A DNA stretch of 63,081 nt, counting the filler, from Ministeria vibrans ATCC 50519 (Eukaryota > Protista > Filasterea), in the NCBI GenBank assembly GCA_943704425.1. It is 9 parts of 9 records of this genome, joined end to end, with 100 filler letters (N's around TTAATTAATTAA, not from the genome) between each part and the next. Parts side by side here need not be neighbours in the genome. Positions count along the whole stretch, not along the records: positions 27,788 to 35,342 come from CALSCP010000556.1; 8 more parts are not named here. The stretch is one strand, 5' to 3'. Within the stretch, counting starts at the first letter, position 1; every line of letters starts with the position of its first letter. The position numbers and the translations under genes are program-made. Under the pieces are notes generated by a model that did no database searches, was not told the origin of the DNA, and saw nothing but the letters and a program-made list of their open reading frames with translations. Shown here one piece after another: positions 1 through 63,081 of this stretch.

Positions 1-10
1 AGAGTGTGTT

Positions 11-1080
11 TCAACTGGCAAGGGTGATTGAATGAGAATCAAACCTGGAAGAGAGAGAGAATTGTTTGCGAATGGCTCCTTTGGCTCTGGCCCACACTTT
101 GATTGTGTTTGCTGCACCGTAGAGAGTGGATCCGTCTCGGGACAGTGCGACTGAGTAAACATCACTATTGGAATCCAATACACAAAGTGAGACACTCATT
201 CAACTGCCTCTCTTCCAACTCACCTTGAGTGGTTAAACGTCTGTTCGCACTGTCCCGTTTGCACATTCCACACTTTCACAGTCTCGTCCTTTGAGCCACT
301 GATGACGTATCTCCCGTCAAAGGAAAACACTGCTGAACGGACCCAGCTGCAAAAGAGGGACAATGAGGAGACAAAAACACAGACTGAGTAGTGGTTGAGT
401 GTCTTACTCTGTGTATCCAGTGAGCGTCTTAAGACACTCTCCAGTTGCAACAGACCATATTTTGATGGTCATGTCACATGATCCGCTGAGCACCATTTGG
501 CCATCAAATGAGAATGAGACACACAGTACGAAACTGAGACAGACAAAACAAACAAGAGATCAAAAGACGCACCTTTCATTTGGTCTTACTCTGAATGTTC
601 CTTAAAAGTGATTTCACACTTTCCCGTTTGACTGTCGCACAGATTCATTGTTTTGTCGTATGATCCGCTCAGTATTTTCGTTCCATCGGGTGAAAATCTC
701 ACTGATCGGACCAATCTGAAATGCCAAACGAAAGGAATCAGATGAACCAACAACTCATAATCACTCTTACCTTGTGTGTTCCTTCAGAATAAGCAGACAC
801 CCTCCCGATCGACTGTCCCACACTCGAACTGATTTGTCTTCACTCCCACTGACCACTTTGAGTCCATTGGGTGAGAAATCAACAGACAAGACACCCCTAC
901 ACAAATGGAAATGCGCCACATTTGACACGTATTGGGATATCACTCGCCTCTTACCCTGTGTGGTCAGTAAGAGTAAGAGTGCACGTTCCACTGTGCAATT
1001 CCCACACTTTGACTGTCTTGTCATATGATCCAGTCACCACTCTCAGTCCATCGGGTGACACTTTGACACAACAGATACGA
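11..1080 (-). CDS. WD40-repeat protein (partial), one repeat per exon
   Basis: GT-AG exons 955-1080, 771-896, 590-715 and 408-533 (126 nt each), 224-346 (123 nt) and one ending at 164. Each encodes an xSVxFSxDGxxxxSGSxDxTVKVW-type repeat. The 5' end is unclear (gap, degenerate sequence). Confidence 0.85.
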
Positions 1081-2380
1081 CTATTGGAAGACACGAACAT
1101 CAATACAAATTAGCATAATTGTGATGGTAAATCACAGCTATAGAGGACTCTTCGTTTGTAGAATCCACGAGAGTAAGAGAACAGAACAGCCAACATTCGN
1201 NNNNNNNNNNNNNNNNNNNNNNNNNNNNNNNNNNNNNNNNNNNNNNNNNNNNNNNNNNNNNNNNNNNNNNNNNNNNNNNNNNNNNNNNNNNNNNNNNNNN
1301 NNNNNNNNNNNNNNNNNNNNNNNNNNNNNNNNNNNNNNNNNNNNNNNNNNNNNNNNNNNNNNNNNNNNNNNNNNNNNNNNNNNNNNNNNNNNNNNNNNNN
1401 NNNNNNNNNNNNNNNNNNNNNNNNNNNNNNNNNNNNNNNNNNNNNNNNNNNNNNNNNNNNNNNNNNNNNNNNNNNNNNNNNNNNCAGTCATGAGTGATCC
1501 CCAGTGCACTCAACTGAAAGCAGGACATCCGTTCTTCAGATCAATTAGACAATCCGAAAAGTCGAGTTTTGTCGGTCGAAGTTTGAACTTCTTTTTTTTT
1601 CTTCACCATCTCGTCCCATTCGCCATCATTTTACATCAATAACCCATGCAGCGTCTCATGTAGGCGTCACACAGTCCACGTTTTGAAGAGTATTCTCACC
1701 GTAAGTCCCAAACGCGTTTTTTTTCCTCTCTCCTCACCTGTTGATGTAGCACGAATTTTCCTCAAAGTACTAAAGTAATGTCTGTCCCGAGTCCAGATAC
1801 GCAGTTTCAAGCAATATAGAAGGAAAATAAATGAAATTATGAATAATATTGAACTTGAAATTCATCCTTAATCCCACTTTCTTTCATCCCTCCCTTACTC
1901 ACGGTGTTGGTCTACTCACGAGCAATGGAGTGAGTGCGTGAGTTAGTAATTAAGTGAGTGATCAAGTAACACTCCTCATAATGAATTTCTCCTTAGTCCT
2001 TAATGTTAGTGAGTGACTCTGTGAGTCTCTCAGGTACTATTTACACTCTTTCTGTCACACATTGTCTCGCTGTCTCTTTCTGTCTATTTGATCTTCCACG
2101 TATGCTTGTCTTTGATTCACTGTGTGTGTCCCTTTCTCTATTACTTAATTACCACTACTATTCGTGTTTCAACTAAAGAGTGTAGTGCAAAATTTGTATC
2201 TTAAACAATAGATTAGCATATTGAGAAAAATTATTGAAAATTGACAATACGACTGAAGAAAAATGTCTAACTAGACTTATAATCTCCTGGAGAGAATAAA
2301 AATAAGACAAATATGTCCCTTTTTGGTTTGAAACAATTAAAATATTTTAATTTTCTGATGCCAGATATTTCCTTCTTCTC

Positions 2381-4748
2381 TCAAACATTCTCCTTCTGCG
2401 CCACATACTCCTTGAGAGCACTCTTAACTTCCTTCTGTGCCTTCTTAGATAGCTTTTTAAGCAGCGCCGGCTCCTTCAGGAACTGTTCAAGCATCTGAGT
2501 GCGTCCCTGCGCGAGTGCCGTCTGCGATTGGCCCTGTGCCTCCGTGCTGCTCAGTTTGTGGCAAAATGCGTCTGATTGCTCGACTTTATGAGCTTCGCCC
2601 ATTTTGATTGTTCTCATCCTACGGCAAATCAAAACGGGAAACAAGTTAACATCGACACTGTCTGATGTTTTGTTTCTGTTCTTTCTTATTGTGTACTCTT
2701 CAAAGTCGGCACGAGCACTCTCGGGCAAGTAGAAGATGCGATCAGCAGCAAGCAGCATTTCCAAAAAAACGCCATTGAGCTCCTCCTGTGACCAGAAGGG
2801 CTGTTTGGCGGAGAGTAGGCCGCAGGAGGAGAAGAGGGATGAGGAGGGACCATCATGCTTGGCAGCGTCGCCCTGCCACTGCTCCTCGTCGCTCATGACG
2901 GTGGGCGCAATGCACGCTGCCACGTTGACGGCGTCCATCTTGTTTGATTCATGGTTAGCCGTGACGGTTGACAAGAAGCGCACGAGGTAACGCAGCAGTC
3001 GCTTGTGTGTGGTTGGCAGTAGAAACACAATGAACTGTAGTGAGCGGGTCAGCGTTCCGCACTCACGAAGATCCTTTCGTTGCTCTACAAAAATGGCAAG
3101 GGTTAGCATATATTGAAGAAATAAAAAGTGAATGTAGTACCAGCAGCGCGTTGGAGGGCGTGGTGGAGACGGAAGGTGAGAAGGGGCTCAGGAAGAGCAC
3201 GTAAAAACTGCTTGAGGGTGGTCATGGCGTCGTGGACGGTGAGTGCCTCCATGTTGTTGGACTGGCGCCAGAAGGGATCACTGAGCTGTCCGCCTGTGAT
3301 AGGCGTGTGCGTGTGACATGTCTTGTTCAGTAGCTCTCGCAGTTCTTTGCTTCGTGACAAGTTTCCAACCTGTGTGTTTAGTGTTAGTTATGTTTGTTTG
3401 TTTTAGATTGTTGTTGTTGTTGTTGTTGTTACCCTTCGCACTACGCCCTCTGTCTTGAGTCCCGTACACACATACTCCACAAGAGTCTCCACTGCGACGG
3501 GCACTCCAAAAGCATTCATAGGGACCTGCGCGAGTGGCACGCCAAAGGACGCACCCAGATTGCTGTGCCCCGACGGTTTCCTGCCGACACGCGTCAGTGC
3601 GCGGCTCAGACCTCCGCTTGTTTTTGGTTTCTGTGTAGACATCAAGTGTGAGTATATGTGTTGATAAAGGGGTTTTAAAAACGCAATAATTATACAAAAC
3701 GTGAGTGTTTTTGTATGTGTGCACCGCGAATGACATGAAAAGCGATTGGTTAATAAAAAAAACACACCATCAAACAACAGAGTGAATATTAAAAACAAGA
3801 TGAAATTTGTTGTGTCAATTTTTGAGTTCATCGCGAAATGAAACGAACGACTAATATTGAGCCTAGTTTCTATTCATGCTTGCATCGGTAGCGTTTAGTT
3901 ATGTATAAATAGCGACATAGAGATGTGGCATATGGCTTGGAATGTGTGTGAGCGTTCGAAACGACGAGCAAAGGAATAAACAAAAGAGAATATTGCAACG
4001 TTTTCCTTCCATCGTTGCTTAGATAACGTTCAAAACAATCAATATAAGATTGATATTGTTGCAGGGCTTGAAACGAGCCTGGAATATGAGGAAAAAAGAA
4101 AGAAAATTGCAAAATGGATTTGTTTTTGCCAATGTCGGCAGACTAGGGACGTTTTTCGCAGCCATTTTGAGACAATGGTATTTAATAAATGTAAATAATA
4201 CGCATGCCATTGGTGTGTGTCTTGAAATGCGCCTGTAGATTTGGAATCTCGACACAAAAAACAATTCAACGACGTTTTGCCAAAATGCCAACAGGTTAAG
4301 ACCGTTTGTCGCGCCTACTTGGCAACGATGGTATTTGACATACTTGAGTTGATCGTGTGAAGCGTGTGGAATGCTGGCATATGACCATTTAAAGGGTTTT
4401 TGTGAACTTCGTCGTCACGACAAACTTTGCAAAAAAAAAAAAAAAAAACTTTGCGCGAACTCAGTTTACACAACAATAAACAGCGACTGCCACTCAAAAA
4501 AAAAACTTTGCGCGAAATTTGCGGTTTACGTTCGGAGTGTTCAGCTTAACAAGCGATATAGAAGAGTAAAAAGGTACCTCTGTGGTGGATGTGGCGGTGT
4601 GTGCGAGGGGAGGGATGTTGTATTCGAGGTCGAGGATGAGGTTGAGTTTGGTGATGGCATAGTCCTCCTGCATTTGCAGCAGCTGCTGCTGGAAGTGCGG
4701 ATCCGTTGCTACTTCTTCTTTGGTGGTGGTTTTTGCGATGGAAGTCAT
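2381..4748 (-). CDS. RhoGAP, ARHGAP19-like (spliced)
   Basis: FGVPL...EGVVR, LKQFLRALPEPLLT and NKMDAVNVAACIAP motifs. The putative first exon (4577-4748, TKLNLILDL) resembles the ARHGAP19 N-terminus. A long first intron is inferred. Confidence 0.8.
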
Positions 4749-5005
4749 TGTGAAAGGAAAATTGTGTATATTTATTTATTATTATTTAGTTGCTCTGATA
4801 TTTTAATTTTTATTCGACGTCGCACTCGCTCAGTCAGTCACTGACATTTATCATTGAAAACAGACACGAGCCCTACGCATAATTTACATAAATAGGAGAT
4901 TAAGAAGGATGTCAAATCTGAAGAAAAGCAGCCGCCTGTAAGGCAGGAAGTACGCGTGTGTCCTCGGACGAAGATTGCTATGAGGGTATCAATTTTGTGC
5001 ATCTT

Positions 5006-7880
5006 TTATTTTAACAATCCTCCAACCACTTCCGAGTGCCTCTTAAACGACGTCACGTCCGCCAACTCATCCAATTCCTACAAACAGAATTAATATTAGT
5101 ATAATTTTAAAGAAGGAAAGGAAACCCCTCATAGGGGGTGTTACTTTGTCAATCATGTTGAGCGTGGCATTCTCCCGACGTCCCGCTCGTGGTGCCTCTA
5201 CGTCCTCGCCAGCTGCATCTCCACCTCCGCGCACCAGTAGGAGACCCCGAAACTGTTCCACGCGTCGCTTTAAATGACGCACTTTGGCTCGCGCATTTTT
5301 CAGCTCCTCATCACTCTTCAGCTCGGCAATCCGGCGCTCCTCAGTCTCACTTGCCAATTGCCGCTCCAATTTTTCCTTATCTTTGCTCAGTCGCTGTGCT
5401 TGTGCCTTCCATCGCTTTTTGGCAGTCTCCATGTGCGTCCGCTCCTCGCTACTCCGCTCGAGCACTCCTTCCCGTTCCCTCAGCATCGCTTCCAACCTGA
5501 CACTGTCGCCACGGTGCCCTTCCAGCACTTCCACCTGTCGCTTCAACTCCTCCACTTGCGTTTCAACCATTCCACTCCGCGTGCGCTCCTCTCGCTCACG
5601 CTGCATTGCTCCTTCCCACTCTGCCTTCAGTCGCTCCACTTCCCTTCGCAGCGCACACTCCCTCTCCCGTCCTTCCCTCAATTCGCCTTCCACCACCCGC
5701 AACTCTCCGCGCACTCGTTCGCTCTCCTCTCGCTCCCGCCTCTCCCTCTCCCGCTCCCGCTCCCTTCGCTCACTCTCGCTCTGCCGTTCACTCTCTCGTT
5801 CCCGTTCCATCCGCACCATTTCTCGCCGCAGCTCTTCCTTCTCTGTACGCTCCTTCTCGCGCTTCACACTCTCGCGCTCCTCCCACTCATTTTCCTTCTC
5901 GCTCATTCCCATCTATAACAAAAAAAAAAAAAAGTTGAGAGACAGAGATATAAATGCAGTAATCTCGGGTAGAGCGTCACTTGATCTGACCTCCACTTCG
6001 AGTGCCTGTCGAGCCAGTTCGTCCTTTTCACGTCGCAGCAGTTCCAATTCCGCAATGAGACTCAGTCGCTCTCGTTCAAACTCACTCTTTTGCTCGATCC
6101 GTTGCGATTTGTGGCGCTCTTCTGCGATTTCACTTAGATGGCTCATTTCCGACTAAGTAAAGAAAATAAAAATTATTAAAAATTTTGAATTTGTGGTGAG
6201 AACACAAACAATATAAAAAGAAAAAGTTACGAGTTTGCTTTCGGTTGAAATGAGGGTTGTTTCGGTCTTGCGAAGAGACTCGAGGAGTTTCTCTTGTTCG
6301 CCTGTGCTCTTGTCGACCTAATGTGTAGTCAACAAAATTTTAATAAGTGCGTTTGGATTGAATTAGAGTGTTGTGTGTTCATATAGAGCTCCAATGAGTC
6401 TTGGAATTTGTTTTCCACTTCTTTCCGAATCATTCTCTCCAAATTACCATCCTTCCAATAATACCCACCAACACAATCATGTATAAACAGACACTAACCT
6501 GATCTCTCATCCGCTTCACCGTCTCTTTGGTCCTCTTGCGCTCACTTTCCATTTCATCGCTGATCTTTTGTGCCTCTTCCATTGCACGTTTGTGTGCTCG
6601 CTCTGCCTTGTCCGCTCTCTCCTCAGCGCTACTCAATCGGCTGGACATTTCCTGTAAAAATAGCATAAACCATACAAATTAAGATGATATTCTTAAAAAT
6701 AACAATCACTTTTACCTTGAGCTCTTTCATAAGAGTGTCCTCCCTAAGCGCACACTCGGCGACACGCGACTCGGCAGTGCGCAAAGCGGCTTCCAATTGA
6801 GGTCCACCCTGACTAATGGCAACGAGGCGCATGCGCAGTGCCTCTGCCTCACTGCGCGCCACTGCCTGCTCTTGTGCACGCTCCTGTGCCCATCCTGTGC
6901 GCTCTTCTTGATGCGACGCGACTGTGTGTTCGTGTGTAGATTTTAGAAGCTTAATACCAAGAGAAAAACAGAAGACAGAGGTTGTGTGTAAGGGAATATT
7001 CATAGATGATGCGATAGATAATATTTTATAGATTATCAATGATTTTTATGATGATGAACAAAAACAATAATAATAATAATAACAATAATTATTATAATAA
7101 TATTGATTCCAACTCACCTCATATTCGTGTCGCACCGTCCGGTAGGCCGCACTGACCTCGTCCAGTTCCCTATTTAGAATCTCTAGCTGCTCGTGATGCG
7201 GTCCTGTCAATTGAGCAACCAGATCGGCTCGCAATCGCTCCAAATCCGTTCCTTCAACTTGATCGACAAGCGCTGAAATTTTTTGAAAAATCAAACCCCA
7301 AAAAATCAATAAATCACCCTTCAAAAGCTATTTGTCACATCACACACACTTTCATACAAACAACACATATCGTATAGAACCATTACAAAACGAGTCGTAA
7401 AAGGCCAATGCTTTTTTCGCTCATTTTCAAATACTTATTATCATGTTTCACGGAAAGAAAAACTTCTTACCGTCAATGGCGGAACTTCTCTCGGCCAGCT
7501 CCAGTTGCAAGCGGTGCATGGTTGCCTCGTGAGCACTTTGAATGTCACGCAGCTCTTTCCGCGCCTCCTTGGCCTCTTGGCGGTCGCGTTCAGCGTCCAC
7601 TCGCAATTGTTCGTGCGCGCTTTTCAAAGTCGCAAATTGCGATCGTCGCTGCGAGATTTCTTCGCGTAACTGGCCTAGCATGGCCATAGCTTGGGAGAGG
7701 TCGCCCTGGAGTTGGGTGTTCTGCGACAGTAAAGTTGCTTGTGACATACGGAATAGAGAAAATGAATTAATGAAGTGAATATAATTAATATTAATGAAAT
7801 TCATTGAACAATTGTACTGATGGTTTTATATATACACACACACACAGTTTACTAAGGAGGTCAAAGCCCAAAGGTCGCAT
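5006..7880 (-). CDS. CEP83: Coiled-coil centriole distal appendage protein, CEP83/CCDC41-like (multi-exon; start uncertain)
   Basis: Spliced coiled-coil ORF. LERLRADLVAQLTGPHHEQLEILNRELDEVSAAYRTVRHEYELLKSTHEH and KSEFERER resemble CEP83 segments. Confidence 0.6.
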
Positions 7881-8104
7881 TGACGCATTGCTATTTGTTT
7901 ATGCAATTGTGAATTGTGTGGTGTGACGGTGTCACTGTGGTCGTGCCTTGTGGACCCTAGTTGACGACTGAAAAGAAAGTGACTAAGTATTCTGAGAAAA
8001 AAAAAAAAAGTTTTATTATCAGAGTTACAAAAAAAAAGAAGAAAAAAAATCCATCCCCCTTACGCCTATTGAGGGAAGAACGTAAAGGAGACAAAAAAAA
8101 AGAA

Positions 8105-8178
8105 TGATTCCGGTGGGGCTCGAACCCACGGCCTTCGCGGTGTGAGCACGACGATCTAACCAACTGATCCACGGAATC
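8105..8178 (-). tRNA. tRNA-Val(CAC), intronless
   Basis: Reverse complement folds: acceptor GATTCCG/CGGAATC+A, D stem GATC/GATC, anticodon stem TCGTG/CGCGA with loop CT-CAC-AC, T loop TTCGAGC, followed by a poly-T terminator. Confidence 0.95.
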
Positions 8179-8840
8179 CTTTCTGTTGAATTCTAAAACG
8201 AGGAAAATGTGTACTTTAAACATATTTTGTAGAGTGCATTTCAAATTCTCTCTGATACGTCCCGAAAGCATACTTAATGTCTTATTGTCGTGCAAGAATC
8301 TGTTTACTTTGTATAATATTATGCGATCGTTTGTTTTCTTTGCTATCGAAAACTAAAAAATAAAATTATTAATTTGGCGAATCTTCAATTGTATCAGTTG
8401 CGTCGACAACCATCAATGATTACACTTTGCTTGAGTCGTGAGAGACGGTGAGACCCTAGGAATAATAGGATTTGATCAGGATTTGATCGTCGCCTGTGCG
8501 ACTCAAACGACCTTTCGCTTCTTTTCAGACAATGTGTTCTTTCTGTGCGTGTATGTGACATGAGTGTATGACTGTATTGTGTAGGGTGATGTGTGTGCAC
8601 TGTGCCTCTATCCCATTCGATGATAACATTCATTTATTTTTGTAATTATTATTGTATTTATCATAATAANNNNNNNNNNNNNNNNNNNNNNNNNNNNNNN
8701 NNNNNNNNNNNNNNNNNNNNNNNNNNNNNNNNNNNNNNNNNNNNNNNNNNNNNNNNNNNNNNNNNNNNNNTCATATAATAATGTAATGAATAAATGGGTT
8801 GTATTCTTCTTCTTCTAATAATTATTATTATTTTATTGTG

Positions 8841-9755
8841 TTACATGAGACGAAAGTGCCTGGTAATGGCATCAATGTCTTGTTCGAGAGCCGGCCCAAG
8901 GGCGACGACCGTCTTGCTTCCCGCTGCAATCTGGGTGCGGCCAGCATCGTGTACGACGTGGCACAGAATGCCTTGAAAGGGAGAAAGGACAAAAGAGACA
9001 GTGAGAGAGAGAGAGAGCGAAGGGTGAGAAGAATGGAACACTTTCAAAGAGTATACGAACAACAATGTTCAAACGCGATATGAAAGAAGGAGTGAATAAA
9101 AAGAATGATGGACAAAAGAGAATAGAATGAAGACATAATAATATAACATTTCCAAAAAATAACTAAAGCAAAATGCATTTCAAATGCATTTGAAATACAG
9201 AAATAACCAATTAAAAAGAAACCCCAAACACAAGTCAAAAGATAATCCAAATCGCAAAGTAAATAGACGCACAAATCTCTCTGTGTCTCTCTGTCAGTCG
9301 CGCTCTCTCACTCCTTACCTGCCTCCCTGGCCTGCCGCTCGACTTCAGTCAGGTCGTCGCCATTGCGGCCCTTGACGACGATCTTGGTCTGGCCGTGCAT
9401 GGAGTAGGCGCGAAAGAGGCGCGGGTGCTTGGCAATGAGAGTGCGCGTAGCCGCCACACACGTATGGCCCACCTGAGCCGCAATCTTCCCCTTTCCCATT
9501 TGCAGACTCGTGTCTACCACAAAGACCATTTTGTAGTTGCCGGCCGCCGGAGTGGGCTAGCGATAGGAAGAGAGAGAGAGAGAGAGAGTGTGTGTGTGTG
9601 TGACAATCTGAACAAATGCCATTCTTGCTTACCTCGTCTGAATCGATAGCGTTACGCTGCGGCTCGCTGCCACGTCTTAACCCATTCCAAAGGTAGCCGA
9701 GAACAAAGCCACCGGCCATGGCGAGGGAAACAGCGACGACATTTGTCGAGTCCAT
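8841..9755 (-). CDS. PTRH2: Peptidyl-tRNA hydrolase 2 (PTH2/Bit1) with N-terminal membrane anchor
   Basis: KMVFVVDTSLQMGKGKIAAQVGH, GQTKIVVK and DAGRTQIAAGSKTVVALGP motifs across three exons. Confidence 0.93.
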
Positions 9756-10205
9756 TTGTGAAAGATGAATAAAAAGTGATGCAATGAGTTGCAGTCAAGC
9801 GAGTGCGAATGAGATCAGCCGCCACTGCCACAGACCCACAGTAGACGTTCATACCCGGCTTACTAAACAGAAATTATTCATGGGTACAGTCACAGGATCA
9901 GAATACAGATGACACTTACTCATGCTATATATCAAAACTCGTGACTTGAGTTCAGATATGAACTCAGGTCTCACAGTGAAGTCTGTTCGATGCTTGAACG
10001 ACTGATCCAATCGACGAGGCACTCACAAACATCTCGCAAACGGCCAAACGCTAGTGATTGCAGTGAATCACTGGAGTGTACAGACACAGTACAGATAATG
10101 CAACCGAATACAATGCTCAATTATATCTCATTCTCAAAAGTCAAATTATTGACAAAATTCAAATAATTCTCTCCTGTTTGTTTTCGCTACGCATCTCCTC
10201 AAAAG

Positions 10206-10682
10206 ATGGCTTCCGGTACGCCCGATACGCACGAGAAGCGACCCCACTGACTCTGCGCCCTCCTTTTGATCTGTCATCCCGTCCTTCGTCCCCTCCCCCG
10301 TGTCCCGTGCCCCCTGCCGCCCCCACGCATGTAAGCCGCCCACCCGCACAGCCATCCTCATCACACCACTAACACGCACCCCTTCTCTCCCTCCCCGCTG
10401 GCTGTGCAGAGCGGACTATAAAGAAGTTGCTCCTGAGGCTGGTAAAAAAAAAAAAAAGACTCGTCTTGTGATCCTCTCTCTCTGTCTCTCTCCTCTCTCC
10501 TCTCTCTGTGTGTGTCTGTCTCGGATTACTCACTTTCTCTTTCTTTCTCTGTCTCTCTCTCCTCTGTTCGTGGTCTTCCGTCTCGGTCTCGGTCCACTTC
10601 ATTGCGTCTCCAGGAGAATACAGCGAATTTGAACGTAACGCACACTCCCATAGTTGTCTCTTCTCTTCTCTTCTCGTCTCAC

Positions 10683-10760
<78 letters not shown>

Positions 10761-12647
10761 TTCTTTCTTAGCCGAAGAAGAAGCGACAGTGCCCACAGGC
10801 CCTCCCACCAGATTACCGCCTCCCCCCGGCATGGGCGGTGCGCGGCAGGCGCCCAAGCGCACTCCGTCGATTGGACTGCCTACGTCTGCTACACTCGACT
10901 CAGAATATTCCGAGACCGAGTCGCTTGTCATCAACAACGGCTTCAAACTCATCTATGGCAACCCCAACATCTCCCAAACGACCGACTTGGTCGCTGCACG
11001 CGCCCCCAAACCTCCCTCCGTGGGTCCGCCCAAGCGTCTACACTCCGGACCCAACTCGGGTGCAGTAACACCCGCGTCGGGCGCACGGACGCCTAACGAG
11101 GAGGGTGACGACGGCCCAGGCTTCGACCCCTCTATGTAAGTCTATTGTTATGATTTGATGATCCAGAGCAGGAAATCAATTCGAATCCCAACCGTTCCAG
11201 TCGCAAAGAACTCATGTCAAATTTTTTTCTTCGTGGTATTGCCACCAAATTTTGAAACGCGAACGGGGCGAATTGAGTTGTGTTCAAAGCTTACAGTCGC
11301 CAACAAACACACACAATTCATAGCATTTGTCCGTCCTTTTTTCTTGTCCGTCTTGCGCTACATGACAATCATATAAAACAACGAGTGTTCACATTTAAGT
11401 TTTTTATGTGGAGCTGGCTTGTTTACTATTGAGAGTGGTGTTCGTTTTCAAATTGCGTTGCATACAATTATGTTATTTTGACAACTTTGCGCAAACGTTT
11501 CAGATGAATGAAAGTACTTCAACTGTACGATTGTCAATTTGTAACGTGTGAAGCGTGTGGTGGTTTACGGCAAAAGTTTATTGTATTGTTTTGTGTAATG
11601 TGTGGTGGTTTACGGCAAAAGTTTATTGTATTGTTTTGTGTAATGTTTTGATCTTTTTTTTTTTTTTTTGCTGTTTCTTATTATTCTTTTTTGCAGGTTA
11701 CTCTCGAAATTCTCCAAACTGGACATGGACGCACCGAGTGCCAGCGCACCCGACCTTCCCATGAACCAACAGTCTCTCATTCACAAAGTACCGCATCATT
11801 TTTGAAACCATGTTCACTCACTCACACACACACACACTATTCTATCAAAATGTTTCATTCTCACACTGTACTGAACGCATTATTTAGTACAAGTCACCGC
11901 CACAGGCGCATTCGCCCGTCGTGTCGCCTCCCTCGACACCTTCCATCCCGCTACGACAACCGCCCCGACCCCCCATTGACCACGGCACCTCCCGCGTACC
12001 CGTCCACGACCCTACCGCCCGTCTCCCGGGCCTCCAGGGCGGTCAGTCCTCCGCCATTGTCAGTACGCTCAAAGTTTCCGGCGAAGCGCCCGCTCCGCCT
12101 CCCATGAAACATCGCGGGGTTAGTTGCGCTACTTACTCAAGTATGCCTTTTGCACTTTCGTTAACTTTCTGTTTGCTTTTAGATGGGTGGAAGCAGTAGC
12201 GATAGTATCAGAACTCGTATTTCGGTATGCAATACCACCTTTTTTTTTGCGTTTTCAACTCTCTTGACCTTTGTGGTATCTCTGCTGTTTTGTAGCCTCA
12301 GGCGAGCTCCGACTCGCTCATGACCGCACGTGCGCCTGCCTCCTCCGATCAAATTCAGAGACGCTCCGTACGATCAAATTTTACATTCCAACACACAAGT
12401 ATCACTCACGCACGGTTTTTCACCTTATACAGTCTGGTCCTGCGTCGAGTGGGCGCACCCTCGTCGCCAACTACGCCTCCATGACGGCCGAACAGCGCAA
12501 GACAGCCGCCGAAAAGGCTCCCTGGTACTACAAAGACCTCTCCCGCATTGCCTCCGAGAAGATTCTTGGCACACAGCCACTCGGGTCCTTCCTTGTACGC
12601 GAGAGCTCAACCCAGGCTGGGCAAAAGGTATTCCACAAACTCGCTCC
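10206..12647 (+). CDS. Proline-rich adaptor with C-terminal SH2 domain (3'-truncated at contig end)
   Basis: Exons with Tyr motifs (DYKEV, EYSEF, EYSET) and a Pro-rich middle, then PWYYKDLSRIASEKILGTQPLGSFLVRESST (SH2 FLVRES signature). The first exon boundaries are tentative. Confidence 0.75.
10687..10754. repeat. (CT)n microsatellite, representative of many (16069-16152, 19068-19250, 23672-23772, 48187-48292, 57913-58020; (GT)n 31971-32058; (CAA)n 39864-39969; (ATT)n 59480-59570)
   Basis: Directly visible; most lie in introns or at contig breaks. Confidence 0.95.
11555..11644. repeat. Perfect 45-bp tandem duplication in an intron
   Basis: gtgtggtggtttacggcaaaagtttattgtattgttttgtgtaat present twice. 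Confidence 0.9.
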
Positions 12648-12691
12648 NNNNNNNNNNNNNNNNNNNNNNNNNNNNNNNNNNNNNNNNNNNN

Positions 12692-12703
12692 TTAATTAAT
12701 TAA
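12692..12703. other. Artificial contig linker TTAATTAATTAA (also 18906, 27732, 35387, 48337, 50449, 59616, 61223)
   Basis: The same 12-mer with stops in all six frames is flanked by 44 N on each side, eight times. Confidence 0.97.
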
Positions 12704-12747
12704 NNNNNNNNNNNNNNNNNNNNNNNNNNNNNNNNNNNNNNNNNNNN

Positions 12748-13342
12748 ACTCGTTGAAATGCGCTGGTACGGACTGCGCTTCAGTCGCTTGACATGTTATT
12801 CATATTCACTCTGTCGTTACAGCGCCGCTGACTTTGCGACTGTCTGCGCCAACCTGGAGCAGGCCGTTGTCGAGAACCAGTTTGGCGTCCTTGGCAAGGT
12901 CGATCTCAAGGCGACATTGATTTCTAAGGTGAGAAAGACCGTTTCGTTGCGATTGTGCGACTCAGCGCGTTCTGACCACACAACTCTCTCGCACAGGGCG
13001 TGCCCTTCGAGAAGGACCTTGTCGTCTACCAGGTCTGTAACCCTAAGAAGGTGCGTGTGTGTGTGCGTGTGTGTGTGTGTGGGACACGAATCAATGCGTT
13101 TGTGTCGTCCTTAGGCGGATGCTTTGCTCGCCCAAACCATGACGGTCAGTTCACTGTTGCCCTGCCGCGTGTCGGTGTACCGCGAAGACGACCAAGTTGT
13201 GGTGTCGTTCGTTGACCCCGCCACCATGTTCTCCCTGGATTTCTTCAAGGGACAAGGGCTCGAGGGAACGGCCAAGGAGGTCTCCGACACAATGCGTCAG
13301 ATTGCCACGGACACCATGAACAAGTCGGCAGCATCTCAATAA
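12748..13342 (+). CDS. DUF302-family protein, intron-containing; its start codon lies at the other end of the contig (18742)
   Basis: FATVCANLEQAVVENQFGVLGKVDLKATL, VCNP and LLPCRVSVY motifs; GT-AG introns. Confidence 0.85.
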
Positions 13343-13856
13343 GCTGATGCTGTGTGTGTGTGTGTGTGTGTGAATGTGTTTGTAAAATGTAGGAAGAACG
13401 ACAATTGCATTCTTCAACGCACTCATTGCGATCTGGTTGCCACCAACATCCAAGCGGTCCCGTGGTCTGCACTATTGGTTTTATGTTTCACACACGATCG
13501 CAGACAAGGCGCCCTCGAAGCGTGTCATTGTTGGTAACGACCAGTTGCCTACGTTCATCAGCTACAGTCCACAAAAATGCGCACTGAAACGCGCACTCTG
13601 AAAGGCTCAGCGGACTTTCTCGCTCAGACTTACTCAATCGCTAAGAAGCGGGAGTTGCATCGGACTCGAACAGGCCAGAATAGAAATTCTGCCAATGCTA
13701 TTGCAGTGTGCGAGTGAAAGGGGACTGCCTTGCACACAGTTAGTTGTGGTGGGATCGTGGGCTTAACGGCAACGCATGGGGACTGCGGAAGCTGCTGAAA
13801 AAGATTGCGCGTCGCTAGGGCGACCAATTGGAGAAAATGCAAGAAGGGTATACTAC

Positions 13857-16067
13857 TTACAAGAGCCTGCGTTTCTTGACAAGACAACCTTCAAAAGTTT
13901 CGCGCGAGAGCACCTCTGCATCGGCGTCAATCAGTGCCATGACATTGGTGCGTGCCTCATTCGTCTCCAACTGCGCCACAACGTGTGTGGCTTGTCCAAT
14001 GTCGTCCGTAACGTCTCCGCCAAACGCAATTGCGTACCGTCGGAGTTCCTTTTCGCGCTGGGAGAGTTTGTGTGTGAGTGTGTGATATGCATGGGAGGAG
14101 GTGTATACCTGAGAGTCAATGTTGAAGAAAGCAATGGTTGCACCGTCAAAGAGATCGGGAAGGGGAAAAGGAGCGGGAAAGGAGGAAGAAGAGGGAGGAG
14201 AAGGAGGTGGTTCGTGTGGCTCAAAAGTAGAGCGATCGCGCTTCAGGGAAGAAGTTGCCAGGGCAGTTTCAGTGGTTTCAGTGTGAGTGGTTTGAGTGTG
14301 GGCGGTTTGAGCGTGAGTGGTTTCAGTGTGACTGCGTTGTTGCTGTTGTGGTTGAAGGTCAGTGTCGGTGTTGATGGGTGCGTTGCGACGGTAGTAGTAG
14401 ATGTTGGCATGGACACGCGCCGGGGCCAAGCGGGCATTAAGCAGCCGCTCGACAGCATACCAGGATGCATTGCCATTGGTTGTGGTTGTGGTTGTGGCTG
14501 TGGTGGGCAGTTGCAAGCGAGGGAAGTGAAGGGTGGCGTGCAGGTTGTGCGCAGTCCGTGCCAGGGCCGATACACTCTGTGTCAGCGCTGCAATATCCAA
14601 TGGCTACAAAAAAAAGAGTGAGATGATGTGCAGAAAAAACAAAAAAAAACAAAAGAAAGACCTTGAGGCGGCCATTCTTGTCGCGGGTGTAAACCACCAT
14701 CAACGCCACGCAAACATCGTCATCGTGCGGAATCAAATGGACCTGTCCTAGGGCAAGATCATCGACACTTCCCGCCCGTTCGTACTGCTCCACGACAGTT
14801 GGGTAACGACGGCGCAGTGCGGCAAACACCCCACCGGAGCCCCACGAGCCCGAATCATCTACACAGTGCACCACAATAGCGAGTCCTGCAGTTGTGCCAG
14901 GCAATGCCCCCTTGATCGCCACCGGTCGTGTCACATCGCCATGGACATGATGAATAAATTCTTGCTCTGCGTCCCCCTCTTCCTCCACCTGACTCTCATC
15001 TTCGTCATCATCGTCATCATCTTCCTCCTCCACCACCATTCGCACATAGTTTGCATCCTCCCACTTTTTCCACTGTCGCTTCAGACGTGCCTCCTCTTTC
15101 TTCTGCGCCCGCTCCTCCCTCTCCGCCTCCGTCAACACCACGCGTGGCTTCCGTCGCATCAGCAGGGCATTCGGCAGTCCACCCATAACAAAATTCGACG
15201 TGGACGCGCCCCCCATCCCCCGTTTCGTGTTCAGCGCCAGCTGCTCCATCACAGCCGCTTCCTCCTCCGCCATTCTCCGAATCCGCTCAAAACCCGCATA
15301 CGACTTGCCTTCAAACACATGAATGTCCTCCACCGCTTCCTCCGCGTCTCCCTTCAACTTTTCTTCCCCCACGCTCGTCTTCTCCTTGATGATCCAATGA
15401 TGCGTCACCGGGTCACTCGGTCCAATCAGTCGCTCCACTTCCTCTCCACTCAGCGTCTTCACGTCGTCACTCGTACCCTCTTCCTCCGCCAACAGTTTAT
15501 CCAGTCCCACTTTGATCACATGCGCAAGATCATCCGCACTTTCCGCAGTGCTCTCCTCCTCATCTTGCACCTAAAAGTATCAAAACATGCGTCATTTTTG
15601 GTTGTCAAGTATTCAAATGTCCACTCTGACAGTTATTGCTTGTTGAGCCATTCGTTGCTTCCGTTCGGCCCGCTTCAAAATGACATGTTCGACTGTGTTG
15701 CGCGAGACGAGCCGGACAATTTTCACGGGGCGCGTCTGGCCAATGCGATGTGCACGCGCGGCTGCTTGAAGGTCGTTTTGAGGGTTGAAGTCACTGTCAT
15801 AGAATATAATCTAGAGAGAGAGAGAGAGAAAGGAGGGAAATATGTATATAATATTAGAATTATATAATAATTATTATAGTTATAATTATAATAATAATAA
15901 AATTAATATTTAAATATGAGAAGAAGAATATGGGAGTAATTGTGTGATGTGTTTACAGTGTCGGCTGAGGTGAGATTGAGACCAAGTCCGCCCGCACGAG
16001 TGCTCAGCAGAAACACATCGGCTGGGCTCTCATCGCCTGACTTATCTAAAAAAGGTGAGGGCCGAAT

Positions 16068-16156
<89 letters not shown>

Positions 16157-18050
16157 AGGAGGGGAAAAGAAACAAAAGTGATAGAGAGAGAGAAACAAAT
16201 AGAGAGAGAAAGGAGAGGAAAAGAGAAAAAATAGAGAGAAGTGATAGAGAGAAACAAATAGAGAGAGAAACAAAGTATGTATCTGGCTCTTTCTCGCAAC
16301 CATTCACACTGAGTGTATTGTGTATACTCACACTGAGTGTGTTGTGTACCATTAAATGCTGACACAGCGGCAAATCGGTCCTCTCCTCTCACATTCCCAT
16401 CGAGACGCTCATACGTCAGATTGCGAAGTGTCAAATAGTCTTGAAGAATGTCCAAGGTGCGCGTAAACTACAAAATTGGGTGAGTGTGAAAATAAAATGT
16501 GGCACGTTTTGACTAACTTGAGAGAAAATAAGAGGTCTGTGATTGTGAGTCTTAAGAAGAGCCAAAATGGAATCGAGAAGGATAAGTTTCGCACTGGAAA
16601 AGACCAAATGATCTCCCAACTCAAAAGGCTAAGTAAAAAATATATATATTATTATTATAACACTATCGAGCGTGTTGTTGATTCGTTTTTGTTACTTCTG
16701 GTTCCACTCCCGGAAACAAATACGGATGATTGACTGTTTTGCGAAGGTCTGAGAGAATGTTGTTCAGACGAGTTTTGCCCTGAGAATCAAAGGCCGAAAT
16801 GTTCTTTTGAAGAACTGCTTTGTAAAGTTTTTTTTGGAGTGGGGTAAGACCAGCAAAAAGGACAATCTGAGCGGAGAAAGAGAGAGCAAGAAGTAGGGAA
16901 ATGAGTGTTACTAAAATGCGTTCTGCTCTACAAACACTTTCACCCACTTCGCTCTGGCTCTCACTTTGCTAACCATTCGCTCTCTGTAAGACACCTTGAC
17001 TCACCCACTCTCTGAATCTCGGACGCATCTCTTTTCATAACAATAGTTTGATGAACCTTACTTCTTCTTTGAGAGGAATATCCGTTGCGACCGTTTCCTT
17101 TGTGCGTCGCAGCAGAAACGGTTCAAGCAATTCGTGGAGTTCAGAGGCATTTTCAATGCAGCCGCTGTGGGAGTCGGAGCGGAAATGGGCGACAAAGGAG
17201 GCAACGAGAGGAGGCGGAAAGATGTCGGGCGAGGTGAAGGAGAGAAGCGCGTACAGCTCAGCGAGATTGTTCTGGACGGGCGTTCCAGTAAGAATCACGC
17301 GAAAGCGGCACTTGAACTGGCTCAGCTGCAGCGACAAGTGTGAATCGGGGTTCTTCAAGCGGTGCCCTTCGTCGACAATCATGGCCGAGAACCTAAATCA
17401 AACGTGTTTACACACACACACACACACACACACACAAGATTCTAAGATCAACAATAATGCAATGAGTTTGTCGAACTTTTTGGTGCTCAGAAAATCGCCA
17501 TCCTTCAGACAGAACTCCGGCGTTGTGATAATCACTTGGAGTGGAGGTGCGTTGCGATCGTTGATGCGCACGCGCAGAGCGTCGCGCTGCTCTCTGGAGC
17601 CCATGTAGAGCAGTGCTGACAATGACGGTGCAAATTTCGCAAGTTCGTCAAACCAATTTCGCGTTACTACGGAGAACGGAGAGTGCGTGGGTGGGAGGAG
17701 GGGGAGGAGAAGGTGAGATACAGTGGGGGGGGGAGCACAAGGGGCGGGATCTCACTGGAGAGCGGCGCAACAACGAGAAAGGGGGATTTGGCGCCTTTGA
17801 CGCGCAGCAACGACAACAGCACAATGGTCTGCAGGGTCTTGCCCAGCCCCATCTCGTCGGCCAGGATGCCCCCGTGGCCGTTGCTGGCAAGGCGCAGCAG
17901 GAAGGTGGCGCCTGTGAGCTGGTAGGGGCGCAGGCGCGCCGTGATCAGCAGCGCGTCAATGTCGTCCTGCGTCACAGGCCGAATTGCCGTCGCGCTGTCG
18001 TCGCCCGCCGCCTCAACTGCTTCGCGGACGTTGCGGCGAATCCGATCCAT
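13857..18050 (-). CDS. CHD1L: CHD1L/ALC1 chromatin remodeller: SNF2 ATPase, macro domain and C-terminal BRCT-like domain
   Basis: [58 protein letters not shown] and macro [15 protein letters not shown] motifs. Confidence 0.92.
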
Positions 18051-18752
18051 CAATGATGAGAAGTTGAAAACTATTTTAATGAATAAATAGAAACTAATCA
18101 AACTAAGATACTCAAAAAGTTTTGGCAGTAAAAGAAAGGAGAGAAATTAATATGCAATGCTTCCGCCACCGGCTAGCCCCAAGATAATGAAGCACACACG
18201 ACACACATAGACTGATAGACGTACAGATACGCTCTCGTACAAAGACTATTTGAGGAATTCGCAAAGAGCACATCACTGCGGGATAGCAACGCCCACAGCA
18301 GCAGGAAGCTTCTGAGACGACTCACGACTCAGTACTCACATACGGCGGCGACCAGTGATCGATTGATCAATGATCCGTGGTAAGAATTATGAAATGGTAA
18401 GTAGTCATTCAGTCAGACCCACTTTTAGTTTCTCAAACCATAACACAGCGAAGAGCCGATGTGATGAAAATGACATTTAAAGTGACATCAGCCATCATGC
18501 GACAATACAACGACATGCTTTGTTGTTTGTGGCATGTGCTGCATGCATAGACACAGATCGGCGGTTATTCGTTCCCCGACATTGTGCCGACATTTTCTGA
18601 TTAACAGATTAACTCCGATATTCACCGAGATGGAAAAGTGCATTAGCCCAAGAATTAATTATGATAATTCTAAATTCCAAAACAAAATCACTTTAATTCT
18701 TTCAAACGCACCCACCCACCCGATCATACATCACACCAAGCATGGCTTCCGC

Positions 18753-18861
18753 ACTCGTTGAAATGCGCTGGTACGGACTGCGCTTCAGTCGCTTGACATG
18801 TTATTCATATTCACTCTGTCGTTACAGCGCCGCTGACTTTGCGACTGTCTGCGCCAACCTG
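18753..18861 (+). repeat. 109-bp exact direct repeat of the contig start (12748-12856)
   Basis: The sequence actcgttgaaatgcgctgg...gccaacctg is identical at both ends of the contig. Confidence 0.95.
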
Positions 18862-19065
18862 NNNNNNNNNNNNNNNNNNNNNNNNNNNNNNNNNNNNNNN
18901 NNNNNTTAATTAATTAANNNNNNNNNNNNNNNNNNNNNNNNNNNNNNNNNNNNNNNNNNNNTGCGTTTCAACGCGGACCTCAACGCACAAACTCAGGACA
19001 GACAGAGCGGTAGCACACAAAATCCTTTGCAATTATAATTATATTATTACATGCGTAATCTCAAC

Positions 19066-19143
<78 letters not shown>

Positions 19144-19146
19144 CTG

Positions 19147-19199
<53 letters not shown>

Positions 19200-19216
19200 T
19201 TCTGTCTCTCTCTCTC

Positions 19217-19255
<39 letters not shown>

Positions 19256-19795
19256 TGTCTGTCTCTCACTCCCCCTCTCTTTTTTTTTGCCTTTCTGCAG
19301 AAGTGACCGCGTCACAAGAACGAGTGGCGACACTGGCGAATGGTGTGTGCTTTGGCTCCCGAGGCAACGACATTGCGCACCCCGAGACCAACCTCCCAGT
19401 TGATGATGTTTTAACGCTCTACAGGGCGGCGGTGTGGACAACGACGCAGTGCGCCAGCTGTTTGACATTACCGACGAGCTTGAGGGCGACGACGACGAGT
19501 TTTGATTTTTAGTGCACAAAACTACCGGTTTATAAAATTGTCCTTGACATGACTTACTTTCTGTTGTTATCCGACGCTCTCTCGGACCTTGAAGTGCTCA
19601 CTCTACAAAATAATAATCTCACGGCCCTTCCGTCGTCGGACAGTCAGCTGTATTTTTCTGTTTGGGGTGATCAAAAGATCGGGTTGTAATAATGGAATTG
19701 AATGTGCATTGCATTGGAAAACGAAGAAGCAGTTGAGTTTTCCAGACGCTGTCGCTGTCGAACCTCGCGTCATGGTGTTGCCAACCGCGGACGGG

Positions 19796-22192
19796 TCAAA
19801 GCGCTCGTCCTCCAGCAGGAGCTGCACCACCGCCCTCCTCGATGGCCATGTGGATGACAACATTGTCATGGGTTGTTGGGTCAATGCGTGCGTCCTGCAG
19901 TAGGAGCTGTACCACCTCTACATGGCGGTGCGTACTGGCTATGCGAATGGCGTAGTTGTCATCGGCCGACGGGTCAACACGCGCGTCCTGCAGCAGGAGC
20001 TGCACCACTGCAGCACGGCCGTTCTCACTGGCCAAGCGGATGGCGTAGTTGTTATCAGCGGACGGGTCAACACGCGCATCTTGCATCAGGAGCTGCACCA
20101 CTTCTGCACGGCCAGCCTCACTAGCCTTGCGGATGGCGTAGTTGTCACCGGCGGACGGGTCAACGCGCCTATCCTGCAGCAGGAGCTGCACCACTTCTGT
20201 ACGGCCGTATATACTGGCCATGCGGATGGCGTAGTTGTCATCGGCCGACGGGTCAACACGCGCGTCCTGCAGTAACAGCTGTACTATCTCTGCTTGGCCG
20301 TACATGCTGGCCGTGCGGACGGCGTAGTTGTCATCCGACGACAGGTCAACGCGCGCGTCCTGCAGCAGGAGACGCACCACTGCTACATCTTCCTCCTCGA
20401 TGGCCATGTGAATGACAACGTTGCCATCGGCAGACGGGTCAACGCGCCCGTCACGCAGCAAGAGCTGCACCACCTCTGTACGACGAGCCTCGCTGGCCAT
20501 GCGGATGGCGTAGTTGTCATCGGCCGACGGGTCAACACGCGCGTCCTGCAGCAGGAGCTGCACCACTGCTGCATCGCCCTCCTCGATGGCCATGTGGATG
20601 ACAACATTGTCATGGGTTGTTGGGTCAACGCGCCCGTCACCCAGCAAGAGCTGCACCACCTCTGTACGGAAAGCCAAACTGGCCATGCGGATGGCGTAAT
20701 TTTCATCAGCGGACGGGTCAACGCGCCCGTCACCAAGCAAAAGCTGTACCACCTCAGTACGACCAGCCTCGCTGGCCATGCAGATGGCGTAGTTGTCATC
20801 GGCGGACGGGTCAACGCGCCCGTCACCAAGCAAAAGCTGTACCACCTCAGTACGACCAGCCTCACTAGCCTTGCGGATGGCGTAGTTGTCATCGGTCGAC
20901 GGGTCAACGCGCATGTCCTGCAGCAGAAGCTGCACCACCTCTGTACGACCAGCCTCACTAGCCTTGCGGATGGCGTAGTTGTCATCGGCGGACGGGTCAA
21001 CACGCGCATCTTGCATCAGGAGCAGCACCACCTCAGTACGACCAGCCTCACTAGCCTTGCGGATGGCGTAGTTGTCATCGGTCGACGGGTTAACACGCAT
21101 GTCCTGCAGCAGAAGCTGCACCACCTCTGTACGACCAGCCTCACTGGCCTTGCGGATGGCGTAGTTGTCATCGGCCGACGGGTCAACGCGTGCGTTCTGT
21201 AGCAAAAGCTTCACCACTTCTATATGGCCAGACTCACTGGCTAGTTGAATGGGAACGTTGTCATACGCGGACGGGTCAACGCGCGTGTCCTGCAGCAGGA
21301 GCTGCACCACCGCTGTATGGCCCCTAACACTGGCCCTACAAATGGGATCGTTGTCATTCGCCGAAGGATCAACGCGCTCATCGCCCAGCAAGACCCGCAC
21401 CACCAATGCATGGCCGTTGGCGCTGGCCCTGCGTATGGCTTTGTTGCGCTCCACCGATGGATCTCCATAACAGTCCACCAACAGAAAACGCACCAACTCC
21501 ACCTGGCCAGCGCTGCTCGCGTGAATAATCCCGCGCGTCGGGCTACATGAGGGTGGGGTATCGTCACGAGACAGGAACCAGAGGACCATTGCGATGTGTC
21601 CCCCGGAGCAAGCAGAATCAAACGCTTCCTCAAGCATGCGGGCATTGAGGCGCGCCTGCGAGTATTCAAGCAGCAGCTCCACCATGCCCTGGTGACCCTT
21701 CTTAGCCGCAGCCTTAAGCGCCTGCTTGAGGTAATCGTCGTCAACTGGTATCCGCGACAAAATTTCGCGGCCAAGAGTGACACGCCCAATACCATTCGCA
21801 GAGACCGCTGCTTCGCTGTAGAGACCACATGGAAACACAACGGTACATCGCACCAGAAGCGACATGACGCGGAAGAGGGAAAGGTTGGTGGCCTTTGAGA
21901 GCAAGTTCTGAACACGCTCCAAAGGCATCCTTCTCGTGTCCTGCCACACCAGCGGCTGTCGTCGCAAGCGAAGCAATACTTCCAGGGCGGTGGCAGCTTC
22001 GTCGCACACAGTGTTGCAGCCACACTGCCTGTACTGCTCGTCGTTGGCTTCTGAAACGTTCAACAGGGTGCGAAAGCCGTTGTGGGCGACGATATCGCGC
22101 CATTCATTGTTCACGCCGCTCAAAATGACGGCAGTACGTGGAGTACACCACGCAACAACCTCACTCTTTAGGTCGTACGAGAGACGTCGCAT
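19796..22192 (-). CDS. Intronless F-box-like / ankyrin-repeat protein (about 16 near-identical 34-aa VDPSADDNYAIR repeats); last repeat frameshifted
   Basis: N-terminal LSYDLKSEVVAWC...LSGVNNEWRDIV is F-box-like. The 102-bp repeat units are visible at DNA level. An 8-nt deletion at 19830/19831 is seen relative to the sister repeat near 20570. Confidence 0.85.
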   Translation of the reverse strand: MRRLSYDLKSEVVAWCTPRTAVILSGVNNEWRDIVAHNGFRTLLNVSEANDEQYRQCGCNTVCDEAATALEVLLRLRRQPLVWQDTRRMPLERVQNLLSKATNLSLFRVMSLLVRCTVVFPCGLYSEAAVSANGIGRVTLGREILSRIPVDDDYLKQALKAAAKKGHQGMVELLLEYSQARLNARMLEEAFDSACSGGHIAMVLWFLSRDDTPPSCSPTRGIIHASSAGQVELVRFLLVDCYGDPSVERNKAIRRASANGHALVVRVLLGDERVDPSANDNDPICRASVRGHTAVVQLLLQDTRVDPSAYDNVPIQLASESGHIEVVKLLLQNARVDPSADDNYAIRKASEAGRTEVVQLLLQDMRVNPSTDDNYAIRKASEAGRTEVVLLLMQDARVDPSADDNYAIRKASEAGRTEVVQLLLQDMRVDPSTDDNYAIRKASEAGRTEVVQLLLGDGRVDPSADDNYAICMASEAGRTEVVQLLLGDGRVDPSADENYAIRMASLAFRTEVVQLLLGDGRVDPTTHDNVVIHMAIEEGDAAVVQLLLQDARVDPSADDNYAIRMASEARRTEVVQLLLRDGRVDPSADGNVVIHMAIEEEDVAVVRLLLQDARVDLSSDDNYAVRTASMYGQAEIVQLLLQDARVDPSADDNYAIRMASIYGRTEVVQLLLQDRRVDPSAGDNYAIRKASEAGRAEVVQLLMQDARVDPSADNNYAIRLASENGRAAVVQLLLQDARVDPSADDNYAIRIASTHRHVEVVQLLLQDARIDPTTHDNVVIHMAIEEGGGAAPAGGRAL

Positions 22193-23239
22193 GATGACAC
22201 TTCTTTCGGACAGGGAGAAGAAAAAAAAGTGCAGCCATTTGTGGGTTAACTGGGTTTTTTGACTCGGTAGTATTGATGTGGTGCGGGATGTTTCGTCGTT
22301 CTTGCAGCGATCGCGCGACATTGGGTCATTTCGGCACATGTGAGTGATGTGAGTCACTCATGTGACTTGTGTGGGATACTGCGATAGACTGATCGTGAGT
22401 GTACGAGTGTTTTTGAAAAAATCTGTACAAAAATCTCGAATTTACCCTTGTCAACTTGGACACTCTTGGCACACCCTCTTTTTTCGTCACCGCACCCCGA
22501 TACCCGTATAATCTCATATCCTCCTGAGCTACCGTCGCAATGATGTCTCAATTGGAGTCTTTACCTCGCCGTGGCGTTCGGAAACGAAAAGCGAAAATGA
22601 TCAACTCGACCATTTCTGTTCAACCATCCGACCGACTCTTCTCTGTTTCGCCCGCAATCTCGCTCCCCGCTCTCTATCGCACACTCCCCAGTGCCAACCG
22701 GCTCTTAGGAGGGACGCACACGTCTCCAGGGGACGCCTAGTCTCTCTGGGCCCACGAGCGTGTCGCCGCTCAAGGACAGGAGGTACACAAGGACAAAGTG
22801 ACTAGGCGATCTTGTAGCGTGATTTACGTGCAGGATCATCTCGGATACTAGCCCCCTCTGGCTCTCTCGCAGCCAGCTCAGTCTTTCCTGTCTGTGTTTG
22901 TCATCAGAGAAAAGGAAGTGGGCGCCCGTATTATGTGCAAACGGCGAGAAGCACACGGACGTTGCTCAGGCGACGATTGTGCTGCCGGCGAGGGTGTACG
23001 AGGAGCATAGTCATTAGTCGATAGATATGGTGAATGTTCAGAAGCGCCCTGGATGCCTGCGAGTAAACAACAGAAAAAGCATTTCGCATCTGGAGGGCGA
23101 ATCTGGGGCGAATTTGTTGAGCGTACACAACCACGGCGTCTTAATTCTACAACCCTTTTCGTGATTAGAAATTCAACTGTGAACAGTAGTTCGCAAACAC
23201 AACAGCGGTCGTCCCAATCTACCCACACGCCTCGACCTT

Positions 23240-23667
23240 TCACTTTGCCCTCTCTCTCTCTCTGTGTATCTCTCCCTGCCCCCTTCTAACATAGATATCC
23301 CACCACTCAAACACACTCTTCTCTGTCCGCCCACCCAATCTGCACACACGCCTCTGTCTCTCACTCCGTCCTCTCTCGCTGTCTCTCTCCCTGCCCCCTT
23401 CTAACAGAGAAATCCCACCACCAAGGCACTGCCTACGCGTCTCTTCTATATCCACCCGCCCATCCCAATCTGCCCACACGCGCTTCTGTCTCTCACTCCG
23501 CCCTCTCTCTGCGTGCCCCCTTCTAACAGTGAAATCCCACTCCGAAAGTTGCGAGTACCCACCCAGCCCTAGTCCAGACAGCCGTGTCGGTCTCCCCACC
23601 CCCAGCCTGCACGCGAATCCCGCTCAGTCGACACGTTCCTGTCTCTCACTCCGCCCTCTCTCTCTCT

Positions 23668-23670
<3 letters not shown>
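23240..23670. repeat. Imperfect minisatellite of about 115-125 bp, 3-4 copies
   Basis: Recurring ccccttctaaca.agaaatcccac ... cccaatctgc.cacacgc..ctgtctctcactccg.cctctctc blocks. Confidence 0.75.
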
Positions 23671-23723
<53 letters not shown>

Positions 23724-23732
23724 NNNNNNNNN

Positions 23733-23776
<44 letters not shown>

Positions 23777-23832
23777 AACAAAGTGATAGAGAGAGAGAAA
23801 CAAAGTGATAGAGAGAGAGAGAGAGAGACTGA

Positions 23833-24985
23833 CTTCGAGATGGGCAATGAGCATTCCAAACTGAGTGCCCCAGTCACCCACATGGTTGATGCGCAGCACA
23901 TCGTGTCCGACAAACTCCAGCAAACGGCACAGGCACTCGCCAATGATGGTCGAGCGCAGATGGCCCACGTGCATTTCCTTGGCAATGTTGGGCGACGAGA
24001 AGTCAACGACGACACGCTTTACGGGTGCGGGTTTGGGAGCGTGCACGCCACTCTTGATCACCGTCGCGCACAGCTGCTTAACCACCGCCGGTGCCACCTC
24101 GATATTGATGAAGCCCGCCCCGGCAATCGAAAGCGAGCCAATCAAAGACGATCCCAGAGCATTTACAGCGTCCACAATGGCCTGAGCGGCGTCCCGAGGC
24201 GACTTGGGAGCGTTGGCCTACACGCGTAATGCAAAACATGGCATGAGCAATCACTCCCACCCGCAAGTCTTCCGCGTACCTGTCCCTTCAGGAGCTTGGG
24301 AAGAGCGAGTGCCGACGTGCACTGATAGTCGCCAAAGCGGCGGTTCGACGAGGGCGTGAGGTTGGCGGCGACGGCACAGCCGGGATACGCCGCTTGGATG
24401 CCGTGGTTGAAGATGGCGCGCAGGGCCGTGCACACGTTCGACATGTGCACGCTGTCCACGGCGAACGGTGCCAGCGGCTCCAGGGTGGCCTTGGGCGCGG
24501 CACGCTCCGCCTAGAGAGCGAGAGAGAGAGAGAGAGAGAGAGAAAGGAGGGACAAAGAAACAAAGTGATAGAGAGTTAGCGTTTTGGAGTGATGAGTAAC
24601 ACTCTGGAAACAAAGCGCAAGAGGGCGCCACGCGTCTCTGTGCCACACGACAGTTCCGGTAGGATGATGTGACAGCAGCGGGAACCCGCCGTGCAGACGT
24701 GTGCGGTCCTCACGGGTTGAGTGAGTGAAATTGAAGAAGAAGAAGAAAAAAAAAATGGGATTTTCACGTGTAGGCGAATTTCGCATCGTATGGCTGCCAA
24801 AGAAGAGCGATGCGGGTGCATACCTCTTCGAGAGAGCGTTTGAGGCACATGCGCTGGTACTTTAACTTGTCGTTTTCCTTCTGAAGAGCACTCAGTGCGT
24901 TTTCGCTCTTGGCGGCCACCGCTGACTCGGCCTGCGCCAGGCGCTCAGAGAGCTCCGCAAGTTTTGCTTCGGCGTCGAGGGACAT
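23833..24985 (-). CDS. RARS1: Cytoplasmic arginyl-tRNA synthetase, 5' part (truncated at a microsatellite/N gap)
   Basis: [38 protein letters not shown] and [14 protein letters not shown] motifs; N-terminal leucine-zipper exon. Confidence 0.93.
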
Positions 24986-25320
24986 CGCAATCCAATGTAA
25001 CGGCGAAAAAAAAGTTTAAATTCTAGAATAAGATTATCAGAAGAAGACAAAAGTAAATGTGATCAATCACAAAATATGTAAAGCGATGCAACACTGTTAA
25101 CACTCACTTAACAGTTCAGAGTGAGCTCAGAACTGAGTCAGAAGTCAGAACAGTGAACACATTATTGTGATTATAAATTCATATTAATTTGTCTTTTGAG
25201 CTTTTGAGTTGTCAAAATCCGTAACAGTGAAAAGACGGATATTATTGGAGTCGGCACTTGAGTCAGTCATGAGACAAATTTCCTTAAAACTACAGAATCT
25301 GGCCTTCATTCTACTCACGA

Positions 25321-27411
25321 TCAGTCCTGATTCAACTTTTTAAAGTCAACAACCTGACGCAAAACATACTCCAAAATATGCTTGGCACTCCTATAACGAC
25401 AATATATAAATCAAACGAAAAATAAAACGTCCAACAAAAAACAAAAAAAATCTCTCATACCGACTTTCAGCTGGAAGGGAATTTGCAATGCCCAAAATGT
25501 CTCCACACTCACGAATGTAGTACTCCAGATCATCGTCGTTGCCTGCGTCGACGTGTGCATAATAATAATAATGATTATTATAATTATTATTATTATTCGC
25601 TTACATTTGTTGGTGAGCTGTGCGAGTCGCACTCGTTCTGACGAGAAATGCTCATCCAAATCATAGAGATCGAGTGATGGCGGAGGAAGCTCACGGAAGG
25701 CGGGAGGAATCACTGCAGGCTCAAGCGCGGGCAAAGGAACCTCTACGAGAGATAGTCAATCAGAGTCAATGTGAACTGTTTACGGAGTACATGGCATACC
25801 AAACTCGGGCTGAATGAGAGTGAGCGGCTCGTGGTCCACTTTGAGCTGGTCAAAGGCCCTGAGAACCCTCGGAAGTCCATCGGAAGAAAGACCGTGGAGC
25901 TGCCCGTCGAAGAGCGTGGTGAAGTCGCCTGGCAACGCATCGCCCTCCTACACACACGAATTCGCGAACAACAATAGTTATATAAATTAATATCATTCAA
26001 GAGCATGGACACAATAATATAATTATAAAAGGCTTTGTATATTCTAGGACGACACACGTTATCATCATCATTATCAGTACCTGCAGACACACGCGAAGAC
26101 GCTCGGCCAGGGTCTGTGTGTCGGGGATGTCGCGGTAGTCGGCGACCTCGGGGTCTTCAGCATCAATCGCATTGAGCACAATGGGCCCCACATCTCCCTT
26201 GGCATGCAGTGCGTCGCTACTTCCACCCACCCCACTTCCACTAGTAGTCATGCTGCTCGCGTCGCTTTCGGTGAGCCATCGCATCAGCACATCCGTCAGT
26301 TTTGTGTTTTCCTGCTGCGACAGATATTGATCGCTCATAAGATGCACCGACGCGAGAACACACACTCGGCCACGATCACTGGTTGCACGCGCAAGAAGAC
26401 TAGCTGTCGATGCACCCTTCGTCGTGGCAGCGGATGCGAGCGGAGCGCTGTAGAACGCACAAACAGGTCTGTTGACGGGGAAGGACACAGAGCCGCTCGA
26501 GAGTACTGCCACCGCGGGCTTTTGCACAGTCAGCGTGGCTCCAAAGGGATACACAAAGCTGATGTGTTGCCCTATTAAGTGTAATGGCATAAATATAATT
26601 ATAGGCACATCAATCATGAGAGGTGTATCAATATATATGAAGCGTATATAATCTGTACCAGCCGTTCGTGCTGTGCCCTCTTCGTTCTCCTTTGTGTTTG
26701 TCTGCTGTGTTTGTCCGCCCGGCACAAACTTTCCTGCAGCTCGGTTCAACTCACGGTTCAGCACGCCATGTGAGATTAGAACCTGCAGCGCAACATGAAT
26801 AAACCAAAGATCAAATCAATAATAATTAAGAATAAAAACGCATCAGAATAATAATAATACTAATTTTTCATGTCAAGTAATTGTAAATTAAATTTGATTA
26901 CAAGTCATATGAAAAACAACAAAGGAATTAATAATACACCCATTTACGATATATATATATATACCTCTTTGGGATACATGTAGTTGTCGTAGACAGTGCG
27001 CACCACGGCATCACTGTTAACCATAATACCAAAGTCTTCCAGAAGGAAATTGACGTTTGTGTTGAAGCGAGTCTCGCCTCCTTCGCCCACCAACATCAAT
27101 ACACGTCCTCCCGACGACACGTATCTGTCACAAAATAAAAAAAAGAATGCATGATTATAATTAACATAATAATTAATAATTATTATAACACTATGAACAA
27201 TCATAACGTGAGAAAAGCGTCGTTTCAATCAGTCTCACTTTTTGATGGCCTCAAATTCTTCGGCTGTGAACTTTTCGCGAGGTCCACCGAACACCACGAC
27301 GCGCGCTCGAGAGAGAGTAGACGTGGTGATGCGTTCTTTGTTGGTGGACACTTTGAACTGGTTCTTCAGGCGTCGTTGCAGCATTTTGAAGCCGTTTCCA
27401 GGGGTGAACAA
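25321..27411 (-). CDS. IFT52: Intraflagellar transport protein 52 (5' end not resolved)
   Basis: GPREKFTAEEFEAIKK, GEGGETRFNTNVNFLLEDFGI, FVYPFGATL, LNAIDAEDPE, PPAFRELPPPSLDLYDLDEHFSSERVRLAQLTNKC and VVDFKKLNQD* motifs. Confidence 0.95.
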
Positions 27412-27787
27412 CTGAAAAAGAAGGGAAAAGACGATGAAGGAGATGTCGACAGCCACGGGCACTGCGGGAGTAGTGGCGTTGCGGTAATGCGATGGACGAG
27501 GTGTAAAAGCGCCCGGAGACGATGCGGAGCGGAGAGGTGAGAGCAAGTAGTTTCAAAGAAGTTTTAAAAACAGAAAAGAAGGACATTCCAATGCAAGAGA
27601 GAGTGGGAGGGAGAGGAGGGGAGGGAGGGAGAGTTCAGAGTGGGGGGGGGGAGGGTGTCTCAAGGACACCCTCTGAGGGGTGGACGGNNNNNNNNNNNNN
27701 NNNNNNNNNNNNNNNNNNNNNNNNNNNNNNNTTAATTAATTAANNNNNNNNNNNNNNNNNNNNNNNNNNNNNNNNNNNNNNNNNNNN

Positions 27788-28099
27788 GTGGATCGTGAAC
27801 GTGATCGTGAACGTGATCGTGAACGTGACCGTCATCGCACTTCCCACCACGATGAGGGTCGTCGCAGCAGTCGCGACGACTCCACCACTGCTACAGCATC
27901 ATCAGGGCGCTCCTCTTCACGCGACCACCGTCACCCCTCCTTCTCTCGTTCTCGCGACCGAGACAGAGACCGTGACAGAGAGAGCGGTCGCGGTCGCGAC
28001 CACTACCATCACCATCCTTCTTCGTCGTCCTCCTCCTCCTCATCGGCTGTTGTAGTCAGTGTCGTTGAGCATCCGCGAGACCGAGACTCCCGTCGCTGA
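27788..28099 (+). CDS. RD/RS-rich C-terminal fragment of an unidentified protein
   Basis: Open RD/RE/RS-rich frame from the contig start to a TGA. Confidence 0.45.
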   Translation: MDRERDRERDRERDRHRTSHHDEGRRSSRDDSTTATASSGRSSSRDHRHPSFSRSRDRDRDRDRESGRGRDHYHHHPSSSSSSSSSAVVVSVVEHPRDRDSRR

Positions 28100-28404
28100 A
28101 AAAAAAATGGGACGACAGACGTATTTGTATCATAATTATTATTTCTATACACACTACAAATAGCACACAAAATGCAATGGTATAACTATGAACGCTCTCC
28201 GCACTCTTTAAATAATTGTTCGACTTTCGCAGTGAAGCAAGAAATTTTAGCAAAAGCAAAGATAAAACATTCGCTTTGATAGTACTGTTATTGATAGGCA
28301 GTGTTGTTGGCTTGTATCAATGAAAGTGTTTGATTAAAAAAAAATTTGATAATACACTTTTTTTCTTTACTGGCGACTCATTCAGCTGTCTTGACACACA
28401 CTTT

Positions 28405-29472
28405 TCAGCTCTCCTTTTCGACAAACTTATTGCCATAGAACCAAAACAGACGAACCTAAACACACAATTCTCAGACTTTATTGTTTAGATTGTTGTGTTA
28501 TTCCTACCTTGTGCATAAAGGGTGTCTTGGGGATGACACAGAGGAGCAAGGCAACCGTGTTGAGGGCAAACGAGAAGTAATCGTCATAGTCGACCGTCGG
28601 CAATGCAATCATGTAACTAAAACACCATCACATAGTAAGCACAGCACACATGCACGAATCGCACACAAACTCTCTCACTCTCGTACACAAACTCTCTCAC
28701 TCTCGTACACACACACATGCAATAATCTCACGCCCTCACTCACACACACACTAAGAAAGTTGAACGTTGCACAAAACATGCTTACATGAGAACAGGCACA
28801 ATGGTGTAAAATTTCCTTGTGATGGTCAACTGTGTCTCGGCGTCGAGCTGTTCCCACTGCGTCAACAACCTCCATCGTCCCTAAACAGAGACACACAAAC
28901 CCCAGACGTCTTAGCAAAAGGTGTTTTTCTCCAATTACGATCATCTCATCCTTGCGCTGCTCACCTGACCGTCGTCCCCAGTATCGCCAAAGGGTGTCCC
29001 TCGCATGTGGTGGAAGAGAATGTACGTCAACTGGACGGAAGACAGAGGAAAAAAAAAAATGAGGAAATGGAAAAAATTCCGACCCCAAATCCCGTGCTTT
29101 TTATTATCAATAGGAACACGGCGACATCGGCATGACGACCCTATGGACCATTCAGCGACGACGACAAGGAAAAATCAAGCGAGGCCTTTGCGGCGGATGG
29201 CGTAGTGGCACCAAAACGAACGGACGCGATTGGGGAGAAAAAAAAAAAGCAAAAAAGGTCATCCAAGAGGGACACTTACCATGGAATGCGCGACGCCCAC
29301 GAAGGTCCATTGGGCCCCTGCTTCGTAGATGGGGGCGAGGGCTCCGGCGAGGATGCGGAAGAGGGCAATAATGCCAAAGTAGGCAGCCCACGTCACTCGA
29401 CTGTGCAGCCACTGCTCGTTGGGGTTCTCGGGCGTGTCGATATCGTCGATGGGGGTGTCGCTCTCCGACATG
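28405..29472 (-). CDS. ORMDL: ORMDL-family sphingolipid synthesis regulator
   Basis: NPNEQWLHSRVTW, GTPF, WEQLD..TQLTITRKFYTIVP and IPKTPFMHKVRLF motifs over spliced exons. Confidence 0.88.
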
Positions 29473-29729
29473 GTCTCAAAAGTATAGCGCAGCGACAAAA
29501 CAAACTGGCAAGCAAGAGAGATGAAGTGAGACAACACATTGGTTGATCACTTCCCCTCCCAAAGATCACTAAATTTATTTTTTCAGTTTCACTTTGACAG
29601 TGAGAGGTACTCTGTCGATCTGTGTCTAGTGGTACAGTAGAATTAGACAGACCCGCTCACTCAATTCGCCCTGACTCTTGGAATTTTCACTTGACCAGTT
29701 GATCAACTGTGATTATTTCGTCAACTGTC

Positions 29730-30297
29730 ATGTCTGGTGCGGAGGTAACAGCACTCCAGCTCGCTCATCCATTCCCCTCCCTTCCCGCTTTGTCTTCGTT
29801 TTCTTGCAGCTTCGCGATGCGGCTGCAAAGGGCTATGTCGACGATGTGCGCAAACTGATTGACTCGCGTCTCGGTACGCCACTGTGACCTTCGCCGCCAT
29901 GATTGCGCCAACTCCTTGTGTTTCACTTGATGCAGATTTGTGTTATGAGACGGATGAGGGCGGCGAGAACGCTCTGCACTTTGCGGCGCGACTGGGAGCC
30001 GTCGTGACAATGCGTGTGCTCATCGAGGGACAGCCAACGCCCGAGACACGCCGTGCCTACGTTAACTCTGTAAACATTGGCGGGTGGACGGCATTGATGC
30101 ACGCGTCGTGCCGAGGACACGCTGATGTTGTTGCATACCTACTCAACGAGTGCGGCGCTGATCAGAAATTGAAGAACAACTTGGGGCGTACTGCCTTGGA
30201 CATTGCGCGTGAAGGAAACCACACGCCAGTGGTGCGACTGCTAAAACCGAAACGGGGAGTCTTTGGGACGCTGACTGTGGGTAGGTGGATGAAGTGA
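29730..30297 (+). CDS. Small ankyrin-repeat protein (three exons)
   Basis: LRDAAAKG, GENALHFAARLG, GWTALMHASCRGH and GRTALDIA motifs. Confidence 0.85.
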
Positions 30298-30763
30298 CTT
30301 TTGGGCGGATCAACCAAAGAAAGCGGTTGCATTAATTGTGCACTTTTCACTCTTGTGAGACGCGACGGCTTTTTACGAACGAAGAGCGAGCAGCGTGCCT
30401 TCAGCATGTAATCAGTGCCTACTTTGCCTGATCATGGGGGCCATGCTCAATTAAATGTGTGAAACTTTCCATCGTATTGATAAATGTATCATGAAAAGAG
30501 AAAAAAATCAATGTATCAAAAAAAATTTAATATTATAAAAGATTAGGCAAGTATTCTACAAAGTACAAGAGTATTGAGGTCAGTCGAGTCAGTCGAGTGT
30601 CGACTGTTGAGAGGAAACAGAGACAGTAGTATTATAGGAAATAAAGAGAGAGAGAGAGAGAAAATACACAAATATATAAGAAAGTCAAATGAAAAAATAT
30701 ATAAAAATAATAGTAATAATTATTATTATTGTTATGTGAAACCAAAAAAAAAAAAAAAGAAAG

Positions 30764-30883
30764 TGCGGTTGCCCAGAATCGAACTGAGAATGTCACGGAA
30801 CTGTTAATGTTTCATGAACCACAACGTGAAGTTTGTTATTTTTTCGAGTTGGAAAGAAAGGATAACCATTTCACCACAACCGC
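30764..30883 (-). tRNA. tRNA-His(GUG) with two introns (23/24: 30833-30860; 37/38: 30799-30818)
   Basis: Removing 28+20 nt gives a 72-nt cloverleaf: acceptor GCGGTTG/CAACCGC+A, D stem GTGA/TCAC, anticodon stem TCACG/CGTGA with GTG, T arm CTCAG-TTCGATT-CTGGG, then a poly-T trailer. Confidence 0.9.
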
Positions 30884-30975
30884 CGAACACTATTACCGAA
30901 AAAGCGCTATAAAATATTATTATAATAAAAATAGCAAAAAAAAAACAATTAATAAGAACCAAAAAAAAAGTAAAG

Positions 30976-31095
30976 TGCGGTTGCCCAGAATCGAACTGAG
31001 AATGTCACGGAACTGTTAATGTTTCATGAACCACAACGTGAAGTTTGTTATTTCTTCGAGTTGGAAAGAAAGGATAACCATTTCACCACAACCGC
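30976..31095 (-). tRNA. tRNA-His(GUG) second copy with two introns (31045-31072; 31011-31030)
   Basis: Tandem copy 212 bp away; it differs by one base inside the D-arm intron. Confidence 0.9.
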
Positions 31096-31315
31096 CGAAC
31101 ACTATCACCGAAAAAGCGCTATATAACCCTATTTTAAATTGAACCATCGAAAATATCTCCAAACTTGTCTTTGTGCAGTATATATTCTGTACAGTACTCT
31201 AATAGTAGTGTGAGGATGTTGTTACGTTGTGTTTTTCTTGTTGTGGAGATTAATTTTCAACAAAATCAATTTGAATCGATCAAGAGCAAATTTTTGCTAA
31301 AACTTTTGATTCGTC

Positions 31316-31968
31316 ATGGAGTACGCCTCGCTCATTGCCGGTGATGGCGATGACGAAGACATGAGCATGCTGTTGCAACGAGACGAGAGTTGCGAGACGC
31401 TGCCAACGCCGCCGGGGAAGTCAGCGAAAACCAAGTCGGCGCAAGGATCGTCGTCGTCCGCCGAGAAGCTGTCGAGTTCCGCCGCGAGCGCAGTCGCTAG
31501 CCCTGTGCAAGTCGATGTGTTCTCCGACCCCGACGCCGATGACAGTGACGAAGAGGTGCGTCATTGCTTAAAACTGTGTTTTTTCCTGACTTGGTTATGT
31601 TTCTCTGCTCGTCCAGCGCTCACGACGAGACACAACGCGCAAAGGAAAGCGAAGGAAGGAGCCCAAGTCGGCGGCTGCGCCCAAAGGAGACTCGACGCGA
31701 GAGCCGGTGGCCAAGAAGGACTCGAAAGGCACAAAAGAAACAAAGGAAAAGAAGAAGGTGCGAAAAGGCAGGCTTTGAATGTAGTCATTGATCGCTCTCT
31801 ATTCGGCTGCAGGGACACAAACGAGATGCTTCGGACACAAAGAAGGAGCTAGTCAAGCCCGTTCGGTAAACACTGAGCAGCCCAGATGAATGATTTCTTA
31901 CTTGTTTACCTTCTCTTTCCAGTGATGCACACGAACAGTATGCCGATCGCTACAGTGTATTAAATTGT

Positions 31969-32061
<93 letters not shown>

Positions 32062-34261
32062 AGCGCTGACTCTGTCGTGTGTATGTAGACACCAAAGCGG
32101 GAGNNNNNNNNNNCCCCCCCCCTAACTAATTTTCTACGGCAATTAGGTTCCGTTTCTGACGGTAATGGAACGGAGTGCGTACGTTGATCCGATTTCCGAG
32201 TGGCGCATCAACGCACCGTCAATTCTTGTCAAGTCGATTGTGTCCATTGAACTGGATGGTACGTTTGAGATTTTGTGTGTGAGTGTGTGTGCTTTTAAAG
32301 TGAACACTGAGTGTTGTGTATGTTTGTGTAGCAATGGAAGAAGAAGGATTGTATCGTGTGTCCGGGTCGCACGGACGAATCAAAGAACTTAAAGCAGCTT
32401 TTGACAAAGGTAGAGACTAGTATTTTTTTTGAGATGGAGCGACCGATTAATTGATGGGGACGATTTTGTCGTGCGTGTGTGTTATAGGAGAGGATGTGTC
32501 ATTGGTGAATGAAAATGACAAAAATACCATTTCGGGACTGTTGAAACTGTGGCTCAGAGAACTGCCCGACACGATCATTCCACCAGACGCACTGACGATT
32601 CTCGAAGATATTTGCGGTAATTTCAAGTTTTTTTTTTGTTTTGTTTTTTTTCTATTTTCTATTTGTGAGTGTTGTTAATTAGCGTGACTGAGTCAATCAC
32701 TGATCCGTCTCTTAAATTCGGGCACTTAATGTACAATATTCACGAAAAAAAAATATTATCATTATTATTAAATTTTTCGTGTTTATTCATTTTTCGAATC
32801 TACATCAATGATCTAATTGAGTCACTGACTCCGCTTGCGAAACCCCCCTGACTCGCTTCCCCATTAGATTTTTTTCTTTTTGCCCTTTCTTTTCTTTTTT
32901 GCCCTTTCTTTTCTTTTTTGCCCTTTCTTTTCTTTTTTTGTCCTTTCTTTTCTTTTTCCGCCTCTTACTCCTCTCATTGATTTAGGGTCCGACACAAACC
33001 CTTCTGATCTCAAGCGAGTCCTCAAGCACTCTATCCCCGCAACACACTACATGACAGTCGCTCTGCTATTCATCCATCTCCATCGCGTCATCGAGTGCAC
33101 TGCAGTCAACCTTATGACGCCCGCCAACCTTGCTATTGTCTTCTCGCCCACTTTGCGTGTCAGTCAGGGCATTGTTCATGCGCTTGTCATTCATGCGGAC
33201 ACCGTCTTTGAGTCTTGTAAGACACTTTGACAAAGAGGAAAAATGTGAATGTGATTGACTATCCATGCCTTGCTTTTATTTATTTTCGTGTTTTGATCCA
33301 CTCGTAGAGTGTGTGTGTATGTATGTGTGGGTGTGTTATGTGATGTTGGTTTGGTGTTGCGTTGTCAATTTTTATTTGAAATGAGGTTATACTGTTGTGT
33401 GTCTAGGTTTTGTCTCACAATCAATCGTGAGTTTGAACTGTTTCTCTCTCTATTTTTTGCGTGTTCTCGTCGTGTATCTTTATGCTCGCTCTCACTTTTT
33501 CTCTTCCTCTTTCTCTTTTTTCTCACTCAACGTCTTTCTTTCTTTCTCCTTTTTCTTCTCTCTCTCTGTCACACAGATATGTACGACACGTACAACGCAC
33601 TTGTGAGGGATGCACGGGATATATTCATGATTGACAGTTTGAACACAGTCGAAGAACTCCGAGAAATGCACACGCGAATCCTATGCGATGATGAAGAGAT
33701 GAAGGCAACCAATTTGAAGCTTGTGGAGCGACTGGTGCGCGCACGACGTACTCGGAAGGAGCTTGAGGACCATTTGGAAGCGGCGGTATTTGATTTGATG
33801 CATACAAGTGTGGATGAGATGCTGGCAGTGTCGTCGAGTGATGAAGAAGAAGAGGAAGAGAAAGAAGAGTTGGAGGTTGTGAGTGAAGAGGGAACGGAGG
33901 AGAAGGGAGAAGAGTTGCCACAGGCGACACAGGGGAAGAGTCAGGATGAGCTGCGGATGGAGCGGATTGTCAAGCGGGAGAGTCGTGTGATGTTGGTCGC
34001 AGAGCGAGACAAACAACGCACTGTTGAAGAGGTAAAGAAGAAACGTTGTGAAACGCTGTATTGACTGTTATGTGCCCGTTGATTTTATAGCTTACGAAGG
34101 ACATTTTGGATGTGAGTTGTGAACGAGAGGTGTTCTGCGAAGAGCAGGAGCGACTTGCCCTTGAGATGCACACGCGCACATACGCACTGCATGTGCAGCG
34201 ACGCAGAGCAGAAAGAGCGCATGCGGAGCTGCTGTTACTTCGCGAGTGTGTTCATACCTAA
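31316..34261 (+). CDS. RalBP1/RLIP76-like RhoGAP (acidic and Lys-rich N-terminus, RhoGAP, coiled coil)
   Basis: KPFGVPF..VMERS, EGLYRVSG, LLKLWLRELP and NLAIVFSPTL motifs, then coiled-coil exons. The model spans a small N gap at 32104. Confidence 0.75.
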
Positions 34262-34414
34262 GCGAGAAACCGACAGAAAAGTGTGTGTGTGTGTGGCTGG
34301 CTGGCTGAGAGTGACTGACTATTTTCTGGTGTGTTCCCCGCCAAAATAATGTACTTATTATTATTACGCAATACTATGAAGATCTCAAAGAAAGATATCG
34401 GAATAATACTCTAT

Positions 34415-35282
34415 TTATTCAAACGGCTTTTTTGGAACGAGAGGCACGACCCTTACGAGTCGCAGCGGGACTGGAAGAGACAGGGCTGCTCGAAGTGTCC
34501 TCATTGTCATTGGAAGAAGAGGAGGTAGACGTAGGAGACGAGGAGAGGGGGCGCTTGAGGAGACGCTTCTTGACGGTGGTGGTGGTGGTGGTGACGACGC
34601 GACGGGCGGTTGCTGTTGTCTCGTTTACCGATTGGTTCGTTGTTGCTGCGATTGTACTTTTGCTCAGGCGCTCCTGTTCACGCTGTGCGTCACGGGCACG
34701 GTAGATTTCGGCAGTGAAGGGCCTAAAAATATATCGTATGAAAAGGTATAATAATTAGAAAAATAAACTATGTATGTGATTGTGTTGTATGATTATGTAC
34801 CCTTCGAAGCTTTCGGCAATCTGATAGAAAATGTAGACTGTCGCAGTGACGACAAGACCGGCGGGGCTTGCGTGCATGATGGAGTGGCCAAGGAAGCACA
34901 GAGTGCTTCCAGTGTACATGGGATGTTCGCAAATGCTAATGACAAATAATGATTATGATCCATCATCAACACACTAACAAACAACACACACACACACACT
35001 CTCTCTCTCTCTTTCATACACACACAGACTAAAAGTCTTACTTGAAAGGAGTTCCAGTAACGCGGTGGTCCATGAGAATGCCGCAGTAGTCGCCGAGGTA
35101 CGTTCCGGCGATGCCCAGCGCAAACATGGACGTAAGGACGAGCCACGCGCCAAAGAGGAAGACCATTGCGCCGCACGTCCAGAAGAAGGGCGAGTCGAAC
35201 GCCGCATACTTGCTCTGCGACTTGAGAACCTCGTTGAACAGGTAGTCCCGCGTCAGGCCCAGCGTGAAGATGGTGATCGCTA
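34415..35282 (-). CDS. PEMT: Phospholipid N-methyltransferase (PEMT/OPI3), 5'-truncated
   Basis: ALGIAGTYLGDYCGILM, HPMYTGSTL, SPAGL and EGPFTAEIY motifs. Confidence 0.9.
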
Positions 35283-35447
35283 AACACTCAAAAATGCGTA
35301 AGACGATCATTCTCTCTCTTTTTTTTTTTTTTTTTCTCTGCCNNNNNNNNNNNNNNNNNNNNNNNNNNNNNNNNNNNNNNNNNNNNTTAATTAATTAANN
35401 NNNNNNNNNNNNNNNNNNNNNNNNNNNNNNNNNNNNNNNNNNGAGAG

Positions 35448-35496
<49 letters not shown>

Positions 35497-35528
35497 TAGC
35501 GAAAGAAACGTCTGATCTCTATGATTAG

Positions 35529-36027
35529 ATTTGAGGGACGGATGTCGGAAGATTCTGGCAAAAGATTCGGTGACACTAGCACAGCGACAGAATGCTTATC
35601 TGCGAAGGGGGGTTGCAGTGGACGGTACTGTTTAAGAAGCAATTCATTTTTTTGATTGATTGATTGATTTTTCGACTGATTGATTGATTTGATTGCAGAC
35701 ACTGCTTACTGTCCCATCTGCCACGGTGCGATTGTGAACACGACATCGACGAGCAGCACGGACATGGTTGTGGTTTTCTTCTGCCACCATGCTTATCACG
35801 AGCACTGTCTCAAGCGACCCAATGCTGCACAACAGCTCACCGAGGCGCACGGTGGCGGCGGTGGTGGACCGTCGTCTTCGTCTGCGCGCAAGGGCCGCGC
35901 CATGTCTGTGGTGTCGACTGCAAGCGATGCTGCCATTTCCGGCGGTGCTTTCTATTGTCCTCTCTGCCGCGGTGCCAAGAGCGAGAACAAGAAGAAGGAC
36001 ACGACTAGCGTTCGTGGCATGATTTGA
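35529..36027 (+). CDS. VPS41: VPS41 C-terminus with RING finger (5'-truncated)
   Basis: LRDGCRKILAKDS..., CPIC...VVVFFCHHAYHEHCL...CPLC. Confidence 0.75.
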
Positions 36028-36231
36028 GGTCAATACACAGGTTCAGTTTGTTTTACAGTTTCTGCGTCCATGTAAAGTTGAAAAATTCAATTTAGTGTGC
36101 GGTTCTGCACTCACTTCTGCTGTTTGTGTTGTCGTATTTTGGTTGTGTTTCATTATAAATCTATTCTCTTAAAATTTATATTGTTTTATTCAATCATTCC
36201 CGAATTGTTCCGATCATTCTTTCTTATTATT

Positions 36232-36574
36232 ATGATTCGACTTGTGATTGTCGCTGTCGTTGTCGCAGTGGCGCTCGCGTCCCCAGGCGGTGGGCCGTTG
36301 AAGCACGAGCTGCCCGAATGCAAGATGAACGTGTCGCAGATGATCGAGTACCACGGATATCCCGTCGAGGAGTACACGGTCGAGACAGCCGACGGCTATC
36401 TGCTGGGCGTCCAGCGCATTCCCCACGGCCGTGGCGCCGCTGCAGCCCGCCCCCGGCCCCACGGCGCCACCAAGCCCATTGCGTTTCTCCAGCACGGCCT
36501 TCTGTGCTCCAGGTAGGCATCGCGCGGCCCGTTGGAGTGTCTGCTGACCTTCTTTCGATGTGTCATGGGATTAT

Positions 36575-36614
<40 letters not shown>

Positions 36615-38223
36615 CACCAAATGCACAGCACCAACTGGGTCGCCAACCTCCCCGAGCAGTCCCTTGGCTTCATGCTTGCCGACGCCGGCTACGACGTCTG
36701 GCTTGGTACGTTCTCGTTAGACTCAATTCATTTTCTTGACTGCCAACTTTTTTTTGTGGTTTGGCTTTTTTTTTTTTTGTGTCTTTCTGCAGGAAACATG
36801 CGCGGAAACCACTACTCCAAGGCACACAAGACGCTCTCGACGCACTCCGAGGCGTTTTGGGACTTTTCGTGGGACGAGATGGCCAAGTACGATCTTCCGG
36901 CGATGCTCGACTATGCGCTCAAGACGAACGGTACTGCCACTGATACTTTTGCAGAGCCACCCTTGCGTTGTCTCACTCTGTGTGTGTGTTTTTTTTTGTT
37001 TTGCTTTTTTTTTTCTTCTTCCAGGCGGTCAGTCCCAGGTGTACTACATTGGTCACTCGCAGGGCACCCTCATCGGCTTTGCCGGATTTTCTGAGAACCT
37101 TGGTATGGAGCAGCAGAGAAAAAAAGAGGTATAATCGGTTGTCTGACTTGTGGGGGGGGGGTTTTTTTTGTTACAGCTCTTGGCGCGAAAGTCAAGCAGT
37201 TCCATGCGCTGGGCCCCGTTGCTACGCTGACTGCTCCCACATCGCCCATCACAAAGCTCGCTCCGTTTGCGTACACCATCAAGGAGACTGCGTCGCTTCT
37301 AGGCGTCTACGAGTTTATGCCCAACACCAAACTCACTCAGTGGTTAGGCGGTGAGCTCTGCACGAACCCCCTTGGTAACACATTGCATTATTGCTCTTAC
37401 CATTGTTTTACTTCTAAATCACTTCTCTGTGCGTGTTTGTGTATGAACACCTCCAGGAGACATCATCTGCAGCGACATTCTGTTCGTGGTGGGCGGATTT
37501 GACAAGGCCAACCTCAACATGACGCGCGTCCCCGTCTACGTCGCACACACACCCGCAGGTACTACATGTTGTTCTCATTATATGTATATTCTATATTATA
37601 AAATGTAGGTGTGTGTGTGTTTTCTCATCAGCCTTTTTTGCCCGATCTTTATGATAGGGACATCCATGCAGAACATGGAACACTTTGCACAGATGGTCAA
37701 CAAGGGCACCTTTCAGATGTACGACTTTGGCAAGCGCCACAACGAGAAGCACTACAACGGCAGCAAAACACCACCCATGTATGACGCCGGAAAAATGCAG
37801 GTCAGCTACGCCACCAAAAATCACACGCCCACTCGCTTGTACTCACATTCCGTTCGTTGTGTGTATGTCTGTGTGTGTGAATGTGTGTGGGTTTCCGTCT
37901 TCCTTTCTCTCTCGTTGTTTTAGACTCCTGTTGCGCTGTACTACGGTGGACATGACACTCTTGCCGATCCCACCGATGTCAAGCTGCTCATTCCTCACCT
38001 CAACCACACTCTCTTCTACCAGAATGAGATTCCCGTACGCCTCTTTTGCTTCACTTTTATTCCACTTACCTGCTTTGCTTCCTTCTTCTTTTTCTTTGTT
38101 TCTTTCGTTTACTCTTATTTCCGATAGGAGTTCTCTCATTTGGACTTTATTTGGGGAATTGACGCGAACCGAAAGGTCTACGACCAAATTATCACATTCC
38201 TGAATGGAGGGGAAGAACAGTAA
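36232..38223 (+). CDS. Lysosomal acid / gastric lipase family protein with signal peptide
   Basis: [52 protein letters not shown] (nucleophile elbow) and HLDFIWG motifs. Confidence 0.93.
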
Positions 38224-38319
38224 CGTCATCAAATACAAACAGATTAACAGATTCCCAACAAATGATCTCAATCTTGTGTCGAAAAGGCAATCACAGAAAG
38301 TCAATCGATTATTGTACTA

Positions 38320-39873
38320 CTAACGCTTCTCGTTTTGGTGCGGTGGAGTGAGTGACGAAGCGCGTGAAACGACAAGCGGAACACGCAGCGCTGATGGGGT
38401 CTTGTTTGGAGCAGCACGCATGGGGCGGGTGCGGTTCTGCGACACCACACGCGTGACTGTTGCTGTTGCTGTTGCTGTTGCTGTCGTGGTGGTGTGTGGT
38501 GTCCGTGCGTGTGGAACGCACTGTGAAGCGGTGGATGATGCTTGGGAGATGATGTTGGTGGCGCGACGATAGTGCGGTTGTCGTTGGTGTCGTTTGTTGC
38601 CTTGTTCGAGAGTCGCGAGCATTTCATCGCGTATGTGAGGAGAGGAGAGGGTCATGCTGAGCGGTTGATGAGTCTGACTTGATGCTAATGTGCGTGTCTC
38701 TGTTGTGGTTCGCTGGATGCGAGTGACCTGTGTGGCGTGTACGAGACCAATTTCGCCGTTGAGGACACATACCCACCAGCGCATATCGCCATTCCCGTCG
38801 TGTCGCGTGACAACAAGAACTTCATCACCTAGGGACACGCGCAGCTGGCCTTTGCGCTCCTGAGTGGCGTTCTTTTCGTCGTAGACAGTGATAGGCTGTA
38901 AAGAAACCACGCGATGCGTTGCCGCCAGGGCACGCACAGCGGTCTCGCGCTCTCTTTTCTCTTCCACACGCAGTGCACGATGCGACGGAGACAGAGATTC
39001 TTCCAGCACGCGACGTGCACTGGTGTCTGCGCATTCGTCTTCACTCGACGTCAACACCTCGTCATCATCACCGACAGTCAGGGTACTTTCGCTCTTCTGT
39101 TGCCGGCTCCATGGTGACAGTGTCTCCTGCGCATGCTGTGGAAGAGTGATTTCCCCACTTGTTTTCCTTCTGTCGTTGTTGTCATCGTCGTCGTTGTTCT
39201 GCTCTTCGTTCTCCTTGGTTATTGTCATCATTTGAGCCATGAGAACTGAGACAAAGTTGATCTTGGCACGCACACTCTCGTGTTGGAAGGTGTACGTTTT
39301 TTCCGTGAGACGACACGTTGCCTGAGAGGGAGAGAGATATTATGTTCGAGAAGAATAGTTGTAGCGTCTTCATAGCACTATTACCATCCAGTCAGGGTCT
39401 TCGTTTGCTCCCACGTCGACCAGTCGCAGCGAACTCAGATCAAACACAAAGCACAGCTTCTCGGGCGTCTTCTTTTTCAATGGTAGTCGCTTGCACACAA
39501 GCAGATGGTGCGCAAAGAGAATCAGCCGACGTGGTTGTGGAAGGAGCGCTGCCAGTCGATCGCTCACGTTCAACCGCTAAAAAGATAAAGAAAATTCAAA
39601 GAAAACTTGTGTTAAACGACTTGCAGTTGTGAGTGATGCATGCCATCGTACGTGCACTCGAGCATCAAGGACGACTGGGCCGTAGCGTGCGGCGTCGCGG
39701 GAATGACAGCCGCTGATGTTGGCAAGGACACGCGACGTCATGATTTCATCGTACTCTTTTCGTGTTTGTAGGTTCACACGAGACGTTATGCCCTGCAAAA
39801 AGCAGTTTACACAAAACAAAAAATTAGTACAGCATATTATTAGTAAAATATAATAATAATAGTAACAACAACG

Positions 39874-39970
<97 letters not shown>

Positions 39971-40708
39971 GTACTACTAATAATAACAATAACAATAATA
40001 ATACGAATAAAATAATAATAATAATAATGTTGACTTTGAGTGGCGTTTGAGGTGCGAAAATTCAAATTTTGGCGCAACCTCTCTTACCTCAATGGTGTTG
40101 ATGAGAACAGAGAGACGATGGGTATCTTCTGGATCACTTGAGTAGCTTTTGATGCGTTCAAGAAGCAAGGGGTAGTGGCAGAGGCGCTGCAGTGGTTTGA
40201 TCCGCAGCGACTGCAGTCCCAGATGATCGTGCGCGCGATCAGCGCATTCGCGCAGGAATCGCTGAAAGACGGCGTTTTTGTGTTCGCGCGCGTACACCTG
40301 ATCACCATGACGCGCTTTGGAGCAGTAATCGACGAGCGCTGTCTCGATGGGTGCGGCGTAGGCGATGAATGTGGCACAAAGATCGGCGATGGAGCACACT
40401 TGGTTGAGACGCGCCAGGAGCGTGTGAGCGCAATCGCGCACCTCGCGCACATTGCCAAACATCAGACACCAGTCGGAGGCCTTTACTGAGGCAGGAAGCG
40501 GTGCATCGGCGTAGTATTGGACGAGCTGTGGTTGAATTTAGGTTTGAAAAAAAAACAACAATAATTTGAAACGAAAGAAAAGAGAGAGAGAGAGAGAAAG
40601 ACTGAGTGGCGGCACACAAACCTTGTCCAGAAAGCCAACGTACGCCGACTCGGTTTCAAGCAGTTCAACTACGGCCAGTTGTGCTTTCATAGAGATATTT
40701 TCCGGCAT
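38320..40708 (-). CDS. RhoGEF (DH-PH) with SH3-like domain
   Basis: ELLETESAYV, FGNVREV and IKPLQRLCHYPLLLERI (DH); LILFAHHLLVCK (PH); QLRVSLGDEVLVV...WWVCVLNGEIGLVHAT (SH3-like). Confidence 0.85.
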
Positions 40709-40926
40709 TTTTCAAAAAGAACTGACAAGTACTAAATGTCAACTGATTCGAAAGATACTGAGTGACAAGTTCCCACTTCAGAATCAGTCTCAATTATTCT
40801 AAAGTACTATGTAGAACTCGCTACTTAGTACTTAGTCGCGACTTCATAATAATTTCATGTTTGGAGAGTAAAACTTTTCTCTTAAGTACTCCACTGGGCA
40901 GATTGGTGTGAAAAGAAACAGAGTGT

Positions 40927-42938
40927 TTACTTTTCGGGAATGAAGTGATCAAACACACGATTGATATAGTCATAGAGCACAAAGACAAGACCCACATCAA
41001 TGCACACGCGACCCAATCGCGGAACAGTGCCCTTGTAAAAGCTACAAAATACAATGTAAAGGAGAATTAAAGATAAATAGGGTGGGGGAGAGTGAGTGAG
41101 CGAGTGAGACAAAGAAGGGAGAGATAAAATAATGGTGAAAATGTGTGTTACCCTTTGAAGCCTTCCTCTCTTGCAATAGTCATTGCGCAGTCCATTGTGC
41201 TCTTATACTGAGCCGCGTCCAATCCCTTTTCGTGAACAAATGTGACTTGTGAGTGTATGTGTGCTCGTATGTGTTTAGTATGTAAGTGTGTATGTATGAA
41301 TGTGTATATGTGTGTGTGTGTGTGTGCTTAGTTGTGCTTAGTGTGCGACTGACCTGCATTTTGGTCTTGACAACGTCGACGGGAGTGTTGCCAAAGACGG
41401 ATGCCGCACCAGCGACCATACCACTGACCATTGTCTTGTACCACGGCAGTTTCATAGTCTCTATCCATGTCACACATCAGTCTCTCCTTTGGCTGTTTGT
41501 TTTTTTCTTCTCTCTCTGCGAGTGTACCGTCTCCGTTTTTCATGTAGGAAGTGATGTTGTTGTGGACAAAAAAGCGAATGGCCTGGTTGCTTCCCTGCTT
41601 GATCACCGTAGCTGTCAGGCCCTTGTACACTCCGCCCATCCCTACATATGTACAGCGGAAGGGGTTGGATATATATATACATAGAGAGTCGCAATTGCAT
41701 GCGCACGGCAACTGCAAGCTTTCACTCTTGTCTCATCTACATACGGTTGGATCCAACACGATCGCTGCTCTCTACCTCATTCACTCTCACACATCATCAC
41801 CCCCTCTCATTTCCCCCTTTACCTTCAGACGCGATGATGGAGCGCACTCCGTGAAGGAATCCGTTGTATTTGGGTTTAGGAAGCATTTGGTCGTTGATAA
41901 ACTTCACTTTGACTGTCTCCATCGGACACACAATCAGTGTCGCTTCCGCCGCTCCCGCAGCCAAACCCGCAAGAAGGGTTCTACGACAAAGGTTGGCATG
42001 CGATCTGACATGGATTGGGAATCTGACCTAGATTGAGTGAGCTTGCCATTCTCATCCATCAGGAGCGAGCGCATCTGTTCGTAGACACCAAAGCGGACGG
42101 CTGCCTTGGGAATGGAGCCGTAGAGAAGCGACGAGAGGCCGCGGTAGAAGCCAAAGTAGCCGTAGTTGGCGTACGTCCAGCGGACACACGACTGGATTGA
42201 GTGGAAGCGCGGATTGGCAGCACGTCCTTCCAGTTGCAACTGCGTCTTGACAAACTCAGTGGGAAATGTCACACAGATCTCAATGCCACCCGCAATGCCA
42301 CCTACACAGGCCCAACGGTAAGAATCATCTGGTCTATCGGCAGCAGCTCCCCGGCAGGCGCGGGAGACAGACGGCAGGAAATGGGTGTTTTTGGGGAAGA
42401 CGAGCAAACGTGACTTGCGCGCGAGAGGTTCACAGCGCTCCCCTGCCGTCCAGCGATCACCGGGTGCTCGGAGATGCCGTCAAACATGGCACTTGTGGGA
42501 TATGGCGTGCACGAGACGCAGCGAGAGGCACTGCGGGAGGAGGTTAGGCGGTTTTTTTTTGAAACAAGTGAGATTGAACGCAAAAAAAAAAAAAGAGATT
42601 GTCACTCAGTCCATCTCGCGACATAGAAGAGGTGGAGTGCCGCCGAAACACACTCAGGTGCAAGCAACAAAGCAAGGCGGAGGATCGTCAAGCGGGTAGA
42701 TGGCGTGGTTACGGGGAGACGGCGGGATGGGATGGAGGGGAGAGGGGACGGGGGACGAGACGACGCTCCACACGCCAAACAAGCCTTGCTCATGCGCACA
42801 GGCAGGCCCGACCCAGCACCTATGGCTCTTACCACTCAGAATAGCCTTGAGCGGGTGGCGCTTCTTGCCGCCCGAGGGCGGAGGCGACGCAACAAAGATG
42901 GGCTTGCCCTTGGCGCCCTGAACAGCGGCAACCGACAT
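40927..42938 (-). CDS. SLC25A1: Mitochondrial tricarboxylate (citrate) carrier
   Basis: [58 protein letters not shown] and [12 protein letters not shown] motifs. Confidence 0.93.
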
Positions 42939-43376
42939 TTTGTGATACGATCAGACGATGCAGTAAACCCGACACGGAAAAGATGAGACTGCTAGAGGGC
43001 GCAGCGTAAGCAGAGAAGATCGAAAATGAATGTATAATTTAATTTAGTCCAAAAATCCAATGAATCCCGATCCAACGAATCAACACACAGTCAAAGAAGG
43101 TATTACCGAATCATCGAATAATGACTGGCGACACGAAACTCAAAAGAGAAAAGTCAAAAGACAAAAATAAAGGGAGTGAAGGGATCGATTTCTCGTTCAG
43201 TGCACGTCTCCCATTTGGTGTGTTGGTTCCACTGTTGGTTTCAGTTTCAGTCTTACCAATCAATTAGTGCCAAGTTTGTCTCAGAATTGTCTCCACTATT
43301 AACATTTACTTTGCTACCGTCTCCTTTCTCTTGTCACTCCCTGATTCTACCACTTCATTCAGTTCTGTGCGTCAGA

Positions 43377-46300
43377 TGGAGCTCCTTGGAGTGGATATAG
43401 ACGAATTCTTCAATGAGTGTCGCCTAAAAGCCGAAGACGGCTCAGACAGCGCGTCATTGCACATTCTCTCGCCAGAAACACCGCACCGTGCCCCCTTGGA
43501 GGTGGATTTTAGTGCGTTTTCCGCCCCTGAACCAAAGGTAGCGTGTGAAGTCATCACACGATCCTTTTTTTTTATCTGTTTGTGGTCAACTCCTCTCTTT
43601 TTTCTTCTCTTATACTTTTGCCCTCCACTCTGGCCAATCCGCCAGCCCTTCTCCCCCCGCCTCGCCCTCCGTACAACCGCTCTTTTATCATTTCCCGACC
43701 ACCCGTATGCTTCCTGCTCAACAGGAACCCCTTGTGTCTCTGATGGCGGTTGCTATCCAAAAATATAATTATAAACGAAATTTCACCGTTTTTGCTGCGT
43801 TGATGTTTGCTCTCCACCGCCCACCTCACTCACTCACTCACTCACTGTCAAACACTTTCCGCGTTTTTCATAAAAAAAGCGCTCCTTTTTTTTAATGTTT
43901 TCCTGTTTTGTTTTGGAAGACGCGCGACTCGTTGAGACACACCGACGCAAAGGTCGCGCCAGACACGGCTGCAGCCCCCGTCGCAGCCCCTGCCTCGGCC
44001 ACGGTTGTTTTCGTGCAGCCTAGCAGCACTGCAGAGGTGCTGCCACCGCCAGGACCCCAGCCTGACGACGTACACGCCGGGGAGCTGGCGACGCGCGCGT
44101 CCCTCGTCAACGACCTCATCCACTCCGAGATAGACTACCTCCACGACCTGCAGTTGCTCCACGACGCCTACCGACGTCCCGTTGTCGACTGTCACATTGG
44201 CGAAATCGACGTGCATCGTGTCTTTGGCAACCTTGACGAGCTCATGGCCGCGAGCAGGTCCCTCTCGCGTGCGCTTAGTTCGTTGCAACGGCAACACCCC
44301 GCCGACCAGTGTGTCGGGCGAGAGTTTCTCGCGCTCGCCGAGACAATTCGTAGCACCCACTTGATCTTTTGTTTGCGTCACGGCGATGCCCTCGAGGCCC
44401 TCCACCAAGGCATTGTGCGCGGCGGAAGCACTGTTCGTGGCTTCCTTGATGGCTGTCGTCGCAAAGTCAGTGCCTCACATCCATCACTGCGTCGCTCTCG
44501 TTCCAACACGGCCGATCTCCACAGTCTTTTGAGGGCACCTCTTCGTCGCGTTGCCTTCTACGAGCAATCTCTTGACGCTATGTTCACCACAACGCCACAT
44601 GCACACCGCGACCGCACCGACCTGCGCACGGCACTCGCAAACATGCGCGCCCTTGCTCGTGACATTGCTGACCCCGCCGAACCCTCACCTCTTGTTGATG
44701 CCCTTACAACAATTTCATCATCCAACATCAGTGGCGTGTCCTCTGCTGCTGCTGCAACTGCTACTACTGCATCGCCTGCGTCACAGCAAGTCTCTTCGTT
44801 TCGTCGCATTCACAAAGTGAGATAGAGAGAGAGAGAGAGTAGACTGAGCGAGATAGTACTAAAATGTGTCGTTGTGGGTCCGTTGTGGGTGTGTAGAATC
44901 ACGATGACTTTATCTCGACGGACGACGACGCAGCAAGTGGCGTGCCCATCCCCCCGTCTCCCAAGCGACGGATGATGCGCATCCCGGCCTCGCCCACGCC
45001 GCATGCCTCACGGACTTCTCCCGCCACCCGCACGCGTCGCTCCTTTGATCACCACCACTCTCGCACTTCCCCTATCACCCGTACTCGTCGAAGCTTAGAA
45101 ATAGATCAGTCTTCTTCGTCCCCGCTGCTCCCCGTCGCGCACACCACATCATCGCACACACGCACGTTCGATACCAAAACTGACGCAGCGCTCACATCAC
45201 CACCACCACAACAATCTGCATCGTCGTCACAACTACTCCTACTCCCTGAGACACCAACGGGAAATGCGCCTAACGAGCCAATGCCATCGCCAAAACCGGT
45301 TCTGAGCGGAGCGGCACTGCAGCGCCAGCGCAATCGGTCTCGCAAACGCGCCGAAAAAATGCGCTCCATCGAGTTGGCAATGGAACGAGAGGAACAAGAG
45401 CGGAAGCAACAACAAGAGCAAGAGCAGCAGAGACTGGAGACGGCGGGTGTCCCTGTGCCCGCCATACGACGGGGAGACTCGGTGGGCAGCAACACGGTGA
45501 AGACGGCGGCGCATGCCAGGGCGCTTGATTCGGCAGGTGTGGAGTCAGACAGTGACGACACAGAGGCATATGTGCGTGTGGCATTGCGCCAGACCAACAG
45601 TACGCCCACGCGTCGTCGCAATCTTATTGTCAAGACGGTTGCTCCGTCACCGGCAATCAAACGATCCGCCAACACAGCCAGTAAGAAGCAAAAGCAAAAG
45701 CAGCAGGCGAGCTCGGACGAGACTGACTCAGACGTGGCGACGGTTGTCGCCAATGCACGTCGCGTGCGCACACCCTCTGGAAAACGCGCGCGCGATCGCT
45801 ACCACGCTACAAACCTGACACCTGTCAAGCGTGTGCAACAGTCGGGACAGTTTGCGTATGACTATGCGCCGCAAAAGGCAGTACCAAGCAATAACGGCGC
45901 ATCGGCTGTCAAGAGTACGGGTTCAGCAGCGCCAGCAACCACATCTACCTCGTCCACCACTCAGCTGGGGCGACGTCGATCGCTGATCCTCAGCAATGTA
46001 GTACCTGCACCCACTCTGACTGAGACGCAGCACCTTCTTAATGGCGACGAGCACCTCCTGGTGTCAACCATGGTCGACACCCGCCCGCGCAGTTCCTCCG
46101 TGCGCTCCATCGGCCCTCGTGCGCCTACTTACAACCAGGCGCCTGCGGTGGTGCAGGCCTCAACCTTTCACTCTCCGTGTCTTACCCGTCGTCCCTCCGA
46201 CATTAAAGCTGACGAAGTTCGTCCGTTCATTAGCCGTTCTCTCTCAGACCGCTCTCATCTGTCGTCAGTGCTTGGTCCGCGTAGCCCCACTGGCTCGGTA

Positions 46301-47905
46301 CCCACTTCCACTCCTCCATCGGCCTCCAGCCGTTCGCTCGGGCCCTCCTCGTCCCTTCTGCTTCCTCCACCTGCCATACTCAGTGCTCTCACGCGAGCTC
46401 AGACTGTCGAGAGCACTGCCTCCATGCGTCGTCGCCACCAACAACGCGGCAAGAGCTTCCACGGTGTCTCACGCAGCAGCAGCAATATTAACACCGCCAC
46501 CGCCACCATACCGCCAAAGTCTTCTCTCAAAGCAGCGTCATTGTCACAGGGATCGCTACCGGTCCCCTTGGCGCAGTCTGTGTTGTTACAACGCTCACCA
46601 GGGGCCGAACGCAGCGCAGCGATTGCGGAGCGACGGGCGAGCAACATGAAAAAGCAGCAGCAGAAGGGTAAGAGTACACTGTTGCCATGGCGAGCACAGC
46701 GCACGACACCGGAAGAGTGTGGCCGGCAGGCATCGTTGTCATTGGAGGAGGAAGACGAAAAGAAGGAGACTCAAAGTGGGAGTCGAAAGAAGCGGAGTCG
46801 ACGAGATAAGTTAAAAAAGAAGGAGTCACTGTCACTGAGTGCGTCGGAGGCGGAAGTAGGGGCTACGATGGAACCACTTGTGGTGGAGCCGCTTGCTTTG
46901 GTCACGGTGGACCCGGAGAGTTTTCGATCGATTGGAGAAGGGGAAGACGTGAGCAAAGAGGAGGAGTTCATGCTGGGACTGACGCACGAGAATTTGCGGG
47001 CGACTGCAAATCGAATGCGACACGAACGGCAAGTGGAGGCACAGTGGCTGGAGCAGGAGCGACAGACGTCGCTGCGACGCATGTCGCGACGCGCACGACG
47101 CAAAGAGGAGGAGCAGCAAGAGCAACTGAAGCAGCAGAGGGTGCGAGTGTGGACTGCGGTGGATTTGGATGTGATGTGGGAGCTGAGTGGCGAGCGATGG
47201 CGGATGGAGGAGAATGCGATCGAGCTCACGCGCAATGTGTGGGTCCAGTCCTTTTGCTCGGTCTATGGGAAACAGGTATTTGCAGAGAGAAAGGGAGAGA
47301 GAGAGTATAGAGAGAATAGAGAGGATATAGACAGGATAGAGAGAGAGTGCCGGGAGAAGAAAAAAGGAATAAGGAGAGGCGAGGGAGAAAGAAACAAAGT
47401 AATAGCGAGATAGTGTGTGTACGACATATGTATATAATTATTATGTATATGCGTGACGGGTTTTTGTGTTCTTAGGATCTGTCGACTTTTTTGGAGACAT
47501 TGGACAACAGTAAACAAACGAGAGTGTAATTAGTATAGTAAAGCCGCTGCATGAAGCGTGAAAGTAGCTATCAGTAGTGTGTCTGTTAGGTTGTCAAAAA
47601 AAACATGCAATGTACAGTCATATTTACTATTAGAGTTACACTTTGACGCGTTTGGGTTCAGAGACCGACTCACTCTCGTCCGATCTCGGTCTCTTTCCCA
47701 CCTCTGTACGCTGTTTCGTGTCCCTTTTCTGCTCCAATTCGGCTGTGACACTCTTGAGGATATCGTCAACGCGACGGGATTCGTGCGCGCCAATCAGACT
47801 GCGTTTAGCGCTCGTCTCGTTGCGCGTCGTCTCTTCTTTGTCGGTCGGTTTGTCACCAGTCTCTTTCCAAGAGTAGCCTGCACGACACGAGACAAATGCG
47901 GTCGG
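43377..47905 (+). CDS. Large protein with a divergent DH (RhoGEF) domain and a long low-complexity region; 3' end uncertain
   Basis: RASLVNDLIHSEIDYLHDL, VFGNLDEL and LLRAPLRRVAFY motifs, followed by an 823-codon S/T/R-rich exon. Confidence 0.65.
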
Positions 47906-48183
47906 TAAGCGCGTGTGTATGTGAACGTAGATGAGAGCGTCGGGTACCTGTTCTCACGTCAAATTGAACGCGCTCGCGAGATTTACAAAGTGCGTTGTGC
48001 ATCGAGTGAAGAGCGGTGCACTACATACAATCCAAAGCCGATAGAAAACAAGTCAGAAACTGTGTGAGATGTTGCGCGTTGGTTTGTGTTTGAACCAAAT
48101 GTGCGTTGAGAACAGTGAGCAAGTCGGGTGCTTGGTAGATGTTGCCGTCGAGAATGTAATAGAGGGCACGGGGGACCGCTGAA

Positions 48184-48292
<109 letters not shown>

Positions 48293-48423
48293 NNNNNNNN
48301 NNNNNNNNNNNNNNNNNNNNNNNNNNNNNNNNNNNNTTAATTAATTAANNNNNNNNNNNNNNNNNNNNNNNNNNNNNNNNNNNNNNNNNNNNCATTAACT
48401 AATCATAATTTCCTTTGTTGACG

Positions 48424-49512
48424 ATGAACGTTGTCAAGGAGATCAGCAAGATCAATGCGCTGGAGTTGGCGGCGGGCGTGACGACGAGCGGCGGCGCATC
48501 GTGGCACGACGACTACAAAGACTCAGCATATGTCTTTGTGGGAAATGTCGATTACAAGTTGACGGAAGGTAAGGGCGCTTGCATGTAGACCACTGTCGTG
48601 TGCACGTGTATTTTCAACGGTGGCGTGTGTACATTTGTTTGGTGGGATAAGCAACGGAAACGTCTTTGAAACGAACCTTTTTGCCTCTCCTGCGCTCTCT
48701 CCTTCACAGGCGACCTCATGACCGTCATGTCACAATGGGGCGAGATTGCCGACCTGCGTATTGTGCGCGACAAGGACACAGGCAAATCGAAAGGATTCGC
48801 CTTTGTGGGCTATGAGGATCAGCGGAGCACCGTTTTGGCCGTCGACAATTTCAACGGAGTCAATCTGCTGAACCGCACGCTGCGAGTGGACCACGTGAAA
48901 GACTACAAGCCACCGGAGGAGGGTGGCGATGATGACGAGGCGGATCCCGAAGAGGAAGAGCAGCGTCGGCGCTACCTGGCGCGCAGCATGACGGCCGACG
49001 ATGTGGAGAAGGTGCGACGCGAGCGACTCGGAATCAAGGAGGACGATGAGCAGAAGCACGCGAACGAAGACGACGAACTGGATCCCCTTGAGATGATGAA
49101 ACGAAAAAAGGAGAAGAAGAAGGAGAAGAAGGAGAAGAAGAAGGAGAAGAAGAAGGAGAAGAAGGAGAAAAGGCAAAAGCGAGAGTATCTAGATGATGAC
49201 AAGGAAAGTGACAATGACGCGTGCAACGGGCCGACGGAGCTGTCTACTGACGAACGAGACCGATCGAAATCGAAAGAGCCGGAAAGACAGAGTGGAGAGA
49301 GAGAATCGGCGCCCAAGAGTGACAGAGAGCGGTACAGAGAGCGAGAGAGTGACAGAGAGCGGTACAGAGAGCGAGAGAGTGACAGAGATCGGTACAGAGA
49401 ACGAGATAGTGGCAGAGACCGCTACGGGGAGCGAGGAGAGTACCGAGAGAGGGAGTATCGCAGACGCTATAGTCGCAGCCGCACGCCCGAACGACGATCG
49501 GACCGTCGATAA
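48424..49512 (+). CDS. RBMX2: RES-complex RRM protein RBMX2/Snu17
   Basis: SWHDDYKDSAYVFVG, RDKDTGKSKGFAF and YEDQRSTVLAVDNFNG motifs; K/E and RS-rich tail. Confidence 0.93.
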
Positions 49513-49653
49513 TGCACTCACACACACAGATAATGTACCATCAATTTATACAAACTCATAGTTAAAAAAAGAATAAAAAAAATGTACTAAAGATAGGGAG
49601 AGAGCGAGCAAGGAAGAGAGCGAGCGAAGGAGAGAGGGAGAGAGAGAGAGAGG

Positions 49654-50257
<604 letters not shown>

Positions 50258-50504
50258 CTAAACAACACAGGATGGTGAGCCACCTCTCTCTCCATCGTTA
50301 TCCCTCCGTTCTCCATCACTTTTCTTCTTTTTCTCACTCTTCAATACCCTCTTCACTACTCTGTTTCTTTCACCTCCTCCTCCTCCTCCTCCTCCTCCTC
50401 CTCCNNNNNNNNNNNNNNNNNNNNNNNNNNNNNNNNNNNNNNNNNNNNTTAATTAATTAANNNNNNNNNNNNNNNNNNNNNNNNNNNNNNNNNNNNNNNN
50501 NNNN

Positions 50505-53500
50505 GCCGCCGAATGGAAAGACACTCATTGCGCACTCTGAAGATGGAAGCCAGGCACAATGGCCCACATATGAGCTGAACATTCCGTAACTGCATCCAAC
50601 AGAATGCACTGATGTAGTACTCATTGACTCGCTTTTCTTTTTTCAGTGGCATTCTGCGTCCGTGCGACATTGCGTTCTCTGCGGCACTGGCTCGTGGGTC
50701 AGTGGTGAGTCGGTCGATCAAAGTGCTGCTTTTGGGTGCGACGGGGGCAGGCAAGACTGCTCTGGTGGCTGCGCTGAGGGGCGAGACACTGCCGGGCGAA
50801 GAGGACCGGCCGGTGGCAACGTGCGTGCACAAACTGCGGATGGTCTACCACGAGGGGACGGGGGTGTTTGTGCCGGTGGAGGAGTTTCATCTGAGGAGTG
50901 TGATGGGGGTGAAGGCGGAGGAGAAGGAAGAGGAAGTGGCAGAGGACACGAACAGCACTGATGAGGAGGCAGCTGGTCCATCCCACGCGGCGGCTGAGCC
51001 TCACCACCCATCAACCACAGCTCCACCTACTGTCACGCCTGTTTCAGCGCCGCATGCAGACGCCGGATCAGTGAGTGTCAGCAGTGCACCATCTCGTGAC
51101 GCGCCCACAGTCGCACCGTCGGCTGAGCCCACAATGTCAACGGAGATGTCGTTTGTGCGAGGACTGTTGGAGAGCGAGCTGCGTGAAGAGCACGTTGACA
51201 TGGACATATTTGACTTTGCAGGTGAGATAAAGTAAAAATCATATTCTGTGCAGTTGCTGACGTATATTGATTTGCTTTGTCGACAGGTGAGTCGATGTAC
51301 GATTCACTTCCAGCACTGTTCATGGGCTCCGAGTCGGTGTACGTGCTTGTCTTTGATCTGTCCGTCATGAACGATGCTCTCAAAGCGCAACGACAGTACG
51401 AGCACCTGTCGAAGTGGGCGGACATTATTGCACACCAGGTGCCCACCACGGCCGAGTCGTACTTCCGCGTCATTATTGTCGGCACTCACATTGACACGTT
51501 CGCCGAGAACACCGTCCCTGACGATCTGGTTTCGCTTGTTTCGCGTGGGATTCTGCGATTGGTCGGGCCTGTGCTGGGCAGTCACCTGATGATGCCACCG
51601 GAAACACGGGGTGTGCCGTTCTTCCAGGTGGGCAGCCGTGCGCGAGTTGGACTGGGTGCAGTGATCACGGCGATGCACAAGGCTGTGCGGGATCGCACAC
51701 TGCCACTTGAGTTTGTGGCGGCACAGGATCTGATTGGACGATGGGCGCGAATGGGGCGTGTGCCGCTGCTGTCGANNNNNNNNNNNNCAGTGTATGTGCT
51801 TGTCTTTGACCTGTCCGTCATGGACTTTGCTCGCAAGGCTCAACGACAGTACGAGCATCTGTCGAAGTGGGCGGACATTATTGCACATCAGGTGCCCACC
51901 ACGGCCAAGTCGTACTTCCGCGTCATCATTGTCGGCACTCACATTGACACGTTCGCCGAGAACACTGTCCCCGACGATCTGGTTTCGCTTGTTTCGCGTG
52001 AGATTCTGCGGTTGGTCGGGCCTGTGCTTGGCAGTCATCTGATGATGCCACCGGAAACACGGGGTGTGCCGTTTTTTCAGGTGGGCAGCCGTGAGCGAGT
52101 TGGACTGGGTGCAGTGAGCACGGCGATGCACAAGGCTGTGCGGGATCGCACACTGCCGCTTGAGTTTGTGGCGGCACAGGATCTGATTGGACGATGGGCG
52201 CGAATGGGGCGTGTGCCGCTGCTGTCGAGTGTGAGCTCACTGGACGGACTGGAGCTGAACGACGATCCGGTGGTGCAACTGGGGGGGATGCTGGCGAGTG
52301 AGAGTGCGATACGAGAGGGGCTTGTGCCGTATCTGGAGAGTGCTGCAGACATTCTGGTGTGTCGTGAGGATGCGACGAGTGAGGTTGTGAAGGGAACGGA
52401 CACGATTGTGTTTGATGTGCCGCGACTGATTGGAGCGCTGGAACTGTTGTGCTCGGTGGTGATGGCGCAGTGGGGACGCGCGACGAGCAAGCGAGCGCAG
52501 GCGATGTTGCGCGAGGTGACTGCGGCGGGCCTGGCACACGCAGACGACGGAATGCGGCGGACGACGCGACTTCTGGGCGAGCTGGACGCGTCGAAAGAGC
52601 AGTCTGAAAGTGGGTTTCCAGCGGAGGTGGCGGAGTGGTTGGTGTGGACCGCGCCATGCAGTCGTGCTGGAGAGCTCTTTGCTGTTCCGCGTGAGGCAAA
52701 ACCAAACCCCATGGGGTTCTTTGCCAAGCTGTTTAACACTAAAACCTCTTCCCAGCCTGACCTGGTCCCTCTTCTTGCTGGCGCCGACGTCACCGACGTC
52801 TCCTCGTTCATGCTCTCGCTTGAGCGACTAAGTCTTGCTCTCCGACGCGACGACCGTCTGTTTGTGCCCATGCTCCTTCCCCACTATGCTGCATTCCTCG
52901 ACATTCCCGTCACTGTTCCCGCGCAACTTTTCCTGTACCAGTTTGTCGACGACGAGCTGCTTCCCGTCTCGCTTGCGACGTTCCACTTGCTGATGGTGGC
53001 CCTGTGGCGCACGTCGCTGCGTGGCAGTCCGATCCGGGCGACACAGCGATGCACCAATGCCATGACGATGGCGGGGTGTGCACCCGTGCGACTGCGGCTT
53101 AATGCCAACGAATCGTTTGTGCGCATTGAGGTGATGGACGACAGTGACGCTGAGCAAGTGCAGCGCACTCTGGAGCGTATCTGTGTCGCAGTGTGTGACG
53201 GAACTCGTTCACTGCGATGGGGATGGCGTGGCGATCCTGTCGTTGTTCCAGCTCATCCGTACATCCAAGACGCACCCTTGTATGCGTCTCAGTTCGACAC
53301 ATTGAACAACATGGCTGGTGTGTTCCAGGCACAAGGAGACGACAGTCGTGCTCTTGAGTACTGTGAGAGTGCTCTGACCATCCAGGAGAAGTCTCTCGGT
53401 CCCAACCACCGATCCACAGGCGACACGTTGAACAATATGGCTTGTGTGTTCCATGCACAAGGACACTACAGTCGTGCACTTGAGTACTATGAGCGTGCTC

Positions 53501-55151
53501 TGACCATCCGTGAGAAGTCTGTTGGTCCCGACCATCCATCCACAGGCAACACATTGAACAACATGGCTGGTGTGTACGAGGCACAAGGACACTACAGTCG
53601 TGCACTTGAGTACTATGAGCGTGCTCTGTCCATCCGTGAGAAGTCCCTTGGGCTCGACCATCCATCCACAGGCGGCACATTGAACAACATGGGTGATGTG
53701 TTCAAGGCACAAGGACACTACAATCGTGCATTTGAGTACTATGAGCGTGCTCTGACCATCCGTGAGAAGTCTGTTGGTCCCGACCACCCATCCACAGGCG
53801 ACGCATTGAACAACATGGCTGGTGTGTTCCAGGCACAAGGAGACTACAGTCGTGCTGTTGAGTACTATGAGCGTGCTCTGACCATCTATGTGAAGTCTGT
53901 TGGTCCCGACCATCCATCCACAGGCGACGCATTGAACAACATGGCTGGTGTGTTCAAGGCACAAGGACACTACAGTCGTGCACTTGAGTACTATGAGCGT
54001 GCTCTGACCATCCGCGAGAAGTCTGTTGGTCCCGACCACCAATCTACAGGCGACACATTGAACAACATGGCTGGTGTGTTCGAGGCACAAGGAGACTACA
54101 GTCGTGCTCTTGAGTACTATGAGCGTGATCTGACCATCCGTGAGAAGTCTGTTGGTCCCGACCATCCATCCACAGGCGGCACATTGAACAACATGGCTGG
54201 TGTGTTCGAGGCACAAGGACACTACAGTCGTGCACTTGAGTACTATAAGCGTGCTCTGACCATCTGTGAGAAGTCCCTTGGTCTCGACCACCCATCCAGA
54301 GGCGACGCATTGAACAACATGGCTGGTGTGTGCCAGGCACAAGGAGATTACAGTCGTGCACTTGAGTACTATGAGCTTGCTCTGACCATCCGTGAGAAGT
54401 CTGTTGGTCCCGACCTCTCATCCACAGGCGACACATTGAACAACATGGCTGGTGTGTTCAAGGCACAAGGAGATTACAGTCGTGCTCTTGAGTACTATGA
54501 GCGTGCTCTGACTATTTATGAGAACTTGGTTGGTGCTATGGATTCGAGAGTGGCGATTGTGGTAGAAAGTATGGCTTCGCTTTTCTTGGCCCAGCGCCAC
54601 CGCACCAAAACGCGGGTTGGTTACACTGTACGTGAATTTGCCGACCGCCGTGCTTTTTTGCGCTGTCTCGAGCGGCTCTGCCTGGTGTTTCGTCGTCAAG
54701 ATGATTTTCTGTTTGTTCCGATGCTTCTTCCGGACAGCGTGACGTCCTCCGAAACTTCCGTCCGTCATCCCATTGATGTTTTCCTTTTCCAATTTGATCA
54801 AGAAAGCGACGCTGCAATTCCAGTTACACTGACAACTTTTCACGTCATCATGGTGCAGCTTTGGCGCCAGTCCAAATCGGGCTCTCCGAGTTCAGCAACG
54901 CAGCGGAACACGGGTCTGATTGAAATGGAGGGATACGTGCCGTTCCAGATGCGACTCAACCCTAACGAGTCGTTCGTGCGTATTGAGGTGATGGACGACA
55001 GTGACGCTGAGCGAGTGCAACACACTCTAGAGCGAGTTGTTAGTATTGTGTGCGACGACACACAGTCAGCTCCGCAGGGCTGGCGCGGCTATCTCGAGTT
55101 GATTCCCGCCCATCCGTACATCCAAGACGCACCCTTGTATGCGCCTCAGTT
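50505..55151 (+). CDS. Roco-type protein: Roc GTPase, COR-like region, ten TPRs, second COR-C-like block (5'-truncated; runs into an N gap)
   Basis: G1 GATGAGKT, G3 DFAG-E (across intron 51221-51286), YVLVFDL and G4 IIVGTHID; COR-like LFVPMLL; 42-aa TPRs. Confidence 0.85.
53296..54555 (+). repeat. Ten tandem 126-bp TPR-coding repeats of high nucleotide identity
   Basis: Consensus DTLNNMAGVFxAQGxYSRALEYYERALTIREKSVGPDHPSTG repeated ten times. Confidence 0.95.
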
Positions 55152-55576
55152 NNNNNNNNNNNNNNNNNNNNNNNNNNNNNNNNNNNNNNNNNNNNNNNNN
55201 NNNNNNNNNNNNNNNNNNNNNNNNNNNNNNNNNNNNNNNNNNNNNNNNNNNNNNNNNNNNNNNNNNNNNNNNNNNNNNNNNNNNNNNNNNNNNNNNNNNN
55301 NNNNNNNNNNNNNNNNNNNNNNNNNNNNNNNNNNNNNNNNNNNNNNNNNNNNNNNNNNNNNNNNNNNNNNNNNNNNNNNNNNNNNNNNNNNNNNNNNNNN
55401 NNNNNNNNNNNNNNNNNNNNNNNNNNNNNNNNNNNNNNNNNNNNNNNNNNNNNNNNNNNNNNNNNNNNNNNNNNNNNNNNNNNNNNNNNNNNNNNNNNNN
55501 NNNNNNNNNNNNNNNNNNNNNNNNNNNNNNNNNNNNNNNNNNNNNNNNNNNNNNNNNNNNNNNNNNNNNNNNNNNC

Positions 55577-56179
55577 CGTGATGCATTGTTTGAAATTGCA
55601 GAGGTGTTTGGTTTGGCGGTGGACAAGAATGTGCTGCTGATTGTGCACTTGATTGGGCACGGTGTCGCAGGACAGCCCGGTGGTCTGGTGCTCAGCGACG
55701 CCTGTCTTCCACCAGGCAGCGACCGTGTGTCGTGCTTCAATCTGAGCACCCTCCGGGGCATTTTGGAGGGCCAACTGGGCTGGCGCGGCTGCAACTTTTG
55801 CGTGATTGGGGATTTCTGCAACTCTGGCTCGCTGGTGGAGGTGGACTTGGGGGAAGACATGCTACCCATTGCTCGTGTAGGGTACGCGCGCCAGATGCTT
55901 GCGAGCGCACTGGAGCACGCCAATGCCTACATGACGGATGATGCGAGTCAGACTCGTCTGACAGAGTTGCTCACGCGCGCTCTTGGCCCTACTTTGGAAG
56001 TGTTTCGCCCGACTGAGCAGTCACTGACTCTTCGCGAACTGCGCCGGCGTCTCTCTGAACTCGGCGACATGTTTTCCGCACGGAAGGTGGGACGCATCTG
56101 GCTTGAATGGGGCGGCACGGCCAACACGGGGGACATTGTGTTTTATCGCGAAGGCAACGGTGTTGGTCAGCACATTTAA
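55577..56179 (+). CDS. Caspase/metacaspase-like (clan CD) protease domain, probably the C-terminus of the Roco gene
   Basis: LLIVHLIGHG (His codon 55658-55660) and CVIGDFCNSG (Cys codon 55817-55819) match the clan CD catalytic dyad context. Confidence 0.7.
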   Translation, partial: RDALFEIAEVFGLAVDKNVLLIVHLIGHGVAGQPGGLVLSDACLPPGSDRVSCFNLSTLRGILEGQLGWRGCNFCVIGDFCNSGSLVEVDLGEDMLPIARVGYARQMLASALEHANAYMTDDASQTRLTELLTRALGPTLEVFRPTEQSLTLRELRRRLSELGDMFSARKVGRIWLEWGGTANTGDIVFYREGNGVGQHI

Positions 56180-56290
56180 TACTGATAAACATAATTATTA
56201 TTATTATTGTTATTTAAAAGTGCTCAAAATTTGTAATGCTATGAGATTGTACATTGATTGATTTGGGAGAGTGTGGACTGACATCTGTGA

Positions 56291-56908
56291 CTACGGACAC
56301 GTACCCCACACGGGACGCGGAAGAGACCACGCAGTTGCACCATTGTCATAGTCAACGGGAGCGATTGTGAGAAGGGGAACACACCACTGACTCAGACTAT
56401 GATATGAATGGTTAGGTGTGATTGGAAATTTTCGAGTGACTTACTCTTTGTTGAACGATGATGAAAGTCGAAACATAAAGTCCATATCACTCACACTCTA
56501 CAAACCAAATAATTAGTTGATTACATGGAAGTGCTGTGAGAAAAAACAAACGCACTGAAGTGTCAAAGGACAAAAGTTGATTGAACGAGACGGCAGAATC
56601 AAACATGAACCTCATTGAATTCACATTCTATGTGGCAATGTGACGGGAGAAAGAAAGTGAGTGAGTGTATATGTGAGATCGACGAGAGAGTAATTAAACT
56701 CGCTTTGGTGTCAAATTGGATTGGTTGATTGAATTGAGTGGCCAATTCAAATGTGGAACTCATGTCAGTGACACCCTAAAAGGAAAAAGGTTACAAACTC
56801 AATGAACACAAAGGCGCGAGAGATTAGAAAACGCACTGAGGTGTTCAGGAGAACTTTCTGATTGAATGCAGAAGCAGACTGAAACATTCCAGGGATGGTC
56901 AGCAGATT
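56291..56908 (-). CDS. DUF285/BspA-type repeat protein, 3' exons (no start found; possibly a relic)
   Basis: Exons 56837-56908, 56704-56775, 56556-56627 (72 nt each), 56445-56497 and 56291-56396 splice to xMxxMFxxAxxFNQxxxFDTS repeats ending DLSQWCV...WSLPRPVWGTCP*. Confidence 0.8.
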
Positions 56909-57558
56909 CTAAATGAAATGAAACTTTGAGTGAGAGGGAGAAAAAGTGGCAGTGAGAGTGAGGTGAGTGAAGAGTGAAAATAAATGAGAGTGAGTGTGAG
57001 AGAAAGTAAAACTATATGAAGAGAACGAGCATTAAAATGAGTTGAAACAGTGTGTAAGGAGAAATCTGAGCGACTGAGAGCAAGTGAGAGCAAAAGAAAT
57101 GAGCAAAAAGTGAGTAAAACGAGGACAGAAACAAAACAAATATCACTCACAAACGAAACAATTAGTTTCCTAGAAAGAAATCTGAAGTGTCAAAAGACCA
57201 AAGTTGATTGAATGAGACGGCAGAATCAAACATGAGCCTCATTGAATTTTTATTGAATAATTGAAGAATACAACCCATTATTTTATTAATGATCAGTCTA
57301 TTGAATAATATTATTAAAGAAGAAGAAAGAGAACCATTTCCAATTGTCGTCGTTTCGTTTGTGATTGATAATAAATTGGAAATGCTTCTTCTTCTTCTTC
57401 AATTTATTATTATCAACCCCAAACCAAAGCGACAACACGAACAGCTTGAATGTAATCGTAAACAAAAAAAAATGAATAATTCTTTCTTCCAGCAGTAAGG
57501 TTTATTATTATTATTGTTATTATTACTGTTCATTGACATTTTTTTCTTGACCAACACG

Positions 57559-59265
<1,707 letters not shown>

Positions 59266-59480
59266 CTGATTGTGTAACATGTATGGGATTACAAATTATT
59301 GCGTCGCGGTTGATTGATCATTCATTGACATGATTGTAGTCATGATCAAAATGCGTTTGCAGCTGATTGCATTTGGTACGTTGGATTGCATTGTAGAATT
59401 GATTGATTGAAATAATTATTGTTTTTTGATGCCTTTGATCAATTGGCAGATATGGAATGAATCACGAATCAACATAATAA

Positions 59481-59571
<91 letters not shown>

Positions 59572-61732
59572 NNNNNNNNNNNNNNNNNNNNNNNNNNNNN
59601 NNNNNNNNNNNNNNNTTAATTAATTAANNNNNNNNNNNNNNNNNNNNNNNNNNNNNNNNNNNNNNNNNNNNCGACACGCGATGATGTCTTTGGCGGGTAC
59701 AGTTCGCTGGAGGAAGATGCCCATGGGAGGGCACGGGAGCGTGAGATGGCGGTGTGAAGGATGCCGATGCGACGAGTGAAGCGGCGGGCTCAATGGGCAA
59801 CTGACGAATGATGGCTGTGAAAGGGGGACGGGAGCCGTAGCGGACGTTTAGTCGAATTGAGTGATCAGCACAGCTGCGGTCTTCTTGGGCGGGTATAGGA
59901 GGCGACCGACACACCAAGTAGACTCTCGTTTAGACCATGAAGCGTGACCGCATACGATGCAACAGGAGCTCAAAGTCTAGAAGGCACGCTGGCGAAGACG
60001 GAATTCAAGCTCGGCAGGCGTGAGGAGGCCGCTCGCTGTTGTGGAGGCAAGGGCCTCGCCTGGCTCGAGGCGAAGGAGGACGGCGTCATCCTGAGCGACA
60101 TTGTCTGCACACGCGTCAACTCCAATGCATGGTGCTATTGTGCAGGCCATTACTGTGCTCTAGCCACTGAGCAACAACATTGAAGCAAGGAGCAAAATAC
60201 TAAATAGTTTGCGTCGATCGGCGTCGTCAACGAGGTAGTGGTCAATGACGCGCCCTGTTCGAATTCAGTGGCGAAACCGGAAGCAACGGGGGCATCACAA
60301 GCACCGGCGGGAGGGACAAATTCAGCTGTGACAGAGGCGTTGGCACTTTGAGCAGCGCTGGAGGAGAGATGGGCAAGCATGCGCGGCCGTGGCGTACTAG
60401 CATATTCCACGCGCGATAACAAAACTTTGGAATTTTCTTCTATATTAAACGATCAACTCCCAACAAAAATAAACTGCCCATCCAGATAACGATAAATCAC
60501 ACGTCACGCACCAGCCAACTCCACCCCTCTCCAACTCCCGACTCCCTTTGCGTACGTGCGCCCCAGACTGTCTGTCGTGGCGGATTCTCGTTTAAAAAAA
60601 AAAACAAAAAAACAAAAAGAGATGTAGAAAAATAAGGTGTTTTGATTTTTACAAGGGAGGGAAATACATAGGGAAGGAAGGCGGGGATCTATGCGAAGTA
60701 CTGCGCAGTGGACACAGTCGGGCTGGGCGTGACGCCCATGAGGGGAGGACGAAGCAAATGGACGGGAGGGAAAGAGGGAAAGTGGGAGACAATCTCAAAG
60801 GGGTAAGTTCCAGGAAAGGCAACGGGCTGGACGGGAAAGACCAGCATGTCCATGGTGGTGGGGCAGGAGGTGCGCGGAGGCATCGCCAGCACGGGGGAGT
60901 CGCTGACGACCGAGGAGTCGGCGGACGACGACGACGGCGACGTCGTGTCGTGCATCCGAAGGTCCAGCTCCTTCACGAGGCCCGCACGCAGACGGCGCGT
61001 GCCCCGCGATGACTGTCTTTTGATGGGGATGTGGTCGCGGCACTCGCCTAACGCATCGCCCCGTCGTCGGCACGGCATGCTAGCAGCCGGAGAGAGAAAC
61101 ACGTTGATGTGGTCAGTCGGTGGGAAAAAGAAGCGAGCGTGAGAAAAAAAAAAACGATAAAAAAAAAAAAAAGAGAGANNNNNNNNNNNNNNNNNNNNNN
61201 NNNNNNNNNNNNNNNNNNNNNNTTAATTAATTAANNNNNNNNNNNNNNNNNNNNNNNNNNNNNNNNNNNNNNNNNNNNCCCCCCCCCATGCAACCACTAA
61301 CCTCTCTAACAGCAGCGTCTCGAGGCGCAAAGCAGCAGTCAGTCCGTCACACAGCGACGTCCTTGGAACAATCAGAAGATCGGGTGTGCACCACTATGTG
61401 CCACCCCCTCGCCCCAAAAGGTGCTGGAGCTTGCTCCTCCCACCTAGTGCCGGCCCTTGTGTTGGCAGAGCCTTATCTCTCTCAGGATAATTATGGTGTA
61501 TCTGGTACCTATCGCGTTACTTGTCTGGCCAACAGCCAACCTGTCTCTGTTTCCTCTCGACGCTTCTGTAGCTTAGAAAGTGGTTCTGAGCTGTTTGTGT
61601 TGTCGCTTTTTGTTTGTGATTGATATTAAATTGTAAATGTCTTCTTCTTCTTCTCAATTAAAACTTTTTGTATTAAATTCATTGTGATGTTATTCGTAAA
61701 TGTAGCGGTCTTTTCTTGAATCTTCCTTGACT

Positions 61733-62782
61733 CTATAGGATGGAGCAGTGGGAGTCACGACGATAACCGTAGGCCTCCGTGGCGTACACGTACTGTCGCA
61801 CAGGAATATACTCCAGTGCTGGGCGTTGGCGTGCCATCTCCAGCTCTGCCTCTTTGAGCTGCAGCTCTTGTTGATACTTGCTTTCCAGTTGTGCGACTGC
61901 CTCATCATATTGGCGTTTCAGCTCTGCCTTTTGCTTCTCGAGCGTCTGAGCCTCGTTTTCGCGCGCTTGTTGAAGACGGTTGATCGAATCCTCCTTCAGG
62001 GAATGGCTCAACGTGGCCTCCTCCTCCGCGACGCGCCTCATCATTTCATTAAACCGTAGCTCACAGGCCTCCTTGCTCTGTTCCACCTCTTGTCGTACTT
62101 TCGAAAGCAATTGTTGCGTCGAATCCCTCAGCTCCTCGTAGGACTCCGTATTGATGGGCGACACCTGCTCAGGTCGGATGGTGGCGAAAGGGATGTCTTC
62201 AAGGAAGGAACTCAGCTTCGAGAGGGTATCGGTTCTTGGGCAAACGACGTCTTGAGACTGCCCTGCAAGTGTAGGGTTCAGTGCCATCGGGTGGAAATAG
62301 GGAGTGACGGTGGGGGCCGACGTCATAAATTGCACTGCCAGCATCTGACGAATCTCCGCACCAGATTTGTCTGCACTGACAAGCTGGGCGTACGTTGTTG
62401 CATCCAGCTTGTTGATGATGATCGCAAAAGGTACTTTAACCTCGGGGGCGAGAGAACCAAGGACAAGGTTAATAGTCGCGACGTCGTCAGGGCGAACACG
62501 ACCCGCTTCAATGGTGACCACAAACACGAGGCGGTATCGTCCTGATAGCTTCAGGCATTTCTCAATTTCTGCTGCGGCGGTATTTCGCAACAAGACGTCG
62601 GAGAGGCCCGGCGTATCTGCGACCCAGTTGTTCTCGGAGACCTCGTGTAGCTGAAGTTGCTGGGTCAATCCGGCACCAAACGAGATGCCGCTTTGGAAGA
62701 TTGCGCCACCCGTCAAAAAGTTGAGAAGGGTACTTTTTCCGGTGCCAGGATTACCCAAGAAGACAGTATAGTGGCTGGACAT
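61733..62782 (-). CDS. AIG1/GIMAP-like P-loop GTPase with coiled-coil tail and CaaX box, intronless
   Basis: GNPGTGKS, DTPG and IIINK motifs; coiled coil; C-terminal CSIL*. Confidence 0.85.
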   Translation of the reverse strand: MSSHYTVFLGNPGTGKSTLLNFLTGGAIFQSGISFGAGLTQQLQLHEVSENNWVADTPGLSDVLLRNTAAAEIEKCLKLSGRYRLVFVVTIEAGRVRPDDVATINLVLGSLAPEVKVPFAIIINKLDATTYAQLVSADKSGAEIRQMLAVQFMTSAPTVTPYFHPMALNPTLAGQSQDVVCPRTDTLSKLSSFLEDIPFATIRPEQVSPINTESYEELRDSTQQLLSKVRQEVEQSKEACELRFNEMMRRVAEEEATLSHSLKEDSINRLQQARENEAQTLEKQKAELKRQYDEAVAQLESKYQQELQLKEAELEMARQRPALEYIPVRQYVYATEAYGYRRDSHCSIL

Positions 62783-62937
62783 GCCAGGCGAAAAAAGAAG
62801 AGGGAGAGAGACGGATGGGGGTGATGGATGGACGGAGTCGGTGGAAAAGAAGGAGAAGTCTTGTTGACTCTCGACGCGGGAGATAGGCGACTATTGACTT
62901 TTGAGTTCGAACAAAACGTACTTTGGAGACGGGATGC

Positions 62938-62974
62938 TTAGGGTTGTTGGGGTTAGGGTTAGGGTTAGGGTTAG
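62938..62974 (+). repeat. Short interstitial TTAGGG array
   Basis: ttaggg ttgttgggg (ttaggg)3 ttag. Confidence 0.7.
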
Positions 62975-63081
62975 ACCACGTGGGGAACGGCTACTAGCGC
63001 ACCGGATGGCACCAGAATGGGCAGGACTTCCGTCAGAATGTGCTGTGATCCGGCTTGAACGTGGAAGAAACAATGACGCGC

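Follow-up and report, generated by a model that had tools for sequence, protein, structure and literature searches.

Tandem tRNA-His genes of a protist with a putative bulge-helix-bulge intron inside the D stem and a second intron at 37/38

Can a nuclear tRNA gene be interrupted inside its D stem and still give rise to a working tRNA? The question is raised by two units of 120 nt each that lie head-to-tail on the minus strand within positions 30764-31095 of the window (the whole 63,081-nt stretch of DNA analysed). The two copies, A and B, are offset by 212 nt, share the same layout shifted by that distance (Table 1), and are identical at 119 of 120 bases, with a single A/G difference. We read them as working tandem nuclear tRNA-His(GTG) genes, probably transcribed by Pol III, each with two protein-spliced introns, one of 28 nt at position 23/24 and one of 20 nt at 37/38, and we put the probability of this reading at roughly 0.6. 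It is favoured by the register of the splice-site motif, by undamaged exons and by intact Pol III signals.

On the raw DNA of 27788-35342, ARAGORN called no tRNA and the Rfam library gave no tRNA match, even at E≤1. A scan of the same piece that ignores introns, and looks for a T arm with a matching acceptor stem, found these two units only. Excisions were made by script from the coordinates, and ARAGORN was then rerun. With the 28-nt insert cut out, ARAGORN -i called tRNA-His(gtg) with a 20-nt intron at position 38; with the 20-nt insert alone cut out it reported nothing; with both cut out it called a flawless 72-nt cloverleaf, tRNA-His(gtg). An uninterrupted tRNA therefore needs both excisions, since the removal of neither insert alone suffices. 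Readings with a single intron or another anticodon were rejected, as no tRNA-like fold came from any of them.

The product spliced in silico has seven acceptor pairs, a 4-bp D stem (GTGA/TCAC), a 5-bp anticodon stem, the anticodon GTG, a 4-nt variable region and a 5-bp T stem with the loop TTCGATT. All 21 stem pairs are intact, with zero mismatches and a single G-U pair; also retained are U8, A14, the A15/U48 pair, G18G19, U33, G37, G53, T54-C56, A58, C61 and A73. The features of a tRNA-His are all present, namely the anticodon GUG, the eukaryotic-type A73, the conserved tertiary bases and a G at -1; CCA is not encoded in either copy. The D-stem strand TCAC is composed of TC from the end of exon 1 (positions 22-23) and AC from the start of exon 2 (24-25), and a one-base shift of either cut destroys it, so the placement of the insert at 23/24 is correct. 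An earlier note on this DNA had proposed a tandem tRNA-His pair that standard scanners may miss, that requires excisions at 23/24 and 37/38, and whose D stem GTGA/TCAC is restored by cutting after the second bulge base. All of this stands: both units lie on the minus strand where the note had placed them, ARAGORN and Rfam are silent on the raw DNA, the stepwise-excised sequence behaves in ARAGORN as expected, and shifting the cut breaks TCAC.

Table 1. Coordinates of the candidate tRNA-His genes, their putative introns and control elements, and the neighbouring genes.
Feature	Position in window	Strand	Evidence or remark
tRNA-His(GTG) copy A, precursor body 120 nt (positions 1-73 + two inserts)	30883->30764 (30764-30883)	-	in-silico double excision, ARAGORN
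Copy A exon 1, tRNA positions 1-23	30861-30883	-	
Copy A A box, in exon 1	30866-30876	-	
Copy A putative ectopic 28-nt intron, 23/24, 3' strand of D stem	30833-30860	-	inner stem C-A mismatch; BHB register in 0.0005 of shuffles
Copy A exon 2, positions 24-37, anticodon GTG included	30819-30832	-	
Copy A putative 20-nt intron, canonical position 37/38	30799-30818	-	
Copy A exon 3, positions 38-73; A73 at 30764	30764-30798	-	
Copy A B box, in exon 3	30775-30785	-	
Copy A trailer, T3 + T15 runs, Pol III terminator-like	30744-30763	-	
Copy A upstream block, 28 nt, TATA at start, G at -1	30884-30911	-	27/28 shared with copy B
tRNA-His(GTG) copy B, precursor body 120 nt	31095->30976 (30976-31095)	-	in-silico double excision, ARAGORN
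Copy B exon 1, positions 1-23	31073-31095	-	
Copy B A box, in exon 1	31078-31088	-	
Copy B putative ectopic 28-nt intron, 23/24	31045-31072	-	perfect 6-bp inner stem; BHB register in 0.0002 of shuffles
Copy B exon 2, positions 24-37	31031-31044	-	
Copy B putative 20-nt intron, 37/38	31011-31030	-	
Copy B exon 3, positions 38-73	30976-31010	-	
Copy B B box, in exon 3	30987-30997	-	
Copy B trailer, T3 + T9 runs, Pol III terminator-like	30961-30975	-	
Copy B upstream block, 28 nt, TATA-like start, G at -1	31096-31123	-	
ORMDL-family exon	29262-29471	-	Pfam E 5e-7
Ankyrin-repeat gene, poly(A) tail from 30525	29808-30525	+	contigs
RhoGAP gene, start near 31303	31303-32617	+	contigs
PEMT exon	35041-35310	-	Pfam E 1e-9

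Both inserts can be drawn as bulge-helix-bulge (BHB) motifs. In the D insert, the six bases that end exon 1 form, with the intron, a helix GTTA/TAAC of four Watson-Crick pairs, flanked by 3-nt bulges TC^C (5') and AA^A (3'), where the caret marks the cut. The inner stem TTTCTT/AAGAAA carries a 9-nt loop and is a perfect 6 bp in copy B, with 3+2 bp and a C-A mismatch in copy A. At 37/38, TTGT/ACAG with one G-U pair is the helix, GG^T and TT^C are the bulges, the anticodon stem serves as outer helix, and the inner stem is of 4 bp with one mismatch. For both inserts, the cuts dictated by the cloverleaf fall after the second bulge base, which is the established rule for BHB substrates. The rule is given as cleavage after the second base of each bulge (PMC10485636). 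The geometry is as the earlier note had described it, with both inserts BHB-like and the inner stem of the second copy perfect. In the D insert a single G:C pair closes the outer side of the 3' bulge, so the motif is relaxed relative to the strict hBHBh' form.

Such motifs are easily found, and an unconditional BHB scan returned about 19 loose ones per kb per strand, against about 13 in shuffled sequence. Since loose BHB-like motifs are so common in the DNA scanned, their mere presence was rejected as evidence, and only the coincidence of register counts. We fixed the splice sites by the cloverleaf and shuffled the intron letters in 10,000 trials, scoring a shuffle when it gave a 4/4 central helix with an abutting inner helix at least as long as that observed, capped at 4 bp (3 bp for copy A). 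The D insert register recurred in 0.0002 (copy B) and 0.0005 (copy A) of shuffles; for the 37/38 insert the fraction was 0.025-0.06, a weak BHB signal.

The foremost alternative is that the pair are pseudogenes. A hairpin-forming sequence of 28 nt would have inserted into the D stem of a tRNA-His gene with a 37/38 intron, the gene would then have been duplicated or gene-converted, functional tRNA-His would be encoded elsewhere, and the transcripts of these copies would be degraded. We consider this unlikely, while regarding it as a serious competitor. Insertions in the D or T arm of eukaryotic tRNA genes are mostly taken for pseudogenes and usually affect one defective copy among many synonyms (PMC4090602), which weakens the reading as working genes, and the abundance of loose BHB-like motifs adds to the case for pseudogenes. 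Against it, the BHB register falls at exactly the cuts that rebuild the D stem, a match seen in 0.0002-0.0005 of shuffles, the insert is present in both copies, and the exons are without decay, with 21 of 21 pairs and all conserved bases intact.

The Pol III signals bear on the same choice. By inspection, an A box, TGGTGAAATGG, occupies positions 8-19 and a B box, AGTTCGATTCT, positions 52-62, so the ectopic insert at 23/24 lies just 3' of the A box, as had been claimed. No T run of four or more occurs inside the 120 nt, in surroundings of 34% G+C, and T15 (copy A) or T9 (copy B) follows within a few bases downstream. Each unit thus has the A box, B box, T-run terminator and freedom from internal T4 of a type-2 Pol III gene. 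These intact boxes, terminators and upstream block, together with the lack of an internal T run, argue against pseudogenes. The homology of the copies is sharply bounded, from -28 (the TATA start) to the terminator, with 27/28 matches in the upstream block and 119/120 in the gene; beyond the shared block the flanks are unalignable and match only at the background level for AT-rich DNA. Such bounds would fit a conserved or homogenised Pol III unit. Selection is not proven by the likeness of the copies: their introns match as well as their exons do, which is what recent copying rather than selection predicts and a point in favour of pseudogenes. The near-identity, introns included, may reflect a recent duplication or gene conversion.

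RNAfold predicts a minimum for the primary transcript in which positions 10-14 pair with 26-30 and neither the D arm nor the anticodon stem is formed; for the whole precursor, the BHB-containing fold lies 9-12 kcal/mol above it. A minimum-energy fold without the BHB favours pseudogenes, and, like the single G:C outer helix of the D motif and the mismatch in copy A, it weakens the reading as working genes. We treat it as a caveat and not a refutation, since the energy model penalises an AU-rich BHB with two 3-nt bulges. The 10-14/26-30 pairing is possible because TCAC is present twice. On the minus strand, TCAC is assembled across the D intron and also serves as the 5' strand of the anticodon stem; the pairing segments are 31086-31082 with 31042-31038 in copy B and 30874-30870 with 30830-30826 in copy A. 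This duplication may, if the model holds, enforce the order in which the introns are removed. In-silico excision of the D intron leaves a 92-nt intermediate whose predicted energy minimum is an entire cloverleaf that carries the second intron in its anticodon loop; so folded, the intermediate is an ordinary substrate of the eukaryotic endonuclease. From the predicted cloverleaf we infer that the D intron would leave first, by motif recognition, and the 37/38 intron second.

Processing of these putative genes would then run as follows. The ectopic intron and the end of exon 1 would fold into a relaxed BHB with a 4-bp GTTA/TAAC helix, 3-nt bulges and an inner hairpin, and the tRNA splicing endonuclease would cut the intron via this local motif, two bases into each bulge. 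A tRNA ligase would join TC to AC to give the D-stem strand TCAC. The outcome would be an ordinary eukaryotic pre-tRNA, from which the 37/38 intron would be excised in the usual way, with CCA addition and G-1 maturation coming last.

Comparison with an intact homologue addresses the D-stem halves directly. The 21 nt at the 3' end of the tRNA, used as query in a metagenome scan, found one locus, L002, an intronless tRNA-His of another eukaryote, whose neighbours include a kinesin-like ORF. The spliced product and the L002 tRNA-His are identical at 55 of 72 bases; of the 21 stem pairs, 14 are unchanged, six differ in both bases and one in a single base, and pairing is kept in all of them. Half of the six compensatory pairs (3/6) lie in the D stem that the insert splits. 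To judge by these paired changes, the comparison shows the exons beside the insert to be the two halves of a true D-stem strand, as would fit a working gene or a very recent pseudogene alike. The metagenome, genome and viral collections scanned gave no second intron-bearing homologue and no further copy from this organism; viral contigs scanned with the 5' exon gave no match. In the prokaryotic-genome scan with the same 21 nt, L003 443-463, an exact match, was rejected as a chance hit in a coding region of a Lentisphaeria MAG from sheep colon, with no tRNA. All three tRNA-His genes have a G at -1 (30884 and 31096, minus strand; L002 4505) together with A73. Thg1 is the enzyme that normally supplies G-1 in eukaryotes, and a G-1 present in the gene itself, opposite A73, may be fortuitous or may have a part in 5' processing.

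A different enzyme has also to be considered. On this alternative the genes are functional and a modified, archaeal-like endonuclease, symmetric and guided by the motif only, cuts both introns via BHB, in which case many other tRNA genes with ectopic introns would be expected. Both introns can be drawn in BHB register. The D arm, which human TSEN contacts via TSEN54, TSEN2 and TSEN34 (PMC10485636), is disrupted in the primary transcript, and in Cyanidioschyzon merolae ectopic introns accompany an unusual set of endonuclease subunits (PMC3728597). Set against these points are the single tRNA species in 27788-35342, the weak BHB signal at 37/38 (0.025-0.06) and the predicted fold of the post-D-intron intermediate as a normal eukaryotic substrate. 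Conventional eukaryotic enzymes, moreover, already cut BHB substrates, the eukaryotic splicing endonuclease having been reported to cleave those of archaeal type (PMC4090602, citing Fabbri 1998 and Di Segni 2005). Because the eukaryotic enzyme cuts BHB and the intermediate is predicted to fold as an ordinary pre-tRNA, an archaeal-style splicing system is not required, and we think one improbable here. Removal of both introns by a eukaryotic enzyme faces a difficulty of its own: the four-subunit endonuclease of Amorphea (animals, fungi, amoebozoans) is said to cut at 37/38 only (PMC10485636, a 2023 review), which weakens the reading as working genes.

An origin of the inserts in faulty assembly or sequencing, or in a chimeric join, is highly improbable, for although the copies form a short tandem repeat prone to mishandling by assemblers, they agree at 119/120 bases, and a low-depth contig from an independent study spans 30825-31066 unspliced, with 2 differing letters, and carries both D inserts with the copy-specific base and the spacer.

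The pair sits between two genes, in a gap of 780 nt, and the genome is nuclear and dense in introns. Over 29800-32800, contigs of four runs have the same sequence as the window but lack six GT..AG introns of 55-78 nt, and the ankyrin and RhoGAP genes are expressed in several runs. No joint of a tRNA intron occurs in the contigs of these four runs, which are mostly mRNA and cannot show a 72-nt tRNA. Runs labelled 'DNA?' also carry the spliced form of the neighbours, so they contain RNA or cDNA. The many GT-AG introns of 55-78 nt and the long intergenic DNA exclude a nucleomorph and argue against a red alga, and both origins were rejected on these grounds. Elsewhere in 27788-35342, weak SCARNA7 matches in Rfam (E 0.4-0.8) at 31929-32013 and 33219-33338 fall on (GT)n microsatellites and are almost certainly artefacts of these repeats; a (GA)n tract lies at about 30648-30662, and long A runs occur. 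On the plus strand, 27788-28099 is an open frame with Arg/Asp/Glu/Ser-rich repeats (RD/RE/RS type), cut by the edge of the piece, and is possibly the tail of a splicing-factor-like protein.

To which lineage does this genome belong? The best named relatives of the PEMT exon are the fungi Wickerhamomyces, Savitreella, Geosiphon and Diutina and the ichthyosporean Sphaerothecum, at 50-59% identity. The ankyrin exon had a near-identical metagenome scaffold as its sole match. A word-indexed protein search with the ORMDL exon gave no candidate, so the host lineage seems poorly sampled. The earlier note had spoken of a holozoan-like protist; the PEMT exon weakly suggests an opisthokont-like host, and nothing finer than that is borne out, though an ichthyosporean such as Sphaeroforma would be a conceivable guess.

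What would follow if the pair are working genes? On a tentative reading, with the odds somewhat against it, all tRNA-His of this opisthokont-related and possibly holozoan protist would come from genes with a D-stem BHB intron. If true, its endonuclease would process an ectopic intron in vivo with no need to read the mature tRNA domain, and the locus would offer a natural substrate for asking whether a eukaryotic endonuclease can recognise the motif alone. The case would be the first of its kind in Amorphea, and further hidden tRNA genes with several interruptions would be expected in the genome; an essential tRNA could then escape standard annotation. Eukaryotic scanner settings are considered more trustworthy in Amorphea on account of the 37/38-only cleavage described there (PMC10485636). 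A working D-stem intron in an opisthokont-like host would, if true, challenge both that rule and the reliability of tRNA annotation in the group (PMC10485636). Our searches of the literature, full text included, brought up no account of ectopic tRNA introns in any opisthokont, ichthyosporeans among them. Were the copies pseudogenes, the tRNA-His pair would be a mere curiosity.

With ordinary eukaryotic tRNA introns the genes share the 20-nt intron at 37/38, an anticodon that pairs with the intron, and a 3' splice site in a 3-nt bulge beside the anticodon stem. They differ in having a second, ectopic intron in the same gene, and to our knowledge tRNA-His is not among the usual intron-bearing families of yeast or human. 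Archaeal multi-intron tRNA genes (Thermoproteales and others, cut by EndA) resemble them in the 4-bp helix and 3-nt bulges, in cuts two bases into each bulge, in D-arm introns, and in a motif independent of tRNA position. Unlike archaeal genes, those described here have neighbours with spliceosomal GT-AG introns and polyadenylated mRNAs, and they combine A73 with no encoded CCA and a T-run terminator; unlike the archaeal motif, the D-stem motif nearly lacks an outer helix. Among eukaryotic nuclear tRNA genes, we know of ectopic and multiple introns documented by experiment in red algae only, and otherwise in nucleomorphs. In the nucleomorph of Guillardia theta, tRNA genes carry insertions in both D and T arms that are taken out at the RNA level (Kawach et al. 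2005, in PMC4090602 and PMC3728597), which is likewise a case of ectopic insertions in tRNA arms in a eukaryotic compartment. Most of those insertions, unlike the present ones, cannot form a BHB, some are 3 nt only, and the genome is tiny and compact.

The red algae offer the closest parallels. In Chondrus crispus, nuclear tRNA introns validated by RT-PCR lie at 20/21 in the D loop and 58/59 in the T loop (bioRxiv 10.1101/2021.12.21.473619, PlantRNA 2.0; PMC13578239). There, as here, a canonical and an ectopic intron can occupy one gene (tRNA-Tyr and elongator tRNA-Met), the introns are BHB-like, and the genes fail standard scanning, tRNAscan-SE having taken those of Chondrus for pseudogenes. 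Beyond the difference in lineage, the Chondrus sites are always 20/21 or 58/59, in loops, whereas the site here, 23/24, is inside the D stem. C. merolae has 42 tRNA introns in 27 genes, 5/42 of them in the D stem (PMC3728597). Its genes share with the present pair their nuclear, Pol III-type nature, more than one intron at D-stem and 37/38 sites, a BHB or relaxed BHB at exon-intron junctions, and a history of being missed by standard scanners. Removal is ordered as well, the anticodon-arm motif always being processed last in the three C. merolae tRNAs examined (PMC3728597); here the same order, anticodon arm last, is predicted from the folds. C. merolae is, however, an extremophilic red alga with few introns; most of its tRNA genes are disrupted, some are permuted, and their splicing was shown by experiment. 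The present host is intron-dense and apparently opisthokont-like, tRNA-His is the only tRNA in view, no permutation is seen, and splicing is a prediction. In kind, the pair would match the red-algal examples; the new elements would be the lineage and the position at 23/24.

Follow-up and report, generated by a model that had tools for sequence, protein, structure and literature searches.

Binding and hydrolysis of GTP and dimerisation mediated by the COR-B domain are properties of Roco proteins. They have been established for the C. tepidum Roco protein and for LRRK2 (PMC6337361). The bacterial AP-GTPase (Roc)-COR conflict proteins follow the layout LRR-Roc-COR-variable effector, and caspase is listed among the effectors (Kaur, Iyer, Burroughs, Aravind, eLife 2021, PMC8195603). 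The gasdermin-activating protease of Runella zeae, labelled 'Roc-COR-CHAT', requires its His/Cys dyad for cleavage of the death effector (Johnson et al., bioRxiv 10.1101/2021.06.07.447441). The LRR-Roco family of the brown alga Ectocarpus is expanded and includes candidate receptors (PMC4104024). GTPase, WD40 and TPR are not mentioned in the text of the phytoplankton metacaspase paper (Choi and Berges 2013, PMC3734836).

The first-pass annotation of the window (the whole analysed stretch of 63,081 nucleotides, filler included) described a Roc-COR, TPR and caspase-like protein of an architecture that it did not recognise. This claim is weakened by the bacterial LRR-Roc(AP-GTPase)-COR-caspase proteins (PMC8195603) and the Runella Roc-COR-CHAT protease (bioRxiv 10.1101/2021.06.07.447441), which precede it. 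In our literature search, the design of a repeat sensor, Roc-COR and a caspase, known from bacteria, was not found described for a eukaryotic alga.

Domain organisation of the locus

All elements of the first-pass annotation, namely the Roc motifs, a COR-like part, ten TPRs and a His-Gly / Asp-x-Cys-x-Ser-Gly domain, are present on the plus strand at about the places where it had put them. The assembled order is WD40 (cut at the edge), Roc, COR-A, COR-B, ten TPRs, a second COR-B, a linker and Peptidase_C14 with an intact His/Cys dyad. The features are as follows; L001 is a related scaffold, and X1 and X3 are two RNA-like runs.

50506..50585, plus strand: WD40-like exon tail (..NGKTLIAHSEDGS..), by translation, truncated at the left edge of the piece
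50586..50646, plus strand: predicted intron of 61 nt, GT..AG, boundaries and frame checked
50647..51221, plus strand: Roc exon 1, with the P-loop GATGAGKT, an insert and a terminal G3 DFAG
51222..51286, plus strand: intron of 65 nt, GT..AG, spliced out in RNA (X1 contig; boundaries checked)
51287..51775, plus strand: second half of Roc, with G4 GTHID at 51481, as far as gap 1 (Pfam Roc and Ras; family profile)
51788..52228, plus strand: 95%-identical repeat of 51335-51775, beginning where gap 1 ends
52150..52879, plus strand: COR-A (model residues about 121-363)
52891..53294, plus strand: COR-B copy 1, ..LFVPMLLP.. to ..PLYASQ (model residues 368-504)
53295..54555, plus strand: TPR array, ten units of 42 residues, TPR_12/TPR_10 (kinesin-light-chain-like) type (Pfam, TRF)
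54661..55151, plus strand: COR-B', a diverged second COR-B with 59% amino acid identity to copy 1
55152..55575, plus strand: gap 2, 424 N, content read from L001 149-572
55576..56179, plus strand: Peptidase_C14 caspase-like domain, C-terminal 200 residues (L001 Pfam; AlphaFold/Foldseek)
56180..56239, plus strand: 3' untranslated end (X3 contig stops at 56239)

The N-terminus of the gene falls beyond the left edge of the piece. The frame is preserved from the WD40-like exon tail onward by the junction codon CC|T, and in the paralog L002 the WD40 exons upstream of the Roc exon score above Pfam's threshold. The open frame exceeds 1,400 codons without a stop, passing the 12-N gap 1, whose flanks are assumed to be in frame. 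The short spliceosomal introns bear out the assignment to a eukaryotic host. The first reading had missed the second COR-B (54661-55151) downstream of the TPR array, the introns, the left-edge WD40 exon tail and the probable duplication artefact at gap 1. The neighbouring gene belongs to the tubulin-tyrosine-ligase family.

The two exon halves of the Roc domain were scored separately, with the exons unjoined. The P-loop (G1) GATGAGKT lies at 50735-50758 and G3 DFAG at 51212-51221, its final codon being completed across the intron; between them is a low-complexity, acidic and Pro-Ser-Thr-rich insert of ~100 residues. G4 GTHID at 51481 is repeated at 51934. Exon 1 matches positions 1-34 of the Pfam Roc profile (E 0.039), and the second half matches positions 65-119 (E 0.032) as well as Ras (E 0.012). 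The family profile matches the Roc domain of seven LRRK2 chains (E 0.09-0.9), VGTHLD being aligned, and the paralog L005 matches NCBIfam small_GTP (E 5e-5) but stays below the Pfam Roc threshold (26.0 bits vs a cut-off of 27). A predicted Ras-like G-domain of Roc type, with its G1, G3 and G4, is therefore assigned by motifs and converging weak matches, not by the Pfam threshold. This is the only P-loop domain, and Pfam found no NACHT or NB-ARC STAND ATPase in any segment.

The predicted COR-A and COR-B domains directly follow Roc. Pfam COR does not match the tested COR sequence; structure searches with the AlphaFold model of 51790-53301, covering the region 52230-53290 annotated as COR-like, put Roco proteins on top. 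The best nine Foldseek matches are all Roco proteins, with 3dpt (COR domain) at probability 0.99-1.00. The best five VIA matches are likewise all Roco (LRRK1, LRRK2 and C. tepidum Roco), with Z of 9.1 for LRRK1, 8.2-8.8 for the C. tepidum Roco COR (8.8 with 255 residues aligned) and 7.2-7.7 for LRRK2 COR-B. Model residues 368-504 align by VIA with LRRK2 residues 1676-1831 and with C. tepidum Roco up to residue 908. In the ESM Atlas the ten nearest clusters are all COR-A/Roc, with a score of 0.96. Comparison of COR-B' with copy 1 gives dS of 1.16 and dN/dS of 0.29, which points to purifying selection on COR-B'.

The TPR array is detected by TRF with a period of 126, 9.7 copies and 90% matches, and by Pfam as TPR_12 (E 1.8e-135, 441.8 bits) and TPR_10 (373.8 bits, ten stretches). 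By these profile matches it is a kinesin-light-chain-type array of ten in-register units, which occupy 53296-54555 and are followed by a degenerate cap to about 54620. The units share 87% nucleotide identity among themselves, with pN/pS of 0.77.

The caspase-like part at 55577-56176 contains two motifs, HLIGHG with the His codon at 55658-60 and DFCNSG with the Cys codon at 55817-19, and is closed by the stop codon 56177-79. The 200-residue fragment in the window has no Pfam match by itself; the full domain taken from L001 (same locus, 98% identical) scores 32 bits against PF00656 vs a cut-off of 21.4 (E 1.3e-7), which places it in Peptidase_C14 at the gathering score of that profile. For the region 55577-56179, where a caspase-like fold had been proposed, the AlphaFold model (pLDDT 85, pTM 0.89) is predicted to have the caspase-hemoglobinase fold. 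Of the 282 Foldseek matches at E<=1e-3, the leading ones are MALT1, caspase-9 and GSU0716; these as well as caspase-8, caspase-6 and metacaspase-4 have probability 1.00. A profile match to Arabidopsis metacaspase-4 (E 3.7e-4) aligns HLIGHG/DFCNSG with HYSGHG/DSCHSG. The His and Cys at the catalytic positions are invariant in 14 of 14 family sequences.

Two more specific assignments were rejected. NCBIfam NF047832 (EACC1-associated caspase) aligns over profile positions 2-205 of 211 with E 5.9e-9, and its score of 35.7 bits vs the curated cut-off of 140 indicates a homologous domain outside that subfamily. The full domain has no match to the CHAT protease (PF12770) at E<=1. When 1.84 billion representatives were searched exhaustively with HMMER, no more than 11 relatives came up at E<=1e-3, suggesting that the domain is a narrow subfamily of its own.

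Assembly gaps and transcript continuity

Gap 1 (51776-51787, 12 N) is bridged by no contig. Its flanks form a 439-nt direct duplicate, 95% identical with 23 differing positions. Because all paralogs with sequence covering this region have a single copy, the duplicate is probably an unmerged contig overlap and not a real duplication. Upstream of it, the loose end of the X1 contig before 51284 terminates in ..GACTTTG, the end of Roc exon 1, so that intron 51222-51286 is absent from this contig.

Gap 2 is bridged in frame. Contigs X1 record 4 and X3 record 29, from the two RNA-like runs, connect 55151 to 55576 through 369 letters. The genomic scaffold L001, 98.3% identical to the window downstream over 1502 nt, has 424 letters across the gap, including a 55-nt GT..AG intron; since 424-55 = 369, the genomic length agrees with the RNA-like contigs. 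The frames on either side agree (2 + 369 + 1 = 372 = 124 codons), and L001 is free of stops from ..PLYAPQ via the linker into the caspase domain. Judged from L001, the family linker (..CN..L..W motif) lies in the gap, together with the intron and ~60 residues from the start of the caspase-like domain. Contigs of both RNA-like and DNA runs extend from 54487, in the last TPR unit, through COR-B'. At the 3' end the depth in X1 and X3 drops near 56239, and the DNA runs continue to 57000.

The end of the TPR array, COR-B' and the caspase-like domain are thus transcribed as one RNA, and the protease does not lie on a transcript separate from this segment. Among the run contigs compared, none spans the whole TPR array (1.3 kb) and none bridges the COR-B-to-TPR junction (53294/53295). 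The claim of a single polypeptide accordingly holds for the TPR, COR-B' and caspase segment, in both transcript and frame; it is the assembly that places the Roc-COR half in the same molecule. On balance we favour, with some reserve, one transcribed eukaryotic gene for a large Roco-family protein with a caspase-like protease at its end.

Paralogous loci and rival readings

Five related loci were retrieved for comparison. In L002, L003 and L005 the caspase-like domain comes immediately after Roc-COR, with no TPRs, and L002 and L003 have WD40 upstream as well. The co-occurrence of Roc-COR with a caspase, noted in the first-pass annotation, therefore recurs in independent paralogous loci. The linker is common to seven of eight paralogs. 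These comparisons suggest that the gene belongs to a lineage-restricted multigene family, in which this locus appears to add a TPR and COR-B' cassette relative to the three loci covering both parts.

Assembly could instead have fused two paralogous loci, through the repetitive TPR array or the exact tracts shared by the COR-B copies, from a WD40-Roc-COR-linker-caspase gene without TPRs (as in L001, L002 and L005) and a second gene with TPR, COR-B' and caspase at its end. TPRs are absent from all other loci examined, many other contigs per run also fit the TPR stretch, the TPR unit being highly repeated in these organisms, contigs break at 54487, and gap 1 is already one assembly artefact in this gene. 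In L001, COR-B copy 1 (100% over 128 nt) gives way, within an exact repeat of 33 nt, to the stretch that follows copy 2 and is thereby joined directly to linker and caspase; either a TPR-less form exists, or L001 is itself a mis-path through this repeat, possibly at small k. On the other side, the COR-B tail (..PLYASQF) runs ungapped into the first TPR unit, so that the genome in any case contains a COR-B-to-TPR junction at some place. The DNA runs contain both COR-B copies, at comparable contig depth, and their 31- and 33-nt exact tracts, vs a background of ~55-60% identity, suggest exchange between linked copies. We consider such a chimera unlikely. A decaying pseudogene, or a transcribed fusion remnant without functional product, is very improbable: the unusual order of domains with its two COR-B copies, the G-domain half duplicated around gap 1 and the restriction of the fused TPR/COR-B' form to this single locus would fit it, but the long stop-free frame, the correct splice sites, the RNA-like contigs covering the locus, the intact catalytic dyad and G-motifs and the dN/dS of COR-B' argue against it.

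For the favoured single gene, a mechanism is suggested by existing knowledge of Roco proteins and of clan CD proteases. The repeat domains would bind a trigger; the Roc nucleotide cycle and COR-B-mediated dimerisation may then alter the assembly state, which would bring together or unlock the protease domains, and cleavage of substrates would signal death or defence. The part in immunity or cell death that was first proposed is an inference of this kind. The protein might rather be a housekeeping, stress or developmental Roco signalling or scaffolding enzyme, whose caspase-like domain performs limited processing and is not part of a pathogen sensor or executioner. Many Rocos (LRRK1, LRRK2, Dictyostelium Rocos) and many metacaspases have non-death roles (PMC6337361), and no defence context can be read from this eukaryotic locus, with its tubulin-tyrosine-ligase family neighbour. 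We regard this as somewhat unlikely in view of the lineage-specific expansion into several diverged paralogs, the fast evolution of the repeat units and the interpretation of the bacterial counterparts as conflict systems (PMC8195603).

Comparison with described systems

The locus resembles NLR / STAND receptors (NACHT, NB-ARC) in its logic of repeat sensor, nucleotide switch and effector. In contrast to them, a Ras-like GTPase paired with COR serves as the switch, and Pfam gives no STAND ATPase; this likeness is analogy, not membership. With metacaspases, orthocaspases and phytoplankton 'metacaspase-like proteases' it shares the caspase-hemoglobinase fold and D-x-C-x-S-G (DSCHSG in metacaspases), whereas here the protease forms the C-terminal part of a Roco protein.

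The Roc-COR-A-COR-B tandem is shared with LRRK1/LRRK2, DAPK1 and C. tepidum Roco, which serves as structural model (fold Z 7.7-9.1), and the THxD form of G4 with LRRK2. Eukaryotic Roco proteins also carry repeats, WD40 or others, in their chain. Unlike in the eukaryotic Rocos, the output is a protease, not a kinase or death domain, and there are two COR-B domains and a large low-complexity insert inside Roc.

The characterised protein of Runella zeae likewise couples Roc-COR with a clan CD protease that is caspase-like. That protease is of the CHAT family (PF12770), whereas Pfam gives Peptidase_C14 here, and its substrate gene adjoins it in an operon. The bacterial AP-GTPase-COR systems (PMC8195603) are prokaryotic and have N-terminal LRRs, whereas this is a spliced eukaryotic gene with WD40, TPR and a second COR-B. 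As in those systems, there are multiple paralogs per genome, and one chain combines sensor repeats with a Roc-COR switch and an effector at the C-terminus, as seen here through the Roc-COR-caspase loci L002, L003 and L005 and the COR-B'-caspase RNA of this locus.

Gene structure and transcript continuity

The piece at 50505-59571 is eukaryotic, with short GT..AG introns and a G+C content of 52-61% in the coding part that falls to 32-48% downstream. The matching datasets include ones labelled algae metagenome and seawater metagenome, which together with the intron structure speaks for a marine algal origin. A single long frame runs on the plus strand from 51277 into gap 2, a run of 424 N at 55152-55575. 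The annotated features are the following.

50506-50585, plus strand: WD40-like blade tail, seen in translation
50586-50646, plus strand: predicted 61-nt intron between the WD40-like tail and the Roc exon
50647-51221, plus strand: Roc exon with the P-loop GATGAGKT, an acidic/Pro-Ser-Thr-rich insert, and DFAG at its end
50880-51160: low-complexity Roc insert (roughly 100 residues), also present in the paralogous loci L002 (about 2200-2480), L003 and L005
51222-51286, plus strand: 65-nt intron
56177-79, plus strand: stop codon closing the caspase-like C-terminus

After the second intron the gene continues with the rest of Roc, including GTHID, and then with COR, ten TPRs, another COR-B, gap 2 and the caspase-like C-terminus. 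This intron is spliced out in RNA, since a contig of the RNA-like sequencing run X1 placed from 51284 on is preceded by the end of Roc exon 1. In X1 and X3, the two RNA-like runs, depth stops near 56239, whereas coverage by the DNA runs X2 and X10 extends past this point; this fits a transcript end approximately 60 nt past the stop codon.

Contigs from four public runs were placed on 51200-57000. Gap 2 is spanned by record 4 of X1 (1026 nt) and record 29 of X3 (1698 nt, 54487 to 56239), each with 369 letters between the flanks. The closest database relative of the C-terminal caspase-like fragment is the protein P0012 (98% identity), encoded on the 2076-nt metagenome scaffold L001. Because L001 is 98.3% identical to the window over the downstream 1502 nt, we regard it as the same locus from another strain. 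Its stretch between the positions corresponding to 55151 and 55576 (L001 149-572) is exactly 424 letters long and includes a 55-nt GT..AG intron at L001 292-346. As 424 - 55 = 369, the contigs bridging gap 2 are spliced RNA. The frame sum across the gap (2 + 369 + 1 = 372) places both sides in one frame, and L001 is stop-free from ..PLYAPQ via the linker to the start of the caspase-like domain. The protease thus lies on the same transcript as the end of the TPR array and the second COR-B, in partial agreement with the first-pass annotation, which had proposed a one-polypeptide, NLR-like receptor with Roc-COR, TPR and caspase-like parts. The run of N in gap 2 equals the real length in L001, and the estimated gap size is apparently accurate.

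Gap 1 (12 N, 51776-51787) has no bridging contig among those shown from the four runs. Its flanks, 51337-51775 and 51790-52228, form a direct duplicate that differs at 23 of 439 positions. A true internal duplication of half of the G-domain was rejected: both copies abut the gap exactly, and the region is single-copy in every paralog that covers it. We read the duplicate as two overlapping contig ends, from alleles or near-paralogs, left unmerged by the assembler; most likely, only a single Roc domain is present in the actual protein.

Downstream of the gene, two stretches within 56296-56836 are skipped by low-depth X1 contigs: 48 nt at 56397-56444 and 61 nt at 56775-56835. Both have CT..AC ends and so read GT..AG on the opposite strand, as if a spliced minus-strand RNA overlapped the sequence that follows the Roco gene; this RNA may be the 3' part of a convergent TTL-family (tubulin-tyrosine-ligase) gene. 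An exon of the TTL-family gene lies at 58729-58953 on the minus strand, where Pfam TTL matches over positions 101-159 of its 292-position profile (E 3.4e-14), with more exons probably around 58090-58380. The AT-rich intergenic region contains a 67-nt direct repeat (56555-56621 and 57182-57248, 94% identity) and a long GA microsatellite at 57900-58060; ATT microsatellites are found at 56190-56210 and 59480-59570. Rfam reported no RNA family in the piece, and PADLOC gave nothing useful.

Roc-COR and caspase-like domains

The Roc domain was assessed from its two exons singly and from the paralog L005, and all searches and folds were performed on unjoined exons. In Pfam, the window Roc is matched by weak halves only and no COR was found; in L005, where the intron leaves the reading frame open, Roc scores 26.0 bits, just short of the cut-off of 27. 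All paralogs carry a low-complexity insert of roughly 100-150 residues in Roc, located between switch I and G3. It is first acidic and then rich in Pro, Ser, Thr and Ala, and it is conserved in position and not in sequence. An insert of this kind is unusual for a Roc domain and is probably the cause of the below-threshold Pfam score. The family profile matches seven LRRK2 Roc structures, and in the ESM Atlas each of the ten nearest clusters is COR-A/Roc (top score 0.96).

The model of 51790-53301 has a mean pLDDT of 63.5, with the COR part mostly in the 70s-80s outside two low-confidence loops. The top nine Foldseek matches are all Roco proteins, and the top VIA ranks are LRRK1 (Z 9.1), three C. 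tepidum Roco entries (Z 8.2-8.8; alignments of about 255 residues spanning COR-A and COR-B) and LRRK2 (Z 7.7). With Roco proteins ranked highest by both methods, the COR identity is upheld.

The C-terminal fragment of the window alone has no Pfam hit, and against PDB sequences it gave chance matches only. NCBIfam caspase_w_EACC1 aligns to it from profile position 68 on, which fits a domain whose first third falls within gap 2. The full domain, taken from L001 (349-1173) as reference, passes Pfam Peptidase_C14 (32 bits, cut-off 21.4). A 14-member family profile matches Arabidopsis metacaspase-4 (E 3.7e-4), whose His and Cys motifs align with HLIGHG and DFCNSG, and both catalytic-motif residues, His and Cys, are invariant across the family alignment. 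The AlphaFold model (pLDDT 85, pTM 0.89) has 282 structure matches at E<=1e-3 in Foldseek, among them MALT1, caspases-9/-8/-6, GSU0716 and metacaspase-4 at probability 1.00, so that the caspase-hemoglobinase fold suspected from the motifs is borne out. The subfamily is narrow: among 1.84 billion representatives searched exhaustively with HMMER, 11 proteins were found at E<=1e-3. P0010, a Cys-rich repeat protein of 824 residues, was rejected as a relative; it is a chance match via the ..CNSGALVP.. motif.

TPR array, second COR-B and paralogous loci

Ten in-register 42-residue TPR units occupy 53296-54555 (Pfam TPR_12, E 1.8e-135; TPR_10 in ten stretches). They are followed by COR-B' (54661-55151), a diverged copy of COR-B (52804-53294) with 59% amino acid identity, a dS of about 1.2 and a dN/dS of 0.29. 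The TPR units have a pN/pS of 0.77, compatible with either a diversifying sensor or relaxed constraint. COR-B' is the most divergent COR-B found, with 38-53% identity to the paralogs versus 55-77% for copy 1. The two copies share exact tracts of 31 and 33 nt despite a background of roughly 55-60% identity, which suggests small gene-conversion events between linked copies. It is unusual for a Roco protein to have a TPR array between two COR-B copies.

Contigs from all four runs span 54487 or 54536 to 55011 and further, including the end of the TPR array; the order of TPR end, COR-B', linker and caspase is therefore well supported. Neither the COR-B-to-TPR junction nor the full array has a spanning contig among those shown from these runs. 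Many other contigs of every run, both DNA and RNA-like, also fit the stretch 53295-54600 (104-812 of them at two places), which suggests that the 126-nt TPR unit is part of a very large family of repeats in these organisms.

The first 128 nt of L001 are 100% identical to COR-B copy 1, and within the shared 33-nt tract the scaffold switches to the sequence downstream of copy 2. It thus joins a copy-1-type COR-B (L001 1-148) straight to the linker and caspase, an in-frame difference of 1857 nt from the window. L001 could be a real TPR-less allele, in which case the TPR/COR-B' cassette would be polymorphic between strains through an in-frame deletion, or it could be an assembly mis-path through the 33-nt exact repeat. 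That the window itself is chimeric across the TPR array we consider somewhat unlikely; even then, the Roc-COR/caspase fusion would stand on the paralogs.

A 504-residue Roc-COR query found eight clusters with 50-70% identity, and in seven of them COR-B is followed by the linker motif seen in the gap 2 equivalent of L001. The architectures of three paralogous loci, all without TPRs, are as follows.

L002: WD40 exons (above the Pfam threshold), Roc exon, intron, Roc half and COR, short intron, 272-residue caspase-like domain
L003: architecture as in L002
L005 (closest paralog): Roc-COR, with the caspase domain about 180 nt later

A Roc-COR homolog search restricted to proteins of 616-1960 residues found none, which reflects short database contigs, since the 504-residue query recovered the eight paralogs. 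JGI metagenome contigs scanned with COR-B' and with the caspase alignment yielded no confirmed relative.

Possible function and comparison with known systems

The paracaspase and initiator caspases are activated via dimerisation. In the most likely working model, the WD40 and TPR repeats would bind a trigger, the Roc-COR module would turn this binding into an altered assembly state, and the latter would switch on the C-terminal protease. A homodimer prediction for two copies of the caspase-like domain (score 0.19, mark 0.32) counts neither for nor against dimerisation. COR-B is the chief dimer interface in Roco proteins, which couple their GTPase cycle to a monomer-dimer change (PMC6337361). 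The second COR-B, if real, raises the question of how one chain would use two dimerisation modules.

Marine phytoplankton are widely reported to show caspase-like activity and regulated death; to our knowledge, the switch that turns on these proteases is poorly known. A protease that shares one chain with a nucleotide switch and repeat sensors, in a gene multiplied into a family, is a concrete candidate for it. We speculate, as an unlikely scenario, that the expanded lineage-specific WD40-Roc-COR-caspase family may be the upstream sensor in a marine alga that, on recognising a virus or some other attacker, sets off caspase-like proteolysis and death of the cell, with the TPR and COR-B' cassette, present or absent by strain as L001 might indicate, diversifying the sensor. 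If this is true, NLR and inflammasome receptors would have a GTPase-based counterpart in this family.

Bacterial LRR-AP-GTPase(Roc)-COR proteins have at least 24 kinds of domains at the C-terminal effector position, caspase included, and many LRR-Roc-COR paralogs per genome (Kaur et al., PMC8195603). The gasdermin-activating protease of Runella is labelled Roc-COR-CHAT (bioRxiv 10.1101/2021.06.07.447441), and in Ectocarpus and Trichoplax, Roco families have been put forward as receptors (PMC4104024). In the full-text literature, no paper was found that unites Roc-COR, caspase and protists, or Roco proteins and Peptidase_C14; caspase is unmentioned in a Roco review (PMC6337361), as are GTPase, WD40 and TPR in a survey of phytoplankton metacaspases (PMC3734836). 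The architecture, described as unrecognised in the first-pass annotation, is therefore not new in its basic plan, for which the bacterial Roc-COR-caspase and Runella proteins are precedents; a eukaryotic form of it was not found in the full-text searches. The combination of repeats, Roc-COR and caspase, described until now in bacteria, is thereby extended to eukaryotes, which bears on the sharing of death and immunity modules across domains of life. In contrast to the bacterial Roc-COR-caspase precedents, the window gene is eukaryotic and spliced, and as assembled it combines WD40 and TPR repeats, a doubled COR-B and a lineage-private C14 subfamily.
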